Under the pieces are notes generated by a model, which ran no database searches, was not told where the DNA came from, and was given only the letters and a program-made list of their open reading frames with translations. Positions 1-64,000 of a DNA stretch of 64,000 nt are shown piece after piece; the first letter of the stretch is position 1, and every line of letters begins with the position of its first letter. The DNA is from Octopus vulgaris (Eukaryota). A program made the position numbers and the translations under genes. The DNA lies in NCBI GenBank assembly GCA_951406725.2, contig OX597832.1, positions 9,548,001 through 9,612,000 on the forward strand, read 5' to 3'.

Positions 1-187
1 GAAAATGTTAGGGATGATAAGTGGAAATCTTTTGGATAATTGTTATGTTGCTAATGAACCTATATACAGTTCTTCTCAGAAGTCTATCTTTAGAAAACGT
101 CTTTGATTCTGATACCGCATATACATATTCTCTCACTTTCTCTCTCTCCCTCCCTCACACACACACACAAATACAAAACATACGCAT

Positions 188-189
<2 letters not shown>

Positions 190-239
<50 letters not shown>

Positions 240-260
240 ATATATATATATATATATATA
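190..260. repeat. (TCTA)n + (TA)n microsatellite
   Basis: Direct tandem repeats visible in the sequence. Confidence 0.95.
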
Positions 261-482
261 TTTACTGCCCACAAGTGGCTAAACGTAGAGGGGACAGAGA
301 AGGATAGGCAAACGGATTAAGTCGATTACACCGACCCCAGTGCGTAACTGGTATTTAAAATATCGACTCCGAAAGGATGAAAGGGAAAGTCGACCTCGGC
401 GGAATTTGCACTTAGAACGTAACGGCAGACGAATTATGGCTACGCATTTCGCCCGGCGTGCTGACGTTACTGCAGCTCGCCG
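261..482 (-). mobile_element. SINE-C copy, tail type C1
   Basis: Near-identical to 24721-24953 and 46301-46524. The minus strand begins GGCGAGCTG and contains a GTTCAAAT-type B-box region and the central CCGAGGTCGACTTT.CCTTTCATCCTTTCGG.GTCGAT motif. Confidence 0.85.
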
Positions 483-1789
483 GCAGACGACTAGCATTAC
501 GCTTGAAACTCAAATGCACCAACAAATTTAATCAAACTCTGTTGATCAGTACATGTAATTCCCTGTAAATTTATTGAGTGCCCTTCTTTCGTTTGCCCAC
601 TCACTCGTATATATGTATATATATATATACATTCAGCATTGTCTAAATGTTGATACAATTTTGATGTGTGTATTTGTAACGAAAGCGAAGCATTGGAGTA
701 TAGAAAATTAGAAAAGATAATTTATCAAGATGTATTTTTCTGAGATTTAATATAAAAATCAAGCAATATGAAAGATCTAAAGCAATATTAAAACAATATT
801 AAAGATACTTTTTCGTACACAATGTTACGTAAGATAGACACATATACACATTTACATCCTTACGATCGCATTTCATATATGAGTGTATATATTGTATACG
901 TACATATACACATACACACCGATACGCACATACGCATATATCCTTATATTTATAAATTTCTTTCATTAGTATCACCTGATTTACTCTTATAAATGATACA
1001 TTTTAAAGAATTGTATTAATATTTCATTTGCAAATAAATCTGTTATATAATTAATGTAATTATATAAATTTAATTTGGGAATAAAGCGGAAAAATACATC
1101 TATAATAGATTGCTAATTGTTTACAAAATATGAACAAGTTTCATATTAGATCATTCAAAAGATACGTGCAGAAAATAGATAATGAGAAAGTGGATAACCA
1201 TTTTCATATTAAGCAACTATCAAAAATGTATATGTTGCATAATTCCTAGACGGGAGGCATCTTTTGTCATTGGGGAAATGCAAATATTTCAGCATATTCA
1301 AAGAAATGTTTGTCTCTTGCTTACCAGTTTTCCTTCGTCACCCAAATGTAAGTGAATAATATGAAAATTGAAACATAGCATTCATATTAAGTTTGTATGT
1401 ACTGACAGGCATGCAATATTTGAAACAGTCAACATGTCCATGTCATTACATGTATATTGCTTTGAAAATTGTATATTTTGCAATTTACCATATCATCAAG
1501 TCTCTTGGGCTGGCATTCCAATACATGGAACGTATATTCATTATGTAAAAAAATATGTAGCGAAAGATTCAAAGAGTTTAAATCGGCTTCATTTGTTGCA
1601 AATTCAATGCCGATATTTTCCGCAGTAAAGTATGACTTTCTGAAGATGGAGACATAGCCCGCCAAATTTCACATGCGAACAAATATAGTATTGTTAATAG
1701 CGATAAATAAATTGAATCAATACTGATACCATGATAATTTGGTTTCTATTATAAGTTAGTTTCTATTATAACCTCAGGTCCATACGTCC

Positions 1790-1824
<35 letters not shown>

Positions 1825-3204
1825 TTTGAGATTATTTTGAGATTACTCTCCAGGTGTCTAGAAGCTGGGAAGCAGCAATATGTAGGTCAGGCCAATAAAG
1901 GCGAATTACCTTCAATCTTTAACTACAGTTTCAGAAAGGCCAAAAACCAACGCATTTAATACTTATCACAACATGATATACGAACTTATGACGTAGATAT
2001 CTACTGCCACATATTTGAGACCAGCAGCTTTAAAATTTCATATCAATCATATTTTCTCACTACTGCAAAATAAAACTTTTATAAGTACATTTGTGATTAG
2101 TGTATACGGCGATTGAATTCTTATTGACGAACCGAAACACACTGAAATATTTTTATGTTAAGTATGACTGTTCCAAGACCATTAGCAGTGTAAGTGCTGC
2201 GAAATTGCTAGAATGGAGAATCGGAACTGAACTAGTTAAAATTTTACCGATAAATCTGAATTTAAAATTATTTTCATGTAAGAAAGTGTTGTACTTGACA
2301 TCATGGAAATATATTCACTTCAGCTGACCACATAAGAACGCAATTAAGTTACCTGGTATCCTACACGAATGGAACTGTATTCAAATGCTCGATTAAATTA
2401 AAAATAAATAAAAAGTTAACCATATACTCTTATAATGATACTTTGCACTTGTGGCCGATAACATATTTACAATTACACTTTCCAATTGTTTCTGAAACGA
2501 AGAACATGAAATGACAAGATCATCTTCCGTTTTCTTAATGCACTTTTTCTCTCAAGTAGACGTTATGTAAATTTTGTCTTCAGTCGTAAAAGAAGATTGG
2601 AAATGTTTAGCTTGTTATGCTTGTTTCTAGGATGAATATTTTGAAACATTCACTTCTCTCACATTATCACTAGCACAATTTAATCCATAATTGATGAACG
2701 CTTTTCAAAACGTGACAGGCAATATTGGACGGAAAGCTGAATAACTCTACCCTGTTAAAAGACATGAATTATAGAGAAGCATTTAACGAGACTACAAAAG
2801 AAAAAGAAGAAAAGAAATAATCACCAAGACCTTAATTTCTATCGAAAACGAAGCTTATTCATGCATACGTTAAAGTGAAATAGCATCTGGCATAGAATAT
2901 TCAACGTCGGAAGCGATATTTTGATTAATTTTGAGAATTTTACTGAGGAAATATTTGAATAAATATTTATACAGACTATTTTTTTCAAAGAACCAGAACA
3001 TGTTACGTTCAATTTTCTTTCGCAATAGCAATCGTTGTGCAGCAACAAATTTCTTCACTTTCTCTTGCATATAATGTATATTTAAATGATATTCTTAACC
3101 ATATCTTATTATCTGAACTGCTTTGTTTCCTAACTGGAAACTGTCAGTTAATTCCTCTGAAGTTAATCACGTATTTGTACATTTATGGTAAGAATGTGCT
3201 TTAA

Positions 3205-3424
3205 CCCTTTAGTGTTGAGATTACTCTGTCAAATATAATGCTTTTTCTTTTACATTGTTTTGAATTAATCCTACATTATCTTGTATCTCTGAGAATTTGA
3301 TGATGCGATGGTTTATTTTGAAGATGTCATTGTAGGATATGAGTGAAAGGCCAGATCTAGATGGTTTGAACATAAAAGAAGTAGAAAATTTGGGCCAGAT
3401 ATGGCCGGTTTAAATGCTAAAGGG
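3205..3424. mobile_element. Non-autonomous piggyBac-type MITE
   Basis: TTAA|CCCTTTAG at 3201-3212 and CTAAAGGG|TTAA at 3417-3428 give a TTAA target duplication with CCC...GGG termini. There are subterminal GGCCAGAT direct repeats. Confidence 0.8.
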
Positions 3425-4984
3425 TTAAACAATAGCAGGTACCCTTACTCGACTACTAATAACAAGGAATAAGCAACTTATACCGCCATGAAGCCTTTGT
3501 ATGAGATTAATACATTACATAAAGAAAATAGTAAGTGCGAGTTAATATTTGAGATTTCAGAAGATTTTCTAGGAGCGGTAGAGGAGACCATGAGCAGTGA
3601 TGATGTGAGATATTTGAATGGCAGGATAGTATGTACTGTATATTGAAAACTGAGAACATCTGGAACGCGCACATACATTTTTATCTCATTGACAGAGAAT
3701 AAAATTCACAAGACTCAAAACTGTAACATATAATAACACCCCTTAAAATCATGCGTGTGATGGGCATTTGAAAGCCAATATTGTTTTTTAGAATGTATGT
3801 TATCGAAGACGATGATTTTGGAGATCTGAGAAGTGGTATATATTTCTGAAATATATTGTCAATAGAAATAGATTCTATCTTCATAGAAATAGGTTTTAAA
3901 CCCAGTTAGATTTTAAAATATAAACATTCATATATTTCTGCATTCTTGCAAGACGTTTGAGAGGATTCATATCGTAAGGTATTAGTTCATAGACAAATGT
4001 TTGAACAGTCTATATTCCTGTTAGTGTAAACAGGAAACAATTGTAAATTTGTTTTTCTAGATTATTATTAGATTTTACACTTCTAAGAAATTCGGTGGAG
4101 AATTATAAAAAAAAAGCATGTAAATATAATTAGAATTCTTCAGTAGCTCAGCTTTAAATACGCGCTTCCTTGAAATTCTTTGCACAGCAGTACAGTATAA
4201 TTATTCCAATGTAACGTTGTCTCATTTCCTTATGTGCCTACTGGAAATATCTCGTATGTGATCAGAGATTGGGAACCTATAAAGGAGAGCTCCCACTAAG
4301 ACATCTCTCCCAGTTTTATTCTCTGTCAAATGGTATTAGTCTTGCATTGTAGTAGTGATGTCAGTGTGGTAATCACTTGTTCATGTTATCTACTAAAGTA
4401 AGGCTGATCAGGATTATTATCGCAGAATTAATTATGTTGATGATAGAACATGATACGAAGCACCATAGAATTCCATAGATTTAGGAATCATAATATTTGC
4501 AAAAATATATAAGGACCTTACAAAATGTTTCGGTATTGAGCTTGATTTCATTGCAACCGTGTATATTATATTTGACGAGTTACATTCATAGATTACGTCT
4601 TTTTATCATCTATTGTTGTCTGGTGGATGTTGAAGTGGTACATATTGAAAGTTATCAAAAACAAAATACTATGGACGGAAATAATAACGGAAGGTAAAAA
4701 ATAAGATAAAATGTAGACACCTATCAAAGGAGATAATTTTAACAACATTCTGATAAATAATCACAAGTAATGAATAAATAAGCTTTTAAAAAAGATGTTT
4801 ATCGTTAGAGTGATTAAATCTCTTGGTGATGTATTGCGGAGAACAGGAAGAACAAGTTAAAAATCGGAGATATTTAGAGCACACAGGGATCTTACGAAAC
4901 TCGTATGGAGCCTGTGTGAACAAAAACTACGATAAAGTTAATAAAACAATACTTGTATATAAATTTGTTTCAATTGCAGGAGAA

Positions 4985-5150
4985 TTGATAAGTCGATTTC
5001 ATCGATCTCAGTCACCAACTGATAACAATTTTATTGGTTCTCTAAGGATAAAAGTCAAAGTCGACCACGTTTGAATTTCAACTCAGAACAGAAAAACGAA
5101 CGGAATGCTGCCAAGCATTTTCCCCGGCGTATTCACGATTCTGGTAACTG
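4985..5150 (-). mobile_element. Diverged SINE-C relic
   Basis: AAGTCGAT...AGGATAAAAGTCAAAGTCGACC...AACTCAGAAC...GCATTTT.CCCGGCGT aligns to the younger SINE-C copies. Confidence 0.6.
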
Positions 5151-7838
5151 GACGCAACTATAACATTTGCTTAGAATGTCATTACTTCAATAGTTGGCCT
5201 GACATTTATATGATATCCCATTAGAAAATACAGGTAAAAGTCAGTATAAGAGGATGTTAGAGGAAGCAGATGTATAAAGGAGCAGCAGCTGTGGGTTTCT
5301 TCGATATGATAAACTCTACCATCTTTTCCTTCTCAAGTGGAATGCTATATGAAAGTTATAAAGCAATAGTAGTATGTTACTGGTACTTTTTCTAACAGTA
5401 CTTTTTCTATTTTAAGGATAATATGTAAAGTGAGACTCTGTCCGAAGCGATCTCAAAAATAAGTAAATAACACATGAAAATTTGTCCACCATTCTAAGCG
5501 TGACCGAACGATTTAAACGCCAACGATTAGGAAAATATTTCATATTTATGTTCAATATCTAAATGTTAATTATAGGAAAACGAATATTATGTCTCAAAGT
5601 AAATTATAATTGATATTTCTTAAACTTTTACATCCATATTATAAATATCTTAACGGATTTCAATCATTGGCCGTATATATTTTCGTCTGGAAAGCTACAG
5701 AAACGAAGACAAGCAAATACGCAGACAACCACACACACACTAATGTACACCTATACACAATTTTCTGCGAGTGTGTTTGGATTTCGGAACATTTTCTAAC
5801 TACTATATTTCAGTCAAAATAACTGAGTAGAACTCAAGTTCGCATATGACCTTCCCTCGCCTTGTTGCGAAGCAGATGTATAAACAAAAGACGTATCCAC
5901 GCTATATTTTTTTATAGCAAAACCAATCAAACCTTTCGTGCTTTTTCCTTGTTTTCAGTAAGGTACGCGACGATATATCATCTTGGATCTAATATTGATA
6001 TTTCTACATAATGACTTCAACAATCCTTAGCATTATAATAGTAGAAATACATATTTTCTAATACAGAAAAAGGGACATAACGGATAAGTGCAGATTTTAT
6101 GAAATAATGTGATGATGTCAATTATAGGTATAAGCAAAACTCTAACGCTTGGTGTGCTAAGCACAATTAGAAAAGCTTCTGATTTCCTCTTTATTTAACT
6201 CCCATGAAAAGCACGCACATGTAGTATTAAATTATTTTCAAGTATAATATTTCATGTATTCTTCTCTTGCATACACAGTTTTACGATATTTATTGAAGTA
6301 TTCTTGAAATTTTTGGAATCAAAAATTAATTCTTGAAAGATTTGGAAGCATAAATTAATTTCTTAAATATTTTAAAGCATACACATCAAGACGTCAGTAA
6401 TCTTATGCCTATGATATTAAATATTGGTGTATTAGACACTCGTAATCATAAGAATGTTGATTATAGGCTTCCATTCAACAGAAATTTTTAGGAGATTCAA
6501 TTATTGCACACAACTTACATGCTTGTAGTAGTAAACTGTTCCTCTCAAATATTTAGTATTTCGAACTGTGGGCATGCACAAATTTGATATGCCCTTCTGT
6601 GGTTACACCGCATAATTATCGCTATACAACATAGAGGAAAATAACGTACAACATAGAAGAAATAATATACAACATAGAGGAAATAAGGTATGTGCAATAT
6701 GAAATACACACACGCACATGCGCACACGCACATGCGCACACGCACACACAATATGTATGTAAGTATGATTGTGAGTATGTCTGGATGTGTATGAATATAA
6801 TATATGAAATAAAATATCCAAGCCATGAAAAAAATCTTTACCAAATTTAAGTAAACAAATTTGCGTGATATTTAAGTGACTTTAAGTAGATCAAGTCAGC
6901 TTAAATATTCTTATTCATACATATGAAAATGGATTGTATTGCAGAGATATGTTGTAACCTACTGAATAATGTATTGAATTGATACATATAAATGAGTTTT
7001 ACTTGCAAGCAGAATATAGCTGATTTGAACAGTTTAATTAGAAGACCATACAAATTGAGTCACTTTCTTTCAATGTAGAAATATTCGACTAAACTGAAAA
7101 AAAAGTAACACGTATAAATCTAATTAAAGTTATGTAAGATTTAGTGCAGGAGAAAACGCTTTCATAATGAATTCTTCAAAATTGAAAATCTAATGTTTCT
7201 AATTCTGAACAGCTTGGCTTCTGATCATTTAATTACTTTTATGAATCGATACAAACATAATTAAACATTGTTTCCGATTGAACAAAAAAACAAAAAAAAA
7301 AAAACTTTCATTGCTTTGGTAATTTTATTTTCATAATTTTTTTTTTTCTTCCACGGTTTCCATCCTTGCTGAAAGACACTTTGATGAATATCAATGAAAC
7401 AACTAATTACACTTCAACGTCAAAAACTTGACTCGCAGAAGTTAATGGAGAATAATGGTGTTGAAAACTGGTGTGGTTTTCTAGCTTTTGGTCTTACTTT
7501 CTTTCAAATTATTCTATAATTATACTGTTATTGAAAACTGATTTAAGTTGTAATCTGCATTAGCTTGTCCACAAACAACTGTGATTTTTTAATAACTAAC
7601 GACATGCTCTACAAATGGGAGACACAATATTATTTTCGAAGGGATCAGAATAACCTGTGTTTCTTGTTGTAGAGCTGTCAAGCAGAACATAGGTGTAAAA
7701 AGGATTGACGTTATAATAAATACTTCTGTTTTCTACATATGCATATTATATAAATATTTCAGACTAGGGTAAAAAATCCGTGAAAAGTAAATTACGATCA
7801 ATACGTACACAGATTAAAGAATAGTTGACCTAACTATA

Positions 7839-8248
7839 GGCGCAGGAGTGGCTGTGTGGTAAGTAGCTTGTTTACAAACCACATGCTTCCGGGTTCAGTC
7901 CCACTGCATGGCACCTTGGGCAAGTGTCTTCTACTATAGCCTCGGGCCGACCAAAACCTTGTGAGTGGATTTGGTAGACGGAAACTGAAAGAAGCCCGTC
8001 GTATATATGTATATATATATATATATATTGTGTGTGCTTGTGTGTCCGTGTTTGTCCCCCTAGCATTGCTTGACAACCGATGCTGGTGTGTTTATGTCCT
8101 CGTCACTTAGCGGTTCGGCAAACGGGACCGATAGAATAAGTACTGGGCTTACAAAGAATAAAGCCCGGGGTCGAGTTGCTCGATTAAAGGCGGTGCTCCA
8201 GCATGGCCGCAGTCAAATGACTGAAACAAGTAAAAGAGTAAAAGAGAG
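7839..8248 (+). mobile_element. SINE-A, full length (tRNA-like head, internal (TA)/(TG) tract, LINE-like tail)
   Basis: GGCGCAGGAGTGGCTGTGTGGTAAG head with GGTTCAGTCCC B-box and (TAAAAGAG)n tail. Candidate TSD TAACTATA / TAACTACA. Multiple copies in the window. Confidence 0.9.
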
Positions 8249-9295
8249 TAACTACATAATCATCAACACAGTCAGATGAATCCCCAAAGAAATGTTCTCT
8301 ACTTAAACAATCTCTTCTCAAGCACCTCCTGCTTTTGAGATAGGTTTATGTATATCACACAAATCTATAAGGAAGTTAAATATTGGTTTCAAAGAAAGTC
8401 TCATGATTGCAAATTTGGGGTGGGACTGCCTACATTTATATTGACTGGATACTCTTGAATTACATGTTGCATTAATAACTTAACAACAAATGTCAATGCC
8501 GAATTCAGCGATATTCGAAATCTGTGCGTAAGCAGACCAAACTAAATTTCATACGACCATTTTGTCGTTATGTTATATAAATTCTATCGATCCGCATCTC
8601 TCCTGTAAATGAAATAATCACACTCGATACTTTCTCGATGCTGTAATAAAATTTAGAAATATAGTGATTGCTGTATTTCCGTAGGTAACGTCTATATTTA
8701 AATCCCACCAGATCCTAAAGTTCCATATATATTTTTGCGTTTTATAGAATACCTACCTGCAAGCAATAACATCAATTTTATCATCGTTTTCCTCTTCGTA
8801 AGATTTCTATCTAACCTAAAATACATTCTTATTTTAGTAGTTTACGAGTGCAATCAAAGTAAAGCCGCTTTAGGTATAATGTTTATACGCTTCTGGCTCT
8901 GCATCTAATATTTGATATATTTTATACAAGAAATAAACATACTATTTAGGTTTGTCTATGATATAAAATCACAAAATTCAGGATAATGCATATGTAGTAT
9001 CTACTGGTGTTTAATTTCAGTCGATTAAGAGAAGTGGTAGATGTAAGGTAAACTTACCTGTGATTCTATTAATATTAGCTTGACTTCTTAAGAATCTATG
9101 ACCATTTGAATGAACAAGAATCAAGAGAGTGTTACGGTTACACCACTAATTTAACTCAACAAAACTTTTGTTGTGGCAAACAACCTCTAGTGAGAAGTGG
9201 ACTGTTCAAATACTGATAAATAGAACGACCCGATTTTATGGTTGTGGCAGTGTGATTTTTGAGATCATTACAATTCCGTTGAAGTAAGTGTGATA

Positions 9296-9506
9296 CTCTT
9301 TTTCTCTTTACTCTTTTACTTGTTTCGGTCATTTGACTGCGGCAATGCTGGAGCACCGCCTTTTAGTCGAGCAACTCGACCCCGGGACTTATTCTTTGTA
9401 AACCCAGTACTTATTCTATCGGTCTCTCTTGCCGAACCGCTAAGTGACGGGGACGTAAACACACCAGCATCGGTTGTCAAGCAATGCTAGGGGGGCAAAC
9501 ACACAC

Positions 9507-9559
<53 letters not shown>

Positions 9560-9729
9560 CATATATACTACGGGCTTCTTTCAGTTTCCATCTACCAAAT
9601 CCACTCACAAGGCTTTGGTCGTCCGAGGCTATAGTAGAAGACACTTGCCCAAGGTGCCACGCAGTGGGACTGAACCCGGAACCATGTGGTTGGTAAACGA
9701 GCTACTTGCCACACAGCCACTCCTGCGCC
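9296..9729 (-). mobile_element. SINE-A, full length
   Basis: Reverse complement of 7839-8248 over its full length. Confidence 0.9.
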
Positions 9730-9744
9730 TATTGTTATAATTGT

Positions 9745-11244
9745 TAAAATTTATCCACTCGTGGGTGTACCACGTTTCGTTCCTCGCTGAAATTGCTCTT
9801 TTGACTAGTGAGTTTTTGTTGTTTTTTTTCTTTTTTCTTCCCACTTATGAGAGAGCCGGAGAGAAGTATAATGGAGACCGAACCAGCAAATAGCCACAGC
9901 TATGCAGCTGCAACTGTCAGAGGAATATATGTAGAAACAAGGAAGTAAAAATTGAGCAAAGAAACCTGAAAGAAAGCGGCAAGATATTCGAAAAGAAAGG
10001 CCATAACCTTAAATTGACGCCCCCAGTTTACTTAACAAATGGAGAGTGCGACAAGAAAATTGAAATAGCTACGATAGAAGACATTGAAAAGTGTTTAAAA
10101 GAGGCCAAAAAGGTCACCATGTTCATAACAAGAGGAAGAAGATATGGCACAGTGGAAGTGCAATTTGCAAGCGAAGAAGAAGTGATAAAGGCGGTGAGCT
10201 GTTGACGGGACAGTGATGTCCAGAGCACTGAAGGTACTGAGAAGGAGGATTGAAGTGATTGCGATGGAATACATTGAGAGGTGTTTGGAGGAGGTCAGGA
10301 GGGTCACCACGTTTATAGCGGGAGGAGGACGATGTAGCACGGTAGAGAGGCGATTCGCAAGCGAGGAGATAGCGGTGAAGCAAACCACTGATCCCATAAA
10401 GACGGAAGAGTGGGTGCTCCTACCAACATGCTGTGACGGGCGAGTTGTCAGAGTGGGGGAGGGAAAAGTGCCACCAGAATTGGATGAAGAATGGTTGGTT
10501 GCCGCAGTAATGTACAATATGGAGGAGGATGCGAAGATCCTGAGAATAGCAAGAGCGAAAAAGGTGAACTGCTGGGGATGCATAATCGAGATGGCAGTTC
10601 GGACAGCTGTGAGTGACATGAGTGAGATTCCGGAAGAAGTAGTATTACCCGAAGGTATGAGATTGAGAGTGGTGGTGGAGGGCGAGCCTCCTATATGCTG
10701 CTTGTGTGCTGAGAGGGGCCACATGAAGTCGAGGCGCCCCCGGAGAGAGAAGGAGCAGCAAGTGAGGAAATCTGAGGAGCAGGAGAGAGCGAACGATGTG
10801 GTCCAGGAGGATGGGAGGGAAACAGCGGGAATAGAGGAGGAATCTGAAGTGGTTAAGGGGCGAAAAATGAGGAAAGGACCGGGCTCTCAGCTGGAGACAT
10901 GGGGAAGGAGGGGGAAATCGGAGAAGGAGGTCGTAAAGGTGGTTGAGTGTGGGGGGTCATGGGGGAAGTTGAAAAGGAGGTCAAGATAGAGTTGTATGGG
11001 TAACTATATTTTGCAGAATACAACTATGCCTCTAATAATCCCTGTGGAATCAAAATCTTCCTTGGGTTTATGTGATTGGGCGGAGTGGTAATTAGGTTTT
11101 GGGGTTGGCTGATATGGAAAAAAAAATATTGGTTAAATTTGGGTGTATGCTGTTATTTAGAATGTATTCATGCATGTAGACAATTGTAAAGTGTGTATAG
11201 GTGTTAATCGGGCGAAGCAATGAAAAACGTTTTTGCTTTAAGAA

Positions 11245-11245
<1 letters not shown>
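9745..11245 (+). mobile_element. Tx1/L1-like non-LTR element remnant carrying only a gag-like ORF1
   Basis: ATG at 9871 (METEPANSHSYAAA) followed by broken frames. ORF 10213-10989 has a zinc-knuckle-like CCLCAERGHMKSRRP (CX2CX4HX4C with the last C lost) and a charged tail. Ends next to a (CA)n tract. Boundaries approximate. Confidence 0.6.
10213..10989 (+). pseudogene. Retroelement ORF1-like reading frame, 258 aa, G-rich
   Basis: Longest non-microsatellite ORF in the window. Contains VVVEGEPPIC..C...GH. Its N-terminal part duplicates ORF 10014-10205. Confidence 0.65.
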
Positions 11246-11279
<34 letters not shown>

Positions 11280-11324
11280 AAGTGAGCTTTCATCACATAT
11301 TTGTGACTATACAGAATCACAAAA

Positions 11325-11708
11325 GGCGTGACTGGGCGTGTGGTAAGAATCTTGCTACTCCACGACGTGGTCCGTGTGCACAGCAATGCGTAGCACATTG
11401 GGAAACGGATTTCTAAAGATCTGTGAGTGAATTTCATAGATGAAAACTGAAAGAAGCATGCGATATATATATAAATATATGTGTGTGTGTGTGTGTGTCT
11501 GTGTTTCCTCGTACGTGTGTTTCTCCTCCTAGGCCCGCTTGACAACCCGTGTTGGTGTGTTTGCGTCTCCGTAACTTAGTGTCTCGGTAAAAATGACCGA
11601 TGGAATAAGTACTATGCTTTAAAATAAATACTGAGGATGATTAATACGATTAGAAGGTATGGTCGCCGTCTATTGACCGAATGAACTCAAAAGTAAGAGA
11701 TAAAAGAT
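11325..11708 (+). mobile_element. SINE-A, diverged
   Basis: GTGTGGTAAG head, AAACTGAAAGAAGC, CTTGACAACC, GTAACTTAG, AATAAGTACT and an AAGAGATAAAAGA tail, in the expected order. Confidence 0.75.
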
Positions 11709-11729
11709 ATATATATATTTATGTATATT

Positions 11730-11804
<75 letters not shown>

Positions 11805-11954
11805 TTATGTATGTATGTATGTATGTATGTATGTATGTGTATGTATGTATATTAAGAAAGATTTATTTTGGCTAATATTACCTCTTTCATCTCATTTCAT
11901 CTCATTCTGAACCTCTCAGATATGGCTTTTGATAGCACTTTTTTGTTTTTGCTG

Positions 11955-12190
11955 TCCACACACAAAGAGTAAAAAAGGAAAAAGGGAAAGAAAGAGGAAA
12001 AGAAAAATGAAAGAAAACAGAAAGAAAAAGATAAGAAACAAATATATAGATAAGTATATAAATAAAGGAAGAGCAAGAAAGAAACACAGAAAGGAAGGAA
12101 AGCAGGCTGGCAGGAAGGAAGGAAGGGGGAAGGAAAGGAAGAAGGAAGGAAAAGAAGAAGGAAAAAGGAAGGAAGGAAGGAAGGGAGTGG
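11955..12190. repeat. Purine-rich (GAAA/GGAA)n low-complexity tract
   Basis: Direct inspection; it explains the K/R/E-rich ORF 11929-12357. Confidence 0.85.
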
Positions 12191-12794
12191 TAAATAGGGT
12201 CGATTTTCTTGTTTTTATGAGATGGCTTTTATTGTATTTTTATGGTCAGTATTTTCACAGGTGTCTGAAGTTAATGATGTTTCAAAATGTCATTTCTTTT
12301 TTTAAGGTTATCAACTTCTCTTTATTCAGCCATGTGGATATAAGTATGTGTGAGTAGTAAAATTTTGGTAGATGACAGAAAGAAAGAGAGGAGGGGTAGT
12401 AAGGAAAGAAAGAACGAAAGACAGAAAAAAAAATGAGAGGAGAGAGACAATAAAGAAAGAAGAGGGTGATGAAAGAAAGCGAGAAAGAAGGAAGATATAG
12501 AGAGATGTTTTTTTTTTAAAAATTGTATTGTATTCGTAAGGTCAGCTTGTAGAAATTAATGCCAATCCAAGATGTCATTGCTATCAAAGCATCTCTCTCC
12601 CTCCCGCCCTATCCTCCTCTCTCTTATTAACATGTGTATAAATAACATGTGTGTAAATATATAAATACGCATGCTCACGTATTCAAAGAGCTAAATAAGC
12701 GTGTATGTATATACATACATACCGAAATATTCATCAGCCCATCCACAAGCTCACACAGATATACAATATATACGTACATATAAACACACGCGCT

Positions 12795-12920
12795 CACACA
12801 TGCTTCCGGTTTCTGCCACAACACGTAGCACGTAAGGCAAGCGTGTTCTACCATTGTTTCGGGCTGACCAAATCTTTGTGAATGTATTTGGTAGACGGAA
12901 ACTGTAAAAAGCCCATTGAA
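12795..12920 (+). mobile_element. Old SINE-A 5' half
   Basis: CACATGCTTCCGG...TTTGGTAGACGGAAACTG, diverged from the young copies. Confidence 0.7.
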
Positions 12921-12946
12921 AAAAGATTAGATATCTACACAAAATA

Positions 12947-13115
12947 GGCGCAGGAGTGGCTGTGTGGTATGTAGCTTGCTAACCAACCACATGGTTCCGG
13001 GTTCAGTCCCACTGCGTGGCACCTTGGGCAAGTGTCTTCTGCTATAGTCCCGGGCCGACCAATGCCTTGTGAGTGGAATTTGGTAGACGGAAACTGAAAG
13101 AAGCCCGTCGTATAT

Positions 13116-13163
<48 letters not shown>

Positions 13164-13354
13164 ATCTGTGTTTGTCCCCCTAGCATTGCTTGACAACCGA
13201 TGCTGGTGTGTTTGCGTCCTCGTCACTTAGCGGTTCGGCAAAAGAGACCGATAGAATAAATACTGTACTTACAAAGAATAAGTCCCGGGGTCGATTTGCT
13301 CAACTAAAGGCGGTGCTCCAGCATGACCGCAGTCAAATGACTGAAATAAGTAAA
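12947..13354 (+). mobile_element. SINE-A, full length
   Basis: Near-identical to 7839-8248. Confidence 0.9.
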
Positions 13355-13734
13355 CGTGTATAGTGTAAAGTGTAAATGAAATTCTTATATATAAAAACTG
13401 GAGGTGGAAATAACAGAGAAGAAAGCCTAACACATTTCTATTTAAGAGGGAATTTATTAGAAATGATTTTAAAATTATATAAAGAAAATATTAACGGTTT
13501 CAATGAATGTCATCTTATCAAATATCAGTAAAAATGTTTTAAAAAGCAGTTTATCTTCTCTCGTTGGGTAAAAACATGTCTTGGCCCCCAGACATTCTTC
13601 AAATTTTTATAAATTTGTACTAATATTTGAAAAGATGCGATTCATCAAAACCTTTAATATTTTCTTGATATAATTTTTTCGTAGACTTACTTCTGTGCTA
13701 TTTCCACCAGCATCTTATATATATATATATAATG

Positions 13735-13919
13735 CACGCATTTTTTTTCTCTCCTTGTTTCTCTCCGTGTTTCTTTTCTGTGTATCTTTCTGTTGAAGAG
13801 CGTAGGCTCGAAACGTAAAAGACTTGTTTTATTTATATTCCTGAGAGCCTTACTAATACAATTGTTTACTTGTATTCCACCTGCCTTCGTCTTTTGTTTA
13901 TTTTCATAAAGCTTCCCGT

Positions 13920-13920
<1 letters not shown>
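13735..13920 (+). mobile_element. Small (TA)n-flanked element with a minimal hammerhead-like motif (probable Penelope pLTR derivative)
   Basis: Flanked by (TA)n on both sides. Homologous to 17441-17520 (-) and 34195-34375 (-). Contains TCTTT-CTGTTGA-A-GAGC-GTAG-GCTC-GAAAC-GTA-AAAGA. Confidence 0.65.
13785..13822 (+). ncRNA. Minimal type I hammerhead ribozyme-like motif (core variant CUGUUGA)
   Basis: Stem I TCTTT/AAAGA, stem II GAGC/GCTC, GAAA core and GUA cleavage triplet. One deviation from CUGANGA. Confidence 0.55.
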
Positions 13921-13981
<61 letters not shown>

Positions 13982-13982
13982 A

Positions 13983-14185
13983 TCTTTTACTTGTTTCAGC
14001 CATTTGACTGCGGACATGCTGGAACTCTACCCTCAGTAGAAAAAAATCGATCCAAGAACTTATTCTTGGTAAGACTACTACTTATTCTATCGATCTCATT
14101 ACCGATCCACTATGTTTCGGGGACGTAAACACACTAACATCAGTTGTCAAGCGAGGGGAGGGCGACAAACACAGACACAGACACA
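13983..14185 (-). mobile_element. SINE-A 3' half
   Basis: CTTTTACTTGTTTCAG...GTTGTCAAGC is the reverse complement of the SINE-A 3' module. Confidence 0.8.
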
Positions 14186-14195
14186 CATAAAAAAC

Positions 14196-14229
<34 letters not shown>

Positions 14230-14231
<2 letters not shown>

Positions 14232-14443
14232 ATGTATGTTTGTGTGTTTGTGTTTGTCCCCTCAACATCACTTGACAACCGATACTGGTGTGTTTACGCA
14301 CCAGTAACTTAGCGGTTCGGCAAAAGAACCGAGAGAATAAGTACTAAGCTTGCAAAGAATAAGTCCTGGTGTCGATTTCTTCGACTAAAGGCGGTGTTCC
14401 AGAGTGGCCACGGGGAAATGACTGAAACAAGTAAAAGAGTAAA
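14230..14443 (+). mobile_element. SINE-A 3' half
   Basis: TGTTTGTCCCC...CTTGACAACCGAT...ACTGAAACAAGTAAAAGAG. Confidence 0.85.
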
Positions 14444-14926
14444 GTATTTAAGTATCAGTTGAGGATTGTAGATGTAATTCGTAATAAATTTAAGCAAGTA
14501 TGGATGCATTCACAATTATAAAATATGAATGAAATCCTAAAGCTTCAAATTCGGCTGAAATTGTAAACATATATTCGCTCCGATTTCAATTAATATCACA
14601 CAAAAAATGATACATCGACTCACTCGAATTGGATTATTCCATTGCAAGAACATTTTCCATACCAGGTAGGCACACCACCTCTATGAGTTAACCAGGTAAT
14701 GTGTTCGCTTTCAATAATTATGAATACGTTCATAATTATAAAATATAAATGAAATCCAAAAGCTCCATATTGGACTTAAACTGTAATCACACACTGGCTC
14801 CATTTCCATTAATCTCACAAAAATTGAACCATGGACTGCTATTTGATTATTTCACCTCCCTGTATTAGTTAGCTATGTGACATTTATTATTCATAGTTTG
14901 TTCACGTATAATATCCTTGCCATGTA

Positions 14927-15309
14927 GAGGCGCAATGGCCCAGTGGTTAGGGCAGCGGACTCGCGGTCGTAGGATCGCGGTTTCGATTCCCAGACCGGAC
15001 GTTGTGAGTGTTTATTGAACGAAAACACCTAAAGCTCCACGAGGCTCCGGCAGGGATGGTGGTGATCCCTGCTGTACTCTTTCACCACAACTTTCTCTCA
15101 CTCTTACTTCCTGTTTCTGTTGTACCTGTATTTCAAAGGGCCGGCCTTGTCACTCTCTGTGTCACGCTGAATATCCCCGAGGACTACGTTAAGGGTACAC
15201 GTGTCTGTGGAGTGCTCAGCCACTTACACGTTAAGTTCACGATCAGGCTGTTCCGTTGATCGTATCAACCGGAACCCTCGTCGTCGTAACGGACGGAGTG
15301 CTTCCATCC
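14927..15309 (+). mobile_element. SINE-B, full length (head + middle M1 + tail T1)
   Basis: tRNA-like head GGCGCAATGGCCCAGTGG...GGTTTCGATTCC. Near-identical to 32824-33202. Imperfect TSD ATCCTTGCCATGTA / ATCCTTGCTATAGA. Confidence 0.9.
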
Positions 15310-15372
15310 ATCCTTGCTATAGATAGTTTATTATTTTTATATTTTTCAAATGGTTAGATTATTCATTTGTTC

Positions 15373-15600
15373 TTTTCTACTTTTACTTGCTTTAGTAATT
15401 TGACTGAGGCCATGCTGGAGCACCGACTTGAATGGTAGTGGAAGGAATCGAACCCGGTACTTATTTTCTTTTTTGCCTAGGGTCATATCCTCTCAGTTCA
15501 TTTTGCTGAACTGTTAATTTTATGGAGACGTAATCACTCTAACACCAGTTGTCAAGCGGTGGTGAGGAACAATCACACACACAAACACACACACAAACAC
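15373..15600 (-). mobile_element. Diverged SINE-A 3' half
   Basis: TTTGACTGAGGCCATGCTGGAGCACC...GTTGTCAAGC. Confidence 0.7.
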
Positions 15601-15631
<31 letters not shown>

Positions 15632-15698
15632 TCACACACACACATACACACACAAAGTCATACTCTCTCTCACACACATAAAAAAATGTATGTATATA

Positions 15699-15759
<61 letters not shown>

Positions 15760-15913
15760 AGTAGATAGAAAGCCGACAACTGATGAATGATCCTTTCTCT
15801 ATGTTTACTTTTTCTCTTCTCCATTTTTACCCTCGGTGTTTGCATATTTAAATCTTTTGTTTACGTATTTCATGTTGTTTGAACCGTTGGTGACATCCTG
15901 TACCCATATATGC

Positions 15914-15974
<61 letters not shown>

Positions 15975-16521
15975 TATATACTATATATTATTTACTATTT
16001 ATCATTTAATTGAACGACCTTCACCTATTTGATGCGACACTTTTCTCTATACTGTTGTTTTCCTCTAATTTTCTCTAATTCCCTGTTGCTGCTCCCCCTT
16101 CTATCTGTCTCTCTTACCGTTTTCTATCTGTCTCAATTTCCCTTCTTTCTCTTTCTCTTTCATTCCCTCTCTCTTCTATCTTTTTCTCTTTTCAAAGATA
16201 TGTTTTCCCCGTGTCCGCTATTTTCCTCTCGTTCTGGTCCATGTTTGTTTTCGTACGGTATCCTTGTATGTTTTGCTCCCACCTTTGACCACCACCCCTC
16301 ATCATTAATCCTAAGTTTTGTTTTAGAATTTATGGGAGCAACTGTCTGTGAGGACTCATATTGTCATTGAATGCTCGAAATGAGGAATAAACTGACAGCC
16401 GACACCTGATGAAGAGTCGTTCTCTGTGTTTACTTGTTCTGTTTTCCATTTTTTCCTCTCGTTGTTTGCGTATTTAACTCGTTTGTTTTCGTATTTCATT
16501 TTGTTTACACAGTTGAAGACA

Positions 16522-16525
<4 letters not shown>
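15760..16525 (+). repeat. Two related (TA)n-associated repeats containing CCGACA(A/C)CTGATGAA
   Basis: 15770-15900 and 16395-16525 share GCCGACA.CTGATGAA...CTCT.TGTTTACT...GTATTTCAT.TTGTTT, and each abuts a (TA)n array. Confidence 0.55.
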
Positions 16526-16599
<74 letters not shown>

Positions 16600-17440
16600 A
16601 TCTACATTTAAACATATAAGGAGTCCACCTAATGGTCATTCCTCTTATATGCATGTAATGTAATTTTCTGAATCTTCAAATTTTTTCTAAGGGCTAGGCC
16701 ACTGGTTTACATTGATATTGATCTAGTTGATATCATTCTTTACTCCTATTATTTAAATTTAAATTTAAATAACCATGTTCTTTAATCGGTAAGCTTCGGT
16801 GCAGAAAATTATTTTCTGGAGAGTCATTTCCGTCATCAGTCCGCCAGAACGATGACATTTGAAATGAACCCCCATATATAATTGACAGAACTTTATGCAT
16901 GTTCTCTCTCGGAAGGACGTCTCGTGTATAGTTCTCCAAATTATATTTTTCATGACGGTCACAATGAGGATTTGCGGATATTTACATAATTGTAAATAGT
17001 AACAGGGAGCCATGGTATGTGACTAATGCCTATATTTTATATCTTTTTTTTTTCGAATTTTCTTGAAAACAATTTTTTCTTAGTGGTCAGACAAATGGGG
17101 TTACATTTAGCATATATATTCATATATATAAATAAATAAATAAATAAATAAATATATATATATATATATATAAATATATTTAAAAAAAGGAGATGTCGAA
17201 CACGAGTGGTGATATATAAAAAGGAAATGAAGAAAATGCTGACAAATAAAGTAAAAGTAATTTAATTAGGTGAAAGTTCTTTTTACCGGTTGCGCATTTG
17301 TTATGCTTATCAAAATATAAAAGAGAGATTAGAGTCTGTCTCTTATATGTGAAAAAAAGAGGCTCAGAGTTGTTTGGGATTTGCTTGGTTTCGCGCCTAA
17401 AATTTTGATTGGTCATTATATATATATATATATATATATA

Positions 17441-17516
17441 TAACGGGAAGCTTTATGAAAATAAACAAAAGACGAAGGCAGGTGGAAAACAAACGAACAA
17501 CTGTATTAGTATGGCG

Positions 17517-17520
<4 letters not shown>
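17441..17520 (-). mobile_element. 5'-truncated copy of the 13735-13920 element within (TA)n
   Basis: AACGGGAAGCTTTATGAAAATAAACAAAAGACGAAGGCAGGTGGAA is the exact reverse complement of 13875-13920. Confidence 0.8.
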
Positions 17521-17568
<48 letters not shown>

Positions 17569-18071
17569 TATATATATATATACTTTTATTCTTCTGTACG
17601 ATTCAACATTAAGGTTATGGCCATGCAGGAGCACACACACAGACGCACACAATTATATATGCATATGTGTGGATGAAGGGATGAATGCTAGTATATAAGT
17701 ATGTATGCATATACATACTATATTCTGCATTATGAGAGCGACAGAGAAAGGCAAAGTTATAGAAATCTTAGATTGTCATTAACTTTAACAAGCTGAGCTC
17801 ATGAATGCAATTTAAAAGAAGCCATTTTCTCTCTTCCATTTCCCCCTTTCTTTGTTTCCTTCTTTTTTCTTCCTTCATTTATTTATTTCTCCTTTTCTTT
17901 ATCGCTTTCCTGTTTTCCTCTTCACTCTTCTTTCTCCTCCTAGTTGAACCTCCAGGGGTTCACCACTCACACGCGCTTGCACACACATACATGCGCATTC
18001 TTAGATGCGCACACTTAAGTACACACACTCGCACGCCCACCCACACATCCATACATTTATATATATATATG

Positions 18072-18111
<40 letters not shown>

Positions 18112-18759
18112 TAGATAGAGAAATAAATAGATAGATAGAGATACCAGAAACATATATTTATAGAAAAGGGTAAAGCACTTTCTGTAAAAAAAAGCATATG
18201 CTGCGTATCCGAAACGAATGAGATGAAAGCGCCAATAATTATTAAAATTTCTGATTCTGACAATCTCTTTTTTTCTTAAACAATAAAATCTGTACAGCAC
18301 CTCAAATTATATATGTGTGTGTGTGTATGTGTGTGCGCGCGGGCGTATGTGCTTGAGTGTGCGTGCGCGTATGGATATGTGTGAGTGTGCGTGTGTGTGC
18401 GTGCGTGCGTGTATATGTATGTGCAGGATATAACCTGATATGATATGAAAAAATGATACTTTTCGTGCACTTGACTGCTCTGATTCATTCACTGATTTTT
18501 ATAAAAATGTAAGCTATTTATCATTAAAAATCTATGAATTAACCCTCTAGAACACTATAAATTTTCCAGTTATTTGAAAAATATATGATTGTAGATTTTC
18601 ACTGCAGCATGGCATTCCTAAACTGACATGAAAATAAATAGGGCAGGTAAGCTCTATTATAAGCTAAGATATTGCAATTGAATCGAACGATTCACGACTC
18701 AGTTTGCCACTTCAGGATCATAATTTAATAAATTTTACAAAATCGGAGTAAATATACTT

Positions 18760-19220
18760 TGTTCTTTTTTATCCTTTTTGCCCCTTGTGGACCATAGGGC
18801 CTCAACAGTTTGTTTCAACTTTTTGCGGTCACTGGCGTGTTTCTTGGCTGCTTCCCATGTGAAGCCGGTGGTCCTGCGCTCGCCCAAAATGCTCCGCCTC
18901 CATGTCTGCTTCGGGTGTCCTCGCTTCCTTTTTCCCTGCGGGTTCCAGTCAGGTTCTTATGTCATATTTAAGGGTTCTTTCCGCAGCGTGTGTCCGATCC
19001 ATCTCCATTTCCTTCGTGTAAACTGAACACGTATGGGCTCCTGGTTGGCCCTTTCCCACAGGTTGGTTTTTGACACTCTGTCCAATCACTTCAGATGGAG
19101 GATCTGCCGGAGACATTTGTTGATTAAGGTCTGGATCTTCTTGTAGTTGCTGCAGGTGGATCTCCATGTTTCAGAGCCATACAAAAGCACAGATTTTACG
19201 TTTGAACTAAATATGCTTGG
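18760..19220 (-). mobile_element. RTE-clade LINE 3' fragment
   Basis: Minus-strand translation NVKSVLLYGSETW...NKCLRQIL...RRKWRWIGHTLRK...WNPQGKRKRGHPKQTWRR, a typical RTE ORF C-terminus, with stops. Confidence 0.85.
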
Positions 19221-19521
19221 TTATTTCATCTCTAATATTGATTATGCTGCGCACATCGAAAATATGTGCAGATTCTCTTACAAATTCATGTGCGATATAA
19301 CGTAAAATTCAGATGGTGCCATATTTTACATCCCATTATAGCTTTATGATACAAAATATTTTAATGGCACAATATGAATTCTAATGTTAACTGAGTAATG
19401 AAATAAACTGATAACTGTTCATCAATTGTTACGTATGTATTTTTAATTCACCTCTCTGTCAACTTGCCCCACGCATATTTCGAGGTTTATTATGGATTGT
19501 ATCATATCGATAAAAGGCATG

Positions 19522-19554
<33 letters not shown>

Positions 19555-19849
19555 CGTATGTGTGTACGTGATAGTAATTTATGTACATCCACAAATTAGC
19601 ACTCATGTCGCTCAAATTTTAGGAGGACATTCCTCAACTCCCTATCTGGGTTTCGTCAACTTAATTGTTTCCCGTGGCACCGGCGGATAGCAGTAAAATT
19701 CTATTTTCTGCCATAGCTTTTAGCCATAAGAAATATCAGCCATAGCTTTTTGACAGCGTCTAAAAAAAAATAAGATAAAGAAAAGTGGAAGAGAGTTTCA
19801 CGGCGTTTAAACAAAAATGAGTAAGACAAAGTGAGAGATAGAGAGGGGA

Positions 19850-20211
19850 AGAGAGAGAAAGTGAAGACGTTCATGAAAAATAAAATGTAAAATGTTTTTG
19901 TTTTTTCTTAAACACGAGATATAGTGTTCAAATTCAGGATGTTTTTGAAAGACACTATATTTTATAACCATAGTATATATACTGTCTCACACAACAATTA
20001 CAATACATTTATTTTAAATCATATATTTATTTTAAATCGTTCATCTTTCTCCCCCCTCTCTCTCACACACACATACATTACTTTGAGTGCGAAAGAGTTT
20101 AGTTTTTATTTTACGCGGAGTAAAATAATATTTTCTTTGGTTTCAAATAAAGAACTTGATTAGCTTAATAATCGTAACCTAATCCCGGGAAAGGCCGGGT
20201 TATACTGCTAG
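19850..20211 (+). mobile_element. Helitron-type 3' end (5' boundary uncertain)
   Basis: GC hairpin CCCGG-GAAAGG-CCGGG (20184-20199), then CTAG (20208-20211) followed by T. Confidence 0.6.
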
Positions 20212-20499
20212 TATTTAATAAAATGTACATGTCTAAATAGCTCAAGAGGGGAATATATTCTCAATTTGGTTCATTTAATTCCATACATGGCCCAAATATC
20301 ATACTGCCAGTATTCTGAACAAGGTTAGCATTCATCTATAATTGCTGTATGGCAATTTTATTCCGACCTAACTGGGTGCCCCGTCTTTATGTACCTTATT
20401 GAAGTGAATCTTGCTTTATCATATCTATGTATGTGTATGTGTATGTGATTGTGTGTGTGTGTGTTCGTGTGTACGTGTGTATGTGAGCTTGTGTGTATG

Positions 20500-20697
20500 T
20501 GTAATTGTGTCTGAATTTTTCCCCTCAATGTTTGACAACCGCTGCAGGTGTATTATTTCCCTGCAACACAGTGGTTCATCAAAATGGTCCGATAAAATAA
20601 GTACTATGCTTGGGGTAGATTTGTTCGAGGGAAACCCATCAAATTAGTGCCCCAACTTGGCGGTAGACAAGTGATTGAAACAAGTAAAAGATAAAAG
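20500..20697 (+). mobile_element. Diverged SINE-A 3' half
   Basis: TTGACAACCG...CCGATAAAATAAGTACT...TGAAACAAGTAAAAGATAAAAG. Confidence 0.65.
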
Positions 20698-20710
20698 GGA
20701 TTTTATACAG

Positions 20711-20772
<62 letters not shown>

Positions 20773-20774
<2 letters not shown>

Positions 20775-21165
20775 GAGCAAAACGCCCGCCCACTGTCCAA
20801 TGGACCCTACTGAGTTGTGAAACATTTAAACCAATTTTTCTCTAAACAACTTGTCCGACCGTCCCATAGGCCTCCCCTTTGTGAAACACTGATTTAGCCT
20901 AAATTTGAGACACCAGCAAAAGCAGAAATAAAGACAGACTTTTTTCTATTCCAAAGATAAACGATTTTATTGCGCGTACAAATGTACGTTCCCACGGCTC
21001 TATCGATCTCATTCTCACGTGGAATCGATTTTTGTAACTTTTTGAAGACTTATACACGCCCTTATACCGTCAGTATCTACATATCAAATTTGAGCGCAAT
21101 CGGATGGAGGGTGCCCGAGATTCAAGGAGACACACACACAGACAGAACGGATTTTATACTATATA
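20773..21165 (-). mobile_element. Non-autonomous Helitron-like element
   Basis: The minus strand starts TATAGTATAAAATCCGTTCTGTCTGTGTG...CCGATTGCGCTCAAATTTG, a layout recalled from small Helitron families. It ends in a GC-rich segment plus CTCG|T and is embedded in (TA)n. Confidence 0.5.
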
Positions 21166-21993
21166 TATATATATGCATGTAGGTATGTATTTGTATGTAT
21201 ATCTTTGTATGTACACATGAAACAAAATTTTGGCATTTATATGAGGATACATAAAGTTTAAACTTTTATTCTTTTTGGGAAAATTACCAACTTTCCGAAA
21301 AATGATTAAGATTCTTAAATTATGCTGATATTCTGATGTATCGCTTTTGACACGTCATCAAGAATCTTCATTATTACTTTTGAATAATTTGCTTTCATAT
21401 ATGGAATCTTGATTTTTCTCGTTATCTTAGATTTTTCATAATTTTTTTTTATTTCATTAGGTGTAAAATTTATGGATTTCCTTAATTAAATGTAAGGAGT
21501 GTGCCTATATTTAAATATCACTTAATCGCCTACGTAGTGATCTTTTTTCCTTTTAAGAAATATCAAATTTATCACCTCTCTTTTATCGAATTTATTTTCT
21601 AAAATGTCGATATTTGGTACATAGTTATATATTCAAAATTATCTTTTATATTAACTTTAAACATTTAATGCAATATATGTAGAAAGCTAGAAGTAAATCT
21701 AAAATCATTTTACACACTTCCAAACAAATTTGGTCCCAGACTTATGGCCTGAGTCAAAATTTGAACGCAAAGTTATTTAACATAAATATAGGCATACGCT
21801 TATTTTAAATTACTCATATCTTTTGAAAAATGCTAATATACTTATTACATGTAAATGTACGTGCAATGTGTACGTTATTGCTTAATTTGATATTATCTTT
21901 AGACGTACGTACATACATGAATACATACATACATGCACACATGCCTCTGTGTTTACACACACACACAAACGCCCAAATGTATATATATATGTG

Positions 21994-22040
<47 letters not shown>

Positions 22041-22109
22041 CACACATGTATATGTGTGTATGTATTAATTATCTATATCTATATAGACACACATACACTC
22101 CGCCATATA

Positions 22110-22156
<47 letters not shown>

Positions 22157-22731
22157 TACGTATTTCTATCCGTATATGCATGTGTGTATGTGTATGCGTC
22201 TACAGTGTATAAATATATGTATTTTTTATATATGCAATAATTTAGTATGTATGAAAATCAATTCTCATTTCATTCCGAAGAAAATAATTATATATATGCA
22301 CCCATACATTCCATTTATATATTTTTATTTCTCCCCCTGCTTCATATGAGGAGAGCTGTGAATCACAAAGCATTTCGCGTAGAGTATTTATGACACGAAA
22401 ATATTATTGATTTATTCGACAGGAAAAGGATGCGTTGCTTTCAGCGATCGGAACTTGAGAGTCTATATTTCCTAATGTAATTATTTTAATATTTGGGAAA
22501 ACTAATTGATCATAATTAATCCAATTTCGAAATTAATTGTTCGAATTGATTTACTCTACTGCAAATAACTGAATTATTTTGTCGATGTGAATAACGGCTA
22601 GGTTCCTCATTGAATTTTCGTCCTTGTAATTAATTAGGTACATTAATAAAATATTTTGTGACTACTGCTTGTGATAGGATTGGAATTGAAAGGAATACAA
22701 ATCGATGTAACACTAATATTGTTACAACAGC

Positions 22732-22870
<139 letters not shown>

Positions 22871-23180
22871 AGCTACTAAATTATTATAAGAACATTAAAT
22901 GTGATAAAATAGATGAAGAATAATGACAAGCGATAGTACAACAACAACAATAATAATAATAATGATGATGTTAATAACAAAAATAATACCAACACTACAA
23001 CATATAATGATAAGTTGTAAAATATTAAAAGAACAATGGCGCTGATGATAATAATATCAGCATTATTGATGCTGTAGAGGTTAACGATGGGAATTAGCGT
23101 GTCACCGAAATTGGTTACCATTGGTTTGTTCTTAATTCTTTCTGATGATGACTATGATGATGATGATAACTACAATGTGA

Positions 23181-23266
<86 letters not shown>

Positions 23267-23300
23267 GTAATAATAATAGTGATAATAATGGTAATAATAA

Positions 23301-23513
23301 TTGTTTCAAATTTTGTCACAAGGGCAGCAATTTTCGGGGAGGAGGCTAGTCGATTTTATCGACTCCAGTGTTTCACTGGCACTTAGTTTATCGACCCTGA
23401 ATGGATGAAAGGCAAAGTCGACCTCGTCGGAATTTGAACTCAGAACATACCGATGAGCGAAAGACCGCTAAGCATTTTGACCAGCATGTTAACGATTCTA
23501 CCAGCTCGTCGCT
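23301..23513 (-). mobile_element. SINE-C with alternative tail C2, inside (TAA)n arrays
   Basis: The body matches SINE-C, but the tail reads CCCCGAAAATTGCTGCCCTTGTGACAAAATTTGAAAC on the minus strand. (TAA)n on both sides. Confidence 0.75.
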
Positions 23514-23515
23514 TT

Positions 23516-23536
23516 AATAATAATAATAATGTAATA

Positions 23537-23608
<72 letters not shown>

Positions 23609-23631
23609 GTTATTATTATTATTATTATATT

Positions 23632-23682
<51 letters not shown>

Positions 23683-23834
23683 ATAGTAGTAGTAGTAGTA
23701 GAAGGGGAGGAGGAGGAAGAGAAGAAGAAGAAGAAGAAGAAGAAAGAAGAAGAAGAAGAAGAAGAAGAAGAAGAAGAAGAAGAAGAAGAAGAAGAAGAAG
23801 AAGAAGAAGAAGAAGAAGAAGAAGAAGAAGAAGA
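23516..23834. repeat. Compound (TAA)n-(TTA)n-(TAG)n-(GAA)n microsatellite
   Basis: Direct inspection. Confidence 0.95.
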
Positions 23835-24159
23835 ATGGATTCGCAGACGTCGGTATATATCTGGTAAATTTTAAGTATATCATAAAATCGCAGTTAACTC
23901 TGATTTTAATCCTACATAACTAATCGTAAGTTTTTGTTTTAGGCATTAGCTTACCAATCTATTTTAACAATTTCAATAAATGGCAACGCTGATTTATGTA
24001 AATATAATTTATCTATGAAGTAATTATATTTTGTGGTAGGCCAACGACTTAATACTTCAACGGCGAATTACAGCATCATCCACAGGGAGACAAAAAGAAA
24101 GCTTGCCATAAGAAGAAATTGATTTCTGAATTGTAATAATCTTAGCAACTGTTACATAC

Positions 24160-24307
24160 TCGCCGGCTGAGATTGCCACGTTCCGGCACCGTTGCGCCGG
24201 AAGGTCCGCAAGGCCCCCGCTGCCGACCTGCTGAGTAGGTGTGGGATACAACAAAGACTGCGTTGCGGAAGAATCTTCTGACCAGCGCGTCGTTAAGCTC
24301 GTTCTGT
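24160..24307 (-). other. GC/CpG-rich unique segment, candidate exon
   Basis: Minus-strand CAG acceptor at 24310-24308 and GTATGT donor at 24159-24154. Two frames are open. No recognisable homology. Confidence 0.25.
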
Positions 24308-24538
24308 CTGATATTTAGAGAGCACTGGTAAAATCATTTAACAGTAAACGAATACACACACATATATACATCACACACATCCACACAGACGCACACACAC
24401 ACACATACATACACACACAGAGGTACAGTCACTTACGCACACGTATACACACATAGGCACTCGCGTTGGCGCTCGAACTGACTACCGATACTCAAACACA
24501 TGCGTTAAGCAGTATTATTAAATACGGTTCACATATAT

Positions 24539-24953
24539 ATTTCTTCATTGCCCACAGGGGTGTAAACATAGAGGGGACAAACAAGGACAGACAAACGGAT
24601 TAAGTCGATTACCTCGACTCCAGTGCGTAACTGGTACTTATTTAATCGACTCCAAAAGGGTGAAAGGCGAAGTCGACCTCTGTGGAATTTGAACTCAGAA
24701 CGTAGCGGCAAACGAAATACCTATTTCTTTACAACCCACAAGGGGCTAAACACAGATAGGAAAAACAAGGACAGACAAACGGATTAAGTCGATTATATCG
24801 AGCCCAGTACGTAACTGGTACTTAATTTATCGACTCTGAAAGGATGAAAGGCAAAGTCGACCCCGGCGGAATTTGAACTCAGAACGTAGCAGCAGACGAA
24901 ATACGGCTACGCATTTCACCCGACGTTCTGACGCATCTGCCAGCTCGCTGCCC
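24539..24953 (-). mobile_element. SINE-C tandem dimer (full copy 24721-24953 + 5'-truncated copy 24539-24720)
   Basis: Direct repeat of about 180 bp with junction GAAATAC|CTATTTCTTT on the plus strand. Confidence 0.85.
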
Positions 24954-26893
24954 TAATACGGTACGCACATAGAAATTATTTCTGAGGTATATAAAAGAAA
25001 CAATGCGCGCGTGCATGTGTGTGTGTGTGTATATGTGTGTAGAGTGAGAGAGAAAGAAGAAGAGGAAAAATGAGGACTACATGCCTAGGAATTAGGAAAG
25101 AAACTGTTGCAGTAAATGACATAAAGATGAGAAAATCAAATAATAGATATTAAAAAATGGCATTTATATATTCATGTAAAAGAAGAGTAATAAATTGACA
25201 ATTATTTTCTATATTACACTTTATTACTTTTATTCGTCTTTAACTCACATATTTCGCCTTTTCTTCTAAAATGTAACAATTATTTCAATTTGTTCAATGT
25301 ATTTTTGGAATTTTTTTCTCACATTTTACAACGCTTAAAATTACGATGAAGTGGAAAACGATAAAAGAAACTTATTTAATAAAGATGACACACGTGTAAA
25401 TATCGACACAATACAGATTTGCCTCTTCATATGTGTATGTATATATTCATGTGTGTGTTTGTGTATATATGTGTACTTGTGTGTGCAATAAAATAGTAAT
25501 TAATATGTGTGTATAACTGCTTATGCGTTCACATGTGTGCTTGTGTGTGCAACATCAGCACTCTAATTGTATGTGATGCAGACGTTAACATTTTGAATGA
25601 TTTCATTACTAGCTTTAAACTCGTATAAGAAAACTCATTAAACGTTCGTGGTAGTTTTTGATTGGCTAAACTACTATCAATTATTAATCAAAGTAAATGA
25701 GTTTTGTACTTTGTTAAAATATTATTTAATTTTTCTTCCCATTATGTATTAATTTTATTATATCTCGCTAATATATTTTAGTCATATTAATTTTGGACAT
25801 CATTCTCTCGAAAATTCTTCCCGCGACAAAATTATAAATTAATTTTGTAGACAATATATTATATATCATTTTTAATTTTTCATTATATACATCGTGTATT
25901 TTATTTGAGCGCTTTGCGTGATTTCTTTCATTCAGGAACTCTTAGAGTATTATATGAATAATATTAAAGTATACTGCTTCCAGTTAGCAATACTACTTTT
26001 AATTCAATCAGCATGTCGTTTCAATCAACAGAATTTGACACCACTTTGCTCTCAAAGAATCAATACATTGAATCGCTTTATCATTCGTACCGTTTCTTTC
26101 TGTTTCTGGCGATAATTAAAATTGTTAATTGTAATAGTAATATAATCATTATTCAATGAGCCTAGATTAATAATAGCTAATTCAGCAACCTCGACATGGA
26201 CGTTTGAACTGCTAGTTATAACAGTCGAATCAATTGAATACCCTTCAATGTAATTCATTTCAGTCTTATGAATGCTAAGTAAAATAGATAATATAGCAAT
26301 AACATAATCAACAAGAATAGTGTTACATTTATATGAATAGGTAAACAGACATTGAGCGAATATCGATTCTCCCCATTGATTATTTATCTTTACCGCAATG
26401 TTAGAGAACATGACAAATACCAGACCGCCACCAAAATGATTTTCCTATAATTTTCTTCCCTAATTCGCACCCTACTCTACATCTAGGAGAAAGTATAATA
26501 AGTATTGCATTTATATTAACCATACGAAATGTTAATAGAAATGTCAATGCGAAAGCATAATTGAATGGCCTTACAGGTTGCCTCTATGTTTAATCACAAG
26601 ATTACTGCACTAAAAAGCATATGGCTATTTGAATGATACTCCTCCTGAAGAAAGAGTAAAATAATAGTCTAAAATTCTGGCAAAAAGTCAACAATTTTGA
26701 GAGAAACAAGTCGGTATATTTTACCGACAAATATAGGATAAAAATCAAAGGCGGCATTGGCAGAATTTGAACACTGAACGTTAACAAAGAGAAAATGTCG
26801 CCAAGCTATTTGTCCGCCACAATAACGTTTCTGCTATATTGCCGAAAAATATTGGAAACATGTTCTGTTATAACCACGTTAATACTAATGCAA

Positions 26894-27399
26894 GGAGGCG
26901 CAATGGCCCAGTGGTTAGGGCAGCGGAGTCGCGGTCGTAAGATCGCTGTTTCGATTCCCAGACCGGGCGTTGTGAGTGTTTATTGAGCGAGAACACCTAA
27001 AGCTCCACGATGCTTCGGCAGTGGGTGGTGGTGAACCCTGCTGTACTCTTCACCACAACTTTCTCTCACTCTTTCTTCCTGTTTCTGTTGTACCTGTATT
27101 TCAAAGGACCAGCCTTGTCGCACTCTGTGTAGCGCTGAATCTCCTCGAGAACTACATTAAGGGTACACGTGTCTGTGGAGTGCTCAGCCACTTGCACGTT
27201 AATAAATGAGCTGCGACGTCAATGGTGCCAAGCTGTATAGGCTGTTGCCTTTCTCTTGGATAACATCGTTGGCGTGGAGAGGGGAGGTTGGTATGCGTGG
27301 GCGACTGCTGATCTTCCATAAAACAACCTTGCCCAGACTTTTACCTCGGAGGGTAACTTTCTAAGTGGAATTCCATGATCATTTATGACCGAAGGAGGT
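26894..27399 (+). mobile_element. Chimeric SINE-B (head + M1 + truncated T1 + tail T2)
   Basis: Matches SINE-B to about 27202, then switches to sequence homologous to 53610-53810. A perfect TSD TACTAATGCAA at 26883-26893 and 27400-27410 brackets the whole unit. Confidence 0.85.
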
Positions 27400-28184
27400 T
27401 ACTAATGCAAGCACATAAAAGATTAGGCTTAGCTTAGGACTTATAATAACACAGAAACACGCACCCCCTTTTCCACTCATAATCACGAAACAATCACACT
27501 AATTATTCATATTATTGTTGTTTTCTTCATATAATTTTTTTTTTAAAATTGTGTTTACTGTCTTCACTGTAGTGAGTGAATGTTCGGAAAATAGGGATTA
27601 TTATATTTTGCTAAATAATAATTATTAGATTTTATATATGTAACATTAATATTAAATAAACTCAGTGATGTATTTTTTTCATTCCTTGAAGAGATATGAT
27701 TAGAAATATGAAAACACTTTTAAATATAACTCACGAACTTGGCATGTCTCCGATACAAACTGTTCTACAAACGAATGGGTTGTCCAACATTTTAACCTAT
27801 ATACTGTACACAGCCTGCAAATTATACCAGATAAATAACTCTCAGATCCCGTTTATTTAAATAAACCCCGTCGGTATGAATAGCACTCTGAGACATTTCA
27901 CACTTTGGCAGAGTATGATGTAACTCTATATCTTTTTATGAGCTCAAGGTAAAATGAATTACTTAATACGCAAATATTACTTTGTTCTATTTCTTCTTGT
28001 GTATTGAGTTATATTGTGAGATATTTCTGCTAGGAGTTTCTCGCTGTAATCGATCTAGGGGGTATAATTTTTGTATAAATAAATCATTTTCTATTACATG
28101 CATATTATTATTAGATTTGAACTCTCTCGTCGTTCAATTTCGAATTCTCCATTTCACTATATACATAGAGTCGTTGAAAGCTCG

Positions 28185-30196
28185 AAATAGGGCGTCGACA
28201 ACTGAGGAGGGGTTAGAATTTGGGATATTTTGCGGAGGATAAAAGTGGTAACAAGAACAGGACAGTGAGAACAAGACAGTAAAACAAACGGTGAGGGCTG
28301 TTAAACCAAGAAGATAGAAAAAATTCCCTATTATTCTCTCGACTCCACTTCGAATGCACCTTCCTTGAAATTGAAAACGCACTCAAACATTCCCATGAAA
28401 AGGAAAGGGCAGAAAAGGAAGCCAGGGCTATCAAAAATATTAAAGCGGAACTTAAGGCTTGTTATAGATATGCGAAAGAATCTACTTCAGTGAGTTACAA
28501 AATAGGACGCTACTAGATGAAAACAGCTCACTAACTGCGGACCCCTGAAGATCAGGGAATTACTGAATGCACAATATAAGAGTTCTTTCAGCATATCGCT
28601 GGGGAAGTTACGAATGACTGTGCCGGGTAGGTATTTTGACCCCGAACGCGCGCATTGTGAAATGGCAAGTATTGATAACATCAACATAGTGAAATTGGTG
28701 TGGTATCAGCCATTGAAGAGCTGAGCTCGAACTTGGCAACGGGCCCTGATGGATTCCCTGCAATCCTTCTCAAGAAATGTAAAAGATCTCTTGCTAGGCC
28801 GCTTGAAATCCTTTTACAGGAGTCCCTCAGGATTGAGAAACTCCCCAAAAAACTAACAGGGAATAATATGCCCTATTCATAAGGGAGGAATCAGGGCAGA
28901 GGCTAGACATTATAGACCTGTCTCCCTGACCTCCCACGTCAGTAAAGTCATGGAGCGCATTGTCAAGAAATGATTGATTGAGTTGCTTGAGGACAATGAC
29001 CTGCTCTCTGACAACCAGCATGGCTTTCGCCCTGGAGGGAACTGTTTCACACAGGTTCTGCGACACGATGACTTGGTACAGAAGCAATTAATAAACTGCT
29101 CAAAGGTGGATATGGTATACCTTGACTTTGCGAAGGCATTTGACAAGGTCGACCATGGAATGTTATGTCACAAAATACGGGGACTCGGCATCACCGGTAA
29201 AGTCGGAGAGTGGTTCCGTGATTTCCTAAAGGACAGGAGCTAAACTGTAGCAGACAATGAAGCTCTCTCCACAGAGACACCAATAGTGAGTGGAGTGCCC
29301 CAGAGCACTGTGCTGCGACCACTGCTTTTCATGGTAGCCCTATCGGATATGCCATGAGTGACACAGGCAGCCATGCTTACCAGCTATGCCGACGACATAA
29401 AAATCGCACTGTCAGTCAAGGGAATCTGATACTACGCTATTGCAGAAAGATCTAGATTCCATCTATACATGGGCTGAAGATAACAACATGTAATTTAATG
29501 CAAGTAAATCCCAGTTAAGTACTGCTCAGGAATAACGACATCAGTACGTTGGACCAAGGGGAGCAACGATCCCAGAATCAAATACGGTGCGTGATCTTGG
29601 AATAGAAGGAGCAACAATTCCTCATTTCACATACATATCAATAAAATGGCAGCAGTATCCAGAAGACTGGCCGGTTGAATTCTGAGAACCTTGCGGACTA
29701 GGGACCGAGAAGCTATGATGACAATATAGAAGTAATTTATCCTGGTGGGAGAGGAATGCAGTGATATATATATATATATATGGAAGATACTGGAAGGCCT
29801 GGTACCAAACTTTGGAATAAAGAGTTATACAAGACCACGAACAGGTCGTCTCTGTGCTGTCCCCACTGTGCCGACTGCTTCATCTCGGGCAAGGACGATG
29901 TACTGCAATAGCGTGGGTTTCAAGGGCCCACAGCTGTTTAACTGTCTGCCAAAACATTTCCGCACCCTCCTTGGAGAGGTTGTAGACGTTTTCAAACGAG
30001 AACTTGACATGTGGCATACCGAGATCCCGGATGAGCCAATGTTTAGGCAAGAAACTCAAAAGAAGGCGGTAATATCGAACTCCGCCCTTCACTAAAATCC
30101 GCTCAGACAAAGAGGAGAGTGGAAAGATGATCACAATGACGTGGCTCCACCATGGCCACAGTCATTGGACTGAAACATATAAAAGAATAAAAGAAT
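28185..30196 (+). mobile_element. CR1-like LINE, 5'-truncated, decayed ORF2 (reverse transcriptase)
   Basis: Motifs GPDGFPAILLKKC, YRPVSLTSHVSKVMERIV, NQHGFRPG, VYLDFAKAFDKVDH, SGVPQSTVL, SYADD and WKILEGLVPN. Many stops and frameshifts; (TAAAAGAA)n tail. Confidence 0.9.
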
Positions 30197-30243
30197 ATGT
30201 AGATATAAGTGTAATATACATATATATGTACATGTAACTTTCT

Positions 30244-30329
<86 letters not shown>

Positions 30330-30336
<7 letters not shown>

Positions 30337-30640
30337 TGTATGTATATGTATGAGTGTGGTTTTGTGTGTACTTACTCGTGTACTCAAACGCTCGTATATA
30401 TAAGATGAGAGTAGCATGAAAATACCTTTAGCAAGCTCATTGTCCAATCGAAATCTATAGCAGAGAATGAAAACATGCGTAAAGATTCTGAGAGTGGAGC
30501 AGAACAAGCTTCCACGATTTTAGGAAGAGATGTCTCCGATTTTCGAACGGAAAATGGAAATTATCACTTTCGTAAACTCCGACGGCTAGGCTGAATAGCA
30601 TATGTGACTTCTCTTCAAAGATGATTGTCATTAAGCTCAT
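30330..30640 (-). repeat. Small repeat between (TA)n arrays with a possible decayed hammerhead core
   Basis: Minus strand TTGAAGA-GAAGTC...GAGTTTAC-GAAAG at about 30619-30567. Very degenerate. Confidence 0.3.
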
Positions 30641-30659
30641 ATATATGTATATATATATA

Positions 30660-30718
<59 letters not shown>

Positions 30719-30910
30719 CTGTATATATATGTATGTATATATGTATATATAGATATATATAGATACATATATACACACATACAAAAATACACATACAGAC
30801 ACACAGATACAAGTGTATTCATAAACATGTATATAAATATGTGAAGACATATATGTAATTAGGTATCGGCTTATATCTATATATCTGTTTATATATACAT
30901 ATATACAAAT

Positions 30911-30957
<47 letters not shown>

Positions 30958-30982
30958 CATACATATATATACATATATAAAT

Positions 30983-31015
<33 letters not shown>

Positions 31016-32134
31016 AATATATATACATACATAGATACATACATATATATATATATGTGTGTGTGTGTGTGCATGTATAAATTCGCAAAGACAATAAAAC
31101 GCATCCACTTACATTCAGAAATATCCCGAACAATATTAGCAAACAACAAAACTCTCATGAAGATAGTTTCCTTGAAATAACGCAGTAACTGTTCTTAATA
31201 TCTTTATCTTATAATAAATCTTAAGAAATTTAAGCATTAAAACATGTCAAATTTATAGATTGAACTTCGCCCCTAATCTGAAATATTTTAACTCAGTGAA
31301 ATTAAACTCGATAAATATTGCGGCATGAAAATGGTAATGATGTGATCACATAGATGTGCTAACTGACCAATTATATTTCTTCTCTGGTGCCAGGAAGTCT
31401 TAAACTGAAGCAAAATAATGTTATAGATTTATATTCTTCAACTACAGCAGAGATCATTTTGAAAGATATCTTATAATGTACAGTTGATTAGGTCATTGTT
31501 TTATCCAATGAATCCGCTTCAGCAGGACCCCTATGGCATTATGATTCATACATATCTTTTATTGCTATTTATACGAATCGCAGTCATGTGCATATCTTAT
31601 ATTTGTTTTCTCTTCGTTTGAAAATATTTTCTCGTATGGAAATATTTTGATGCAACAAAAAAAAAAAAAAGAATATTTTCATTAAAAGCTTGGGATAACA
31701 GTAAACACAATAATTGTTATAAATGAAACATATGTACCCAAATAGGGCAGAAGGAATACTGTTGCCAAATTTTTCTGGTATATTTGAATACTATAATCTG
31801 CACGATTTTACAATTATGGTTTAGTATATCAATGCAATTATGTTGGTGAGCAAGAAGATTCGTTATCACGCCTTTCAAAATATTTAGCGGCATTTCGTCG
31901 TCTTTAGTTTCTCTGTTCAAATTCCACTGAGGTTGACTTTGCGTGGTCGATGAAATTGAAGGCGCAGGTGGACGTAATAGTCTAGCCCTCCTTTTCCCCG
32001 TAATTATTGGTCTCATGTCTTAGTGTGTGGGATAAATTGCCCGAGATTGGTCGGTTATATGTGTGTTAAAATCATAGATATGTTAAGCTGATATGTCTTT
32101 CTACTGTGAAATAGTGCTGCAGCAGCAGCGTGTT

Positions 32135-32611
32135 GGCGCAATGGCCCACTGGTTAGGGCAGCAGACTCGCGGTTGTAAGACCGCGGTTTCGATTCGCAGA
32201 CCGGGCATTGTGAGCGTTTATTGAGCAAAAGAACCTAAGCTTCACGAGGCTCAGGCGGGGAGCGGGGTTCCGCTGTACTCTTTCACCACAACTTTCTCTC
32301 ACTCTTTCTTCCTACTTCTAACACAAAGCAGAGGAACCATGGTGTAACCCACTATGGTGTGGTAAACTTTCAGTCCGTAGTCTAGACTTCGAATCTAATG
32401 TACCCCAGGATGGTTCAGCTCTCCACCAGTTAAAAGCCACTCTTTACGGAATGAGGATAACAACGTAACTTTCGCGCCCGTGCAACCGCCAGTCTATCCG
32501 TGTTGTGGGTGGATCTTCAAGTTGCCACACGCTTTCTTAGTAGCTTAGAAGAGGCTCGAAATAGAGATTATTCTTTGTGGCTAATGGCGTCAGTCCTGAT
32601 TGGAGGAAGAA
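32135..32611 (+). mobile_element. SINE-B head + M1 followed by an unrelated ~290-bp segment (possible tail T4)
   Basis: SINE-B similarity ends about 32316. GCAGCAGCAG flanks both sides (32119-32128 and 32612-32621) and the unit ends GAGGAAGAA. Confidence 0.6.
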
Positions 32612-32823
32612 GCAGCAGCAGTCTCGTTGTTGTAGTGTAACTACGCGCGTGCACGCACACATATTCATACACCCACGCATGCATACACACATATGTAGAG
32701 CTATAAAAAGGAAATTGCTATTCGATTCTTTGTTGTATATCAAAGATTTAACCAAAAACCCGGCGAAATGATACGAATTTAGGAACAAATGCCATTTCCA
32801 GTATATGTTACCTAGTAATTAGT

Positions 32824-33202
32824 GGAGGCGCAATGGCCCAGTGGTTAGGGCAGCGGACTCCGTAGGATCGCGGTTTCGATTCCCAGACCGGGCGTTGTGA
32901 GTGTTTATTGAGCGAAAACACCTAAAGCTCCACGAGGCTCCGGCAGGGGATGGTGGTGATCCCTGCTGTACTCTTTCACCACAACTTTCTCTCACTCTTA
33001 CTTCCTGTTTCTGTTGTACCTGTATTTCAAAGGGCCGGCCTTGTCACTCTCTGTGTCACGCTGAATATCCCCGAGAACTACGTTAAGGGTACACGTGTCT
33101 GTGGAGTGCTCATCCACTTACACGTTAATTTCATGAGCAGGCTGTTCCGTTGATCGGATCAACCGGAACCCTCGTCGTCGTAACCGACGGAGTGCTTCCA
33201 AA
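32824..33202 (+). mobile_element. SINE-B, full length (M1 + T1)
   Basis: Near-identical to 14927-15309. ACCTAGTAAT occurs on both flanks. Confidence 0.9.
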
Positions 33203-33964
33203 ACCTAGTAATGAACGCGATACTTATGACAACGAGAACTTTCTAATTAACAAAATGAAAAAATCAGTTACCCATCGGGAAAGTGTATTTGTGTCTCTTA
33301 GATTAATTATTGCCTCTGCTTCATTTTACAGATATTTATCGTATTTTGACAGTTTAACACAGATTCAGAGATGTAATGTACGAAGTCTGTTGTAACATTA
33401 AGTTAAGATCCTCCTACTAACTGTACCGTCGTTATCTTCTATCATACTAAGATTCTATTTATTGATTAGAGAAAATGCCAAAGGTTACTTTTCGTGCGCA
33501 TGTAGCGCATATCTAAATTGAGATATTAATTTGTTTTCTTGTTTTCTAGTACTCCAAAAGAAAGTTGATATAAAGTGCACAGAGAGTGACTATTGTCTGC
33601 ATATCCGTGTTCAGCACAAAACGTCAGAGTTATGTGAAGTGATATACAAACAAATATGTAAGGGAAAATTTATGAAATATTGATCGTATGAAAGTCAATA
33701 TATCTTATAAACGAAAATCTTATTTGTTCAAACACGTAAGTCAAAAAATTTGAAAAGTAACGCAGAAAGGAAAGCAGGGGATGAAATGTGGATGCAACCA
33801 TGTGTTGTCCATATTCCAAATTATTTTCTGTCGAATATGTTTTGAGAAAAGCTCATACGTCACCACATACTTTGAGAAGACGAAATTATTTGGGTCTACG
33901 AAAGATGCAGTACTATAATTCCGATATTAAATACTTCCTCATATATATATATATATATATATAT

Positions 33965-34128
33965 ATTTCCCTCTGTCCTCCCACCTCGGGATCTTTCTTT
34001 CTGCTATGTTTCCGACGAAGAGCTCCGCTCAAAACGTCATCCTTCTTCCCTTCTTTCTTGAGCGCCCAATGATATTTTATTGTTCCACATCCTCGCGTTG
34101 TTGTCTTTTTGTTTTCTTGTTTGGATTA

Positions 34129-34132
<4 letters not shown>
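33965..34132 (+). mobile_element. Small (TA)n-flanked element with a decayed hammerhead motif
   Basis: CCGACGA-A-GAGC-TCC-GCTC-AAAAC-GTC at 34012-34038. Same layout as 13735-13920. Confidence 0.55.
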
Positions 34133-34194
<62 letters not shown>

Positions 34195-34197
<3 letters not shown>

Positions 34198-34375
34198 AAA
34201 TTTAATGAAAATTTACAAACAAACGAGTGAGTAAACAACAAACAGATGTATTAGTTTAACGCTAGGGAATCGAGAAAGTATTTTACGTCTCGAGCCTAAG
34301 TTTTTTCGATAGAAAGGAGCACAGAAACAAACAGGGAGAGATAATAGAAAATGTTTAGTGGCTAGCGATATATCA
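34195..34375 (-). mobile_element. Diverged copy of the 13735-13920 element
   Basis: Minus strand TTTCTATCGAA...TAGGCTCGAGACGTAAAA...ACTAATACA aligns with TTTCTGTTGAAGAGCGTAGGCTCGAAACGTAAAA...ACTAATACA. Confidence 0.65.
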
Positions 34376-34978
34376 CACTGTGTGTGTGTGTATACATATA
34401 TATGCATCAGTAAAAAGACTGCCTTCCGGGCGGTCTTCTGTTGCTTACGTGATAATATTTTCACATTTGATTCTCAATACTAATAATTTTTATGGTATTG
34501 TCTGCCGTCGTGCCATTCCTGCTGAATGTTTTTTCGCAGTCGCATATATTGTCATTCTTTTGGTTGAACCCACAGAAATACCAAAATGAAATGCTGAATT
34601 TCTTCGTTAATTTACGTAAAAATATTTTATATATTTACTTTTGTTTTAAAGTGAAAGAGAGAAGAAAGAGAGTGAAAGTTGTCTGTACGTGTATATGAAA
34701 TGGACGTGTGTGTCGGAGTGAGAAGGGGAGAGAGAGGGAGAGAGAGATAGAAAGAAAGAAAAGAGAAATTGAGAGACATAGTGAAGTGGTGTGATGCCAT
34801 GTATACATACATAAATATGCACACATCTTTTGTATGTATGTGTGCGAGTGTGAGTGAGGGAGAGAGAGAGAGAAAGAGAGAGTGGGTATGGTTTAGACAT
34901 CACTCTCTCTCTGTCTCAGACAAAACGCCCACATATAAACAAAAGATGTATGCATATATATTTATAAATGTGCATATA

Positions 34979-35380
34979 GGCGCAGGAGTGGCTGTGTGGT
35001 AAGTAGCTTGCTAACCAACCACATGGTTCTGGGTTCAGTCCCACTGCGTGGCATCTTGGGCAAGTGTCTTCTGCTATAGCCCCGGGCCGACCAATGCCTT
35101 GTGAGTGGATTTGGAAGACGGAAACTGAAAGAAGCCTGTCGTATATATGTATGTATATATATGTATGTGTGTGTGTGTCTGTGTTTGTCCCTCTAGCATT
35201 GCTTGACAACCGATGCTGGTGTGTTTACGTCCCCGTCACTTAGCGTTTCGGCAAAAGAGACCGATAGAATAAGTACTGGGCTTACAAAGAATAAGTCCCG
35301 GGGTCGATTTGCTCTACTAAAGGCGGTACTCCAGCATGGCCGCAGTCAAATGACTGAAACAAATAAAATAGTAAAGAGAG
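34979..35380 (+). mobile_element. SINE-A, full length
   Basis: Near-identical to 12947-13354. Confidence 0.9.
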
Positions 35381-35745
35381 TATACATGACAACACACCCA
35401 TACACTTACTCTCCTTCGTTCTCTCTTGCTCTCATAAACAGACACAAACACACACGCATACATAAATGTATACAAAGGTATGCGCGCGTGACTAACTAGA
35501 AATAGATAGAGCTGACACGCTTCTGAAAAAGCAAATAAACATAAAACTGTCACGGAAATTAATGATGTGTGCAGGTCCAAGCGAAAGGATGACCATATCT
35601 TTTGGACGCCCCATGTTGAATTGCAAAATTCTAATGTGATATTTCTTTAATTACGGAATCAAACCGGAAGTGTGTGTGTGTGCTTATATTACAGTTACAG
35701 TGTGTGTGTTTATATTAGAGAGACAGTATGTGTGTGTGTGTGTGT

Positions 35746-35777
<32 letters not shown>

Positions 35778-36069
35778 GAGAAAGAGAGAGAGCATTGCAA
35801 ATATTAAATGAGAATTGAATTGAAAAAATCGTATAAATACCGAATATTTCAATTTGTGAATTCAGTAATAAAAGGAAGTTCAGAAAGTAAATTTTCTTGA
35901 TAACTTCAATTTATAAAAATAAATTCACTTGCACAGTAAATATTTCTTTCTGTAATTTATCGTAGCTGTTTACAAAGAGGAAATGAAAACTTGAAATGAA
36001 AACATTAAAACAGAGATTGATAAACTTCGAAAATAAAAACGGAAAATTTCGCATGCAACGAATTAATAT

Positions 36070-36128
36070 TTGCTATGCCAAATGACATTTGCTACCTCAA
36101 ATGACATTTCCTACGCAAATGACATTGA
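36070..36128. repeat. ~19-bp minisatellite (CAAATGACATTTGCTACCT) x3
   Basis: AAATGACATT recurs three times at 18-19 bp spacing. Confidence 0.8.
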
Positions 36129-36273
36129 AAATATTTTTTAAAGAAGTGAATCATATATATAAAGCAATATTATTTATCTTTAGTAAAAAATAAATAAAAT
36201 AAAGATTCTATAATGTGTCCGAAGACAAATTATTCATTCATCCCAAGTATGGAGCAATTCGTTCATAAAATGC

Positions 36274-36323
<50 letters not shown>

Positions 36324-36504
36324 GTGTGTGTGTGTGTATGTGTGTGTGTGTGTTTGTGTGTGTATATGCATATATGCATGTATATATATATATGTGTATA
36401 TATGTGTATATGTATATATATGTATATACATATGTATATGTATATATGTGTATATGTATATATATGTACATACACACACACATACATATATATATATATA
36501 AGAT

Positions 36505-36534
<30 letters not shown>

Positions 36535-36535
<1 letters not shown>

Positions 36536-36990
36536 GTGGTTGTCTACTTCTTACGCAGAGTTTGATCACCTCCTGTACCTACACCTTTGCATCGTCATGG
36601 CATCTAATGTGGCTTTTTAAACCAGGCATTGTACTTAAAAGACACCCACATAGACTGTACAACCGATTTGGACCACCAAGAGCTGAAGCTAAGTTCTGAT
36701 CTTTGTGGATCTTAAAATGTGTCTTGAGGCCTCTGTTAGATTTGCAAACCTCCTGGCTTACGCAGCATTCAAAGGCGTGCACATACATATAGGCAAATAA
36801 GGTGGTGGAGGTTCGTTTTCCCTGATTTCGCAAATGTGATTTCAGCCCAGCAAGAAAAGGCATGGTCTGTCACAAACAGTGCACACAAAAAGGTCATTGT
36901 CATTCACCTTCTCAATCGTAGCATTCTTAGATCTCTTTTAAGTCTTACATGCATTATTTTGGCCTCTTCAAAAGCTTTCACTCCACTCCA
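36535..36990 (-). mobile_element. RTE (BovB-like) LINE 3' end with three C2H2-like fingers
   Basis: Minus strand GVKAFEEAKIMHVRLKR, then CTVCDR..GLKSHLR, CCVSQEVCKSNRGLKTHFKIH and [18 protein letters not shown] (frameshifted). Confidence 0.65.
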
Positions 36991-37021
36991 CACACATATA
37001 CATGTATGCGCGCACACACAT

Positions 37022-37088
<67 letters not shown>

Positions 37089-37170
37089 ATTAATAACATC
37101 AAGGTAATAAAAAAATTTAGACACTTTTACTACCTGTGGCCTCGCATTTAGTAAAATTAGTCAACAGACT

Positions 37171-37858
37171 ATATATTATTCATATAAATACAGTGTACAT
37201 TTAAACACATAATAGGTATCCGTCATAGGATTCCTTGCACGCTAGAAGGAACAGCAAATGTCCAAACCACTATTAGGGATGAAAACTCGAAGAGAATGTA
37301 AAATAAAAACTTTTTATCATCTATGTCCTGGACCATGGTTTCTGACTTTTTTTTAGCAAATATAATAAAATAATTTGCTAGGTGAAGTCATCATCAACAA
37401 GTACGCCTAGATTAAACATATAAGTACGAGGCAAATCGAGCCTAAAATCTTTATTTCCCTGATATTAATAATTGATAAATTTTTTCTGCAAAATTGTTCG
37501 AAGAAATGCCGCTATTTTTGATGTCGACAAAAAATAAAAAACTGCGCTTGCACGGTGGATTTGAGAAATTATAATGTATAAGCAGGAGGCACATGCTCGA
37601 TTTGTCTCGTACTTACATGTTTAATCTAGGCGTACCTGTTCATAAAGACTTCGCCTAGCAACTTATTTTATTTGCTAAAAAATGTCAGAAACGATGGTCC
37701 AGTAGATAGATGCCAACTGTTTTTATTTTTCATCCCCTTCTAGATTTTATCCCTAATACTGGTTTGGACTTTAGCTGTTCCTTCTAGCGTGCAAGGAATC
37801 CTGTGACGGATACCTCTTATATGTTTAAATGTACACTGTATTTATATGAATAATATAT
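37171..37858. mobile_element. Foldback/MITE-like element with ~270-bp inverted arms
   Basis: 37171-37441 is the imperfect reverse complement of 37595-37858; spacer about 155 bp. Confidence 0.85.
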
Positions 37859-40263
37859 CTTTCAAAGGATGCTTACATACATATATACGTACACACTCCA
37901 TAGTTTATAAGCTCAACCACTCCAGCTCCACATCGATTCCTACATTTAGGCTCCACTGGACCTTCTGTAGTTCGTCTTTTTCCATGTGGTTTCCTGAGGT
38001 GTATGTTAAAAGCAGAATAATGCTATCAATCTCTTTGCCAATGAGTACCTTCAAAATCCACATACATTCCTCTCTATCTTCTTAAAATCGCAGTGAAGTA
38101 TTGCGATGTATAAGTTGAACGTTCGGATCGGCCTCCTTTGAAATATTACAAGTATATTGGATAATATTGTTAGAATATATTTTATCTATTTGCTTCCCAA
38201 AAAAGGTCTGGAAATTTGCGGCGTTTTACATTATTCCGACAACCTTGACGTTAATTAGAATTTGTTAGATATAACAACATTCATAAATGTTGATATCTAA
38301 CAATGACAAAGCTTATATAGTGATTTTCAAATATATTGTGAGTTACAAATATTTGAAAAGTTTCAACATCAAACAAACTGTCACGGAAATATGCAGTATA
38401 TATTTGCTAGAGTTCGATTATTGCATATACCCATATAATACATTCATATATTCATGTACGATATAAGCTCAATATTTTTTTGCCAACAAAAGATTTGAAG
38501 GGAAACAAACAGTAAGCTAAATTCATTTAAACTGCATTCTCATTTTGTGACATAAACGGCTAAAATAAATTCATGTATATTCCATTATTGTTTACTTGTT
38601 ATTTAAGCACTGTTAAGAACATCAAAATATGTTATATTTGATGCATTTCGATATCTGTTTTATCACCCTCGATCTTATCGCACTCGGATGTTTCCCTTAT
38701 TTCGGGAGCTATTTCATACAATGGATATATCCTTTGGTAAACACCACTAAATAACTTAATCTACACATAAGTATCTGCTTTTTCCTGAGGAGTTACCAAA
38801 GAAAATAATTATAAATCTTCTGTCAGCTTGTGTAACATTTGCCAACCTGGGAATGATCTTTTAATTATACTTGTATATACTTTCTCAGTAATTATAAATA
38901 TATTACATACGAATAACGTCACTAGCATATCTAAAGTATATGCTCACTCCCCGTTACATGCTATGATTCCGGTTTTAATAAATTTATTTTGGAACCTAAT
39001 TTATTGTACTTCTGGCCCAAAAGTTCCATCTAATCTAATGCGATTCGCTCTAAAACGAATTTAATATTAATTGATTTTTTGGTTCATTTCATTAAGCACA
39101 TTTACACTCGCGTTACCTATTCACTACATGCAATCTTGTGTGAATGGATATGAACGCAAACATGATCTAAACGGGAATTCTATCCAACACAAAAAAACTA
39201 TGACGCATTTTCTAGTGTGAGAAATATGGCGCAGTTATTGGCTTTCAACTATTTTCTCACTAAGGTAATCGCCAGACTTTGTGGTCACTTTTCATTAAGC
39301 TCCTGGTTGCATTGTTTGTGTTGACTAAAAAAAAAATACAACAAAAGATATTGTGTTCCAAATTATGTCGAAATGAATGTATACATTTCTGTATTTAGAC
39401 TTTGGAAGCTCCGTACCATTTATTTTTTTCGTAATATATTTTATGGAAGATTGTGTGAATCTACAAATTCCCCGGAATTTTTGCAACTGTTATTTTAAGC
39501 ATGAAAAAATTTCATTTTGATAAGTGTCGAACCGTGAATCAAGATCACAATATATTCGCTGATATAGTGACAGTTGAAAATGAAATAATGCATATTGGCT
39601 TTCAGTCGAATGGAGTAAGAATGTTACTGTGCAAAATAGTAGTATTTTGCTCCATACTTCGGAATATTAAATAATCAGACACTGGGGAGTAAGAGACATC
39701 ATTTTTAAAAACGAAAATCAGAAATAAAATGAATAAATAGATAAATGTCAATGCGATTGTGCTATATAGTAGAAAATCTCATTTCAAAATTGTGCTTTGC
39801 CAAAAAAAAGAAAATGTACTTCTTAAAAACTAAAGAATTATGATAAAGTGTTATGTCTGGTAATAAATTTAATAGCCGAGAACAAAATATTCATGTTTTA
39901 TTTTTTTTCGTTATTTTGTTTGAAATGTTTTTTGGTTTGCTCTCTATTTTATATAGGAAAACTTTGGCTTTGAATATCTGTTCTAGTTCTAGAAACTGTC
40001 AACGTTAATTTGCGACGTAGAAAGATAACTGCTTCTAATGGTAAATGTGCTGCCAACAACAGAGAATAGTGTACTACGCAAAATCTTCCCGATTATCTGT
40101 ATCAACATAGAAACCCTTGGGGAGAAATTTTAGCGATAAGGTAAACTATCGTAGTACATATATATTTCATTCTGGCTTGACGTGAATGGCTGAGGCGAAA
40201 CGAATGATGCTCATAGCAGTTAAGACTAATGATTAGTATAATATAGCGATCAAAATGTAAATC

Positions 40264-40298
<35 letters not shown>

Positions 40299-41714
40299 TA
40301 AAAATAAAGTTTTCTTTATTAACCATTAAATGATAGCATAAAAACATGGATGCTACAGAACGATACTTAGTGGTATTTTATAAATTTGTCTATCATGTAA
40401 AATAACAGAAACAAAACCACAAAAATACAACAAATCAATAGATCAACAGAAGCCGGGGAATCTCATAGGGTTACACATAGAAACCGGTCGAAACCATGAC
40501 TATTCTAAGCAATAAAGCAAGTGTGCATTTGAAGCAGTTCTCCCTCAAACTATAGGTATATTCTTAGAGCTAGCTGTACATTCAGACCATGCTTACCACA
40601 CTATCTGACTTATCTGACTTTTTGTTTCAAGACTTTAAATGTGCATGAACAGTTTCTTCTTTGATCAAACATTAGAACATTCTTTCCTTTACTCTGATGA
40701 TAGTGTCATAATAATTACACACATATTAAGTAAAATGAACTACGCAATATAGTGTCGCACCTGTAAAGTAAAAAGGATTAAGAATTACGACGAATAAATA
40801 TATATCAAATACTTTAGAATATGAGTTTTCCATGAATTGAGATTGTGTTGCTTTTAAAAGATGAATAAAGACGTGGGAGAAACAATTTACAACCAACTAT
40901 ATATGAAAGAGGAGAAATAATCTCGAGAAACAAGAATTTGGGTTAATTTGAAAATTTGCAAGCCTTTACATAAAAGACGTACTGTAGATTTTCTCAACAA
41001 GAGGGAATGTATGTACATATTCTGTTTCTGTTGATGTTATGAGTATAGTAGATTTTGTATCTCGAAACGAAACGAGACACATAAAAATGATTAGAACACA
41101 TGTTGGCCAGGGGTGATTTTCTTAAAAGTGAAAACAGCGGTGGCCAACAGTCAGGGGCTGGTTTTCCTAAAACCGAAAAATCACTGTTGTGATTATGGTT
41201 ATTAAAGTCCATTTAAGTTATCTAAATATAGTCATTTGCACACACACACACATGAAACAGACACAGACCAATATACATACGTGTATATCCACATACATAT
41301 ACATGTATGCATATATTCAAGAAAGATTATATGAAACGGTTATTGATACAGTGACAATATTTGAAGGAAACCTTTCTAAATATAAATATTCATAAATAAA
41401 CAAAGAGTTCTTCAAATAAACGTATATTTGAAAAGAAAGCATTAGATTTTTGAGATGGAAGTTTTGGTATTATGTGTAACAATTTTCGGGGGTGGGTATT
41501 TCAAAAGCACTCCTAATGGGTTAAACTCTATAGAGAGAATTTTATATTTAGAGGCGTTGTTGGCTATCTCCAGTTTAGTTTTTAAATATTTAAATACATT
41601 TTAAATCGTTTTTAATATGATTAATTTGTAAAATAATTTTTTTCTCAAACCATAAATAACATGTATTGGATATGCATATTATTTCTGACATGCATGATCT
41701 AGAACTGGATCTAT

Positions 41715-42100
41715 CGGATTAATAATGATTTAAGCACAAGATCAACATTTTGAAAGGAAGAGGTCACGCGATACCATCTACCTTAGTTGATCCCTTCTAC
41801 TTCTATTTAATAATCTCGAAAGGGATGAAAGGTAATATTAACCTCGACGACATTTGATACCGTTCGAATCTGAGTCAGAGCAAGAAATGTGAATTCGTCT
41901 TTAGCTTATTGCTGATGTGAAATTTCATTGATAGTGACAATTTGCTGAGATTGACCCATGCTAGTGGACTGTATTTTATTGACAATGTGAGGGATCAAAG
42001 GCAAAGTTCACCTCCACGGCATTTGGACTCAGATGTAACAGATACGGAAGTTATACTGCTAAGCATTTTGCCGACGCGCTAACGATTCTACTAGCTTCCC
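41715..42100 (-). mobile_element. Two diverged SINE-C relics
   Basis: GGATGAAAGGTAATATTAACCTCGACG (about 41822) and CAAAGGCAAAGTTCACCTC...AAGCATTTTGCCGACGCGCTAACGATTCT (about 41996-42090). Confidence 0.6.
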
Positions 42101-42298
42101 ACTCTCATGAAATTTTGAAAATGGACGACAATATAAGTTTCCACCCTCTACTTTAGAAATGTAGAAAAATAAAAAAGATTGTTGTCATAGAATTTTCTAA
42201 ACTGTGTGTAGGGTGCATATGTTCAGGCCAGGAATATCAAATGGACAATGCCTGAAAAGTTTGGTAGTTTTTCCCTGTAGGCATATTCATATATGTTA

Positions 42299-43505
42299 TT
42301 AGATTGTTTCACATGAAATGTATTTGAAAGGTAACAATAAAATGTTTCAGAAATGTTAGAGAACTGATTCATTTAATTAAAATCTGATCCATTTTCATTT
42401 CTGACGTTTACCCAACGTTTCTTTGTCATATATTTCATCTTTAAAGAAGAATTCATCCTTTGCTGTGATAAACTGTCCGAATGCTTTAATTACCTGTTTT
42501 CTTTCTAAGTATATTTTATTGCTTATGAAAAGCTCAAAATGCTTAAGTGAAGATCAGTAGGAGAGAAATCAGGGGAATAGGGAGGATGTTATAAAATCTC
42601 ATAATTTAGGTTTTGCAACTTTTGGACCGTAGATTGAGGAGTGTGAGGACGTGCATTGTCGTGGAGCCAAATTGGGCCATCTCTATTCACTAGTCTTGGT
42701 TGCTTCTGTTTGGAATGTTCATGCATACAATCAATTTCCTGGCAGTACGATGTTGCTGTTCCGTTTTCCCTTGTTGCAAAAATAAATAATGAATAACACT
42801 CTTCGCAGACCACCATACAGGGGCCACTAACATTTTAGGGATCAATAGTGGGTTGGGGTAGTGTTTAGGTAGCTCTGCTGCATCCAATATCTGTCCATTT
42901 CTGCATCCATTTCTGATCACAATTAATGATTTGATGCAACAATTGTCTTTTTCTAGTCGAGAAAGCAATAAGAAACACACTTCGAGGCGCCTGTTATTTT
43001 GAATGTCGTTCAGTTGATGTGGCACAACCCTATCTTCTCTTTCTTCACTTTTCCAATTTTTTACAGGTGTCCAAAATCAGTTGTACGAGATGTTTGGAGT
43101 TCTGAAGAAAGCTTTCGAACCTTTGTTCTCGGATTTTGTTCAACTAAAGCATTTAATCTATCATGCCAAATAACTGAATAACATTGGTTTACTTTGAAGG
43201 CTATCATCTCCTGAGCAAGAGCTTTGGGACAGTTCAGATGTCAAAAAATCCATTACGAAAAGCCCGCTTCGTATTCCGTAGAGCTTCTGTGGCAGGCTGA
43301 CCCAGTTTGGACTCATACCGGAAAATCATTCTACATACTTTGGTTGATATCCTTTTCATAAGGTCAGTTGGTACAATTTTTTTATACCAATACTTTTGCG
43401 AAAGAAAAAGAGTCAAGATTAAATGGAAGGTATGCATAATTGAGTTTTTAAATGACTGATATAATAAGTAATTAAAAATGTGATATTTCACGTGTAACAA
43501 TCTAA
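42299..43505 (-). mobile_element. Full-length mariner transposon, transposase pseudogenised
   Basis: TIRs TA|TTAGATTGTT(T/A)CAC(A/G)TGAAAT at both ends with a TA duplication. Minus-strand motifs VPHQL, NCDQKW, WLHDNARPH and HPPYSPDFSPTD. About 1.2 kb with multiple frameshifts. Confidence 0.9.
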
Positions 43506-43516
43506 TATTTTATACA

Positions 43517-43912
43517 GGTGTAGGTGTGGCTGCGTGGCAAAAGGCTTGTTCCCAAACCACAGGTTCAGCGCCACTGCGTGGATCATGGTCGGGTGTCTTC
43601 TAATATATCCTCGGGCTGATCAATGACTTGAGAGTGGAATTCGTAGACGGAAACTAAAAGAATACTGTCGTATATATTTATGTGTGTGTGTGTGTGTGTG
43701 ACTTCGCGTCAGTGTTTGTCCTTCCACTGTCGCTAGATAACCGATGTTGTGTTTACGTCTCTAAAACTTAGATATTCGGTAAAAGCGACCGATAGAATAA
43801 TATTAGGCTTAGGACAGATAAGTCTTATATTCGATGTCTTCGACCAAAAACCATTTAACGCAGTGCTTAAGCATGGCCACAGTAAAATGACTGAAACAGG
43901 TAAACAAAGAAA
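43517..43912 (+). mobile_element. SINE-A, diverged full length
   Basis: GGTGTAGGTGTGGCTGCGTGG head, GTAGACGGAAACT and GCATGGCCACAGTAAAATGACTGAAACA tail. Confidence 0.8.
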
Positions 43913-43914
43913 GG

Positions 43915-43958
<44 letters not shown>

Positions 43959-44134
43959 CATATATTATCATTCATGCATAAGAATTTTACTATATGTATT
44001 TATGAAAGTATACCACACATTAGAGCTTAGCGAATAATATTACAGTTCTCAAGTCATTTGAGAATAGAGTACATTGCAAACGAAGTCTTATTTATGCATT
44101 TATTTCAGTTTTCTAATACAGAATGTATATATGG

Positions 44135-44460
<326 letters not shown>

Positions 44461-44966
44461 GCAGCTAGGTGGGTAGGTAGGTGGGTAGAATACGTCAGAA
44501 AATGAACTATTGGATCACAGTACACATATATCAAACATGGCCGTCGTTTACTGTTTGAGATATAAAAAGTAAAGAACATCGTCATTTCTAAGTAGGATGT
44601 TATAGCACCCTACTTAGCGTTCTGCTTAATGCAATTGTTCATCAAGGCGAAAATTATGCTCTGTTATTAGTATTCCATATATATTTAACAAGTGCATGGC
44701 ATTATCGATTCTGTATTGCCACTGACATGTTTATAGCATATTGAAATATCTACTTTTAAATAGTTCATTAACTCTCTGCGTTTGGCTATTTTAAGTGTTG
44801 AATAGTTCATCAGCTCTTGTACGTGGCAGCATTCAACCTTATAGTCACTGCTCTTTCTGGTTAATTAATCGCATCTCCTCTTGTGCTTATTCAAGAATGA
44901 AATGATAATTCTATTTGCAGACCTAAACTGACGTAATCATACCTGCCACAATTACAATTTGCATTT

Positions 44967-45395
44967 CATAACACCTGGAATTTGATCCAAGAGTTTGTAT
45001 ACGTTTTATTCTAATAAGAGGTGCATGTTTAAATATTCTGTTAATGATTATATTTATCTAAATACAGTATTGTTCGCTAAAACAAAGTGTTACTCCTATA
45101 CTCTCCTATACTCATAACACCTGGAATTTGATCCAATAGTTTGTAGGAGTTTTATTTCATAAGAGATGCATGTTTAAATATTCTGTTAATGATTATATTT
45201 ATCTAAATACAGTATTGTTCGCTACAGCAAAGGGTTACTCCTATACTCTCCTATACTCATAACACCTGGAATTTGATCCAAGAGTTTGTAGGAGTTTTAT
45301 TTCATAAGAGATGCATGTTTAAATATTCTGTTAATGATTATATTTATCTAAATACAGTATTGTTCGCTACAGCAAAGTGTTATTCCTATATTCTC
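44967..45395. repeat. 145-146-bp tandem repeat, about 3 copies
   Basis: CATAACACCTGGAATTTGATCCAA starts at 44967, 45113 and 45258. Confidence 0.92.
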
Positions 45396-45666
45396 TACAA
45401 AATATGGATAATATGAAGGCAGTATTAGTATCCCCCCCCCCCAAGGCAGTATGTGTTCATATACATGATAACGGATGAGATTACAATAAACTATATTTAA
45501 TTTTATTATAGCAAAGTTTCTTTATGTTTTCACTTATAATCTAATGATTAGATTTCCTTTATCTATTTCTGTTTTCTTTTTCGGCTTCCGTCTTCATTTC
45601 ATCACCTCATACATCATGATCCTTATGATAATCATCATCGTCATTGTAGTTCCCGTCGTCGTTGTC

Positions 45667-45732
<66 letters not shown>

Positions 45733-45749
45733 TTTGTTATTATTATTAT

Positions 45750-45950
45750 TCAGTAGTTTTATTTTTATAGCGTGCTTTTACTTCACTACCGAGCGCAGCT
45801 CTGTGTGCCTTGGGTATGTGCTGTGATTTGTTGTGATGGTTATTGTATGGGAAGTGTTCTGCGTAGGATGTGTGCAGTGCCTAGTAGTGCAATTTTCTGT
45901 ATGTTATATGTGTTTGTAAGTCCTGGTGTTTTTGTTATGTATTTGTCTGA
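45750..45950 (-). mobile_element. R4/Dong-like LINE 3' end inside (TTA)n
   Basis: Minus strand IQKIALLGTAHILRRTL followed by a short UTR that runs into (TAA)n. Confidence 0.75.
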
Positions 45951-45951
45951 A

Positions 45952-46015
<64 letters not shown>

Positions 46016-46300
46016 GAGTGAGAGAGCAGTGCATGCCATCACAGTGACACTGGGGTACAAATATACGAAGCCCATTATACCCATCATAACTACAATATGT
46101 GAGAAGTGTCCAGAGAAGGTAGAGGAGGAGTATACGGTGGTGAATGTCTTCCTCCGTCTTTCAGTGATTTTAATTCTTGGCCGTCTGCTGAATACCCGAA
46201 TACCTGTCTTTTTTATGACTAATATTGCGCGCTTATCTATGCCAAAATCCGTAACTATATAAAAAAAAATATGTGAAGAGAACATCTCCAGCAGCAACAA

Positions 46301-46524
46301 CCTATTTCTTTACTACCCACAATGGGCTAAACACAGAGGGGACAAACAAGGACAGACAAACGGTTTAAGTCGATTGCATCGACCCCAGTGCGTAACTGGT
46401 ACTTAATTTATCGACCCCGAAATGATGAAAGGCAAAGTCGACCTCGGCGGAATTTGAACTCAGAACGTAACGGCAGACGAAATACGGCTACGCATTTCGC
46501 CCGGCGTGTTAACGATTCTGCCAG
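46301..46524 (-). mobile_element. SINE-C, tail C1
   Basis: Near-identical to 24721-24953. Confidence 0.9.
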
Positions 46525-47663
46525 GCATAATCACATGACTTCGTGCTAGTGTGGAGTACCAACAAAAAATCCATGTCCCTCATTCACGAATAAAGGACAT
46601 CGAGAGATAGTGTGTTATCTTTGGTACAAGCACCATTAAAATACTTGAAACAAGAATGGTGTGAACGAATCGGGAAATGTCTAAAAAGATGTGGGAGATT
46701 TTTCTCCGAGAAACTCTTATGTAAAAGAAATGATTAGTCACATAAGGGGGTTCCAAAAGGAACCTCCTTACATTATGATGTTGAACCTGACCTACAGCGG
46801 CTTATTTCCAAGTTACCATGGTGGGTTTAACAGTAGGTTGTATGACTGTTAGTTGCCTGGGGTTACCGTAGAAGCAAGAATATGGCCTGCTCAACGGCCT
46901 CAGGTCACCAGCAATAGAAACTAGCAACCTTAGCAAAACCAAGATTTCCGACACATACGATCAAGCCACAATTTTCGACAATTCTGATACCTACACATCT
47001 CTTAATCACCTGGAACACCTCAGGTCCAGATCATATGAAATAACCTGAACCTGGGGTACTGACAATCCTGCAACAACCGGATCGTAGATTTTCTGTCCTA
47101 TATGTGAAAAATAGGGAAGTTGGCACGTTTAGAATTGTCTTTCTGTAGGCCACTTCAGACGTTTAGATATTTATCTTGAGACGTCTCGCTTTTAGTTCTA
47201 GTATGCAACTGGAACACCACCTTCGATACATACCTGGAGTAAATGGGGATAATCGATAGAAGAGGGAGCTGTAAAAGTTTTACAAACCTGCTTAGCCGCT
47301 TCTAATTTGCTGACAGATAACGATCGGATTTTCTGAATGCGCCGACGTGGAATTGTGCACACAATATTAGGTGTACCAGATCATATCTGGACTAGGTAAT
47401 CTATGGGCCTGAAGGTACAAATAACAGAATTTGCTCGCAATCCAAAGCTATCGGCTACACAGATCACAAATTTGTACTTTCTACGGCTGACCTAAATACA
47501 AACCATTAGTGGGGACCCAGATAGCGGTTGTTGAATGTGCCCTTCCAGACGCATCTGCAGTCACAGACCAGGTTAGCAAGTTAGTCCATAAGAAAGTGTC
47601 GTGTGTATAGGTCAACAACCGATGGTGGGTAACCCTGAAAAGGGCTATTATATTAGAGACAAT

Positions 47664-47960
47664 GAAGGCGCGTGGCTTAGTGGTTAGTGTATTCGGCAAA
47701 CGATTGTAACAATTCCCGGTGATGCGTTGTATGCTTGAGCACAACGCGTCGTTCTAGTTGTTCCAGTTAATTCATCTGGCCAAAATGAATGGTACTCATG
47801 TTTCAAAGGGCCAGCCTTGTGCCAATCTGTGTCTCGCTGAATCTCCTTCAGAAATATGTTAAGTTTACAAGTGTTCAGCCACTTGCACGTTGATTTAACC
47901 AGCTTGCTGTTCCGTTGATCGAATCAGCTGGAACTTTCTTTGTCGTAAGCGACAGTGCCA
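47664..47960 (+). mobile_element. Old SINE-B-related copy with alternative middle M2 and tail T1
   Basis: GGCGCGTGGCTTAGTGGTTAG head; TTGAGC...TCCAGT...AAAATGA middle; TTTCAAAGGGCCAGCCTTGT...GCTGTTCCGTTGATCG tail. Confidence 0.7.
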
Positions 47961-48559
47961 GCACAAGAAACAGGATTTAGTAAAGAAACAGTCTTAGAGA
48001 AATGTAGGATAGAGGGAGACCTAGTTATGAAGGAAGAATGAGCGCTTAGGAGTGGCACAGCGAATGACATACTGGTGGTGAGATTGGCTCTTGGATCAAT
48101 ATTTCAAGAAGGTTTCGATATCGTGTCACTAGAGCTAGATCATGTAGCTTTGTCCATAATATTTTGGTTTTTATCCTGAAATTTTCTTTAGAAACAAATT
48201 TTTCACTACAGGTTGCAAACCAATATTAACTGCCTATCAACAAGCGGAGCATAAAGAGCTTCTGAACATACATACAAATATACATACATACATACATACA
48301 TTCATGCATACATACATACATACATAAATACATACATACATACATAGATACATACACTCCAACACGCATTCATATGTATACATAGAAACTTGTGTCCCAG
48401 TGTAATGCTTAATGGACGTAACATACTTTATTAGTAGGTATGATGAATGAGATATTATTCAATATTCTATAAATGGCATATGTATCTTCTTTTAACCTTT
48501 TATGTTTCAGCCTTGAGGCTGCGATATATGTATAACGTGTATACATATATGTATGTATG

Positions 48560-50843
48560 TATATATGGTAAATTCGAGGAAGTTACGTCCTCATTAGGGA
48601 TTATGTAATCCAAGATATTCCACAGGTTGAATCCGTATCATATATACGTCATGTATATATGTTTAGGATTAATGAAACATATTCATATTGAGGGAAAACA
48701 AGTATAAGAAAATGGAGGATAAATGGATGTAATTACTGATTTCTTTGCATGATGTAGAAACATGACATTGTTGTACAAAAATTACAAATAAATTGGAAGT
48801 TGAAAGCTCAGAAAAGTCAAGAAAAACGTAAAAAGAACCTACATATATGTTTCTGTCAAAACCAATAAGGAGGTAAGAGTTTCCAAACATGTTGTTGAAT
48901 GTCAAAAACTTTCCACATTCATACTATATTCATACTACTTCTTCGGGGTTCAAAAAGTGCTAACTCCACTTCGGGAACCATTATATCTTTTTGAAGGAAG
49001 TCTGTAGTGATAGCAGGTTAAAGTTAAAAACTGTCTGTGTTTAGAGATTCTATTGATTGATAGGTTTTTAATACTTGAAGATATACTATATCCATATACA
49101 AAATTGCATGATTAGTAAACATATAAATGAATAAAAAAAATAAAAATAAAAAGTAATGAAATAAATAAATTTAATATAAGAAGAGGCTAAATTCTATGGA
49201 TGATTTTTATTGCATTAGTGGGAGACACATATGATTTAGGATTGATAGAAATTTGAAAGAAGCCGTTGTTATGCTTCACTAGTTAGGACCGTTATTGATT
49301 AGGGTATATCGGTGCATATTTCAATATAGTTGACGAGAGTATGAAAAAATAGGAAAATGTCAAGTATATAGTGGCTCATGCGTATTTAATTGAGCATATA
49401 TGCGGAGAAGATAAATAAAATAGATATCTAAATAAACATGCATATGAAGATTTGTATATCTGCGCACATAGACGCATGTGTATGAATAAACCTAAAAACA
49501 TTAACATAACCATAGGCATGCACATATATTAAAAAGTATTATATAAAAAAATTATATAAAATGATTCTTTTATATATATTCAGGCGTATGAATATGGATA
49601 CAGAAACAAACACACTTATATAGATAGGGAGAAGGACAAGGAATAGCGGAGAAGTGGGGGTGCTTTATAGGGAATAAACAAGGAGGGGTGGGTATGTTCT
49701 AATGCGTCTTTAGTTTAAAGGTAGATTATTAGGCTAAGTAAATTGTAGATGCTTAAAAACCAAGTTAGATTAAATGTTAGTAATACTAGGCGGTAGGAAG
49801 ACCTATGGAGGACAGATTAGCCAAAAATAGACGAAAAAGGAAAATACGGTTGTTAATAATCTATAAATTACTTATGTATGAGATTATCGTACACGTATTC
49901 GATATAAATAAAAATAGAAATCGACGTTATGTAACAGCGGTAAATAGTAAGAAAGAAGGATGACAAGATATCGAGGTTCCCATTACGAAATTAGTTACTA
50001 TAAGGAAGCTGTTTTGGGCAGGTGTGATGTTAATATTCTATAAAACCGATAAAGACAAATAAGTATAAGAATACTGTGATTAGATTGTCAATATATTGTG
50101 AAAAAGGGTCGGTAAGCACCAGTTTTTTTTGGATATATATAAAAAAGAAAGTTTAAGTTTGCCACGTACGCAAACAACCAGGAACATTTTATATATAAAA
50201 ATGGAAGGTATTGGGTTTAGAAATGAAAAGTGGTGTCTAGGTTGTGAAGTTTGAATGACTAAAGTAGTGAATATAAGTATAAATTATGTCCAAGATACAT
50301 CAGAGAACAGAAAGGGATGCTTTCATGTGTGCACCGTATAGGAAAATTTTTAGGTTGAAACTTGCATAATAAGAAAATAAACAAGTACAAACAGCGATTT
50401 TTAAAACAAAATTGCTAGAGGTACGTGTATAATTATTTAGGATGTCAGAAAAAAACTTAACCCAAAAAACAAATGTACCAGGCTTCATGAGGAACGTAAG
50501 TTTTACATCTATAAATTTAGGATCAATAACATAAACAGAAAGATGAAAAGATGAATGAAGTATTTGGATATTGATACAACATAAAATATATATGATGGGT
50601 GATAGATTGAAGTTATTTTAAACGGTGTGATATATGACAGATATGTCTTACTTATGGACCGTTTATTTATTAGGGTACGTGTGCAGATATTTAAGAAGAT
50701 ATTTAAAATTTAGTTGTGAAATTAAAGACAGATATGAAATCTATGCGGGTATCTCGATGTGCTTCGGCAATATTCACATATAGAAGCGGAGACAAGTATG
50801 CAGGCATGGATAAGTATATACAACATCTATACACGTACACCCA

Positions 50844-50909
<66 letters not shown>

Positions 50910-51440
50910 GGATACTTACGCATACACACACAACTCCACAAAAGGGCACGCCCTGAGTTAAGGTGTGTATCTGATATATATATATATATATGTGTGTGTG
51001 TGTATATATATGTATATATACACATATAGATATTGCAATATATAGAGTAAGAAGAAATAATCAAGTAGAGTATGGTGAGGGGAAAAAGTTCCAAAAGATA
51101 TGAGAAAAGGTGGGGCATTCATTTAATATGCATCTAAATTTTTGATGGAGTAGTGGATTAGTTGATTTAATAGTAAATCAGTGGATTGTTCAGAAAAGTG
51201 TATAGGCGTGTCTATTTAATGAGTGTTTATGAGGATGCTAAAAACAGGGAAAGTATATAATATTTGCACGGGTTTATGAGGAATGTAAGGTTTTTATCGT
51301 TAAATTTAGGATAAAAAATCGTGTTATAGAGAAAAATACAAATGTCATACTTCGTAGATAATAAATGATAGATATTATATATAAATACGATTAAAAGGTA
51401 AAAATATCATATATGATTGATGTAGAGATTACATAAAGGT
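48560..51440 (-). repeat. Probable downstream/partial-tandem portion of the Penelope-like element
   Basis: Contiguous with the PLE ORF and has the same strand bias. Internal degenerate repeats (50470-50525 vs 51262-51312; 49285-49320 vs 50655-50690). Ends near a CTAATGA-GGA...TCC-TCGAA hammerhead-like relic (48572-48598). Confidence 0.4.
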
Positions 51441-52800
51441 TTAGTGGAATTTATGCGTGTGTAGGCATTTCTCGCGACCCCTTCACTTAATAGTCTTTTA
51501 GTAGAGAAACTAATTCTATATCGTACAGTTGTATATAGGTCACAGCATTTATCTGGTGGGTGTAAGGCTTTAAACTGAGATAAAACTTTCTATGTAATTT
51601 TAAAGCTAATGTTCTTATTTTATAATTGCCATATAAATTTAATCAGGCTGGTTGATGAACGTTTGTCAGGATTTCGAAAAGGAAGTTCAGGGTTCGCGAG
51701 TCTAGTCTTAATAATAGTTTTGCAGCTACCGATATAAGAGTAGTGCTATCCTGTAGCTCCCACTGCGGCTGGGTAACCTACAATTTCTTTTCTTTTGCAG
51801 TTACTATTGGATTTGCATTGATCATTGTTACTAATATCCTACAACTTACTAATATTATCAGTGAAGAATTTCATGTTTGTTTAGTTCGAGTGGTTACTCG
51901 TTGATCGTTAAGTTGACATGTTGCACGTTTAGCGTAAAATTCATCAAATTTAGTAGAAGTGAGAAGTGATATGTATCTAAATAGATTACGAGTTACTGAG
52001 AATCCATATCGGAAACAACCGTTGTGGAGTAATGTATTGTATTTGTTTTTATTCAATTGTTTATTAATTATCATGTACATTATATAAATTATATTAACAT
52101 TTATATGTTTAGCGAACGGCAAATTTAACCAAATAGTATTTTTATTATCTCTTTTGTTATTACCATTGCAAGAAACTTTATTATGGTAGTTATCTGTTAT
52201 GGATTTAATAGAAGGTATGTAGATTCTGTTTCTTCTTATATTGTGTGTTGCATTTGGTTTGTGATTTAAGGGTGGACATATATTCTTGCCTGCTATGGTT
52301 GAAGCTTTGATGTTGCTTCTGTTCATGTGATTATTATTATAAGTATATCTGTGCATTTCTAGCTTTTTCTAGTGCAATGTTTTCTATTTCTGTTTTCGCC
52401 TAATACATCCTCACTGCAGGAGAGCATATTAAGTCTTGTTTCAATACTTTTAACGAGCCAATTTGCGATAGCTGTTGGATCATTGCTATTTTCATTGATG
52501 TATGTGATTTTAATAGTTAGGCTTATGATAAGATGTATATATACTTGAGAGGAGGTAAGAATATATATTTAAAATTTTATATATATATATATACACTTTT
52601 ACAATATCATAGTGATATAAATGTGAGGTCCAAATATCTTGTGCAGGAATACAAAAAATTAAACATCTCTTCCATGTATCTATTAATTACATCAGTTATA
52701 TATCTGAAGATCTTTGGATGTTCCGAAGCTGTCTGTCATAGAAAGTGTAATAAGAGCACATATAACACTATAAATCATTTTGTTGATAGGAAAAAATACT
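51441..52800 (-). mobile_element. Penelope-like element, decayed RT C-terminus + GIY-YIG endonuclease region
   Basis: Minus-strand YLDLTF, YHKPN, ITYINENSNDP...IETRLNMLSCSE, TIWLNLPFAKH, SLIKFIWQL, KCCDL and terminal KCLHTHKFH*. These match the motif order of Neptune/Naiad-type PLE ORFs. Confidence 0.8.
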
Positions 52801-53186
52801 ACATATGGTCATGTTAGCTGTGCAGTAATTAGTATCAATAAGCATTTATTTCCCTTATGATAATGGTATTTAATGTACCATATCCTTATCTCAACAGAAA
52901 CAATTAAGCGGTTCTCAGTAACCGGAATGCAAATTTTTCTGCCGCATAATGCAACACCAGGAAAACTAAGCCATTTCGACATTAACAAGTGAAGCTGGTA
53001 TTCAAACGCCAACGGCTTTTCAGTACTGCACGTCCCAGCAATGAATAAATTTTTTCCCTAGTATTACTATATTTATCAAATATCAAAGTAAAACTTGTAT
53101 AGTTGTTGTAACATACACATTTCTCAACATATATAATCATTGAAAACTCCTTTAGATTTATATTATTATATATTTAACTCTTTAAT

Positions 53187-53343
53187 ATAAGAGGGAGCGC
53201 TGAAATGTTCTCGACCTGACGGTATCGCGAATGTCCTGGTGGAAGGTCCAAATTTCAGATTTCTTGAATAAAATTATAATTAACTGATCCATATGTATTT
53301 TCTTTTTCGCAAAGCCAGAAAAGTTTGGGCACACCCTTGGTAT
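53187..53343. mobile_element. Degraded Tc1/mariner-type MITE
   Basis: Imperfect TIRs TA..GAGGGAGCGCTGAAATGTTCTCGACCT and AAGCCAGAAAAGTTTGGGCACACCCTTGGTA. Confidence 0.45.
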
Positions 53344-53554
53344 AAAAAAAAAACACAGTGTCAATTAAAAAAACAAACATTACAAACAGAGAAAAAAGGA
53401 AAATGAACATGAGTACGTGCACAAGCAATGCATTAATTTGACGCTCAGTGAAATGAGAGAGTTATTAACGTTTCGAGAATGGCTTTTCGTCGGAAGGAGG
53501 AAAGTCCCAAGAGAAAGTAGCATAAATGAGGGCATAAACACAGATACATATATA

Positions 53555-53810
53555 CATGTATTGAGCAAAACGCTTTATTTCACGTTGCTCCAGATCACAC
53601 AGTTGTAGAAATGAGTTGCAAAGTCACTGGTGCCAAGCAGTATCGGCTTATGCCTTTCTCTTATTTAAAATCAGTGGCATGGAGAGAGGAGACTGGTATG
53701 CATGAGTGACTTCTGGTCCTCCATGAACAAACTTGCCCGGACTTATGATTTAGAGGGTAAATTTCTAGGTGTAATTCCATGGTCATTCATGATCGAAGTG
53801 GGTCTTTAAC
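53555..53810 (+). mobile_element. Headless SINE with middle M2 + tail T2
   Basis: TTGAGCAA...TTTCACGTTGCTCCAG...AAATGAG, then homology to 27205-27399. Confidence 0.7.
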
Positions 53811-54071
53811 ATATGAGAATGGGCTAAACAGATCAGCAGGATACACGTCGATGGAAGAGTCACTGAAGAGATCACGGATGTGAGTCGAGAGACTTCCAGA
53901 CAATTAACATAAGATAAAATAAGAACAAAAATAAACTAGTGGAGAACCAACATGTGGAGCGTGTGTTTATTTGGCAAGGAAGAAAGTTATCATCCTGATA
54001 TATATGTATATATATACACACAAACATACATACATACATACATATAAACATACATTAAGTATTCAGATATT

Positions 54072-54449
54072 TTACTTTTTACTGTTTTACTTGTTTCAGT
54101 AATTTGACTGTGGCCATGCTATGGTACCACCTTTAGTCGAGCAAATCGACCCCCGGACTTATTCATTGTAAGCCTAGTACTTATTATATCGGACTCTTTT
54201 GCCGAATCTCTAAGTTACGGGACGTAAACATACCAGCATCGGTTGTCAAGCAATGTTGTGGGACAGACACAGACACACAAACATATATACACGTACATAC
54301 GACGGGCTTCTTTCAGTTTCCGTCTACCAAATCCACTCAGAAGGCTTTGGTCGGCCCGAGGCTATAGTAGAAGACACCTGCCCAAAGTGCCATGCAATGC
54401 GACTGAACCTGCAAACATGCGGTTCGAAAGCAAGCTACGTACCACACAG
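54072..54449 (-). mobile_element. SINE-A, near full length
   Basis: Reverse complement of SINE-A lacking the first ~13 nt. Confidence 0.88.
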
Positions 54450-55973
54450 TAAGTAAATTTACATGACTAGTGAATGTAGATGTAAACTGGAGGCGATAGA
54501 GTAGACTTTTCAAACTTTATTGTGAGGAGGAGGTACGTAGGCTACAAAAAATAATGTTTTGTTCAGAATCTAGAATTCCTGATGATATAATATAAGATGA
54601 AGATGTATGGAAAATAAAATATAGTAGTCATATCTTGTTACTGAAATCCAGTATTGAAACGTGAACTTTCAAATGATGATGTTCATAACGATGATATATG
54701 TTAACAATGTTGAATGATACTTTTAAATAAAAAAAAAGAAGAATATATTTTATGTGAATGATAAAATAATATAATCAGTTCCAATTATATAAATAGTAGA
54801 AATGTCAGCAACTTAGAAAATGTTGGATTACAATGCATGCAGTTATTCCATTTGCTGCAGTAAAGAATATCTAAATAAAAAAAAGAAAAAGATGCGGCCA
54901 CAGGCTATGTATTTCTGCATTTTGTAATTTTGACTTGACAACTGCATTTCTGTTCAGTGTTGTAGTGACATCGTGACGGAGAAAGTAACGAAGAAGATAC
55001 ATACAACCTTGAAGAGTCTAGTAAATGGAATATTCTACATTGTGATATACCAAAAATATCTCTTACGTTAATGGAATAGTTTAACATGATGACAGTTGAA
55101 CAAGAGATAAGAGGTTAACTGTCAGGATTATGTTTGCGTCCGTTTAAATTGAAGAAAGAGTATTGCATAATTGCAATTAGTTTCTCAATATCACAATTTC
55201 CTACATTTACATAAGTGATAAACGAATTCTAGACATCTATGTTTAATTATAAATCGAAAGTCTCTTCGCATATTAGAACAATGAGCATCCATACATTCTA
55301 GACACACAGACACAAACGGACACACACACACTCACACACACTTACACGCATATTTACATATCTACGTGTGAATGAAAAACTTGCGTAAATCAGGTGACTC
55401 CTAGATTTTTGCAAATTTAAGCTGTGTGTAGTGTTTCTATTGAGTAAACCGAGTAAAAGGCTCTTCTTGTGTAAGCATGCTTTTAATTTCAAAACATTAT
55501 ATCAAACACTATTAGAGTAAATATGTGCCCTGTGTTTATGCAAGAGATTTTGTACAAACATTTAGAATTCCCATCCAAATATTATTAACAATTTACTCTA
55601 CAACAAATATTAATTATTATTTAATATATGTACGTATGTGATTTTTAGCGAAATGTCGACGAGGAAGGCAAGATTCGCCATGTTGAAAGGGGCTACGCTG
55701 AGTAGGCTTTTCTATGTAAGAGTAAAGGAACTGTTAGAGGGTATCTCCTGTACCTTAAAGTCAACAGATTATTCAGGGTCATTTTGTGCACGATTTGTTT
55801 CTCTTGGGAGTTTCTGTTTATTTAGTGATTAGTTCTTTTTTTTCGGTTTCGATATTGGTATGTTTTTTTTAGATATGAAAAATAGATCAATGTGAAACAT
55901 ACATCTTCGGTTATATTTCGTCCTTTGGTATTGCCCTCCATATCCAGGGCCCTTTTTGTCCAATGAAAAGGTC

Positions 55974-56042
<69 letters not shown>

Positions 56043-56046
56043 GATT

Positions 56047-56084
<38 letters not shown>

Positions 56085-56220
56085 GTGATGGTCGACATGC
56101 TTATCCTTTTTTCGGGATCGATGAGAAAAGTACCACTCCATTACTGGTATCGATGTTATCGACTATTCTTCTCTCCCAAAATGTATGGCCTCGTGCGAAT
56201 AATAGAAACAGAAAATATTA

Positions 56221-56276
<56 letters not shown>

Positions 56277-56495
56277 GTTATTATTATTAACATTATTCCG
56301 GTGAGCTAACAGAATCGTTAACATTCCTAACAAAATACTTAGCGGCGTTTGGTCTTATCTTTACGTTCTGTTTTCAAATTCTTCCGAGGTGGACATTGCT
56401 TTTTACCTTTTCAGTGTCTATAAAATAAGTACCAGTCAAGTTTAGGATGCAATCGATCCCAAATTACCGGGCTTGTACCTAAAATAGAGAAGGGT
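56085..56495 (+). mobile_element. Two diverged SINE-C (tail C2) copies separated by (TTA)n
   Basis: 56085-56212 ends CCCAAAATGTATGGCCTCGTGCGAATAATAGAAAC; 56300-56495 ends CCCAAATTACCGGGCTTGTACCTAAAATAGAA. Confidence 0.65.
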
Positions 56496-57249
56496 ATTAG
56501 TTAGCCATCATCTGAGAAAATCAAGCTTGATAACCGCTGTCTATAAAAAAAAACAAAAACAAAAAAACAAATGCAGTATAAATCAAGGAAAACTGTTGCA
56601 ATTGAATTTGAAATTAGTGTCAAAGTGGAAGTCGTATTGCTTTCCACCAACTGGTTTGTTTAGTTTCGTAAGTTTCTCGCCAATTTTAACGAGATATCGA
56701 TTTACTTTTTTTCTGTAATGAAAATTTCGTTTACTCCCTCCATGGAAAAATTAGTAAACATGTTAAAATTTGTTAATGAGAGAAAGAACAAAATTGTTGA
56801 AGGATACCAGAAGGACGAGAAAGACTGTAACAGAGGGACATGCGTGAGTTTGATGCGTTAATTTGACGATGAGAAAACAGATGAAATCATAAAGTACATC
56901 AACAACAGATTTGAAGACAGAGAGAAAATGGAAAATTTTAACAAATGAAACCTTGAAGCCACAACCACCAACAATAATTACGACATGAACTGTAACAAAT
57001 TTAAAGAGGAACAGAAAATGAAAAACTCTAACAAAGAAATTATCGAACCCACCATTTATCCACAATAACAACAACAGCAACAGTAATATTGACAACAAGC
57101 AGATTACAAGTCAAACAGTATTAGTAACATTTTAACAAAGCAAGCAATAGAACAATCACCGTCGCAAAATGAACAAGAAAACCAATTACTCATCCATTTT
57201 TTTTCTCACGTTGCATCACAAAAAGGTGAGGCAGAATCGATTCAATTTC

Positions 57250-59345
57250 GACAGTGTTTGATCGTTTCTGGTGGCCAGACACTAATCCTTAACTACTATA
57301 ATGAAACTCTCTCTTTTAGATTTAAATCCGGAGGCAGATGGTTCATATTGGCGTCAACAACAGGTTCATTTCTCCATGCAATGTAATGCCATTTCTTTTA
57401 CTTCTATTTCGCAAATATTTCATTTTACTTGTGTTTTTATTTGAGATTTCCTAACGCGGGGTTCAATTTATTTTAGCTGCTCTTGACACGCTGTCCTGTT
57501 GCTTTAATTCGTTGTTTCTTCTGCTATCGAGTACATTTTTTCTGTACTGTCATATTTGCAGATAAATTTAAGCTTACATTCACAATGCTTGCAAACTTTA
57601 GAGATAGTTGCAGCTATATCAGTCCACATCCATTCGTTTATAGTCTATCGACATCTGCTTTGCTTGCTACTTTATCAGTTTTATTCATAACACTGCAGGA
57701 CAGTTTTTTACTGTTAAAACTATTGGTCACTCATGTATACCTAAGGTTTTGATTGCATCGGTCCGGTCCCATTTCTCTTATTAGGTTCGCATTTTAGAAT
57801 AATAATAAATTTTCGGATAATATTCTTTCCTAAAATTTTCATGCGTTCGTATGTACTGGAGGCTATCCCGTTCACATACACCTCAGTACTTGTAATTGCT
57901 TTCGAGATCTAATTCTTTGTGGATGGCCAACTTATTTGGCCAAATATTTGCAACAGATATTACTTGGAAGAATGAAGGTTTAGCACCTTTGTCTCTGCTG
58001 AACTCTATACAATTATATAACGATAAACGATAAACGTCGCCCTCTTCAAGCCTAGCCAGGCTCATGGTCTCGGTTTCCCGGTTTCTGTGGTGTATAAGGT
58101 CCCCCCACTGCTGGACGGGACGCCAGTCTATCGCAGCGTTACTCAAGAAACAGGAAGAGAGATTGAGAGACAGTTGTGGAGAAAGTGTACATCAGGGGTC
58201 ATCACCACACCCTGTCGGAGCGTCGTGCAGCTTTTAAGTGTTTTCGCTCAGTATACACACACAGCGCCCGGTCTGGGAATCGAAACCGCGATCCTCCAAC
58301 CGCGAGTCCACTGCCCTAACCACTGGGCCATTGCGTCTCCACTATACAGTTATATACACTGAATTATTTTACTATCGGTAAAAAAGGTTCCAGTTCTCCA
58401 TCGTTCGTGAGAAGCTTTAGACAACTATGCAAAGGAGCTGATTAATTCGTTCATTGTATACTCTGCATCTATGTTTTGTATTGTTCAACAACTTACTTAG
58501 GGAAAAATTGAGCCAAGGAAATGGGTAGTGGTGAGAGAGAGCCACTTTAAAACCTAGCAAGTTACGCTGATATCACCAGCGTTCACAGACATGTCTATAA
58601 ATTCAGTTTAAGAGTTCTTTTCTATTACTTGGATCTATTCGAGAGAAAATTATCAATACCGTGAGAGATTTTATATTTATTTCCAAGCTTTTCCCAATCC
58701 TCTTATGTAGAAGACATTCAAACGTTTTTCTGTAATCAATCCACGCAAAATAATGATATTTACGTTGTTGTGACAGTTCCCAAGAAATAGTTTATTGATG
58801 AAACGTCGCTATTTACAATTGTACTAGTCGCGTTTATTGCCTTTTCGCTCACCGTGGAATAGTTTCTTATCCATCATGACAACTGTAGACGTATTCATTA
58901 ATGATAGACGTTATCGTTTTACAAATGGTTCTAAATCATGTAATTAGTCTTGTTTTCAGGTATAATAATTGAGTTTTATCCCAGACGAATTTCCCGTACT
59001 GTTTTGGCTTAGATAATTTGCGTGATTTTCTTTTATATTGCTTCTCCGATTTCACATATTAATTTTATCTCGTATTTTCTGTTCAGCTTCTTTGATTTTC
59101 ATACATTTTTTGCGGTTGATGTTATTGAGTGTTTAAATATCAGAGCTATTTATCGTAATTTCATTTCTAATTCTTTTTCTCCATTCTCGTTTAGTGTTTA
59201 TTTGTTGAGTCTTACTTTTTACTTGTATACTACACAGGTCAGTGGCTATTGAAGCTGTAGCATCAAGTAGCTTATCCAGGGAGGTAAACACTGCTTCATG
59301 TTCACTCAAGTTGGCCGTTTTAACTGCATTTATCTTACTTATTTA
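57250..59345 (-). mobile_element. Decayed R4/Dong-like LINE reverse-transcriptase region, interrupted by a SINE-B
   Basis: Minus-strand relic motifs in order: AWIDYRKTF, SGSLSPL, IEFSRDKGAK, ELDLESNYKY, RKEYY, ILKCEPN, KADVDRL..GCGL. Not evident from the ORF track because of stops. Confidence 0.7.
58020..58341 (-). mobile_element. SINE-B head + M1 + tail T3
   Basis: After M1 the minus strand continues GCGATAGACTGGCGTCCCGTCCAG...GAAACCGGGAAACCG...(CGTTTAT)n. TSD CTATACAATTATATA / CTATACAGTTATATA. Confidence 0.85.
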
Positions 59346-59399
59346 ACTAGAGATGGGAATCTGGAGAAAAATATTGCGATCTCTACGTTCCATGAAAGA

Positions 59400-59945
59400 A
59401 AGACTGAAGTTGCGACATCTCCGGCGCTTCTTTAAATATGTACAATTGTGAACCTGGTTTGCGAGGTAGGATTTTCCGCACCTCGTCTCATTGGTGGAGC
59501 TATAATCCTGGACGATGTGTAGACCTAGGAAGAGAACTTGGCACTTGGAGTTTCGGCAAGCATTCATAGCCCTAAGCTAGTCGGGCAATGCAGTCTGTGG
59601 AGGATACATATTGGAGCTTAGTGACGGGAAGGTGCATGATGTCCTGAGAGAGTAACTAGGCATCGGGAGTGCGCCAATAGCTAGTGGCCTATGAATTCCA
59701 GAAATCCCTAGGCTGGTAGTGTTATTAGGAATCTCTGCCGGTTTGAGACGGGCACGGAAGTACTGTCAGACGAACCTACCCGAGCAGGGCGATGGTACTG
59801 TTTTGCATGCACTCGTCCATTGTCCGGGCATTGCTAACATGTTGTGCTTTGCGCAACAGCTGTTGTCGTGTGTAGGGCAGATCCGGTTATCGGTTGACTC
59901 CATCATGAATACGGCCTATCCACCTCCTTTTGGCCGTGATGTGCA
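59400..59945 (+). mobile_element. Tx1/L1-like ORF2 C-terminal fragment
   Basis: FQKSLGW..ESLPV..GHGSTV / QGDGTVLHALVHCP resembles the zf-RVT plus CCHC region of L1/Tx1 ORF2. Confidence 0.65.
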
Positions 59946-60131
59946 AGCAGTCTGGTAGCTGCAGGGAGAGAAGATTTGTGATGAACGAAATGTCTGAAAA
60001 CAGAAACCTTCCTCTTCGGCCAAGCTATGATGCACCAACGCTACATCTCCTCGTGATCAGAAATGCATATATCGTCAGCCATCAAGTGACATGCTCAACT
60101 GATTGTGGTCAAACAATTGACAAGCCAATGA

Positions 60132-60211
<80 letters not shown>

Positions 60212-60239
60212 CAGTAGTTTTATTATTATTATTATTATC

Positions 60240-61135
60240 ATTTACCATTTAATCTGCATGTTTGTTATAATCGCGTGTGAACACACCTAACGTCCTTGGA
60301 CAAGTGAATGATAAGTGGTGACTGAAAGCCTTGGGAAGGGAAGTGCCTGGGGCAGTAGCTAAATATATTAATGTAATAGGGCATGGACATTTAAATTGAT
60401 AGGGGTTTTCTAATTATGTATTCAGTACTTGTTAGCACAATCTTTTGGATTTCTCTGACACATGGTTATCCTGGGATGTTGTCAAGATGTTTCTGATATC
60501 CTGTTTTCTCATACTAACGGCACTTACAATAACAGGAACAGCTCTATGTCTAAAATTCAACAAATTTTGAATTTCAGTATTCAGGTCCTTATATGTACTT
60601 AATTTGTCAAATTCCTTTACAGATATAATTTTATCAGAGGGACGCTTATATTTATTAGCCTACAAGTAATTATTCCTTGTCTTTAATGATTATGTCTGTT
60701 CGATCGTCCTGGAATTGTTCAGAGGACGGTGACACTTTACCTTCAACGACTGACTCGAGATGATTATCATGCCAGTAAGGGGGTGCCGATTTTGCAGTGT
60801 TTATATATTTTCCAATGTAAATAATGTCCTACCTTATCATGGATAGTTTTGCATTCGTTTGGTTCTAGCGAAAGACATCTCGAAGCGAGGTCGTTTATTG
60901 TTTCCTCAAATGAGACGCAGGAACTGCATTTATGGTCAGAACGGTTTGGTAGAATTTTAGCCTGGTCGTTTCTGGCAAGCAAGCTTTGGTCTTGTGCCGC
61001 CAATATGAAACCTTCAGTCTCTACTTTTAGTCCTGAAATTCTCAGCCACTGATGGGTTGTTGTTTGGTTCACACCAGCATTCGATTTTGAAGAATATACT
61101 GCCCATACGGGGGCCTCTGGCTCCACCAATCCTCA
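60240..61135 (-). mobile_element. R4/Dong-like LINE 3' fragment (CCHC + restriction-like endonuclease)
   Basis: WLRISGLKVETEGFILAAQDQSL, KCSSC..EETI, HDKVGHYLHW, RTDIIIKDK, VPSDKII.VKE.DKL..YKDL and VPVIVSA. Flanked by (TTA)/(TAG) arrays. Confidence 0.88.
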
Positions 61136-61189
61136 TTTTGTTATTATTGTTGTTGTTTTTGTTATTATGATTGTTGCTATTATTATTAT

Positions 61190-61575
61190 TGAAGACGTTG
61201 TACAATATTCAATATTGTAATGTTGTAGATTGAAGATAATATGAGTACCGCGGGTTTTCAATTGTCTGTAAAATCACAAGGACCTCAGTAAGACAGTTCT
61301 TTACGCAATAATCATGTAGTTCCCAGTAAATACATCAAAATTGGAGGGTATTTCCAAAGTGTCCAGATGTTTCTTCATCTTGGGTGGTATTGAACCCAAT
61401 GATCCGATGACAAGAGGGACAACCATAAAGTCTGACTCTCGCAGCTGTTACATTTTGAGATTTTTTATTATCTTAATTCTCAGGTTTACATAGATTTCTT
61501 TCGTTTCCCTTTCCTTCATGATATTATGATCTCCTGGAACTGCTACTTTAATTGCTAGGCACTTGTAGCGATATT
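61190..61575 (-). mobile_element. Second R4/Dong-like endonuclease 3' fragment (different subfamily)
   Basis: Minus strand CLAIKVAVPGDHNIMKE...VVPLVIGSLGSIP. Confidence 0.75.
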
Positions 61576-62339
61576 GCTATATTCATTGTTATCTTCACTG
61601 TTTGGGAAAAACATTAGGAATGATCTCGTTTGAGATTACAAACATCTTTGGCTAGTTTAACCTTGTTGTGTCCACTGATCTGATTGGTTAGCATCTTCTC
61701 TTTATAAAAGTAGAACGGTTTTTGGTGTTCTTTATTTATTTACTTTGGCACTGTATATAAACATGTCTTATGGCTTATATAACATTATGTTATGTTATGT
61801 TATGTTGGGATGCAACCGTGCGCTGTTATACAAGAGGAGAAATATGTCACCAAACTCCTCGCGTACGGTCGTATTTTAACATACACTCTTGTCTGTCTCT
61901 CCTAAAGGTTACTATATCCGGACTTCGGTGCTCTACGCCTTGTCCGTCTTCTGTAAGTCAAAACTTGAGAAGCTATTTACCTTCCAGAGCTGGTGTTTTA
62001 GCTGATATTGTTGATGTAAAATAATAGTCTCAATGTTATCGTATTTGACCTAAATCATTTTAGTTTCATTCGCTTCGCGCCAACTCAGATGTCTAGAGTA
62101 CACTACAGATCTGCATTCACATGCATATTTTGGAAATTATCATCATACATGATAATTTAAAACAATATTATTAGGGCAAAACTCAGACATACATTACACA
62201 CATTCTCATTAATGTAAATATTGTTCTTTTATTACACATAATGATCAGTGTTGTTTTGAATCTAGTTCATTTTAATGGAAAATATTAGTTGAAAAAATAG
62301 CTGTTCCAAAAATAGTAATTATGTAAGTATTAAAGTGTA

Positions 62340-62412
62340 TATGTTTATACATGCATACATACATACATATACGTACGTATACATAGGAGTGGCTACTGTA
62401 TACATACATAAA

Positions 62413-62510
<98 letters not shown>

Positions 62511-62630
62511 AAGATAGATAGATAGATAAATAGACAGATAGATAGACAGCTAGATACACAAATGTGCGCGCATGTACGTGTGTTTGTGTGTATGTGTTTA
62601 CACACAAACGCATGCGCACACACATATATA
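62340..62630. repeat. (TA)n-(GA)n-(GATA)n compound microsatellite
   Basis: Direct inspection. Similar arrays occur at 21950-22200, 30245-31070, 36276-36533 and 63550-63793. Confidence 0.95.
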
Positions 62631-63550
62631 CGCAATTCGTATATACATTAATTTTGCATATATACATGTTTCCCTTTCTGTACAATTACGTTTTAGTTCG
62701 GATGTATATGAAAATCACAACCATTACCAAAGGAAATGCATTATATGTGCAAAAATATTACGATACGTTTTGTGAAATATTTTACATTGAAAGGAAATAT
62801 TTTCTTCGTTGGAACAACAAAAACAGCCTAGCGGCATTGTGACTCGTGTTTGTTCTTTCCTTTCAATAATTTTCCTGCAATTCTATTTAAAATCAGCAAA
62901 TTCCTTCTTTGATTTTCGATATAATTTTTTCTACAATTCTCCGTTTTTTCCTTTCTTTTAAAGAGATATTTTTGTGCAATCTCTCATCCTCTTCACAACT
63001 CTATGAAGGAAAAGCTTTTAACACATATTTTTTTTCTATTTTCTGGCCTTTCTGTTCTGGTTACCCAATTTCATTTAACTTCAGTTTTACACAAAGACAC
63101 ACATACCTAAATATAGGTTTTTGATATTTTGGCGTATTTTACGATTCTAGTAACAACTAAAATAGATTAATGTCTGGAAACATTATTAAAGCGAAAAAGA
63201 TACCGAAAAAAATAAAACTTTCAATAACCAATGTTGAGTCAGTAATTTATATGTTTATGGTTTCGTGTTCATTTAATTTCTCTGCGTAATTTAAGCTAAA
63301 GTAATCAATTTGTTTAAAACATCTCTTCATTTATACACAGTTCAAAGAAATGTATGAGAGCGACATTTATAGCATTTTGATATACGTTTAATTACCAACG
63401 ATGAATGATAGCTTTGAGATTTATTAGAACATTGGCAGAATTTTAGTTAGAAACATGCTGTCACTTGTTCTCTTGATCTTTGGCCAAATATTTAGATTCA
63501 GAGACATTGAATTGAGTGGTGCGTAAGAGGTACTCACACACACTCGTAAG

Positions 63551-63640
<90 letters not shown>

Positions 63641-63730
63641 TATACATATATATATATGTATATATGTACATATATGTATATATGTATATGTCTATATATG
63701 TATATATGTATATATGTATATATTTATATT

Positions 63731-63798
<68 letters not shown>

Positions 63799-64000
63799 GT
63801 TGGTGTGCAAAGATAGCTGAATGGTCTTTACCGGTGAATTTAGAGTTCCACATTGTGTATCATCAGCCATTCTACGTTCACTTATGTGGTGTTGTTGCCA
63901 CACTATTTGGTGGTCTTTCCGGTTATAGTATAGAAACCACATATTATAAAAAGTATGATGAAAAGAACACTTAATTTAAAGCATTCTGTAAACTACGCAC

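What the first reader, a model, noticed from the sequence alone, without database searches (positions are those of the whole stretch)
10053..10380. Apparent ADAR hyper-edited retroelement RNA fixed in the genome next to its unedited twin
Seen: 10053-10190 and 10243-10380 align without gaps over 46 codons. By hand count there are 42 differences: 27 are A(copy 1)->G(copy 2), versus 5 G->A, 3 C->T, 3 T->C and 4 transversions. Of 63 As in copy 1, 26 of 47 with a non-G 5' neighbour became G, but only 1 of 16 preceded by G did. Established: ADAR A-to-I editing is read as G, is strand-specific and avoids As with a 5' G, and coleoid cephalopods edit RNA extensively. Inference: copy 2 derives from a hyper-edited transcript that was reverse-transcribed and integrated. 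That would be a heritable RNA-editing-to-DNA route that recodes retroelement proteins (K->R, K->E, I->V, T->A, Y->C).
Basis: partly seen in the sequence, partly recalled or inferred. Interest (0 to 1): 0.92.

Follow-up and report, generated by a model that had tools for sequence, protein, structure and literature searches.

The report
RNA-editing scars fixed in retroelement DNA
About 800 bases of a retrotransposon copy carry dozens of one-strand A-to-G changes with the fingerprint of the RNA-editing enzyme ADAR, the changes are inherited and shared with related organisms, and several other copies of the family were hit independently, so edits made on RNA appear to have been written back into this animal's genome again and again.

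Summary
The counts are exact. The signal is larger than reported: the tract runs 10191 to about 10990, with 65 of 231 As changed to G against two ordinary copies, versus 8 of 108 T>C. It ignores codon position (11/39, 17/62, 15/54), avoids 5'-G even at silent sites (0/14 vs 13/34), and has no G-rich sister copy (best 80%). Contigs from another study of the same organism, and from two other organisms, hold the junction and the Gs. The element is an ORF cassette inside the LTR of a small TRIM-like LTR retroelement. Nine of 93 screened cassette copies carry such sense-strand tracts, none the reverse; pooled 5' preference is T .53 > A .36 > C .27 > G .10, ADAR's order. Best reading: ADAR-edited element RNA was reverse-transcribed and fixed in the germline; the 'twin' is an unedited template joined to it. 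The dsRNA partner, inosine in RNA and any protein function are not shown. The route is known for exogenous retroviruses; this scan noted a similar case in an ERV of another genome (e1-8036428).

The parts
9169..9300 (+). Left end of the LTR (starts TG) with TATA-like promoter and start of the cassette's 5' untranslated region
   Evidence: Homology to other copies begins sharply at the TG at 9169 with unrelated flanks upstream; in L002, L005/L027 and L007 the same TG follows a polypurine tract
9302..9730 (-). High-copy short repeat (SINE-like; label is my inference) inserted later into the cassette's 5' untranslated region
   Evidence: Inverted matches to other window copies (I1-I5); splits the element homology; no strand-biased copies among 30 and 26 screened fragments
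9730..10190 (+).
   Evidence: A>G 0 of 131 family As; 2/12, 1/30, 0/39 per 100-nt bin against two natural copies; alignment
10191..10242 (+). Start of unit U2, already A>G shifted; junction with U1 at 10190/10191; U2 restarts about 180 nt upstream of where U1 ends
   Evidence: junction bridged by single contigs in runs of three organisms (records 5, 19, 27)
10243..10380 (+).
   Evidence: 22 family-A sites read G; 17/39 in bin 10250-10349
10191..10990 (+). Unit U2: sense-strand A>G hypermutated tract, about 800 nt, 3'-truncated
   Evidence: 79/288 against column majorities; 65/231 against two natural copies, T>C 8/108, 5' T 11/20, A 35/75, C 7/36, G 3/68
10198..10989 (+). Open frame of 263 codons, stop to stop: RNA-binding-like domain, one zinc knuckle (10696-10737, last Cys missing), Glu/Lys-rich tail
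   Evidence: no Pfam hit for this copy; zf-CCHC in relatives; Atlas look-alikes are CCHC and ZCCHC3-like RNA-binding clusters at 0.87-0.92 (a lead only)
11020..11200 (.). Unrelated high-copy repeat that follows the truncated element; not shifted
   Evidence: A>G 71 vs G>A 90 summed over hits, incl. microsatellite hits; 0 of 7 flagged

Best explanation
The locus is the LTR of a small non-autonomous LTR retroelement that carries a zinc-knuckle ORF cassette (shown by anatomy in relatives). The element's sense RNA became double-stranded over several hundred bases, most likely by pairing with antisense RNA from other copies (inferred; partner not found). An ADAR deaminated about a quarter to a half of the accessible adenosines (inferred from signature). 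The RNA was still packaged and reverse-transcribed by a helper element, inosine was copied as G, and the DNA integrated in the germline and was fixed before the split from two related organisms (fixation shown; reverse transcription inferred). The unedited 'twin' arises because reverse transcriptase copied the edited RNA first and then jumped, about 180 nt out of register, to an unedited RNA (inferred, about 0.6; later recombination between two genomic copies would look alike). The same thing happened independently to at least 8 other cassette copies.
For: Direction and strand: A>G 65/231 vs T>C 8/108; median copy 3.3% A>G. Neighbours: pooled 5' T 95/180, A 194/539, C 61/226, G 42/405; 3' G highest at 129/385 vs 0.25-0.30, matching human ADAR 5' U>A>C>G, 3' G first (PMC3113232, passages). 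Blind to coding: silent 13/34 vs replacement 26/61 outside 5'-G, p=0.83; 5'-G avoided at silent sites 0/14, p=0.01. Tracts of about 200-1250 nt with sharp edges, e.g. L035 14/36 then 0/41, 0/41, 0/28; L210 14/29 then 0/30, 0/40, 0/31. Independent events: U2 and L026 share 4 other changes, like any pair, overlap in A>G sites 32 vs 27.5 expected from context, p=0.065, and are not each other's closest relatives. Always the element's sense strand, on either genomic strand; controls T>C, G>A, C>T flag 0 of 92. Genomic and old: (0 of 30 A>G sites listed as changed in organism B, while 5 of 17 other changes are still in the family state). LTR anatomy: TG...CA, PBS-like motif, polypurine tract, one 5-bp target duplication with a mismatch. 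Edited/unedited tandem pairs recur in L171, L208, L211, L091. Four adenosine-deaminase-domain loci in the genome.
Against: No dsRNA partner found: an unshifted cassette folds no better than shuffles (z=-1.57), no inverted arm lies near 7 shifted copies even in a three-letter search, and the one long inverted arm seen (L205, 675 nt) covers the 3' end, which is unshifted in 42 of 42 tails. No RNA-level evidence. No autonomous helper found: no RT or integrase in 13 kb downstream of two PBS-like sites. The window copy has no right end, so its own target duplication cannot be checked. 3' preference is weak. In organism B's contig 4 of 20 differences were not listed. For human L1, ADAR1 restriction was reported to be editing-independent (PMC5224506, passages).
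Confidence: 0.83

Rival explanations
1. Reverse-transcriptase hypermutation without ADAR: during plus-strand synthesis under low dATP the enzyme puts G opposite T, giving sense-strand A>G bursts in some copies.
For: Would also be strand-specific, codon-blind, limited to retroelements and one-off per copy. A-to-G hypermutation during retroviral replication is in print (Kim et al. 1996, title only, reference list); the dNTP mechanism is recalled, not read.
Against: The 5' order T>A>C>G with 3' G highest is ADAR's; no T>C copies in 92, which the same imbalance should give in minus-strand synthesis; sharp tract edges and independent copies hit at the same contexts.
Confidence: 0.07
2. A DNA-level process after insertion (error-prone polymerase with an A>G bias after A or T, transcription-linked adenine damage, or GC-biased conversion) hit these stretches.
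For: No RNA partner found; A after T or A is the most changed class.
Against: As after C are changed at 27%; the adjacent U1 is untouched (0/131) with the edge exactly at a template junction; T>C is not raised, which excludes GC-biased conversion; the strand follows the element, not the chromosome; neighbouring repeats are unshifted.
Confidence: 0.05
3. Copy 2 belongs to a diverged G-rich subfamily shaped by selection (Glu/Asp codons keeping GA), or polarity is reversed and the other copies are G>A hypermutated.
For: L026 is also G-rich and is the best hit of its own shifted part to U2 (75%).
Against: No G-rich sister above 80%; no codon or silent-site bias; U2 and L026 are not sisters; shifted tracts occur in several subfamilies and end abruptly inside a copy; 84 of 93 copies are unshifted.
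Confidence: 0.03
4. Assembly or sequencing artefact, such as edited cDNA reads in the assembly.
For: Clustered mismatches can be sequencing errors (PMC2873906, passages). Run types are guessed by the tool and only contigs were laid.
Against: One contig of a different study spans 10131-10520 with 3 differences, and contigs of two other organisms span the junction with 5% divergence.
Confidence: 0.01

Closest known systems
ADAR-type A-to-G hypermutation in proviral DNA of exogenous retroviruses: BLV 3' LTR U3 (PMC8025556, passages); RAV-1, avian leukosis virus, HTLV-2, STLV-3 (as cited in PMC8586724, passages)
   Same: Clustered sense-strand A>G in an LTR region, read as ADAR editing of the RNA genome copied into DNA
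   Different: Those are somatic or cell-culture proviruses, rare (3 BLV proviruses, about 70 bp). Here the tracts are 200-1250 nt, germline-fixed, shared by three organisms, in a non-autonomous element without retroviral genes, and in 9 of 93 copies examined
APOBEC DNA editing of LTR retrotransposons (PMC4866542, passages and section 6)
   Same: Host deaminase leaves strand-biased mutation clusters in individual genomic copies; same logic of pairwise and strand controls
   Different: G>A on DNA during reverse transcription, vertebrates only; that screen called other cluster types negligible and invertebrates devoid of editing. Here A>G, RNA-type context, and A>G cannot turn a sense codon into a stop (follows from the code)
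A-to-I editing of repeats in coleoid transcriptomes (PMC9068888, passages)
   Same: ADAR acts widely on repeat-derived RNA in non-neural tissues; a role against transposons is suggested
   Different: RNA-level only in the passages seen; no record of edits fixed in genomic copies
TRIMs, non-autonomous LTR retrotransposons (definition in PMC10886601, passages)
   Same: Short LTRs (about 150 nt), PBS, short interior (about 470 nt), polypurine tract, no mobilisation genes
   Different: One LTR is swollen by one or more 1.5-2 kb zinc-knuckle ORF cassettes; related cassettes also sit beside hammerhead-bearing repeats
   Same: ADAR-like A>G fixed in genomic DNA, confined to an LTR region, recurring in several copies
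   Different: An endogenous retrovirus in another genome; unchecked AI note, not support

Membership tests
ADAR-type hyper-editing signature | A>G only, on one strand of the transcript | tested here: met
   65/231 vs T>C 8/108; controls 0 of 92
ADAR-type hyper-editing signature | 5' neighbour order U>A>C>G | tested here: met
   Pooled .53.36.27.10; in U2 alone T 11/20, A 35/75, C 7/36, G 3/68; reference PMC3113232
ADAR-type hyper-editing signature | 3' G preferred | tested here: inconclusive
   G highest (.34) but others .25-.30; no test of significance run
ADAR-type hyper-editing signature | Dense bounded clusters, blind to reading frame | tested here: met
ADAR-type hyper-editing signature | A long double-stranded RNA substrate covering the tract | tested here: inconclusive
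   None in cis; antisense pairing in trans untested
ADAR-type hyper-editing signature | Inosine at these sites in RNA; dependence on ADAR | not testable with these tools
   No run on record as RNA
ADAR-type hyper-editing signature | Host encodes ADAR-family deaminases | tested here: met
   PF02137 over cut-off at four loci; which are ADAR, ADAD or ADAT was not resolved
LTR retrotransposon (TRIM-like) | LTRs with TG...CA ends | tested here: met
   L004, L007, L034; the window copy has only the TG end
LTR retrotransposon (TRIM-like) | Primer-binding site and polypurine tract | tested here: met
   TGG-starting motif after the CA in L004, L007, L017, L034, L106; purine run before the second TG in L002, L005, L007; the matching tRNA was not looked up
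LTR retrotransposon (TRIM-like) | 4-6 bp target-site duplication | tested here: inconclusive
   One element with both ends read: 5 bp with one mismatch in L034
TRIM in the strict sense | Under 1000 bp and non-coding | tested here: not met
   True of the backbone only; cassettes add 1.5-4 kb and open frames up to 496 codons
APOBEC-edited retroelement | Sense-strand G>A clusters in the derived copy | tested here: not met
   Family state is A; G>A control flags 0 of 92
LINE ORF1 in an intact non-LTR element | Followed by an endonuclease-RT ORF2 | tested here: not met
   No shared downstream ORF in 20 loci of 10 kb; 1 of 15 long ORFs scanned had an RT hit, of Penelope type by motifs that I recall
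Penelope-like element | Hammerhead motif in a pseudo-LTR next to the unit | tested here: not met
   None in the window or in 6 loci of its subfamily; present just downstream of the ORF in L200, L201, L205, L215 and L204, other subfamilies

The most novel reading that the evidence does not exclude
In this lineage ADAR is a germline mutator of retroelements on a scale comparable to APOBEC in vertebrates: roughly one in ten copies of this LTR cassette family entered the genome pre-edited, the genome thus holds a datable fossil record of germline ADAR activity and specificity, and because A>G cannot create stops the route seeds heavily recoded but open reading frames (e.g. 496 codons in L199).
Probability: 0.5. 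Interest if true: 0.87.

Novelty: new variant of a known kind. Interest (0 to 1): 0.76.

Why it matters
A-to-I editing is normally treated as erased with the RNA. Here it appears fixed in the germline, repeatedly, in an invertebrate-type genome where a published screen logic expected no deaminase scars. It makes testable whether ADAR meets retroelement RNA in the germline, whether it restricts or diversifies it, and whether ADAR specificity has changed over time, all from genome sequence alone. It also warns that hyper-editing pipelines and repeat classifiers can mistake such genomic copies for RNA editing or for separate subfamilies.

Tried and rejected
Protein homolog search of the shifted frame: 946 candidates, none at E<=0.001; uninformative. 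Pfam on the two window frames: none. Rfam on 6 loci: only microsatellite-driven miRNA and snoRNA matches, all below gathering. Sequencing runs: no RNA holder listed; run X4, a guessed RNA run, has a contig over 10604-11119, not taken as expression. No listed contig of X2 covers 10845-11144; a hole proves nothing. First guess that the ORF is a LINE ORF1: rejected. Penelope-type origin for the window's subfamily: not supported. Cis hairpin as ADAR substrate: not found. L064 and L065 looked shifted against the wrong subfamily; against nearer copies L064 (=L180=L211) stays moderately shifted (34/192), L065 (=L182) does not (14/332). L083 was a weak flag and was not confirmed later. Near misses not counted: L086 (22/200), L198, L075, L214, L205, L213. 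A tree with A/G merged was attempted but the call returned nothing; distances were used instead. Helper element not found. Three original retroviral papers were not held. Literature searches that found no report of germline-fixed ADAR-type tracts in invertebrate retrotransposons: (concerned Penelope elements; one search failed); the library lacks most subscription papers, and the species table and note S4 of PMC4866542 were not read.

Full report
Observation. The two stretches align without gaps over 138 nt with 42 differences: 27 A>G, 5 G>A, 3 C>T, 3 T>C and 4 transversions; 1 of 16 As after G and 26 of 47 after other bases read G in copy 2. Both skews exceed chance (p=1.1e-4 and 8.6e-4).

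Polarity and extent. The window lies at G000:C19:9548001-9612000 in a 2.8-Gb genome; the region is an interspersed repeat (61 matches from 40 of 212 candidates scored). I aligned 30 distinct copies with the two window units. U1 (9730-10190) is ordinary: 0 of 131 family As read G. U2 (10191 to about 10990) has 79 of 288. No G-rich sister exists among the 40 of 148 candidates scored; the best other copy is 80% identical.

Not selection. A diverged functional subfamily could mimic 5'-G avoidance by conserving Glu and Asp codons. It does not fit: changes fall 11/39, 17/62 and 15/54 on codon positions 1-3; silent and replacement sites are hit alike (13/34 vs 26/61, p=0.83); As after G are spared at silent sites too (0/14, p=0.01). 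In unshifted copies silent sites change about twice as often as replacement sites.

Genomic and inherited. Of 24 runs listed I laid 4. A contig of organism A from a study other than the top holder's spans 10131-10520 with 3 differences; contigs of organisms B and C span the same junction with 20 differences and a deletion of about 18 nt. Of 30 A>G sites outside that deletion, none is among the 16 listed differences of B (4 of 20 were not listed), whereas 5 of 17 other changes of U2 still show the family base in B. So the A>G burst is older than the split and older than part of the ordinary divergence. Run types are tool guesses and these are contigs, not raw reads.

Recurrence. From 230 cassette stretches in the fetched loci, 100 were distinct; 93 could be screened (7 flagged) and 92 after flagged copies were barred as comparators (8 flagged: U2, L119, L156, L171, L199, L208, L211, L091). 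L026 dropped out for too few sites but was flagged (62/127; 93/285): 9 of 93 in all. The same rule flags 0 of 92 for T>C, G>A or C>T. The rate is not unbiased, because several queries were themselves shifted copies and only top candidates are scored. Pooled over 8 copies the 5' neighbour gives T 95/180, A 194/539, C 61/226, G 42/405, and 3' G is highest (129/385); unflagged copies give 0.066, 0.043, 0.036, 0.029. This is the order measured for human ADAR1 and ADAR2 (PMC3113232, passages). Tracts have sharp edges. U2 and L026 are independent: 4 shared other changes, site overlap explained by context, and not nearest relatives. Short SINE-like fragments gave 0 of 30 and 0 of 26, with low power; cassette tails 0 of 42.

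What the element is. The frame resembles zinc-knuckle RNA-binding proteins (zf-CCHC in relatives; Atlas leads). No ORF2 follows in 20 loci of 10 kb. Instead the homology starts at a TG at window 9169, preceded in some copies by a polypurine tract; the cassette ends at a TATA-like/AATAAA signal, then 70-100 nt ending in CA, in several copies followed by a primer-site-like motif. L004, L007 and L034 show the bare backbone: LTR of about 150 nt, primer site, short interior, polypurine tract, second LTR with cassette(s); L034 has a 5-bp target duplication with one mismatch. This is TRIM-like anatomy (definition from PMC10886601, passages), so the element moves through RNA and needs a helper, which I did not find. 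A SINE-like repeat later inserted at 9302-9730, and the window copy has lost its right end.

Mechanism. Shown: one-strand, context-dependent, codon-blind, bounded A>G tracts in several independent copies of an LTR-type element, fixed in DNA. Inferred: sense RNA paired with antisense RNA, was edited by an ADAR, and was reverse-transcribed with I read as G. The strand fits editing of the RNA template before copying; deamination of the minus DNA strand would read T>C. The genome has four adenosine-deaminase-domain loci. The twin arrangement, an unshifted 5' half joined 180 nt out of register to a shifted 3' half, is what a template switch between two co-packaged RNAs would give (template switching as described in PMC4189041, passages); shifted/unshifted tandem pairs recur in L171, L208, L211 and L091. 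Later recombination between genomic copies is not excluded. Against or open: no dsRNA partner in cis, no RNA data, weak 3' preference, and no evidence that any recoded frame is expressed. U2's frame is open for 263 codons but cut from its 5' part and lacks the last knuckle Cys.

Comparison with what is known. ADAR-type A>G clusters are known in proviral DNA of exogenous retroviruses: BLV, in U3 of the 3' LTR, in three proviruses (PMC8025556, passages); RAV-1, avian leukosis virus, HTLV-2 and STLV-3 (seen only as cited in PMC8586724). Germline-fixed deaminase scars are known for APOBEC G>A in vertebrate LTR elements; that study called other cluster types negligible and 19 invertebrates devoid of editing (PMC4866542, passages and section 6; its supplements, which list the species and may bear on novelty, were not read). 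Coleoid ADARs edit repeats widely in RNA (PMC9068888, passages); whether this genome is a coleoid was not tested by my calls. ADAR1 restriction of human L1 was reported as editing-independent (PMC5224506, passages). Penelope anatomy was checked against PMC8557442 and PMC11167929 (passages). Nine searches (listings and abstract starts) found no report of germline-fixed ADAR-type tracts in invertebrate retrotransposons. This scan holds one similar, unchecked note on an endogenous retrovirus in another genome (e1-8036428) and none on this genome or sequence.

Verdict. Real, genomic, recurrent, and best explained by ADAR editing written back by reverse transcription (0.83). It works like retroviral ADAR hypermutation; it differs in being germline-fixed, long, frequent and in a non-autonomous LTR element. 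New variant of a known kind; interest 0.76.

Noticed in passing
L004 841-993, L007 532-1155+, L034 9444-5393 (minus); window 9169-10990: A TRIM-like element (150-nt LTRs, about 470-nt interior) whose LTR can hold one or several 1.5-2 kb zinc-knuckle ORF cassettes in tandem, each ending at a TATA-like/AATAAA signal; in L007, L034 and L036 only the second LTR has the cassette. The protein search gave 11,253 first-look candidates. No description was found in my searches.
   Followed up: partly
L200 (8278, minus), L201 (6273), L205 (6325), L215 (6422), L204; L203 7143-5683: Related cassettes end directly in hammerhead-ribozyme-bearing repeats, and one abuts a reverse transcriptase ORF of Penelope type, so the cassette seems to ride on both LTR and Penelope-type elements.
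   Followed up: partly
L205 6125-6799 and 8069-8742: A 675-nt, 98% identical inverted arm covers the 3' third of a cassette ORF and its tail; a long hairpin if transcribed.
   Followed up: no
L199 7909-6422 (minus): A copy shifted at about 40% of As over 1250 nt that keeps a 496-codon open frame with an ATG.
   Followed up: partly
Cassette tails, 42 copies: The last 480 nt of the cassette are unshifted in 42 of 42 screened copies, including copies shifted further upstream; unexplained.
   Followed up: no
L191 1320-2305: Mild T>C excess (16/126 vs A>G 9/270), below the flag threshold; might be an antisense-strand case.
   Followed up: no
window 10045-10052 and 10191-10242: The stretch missing from U1 begins at about the point where U2 starts; coincidence or a trace of the same recombination event.
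   Followed up: no
window 24551-24904 and 44966-45395: Tandem repeats of period 184 (1.9 copies) and 145 (3 copies, 95%).
   Followed up: no
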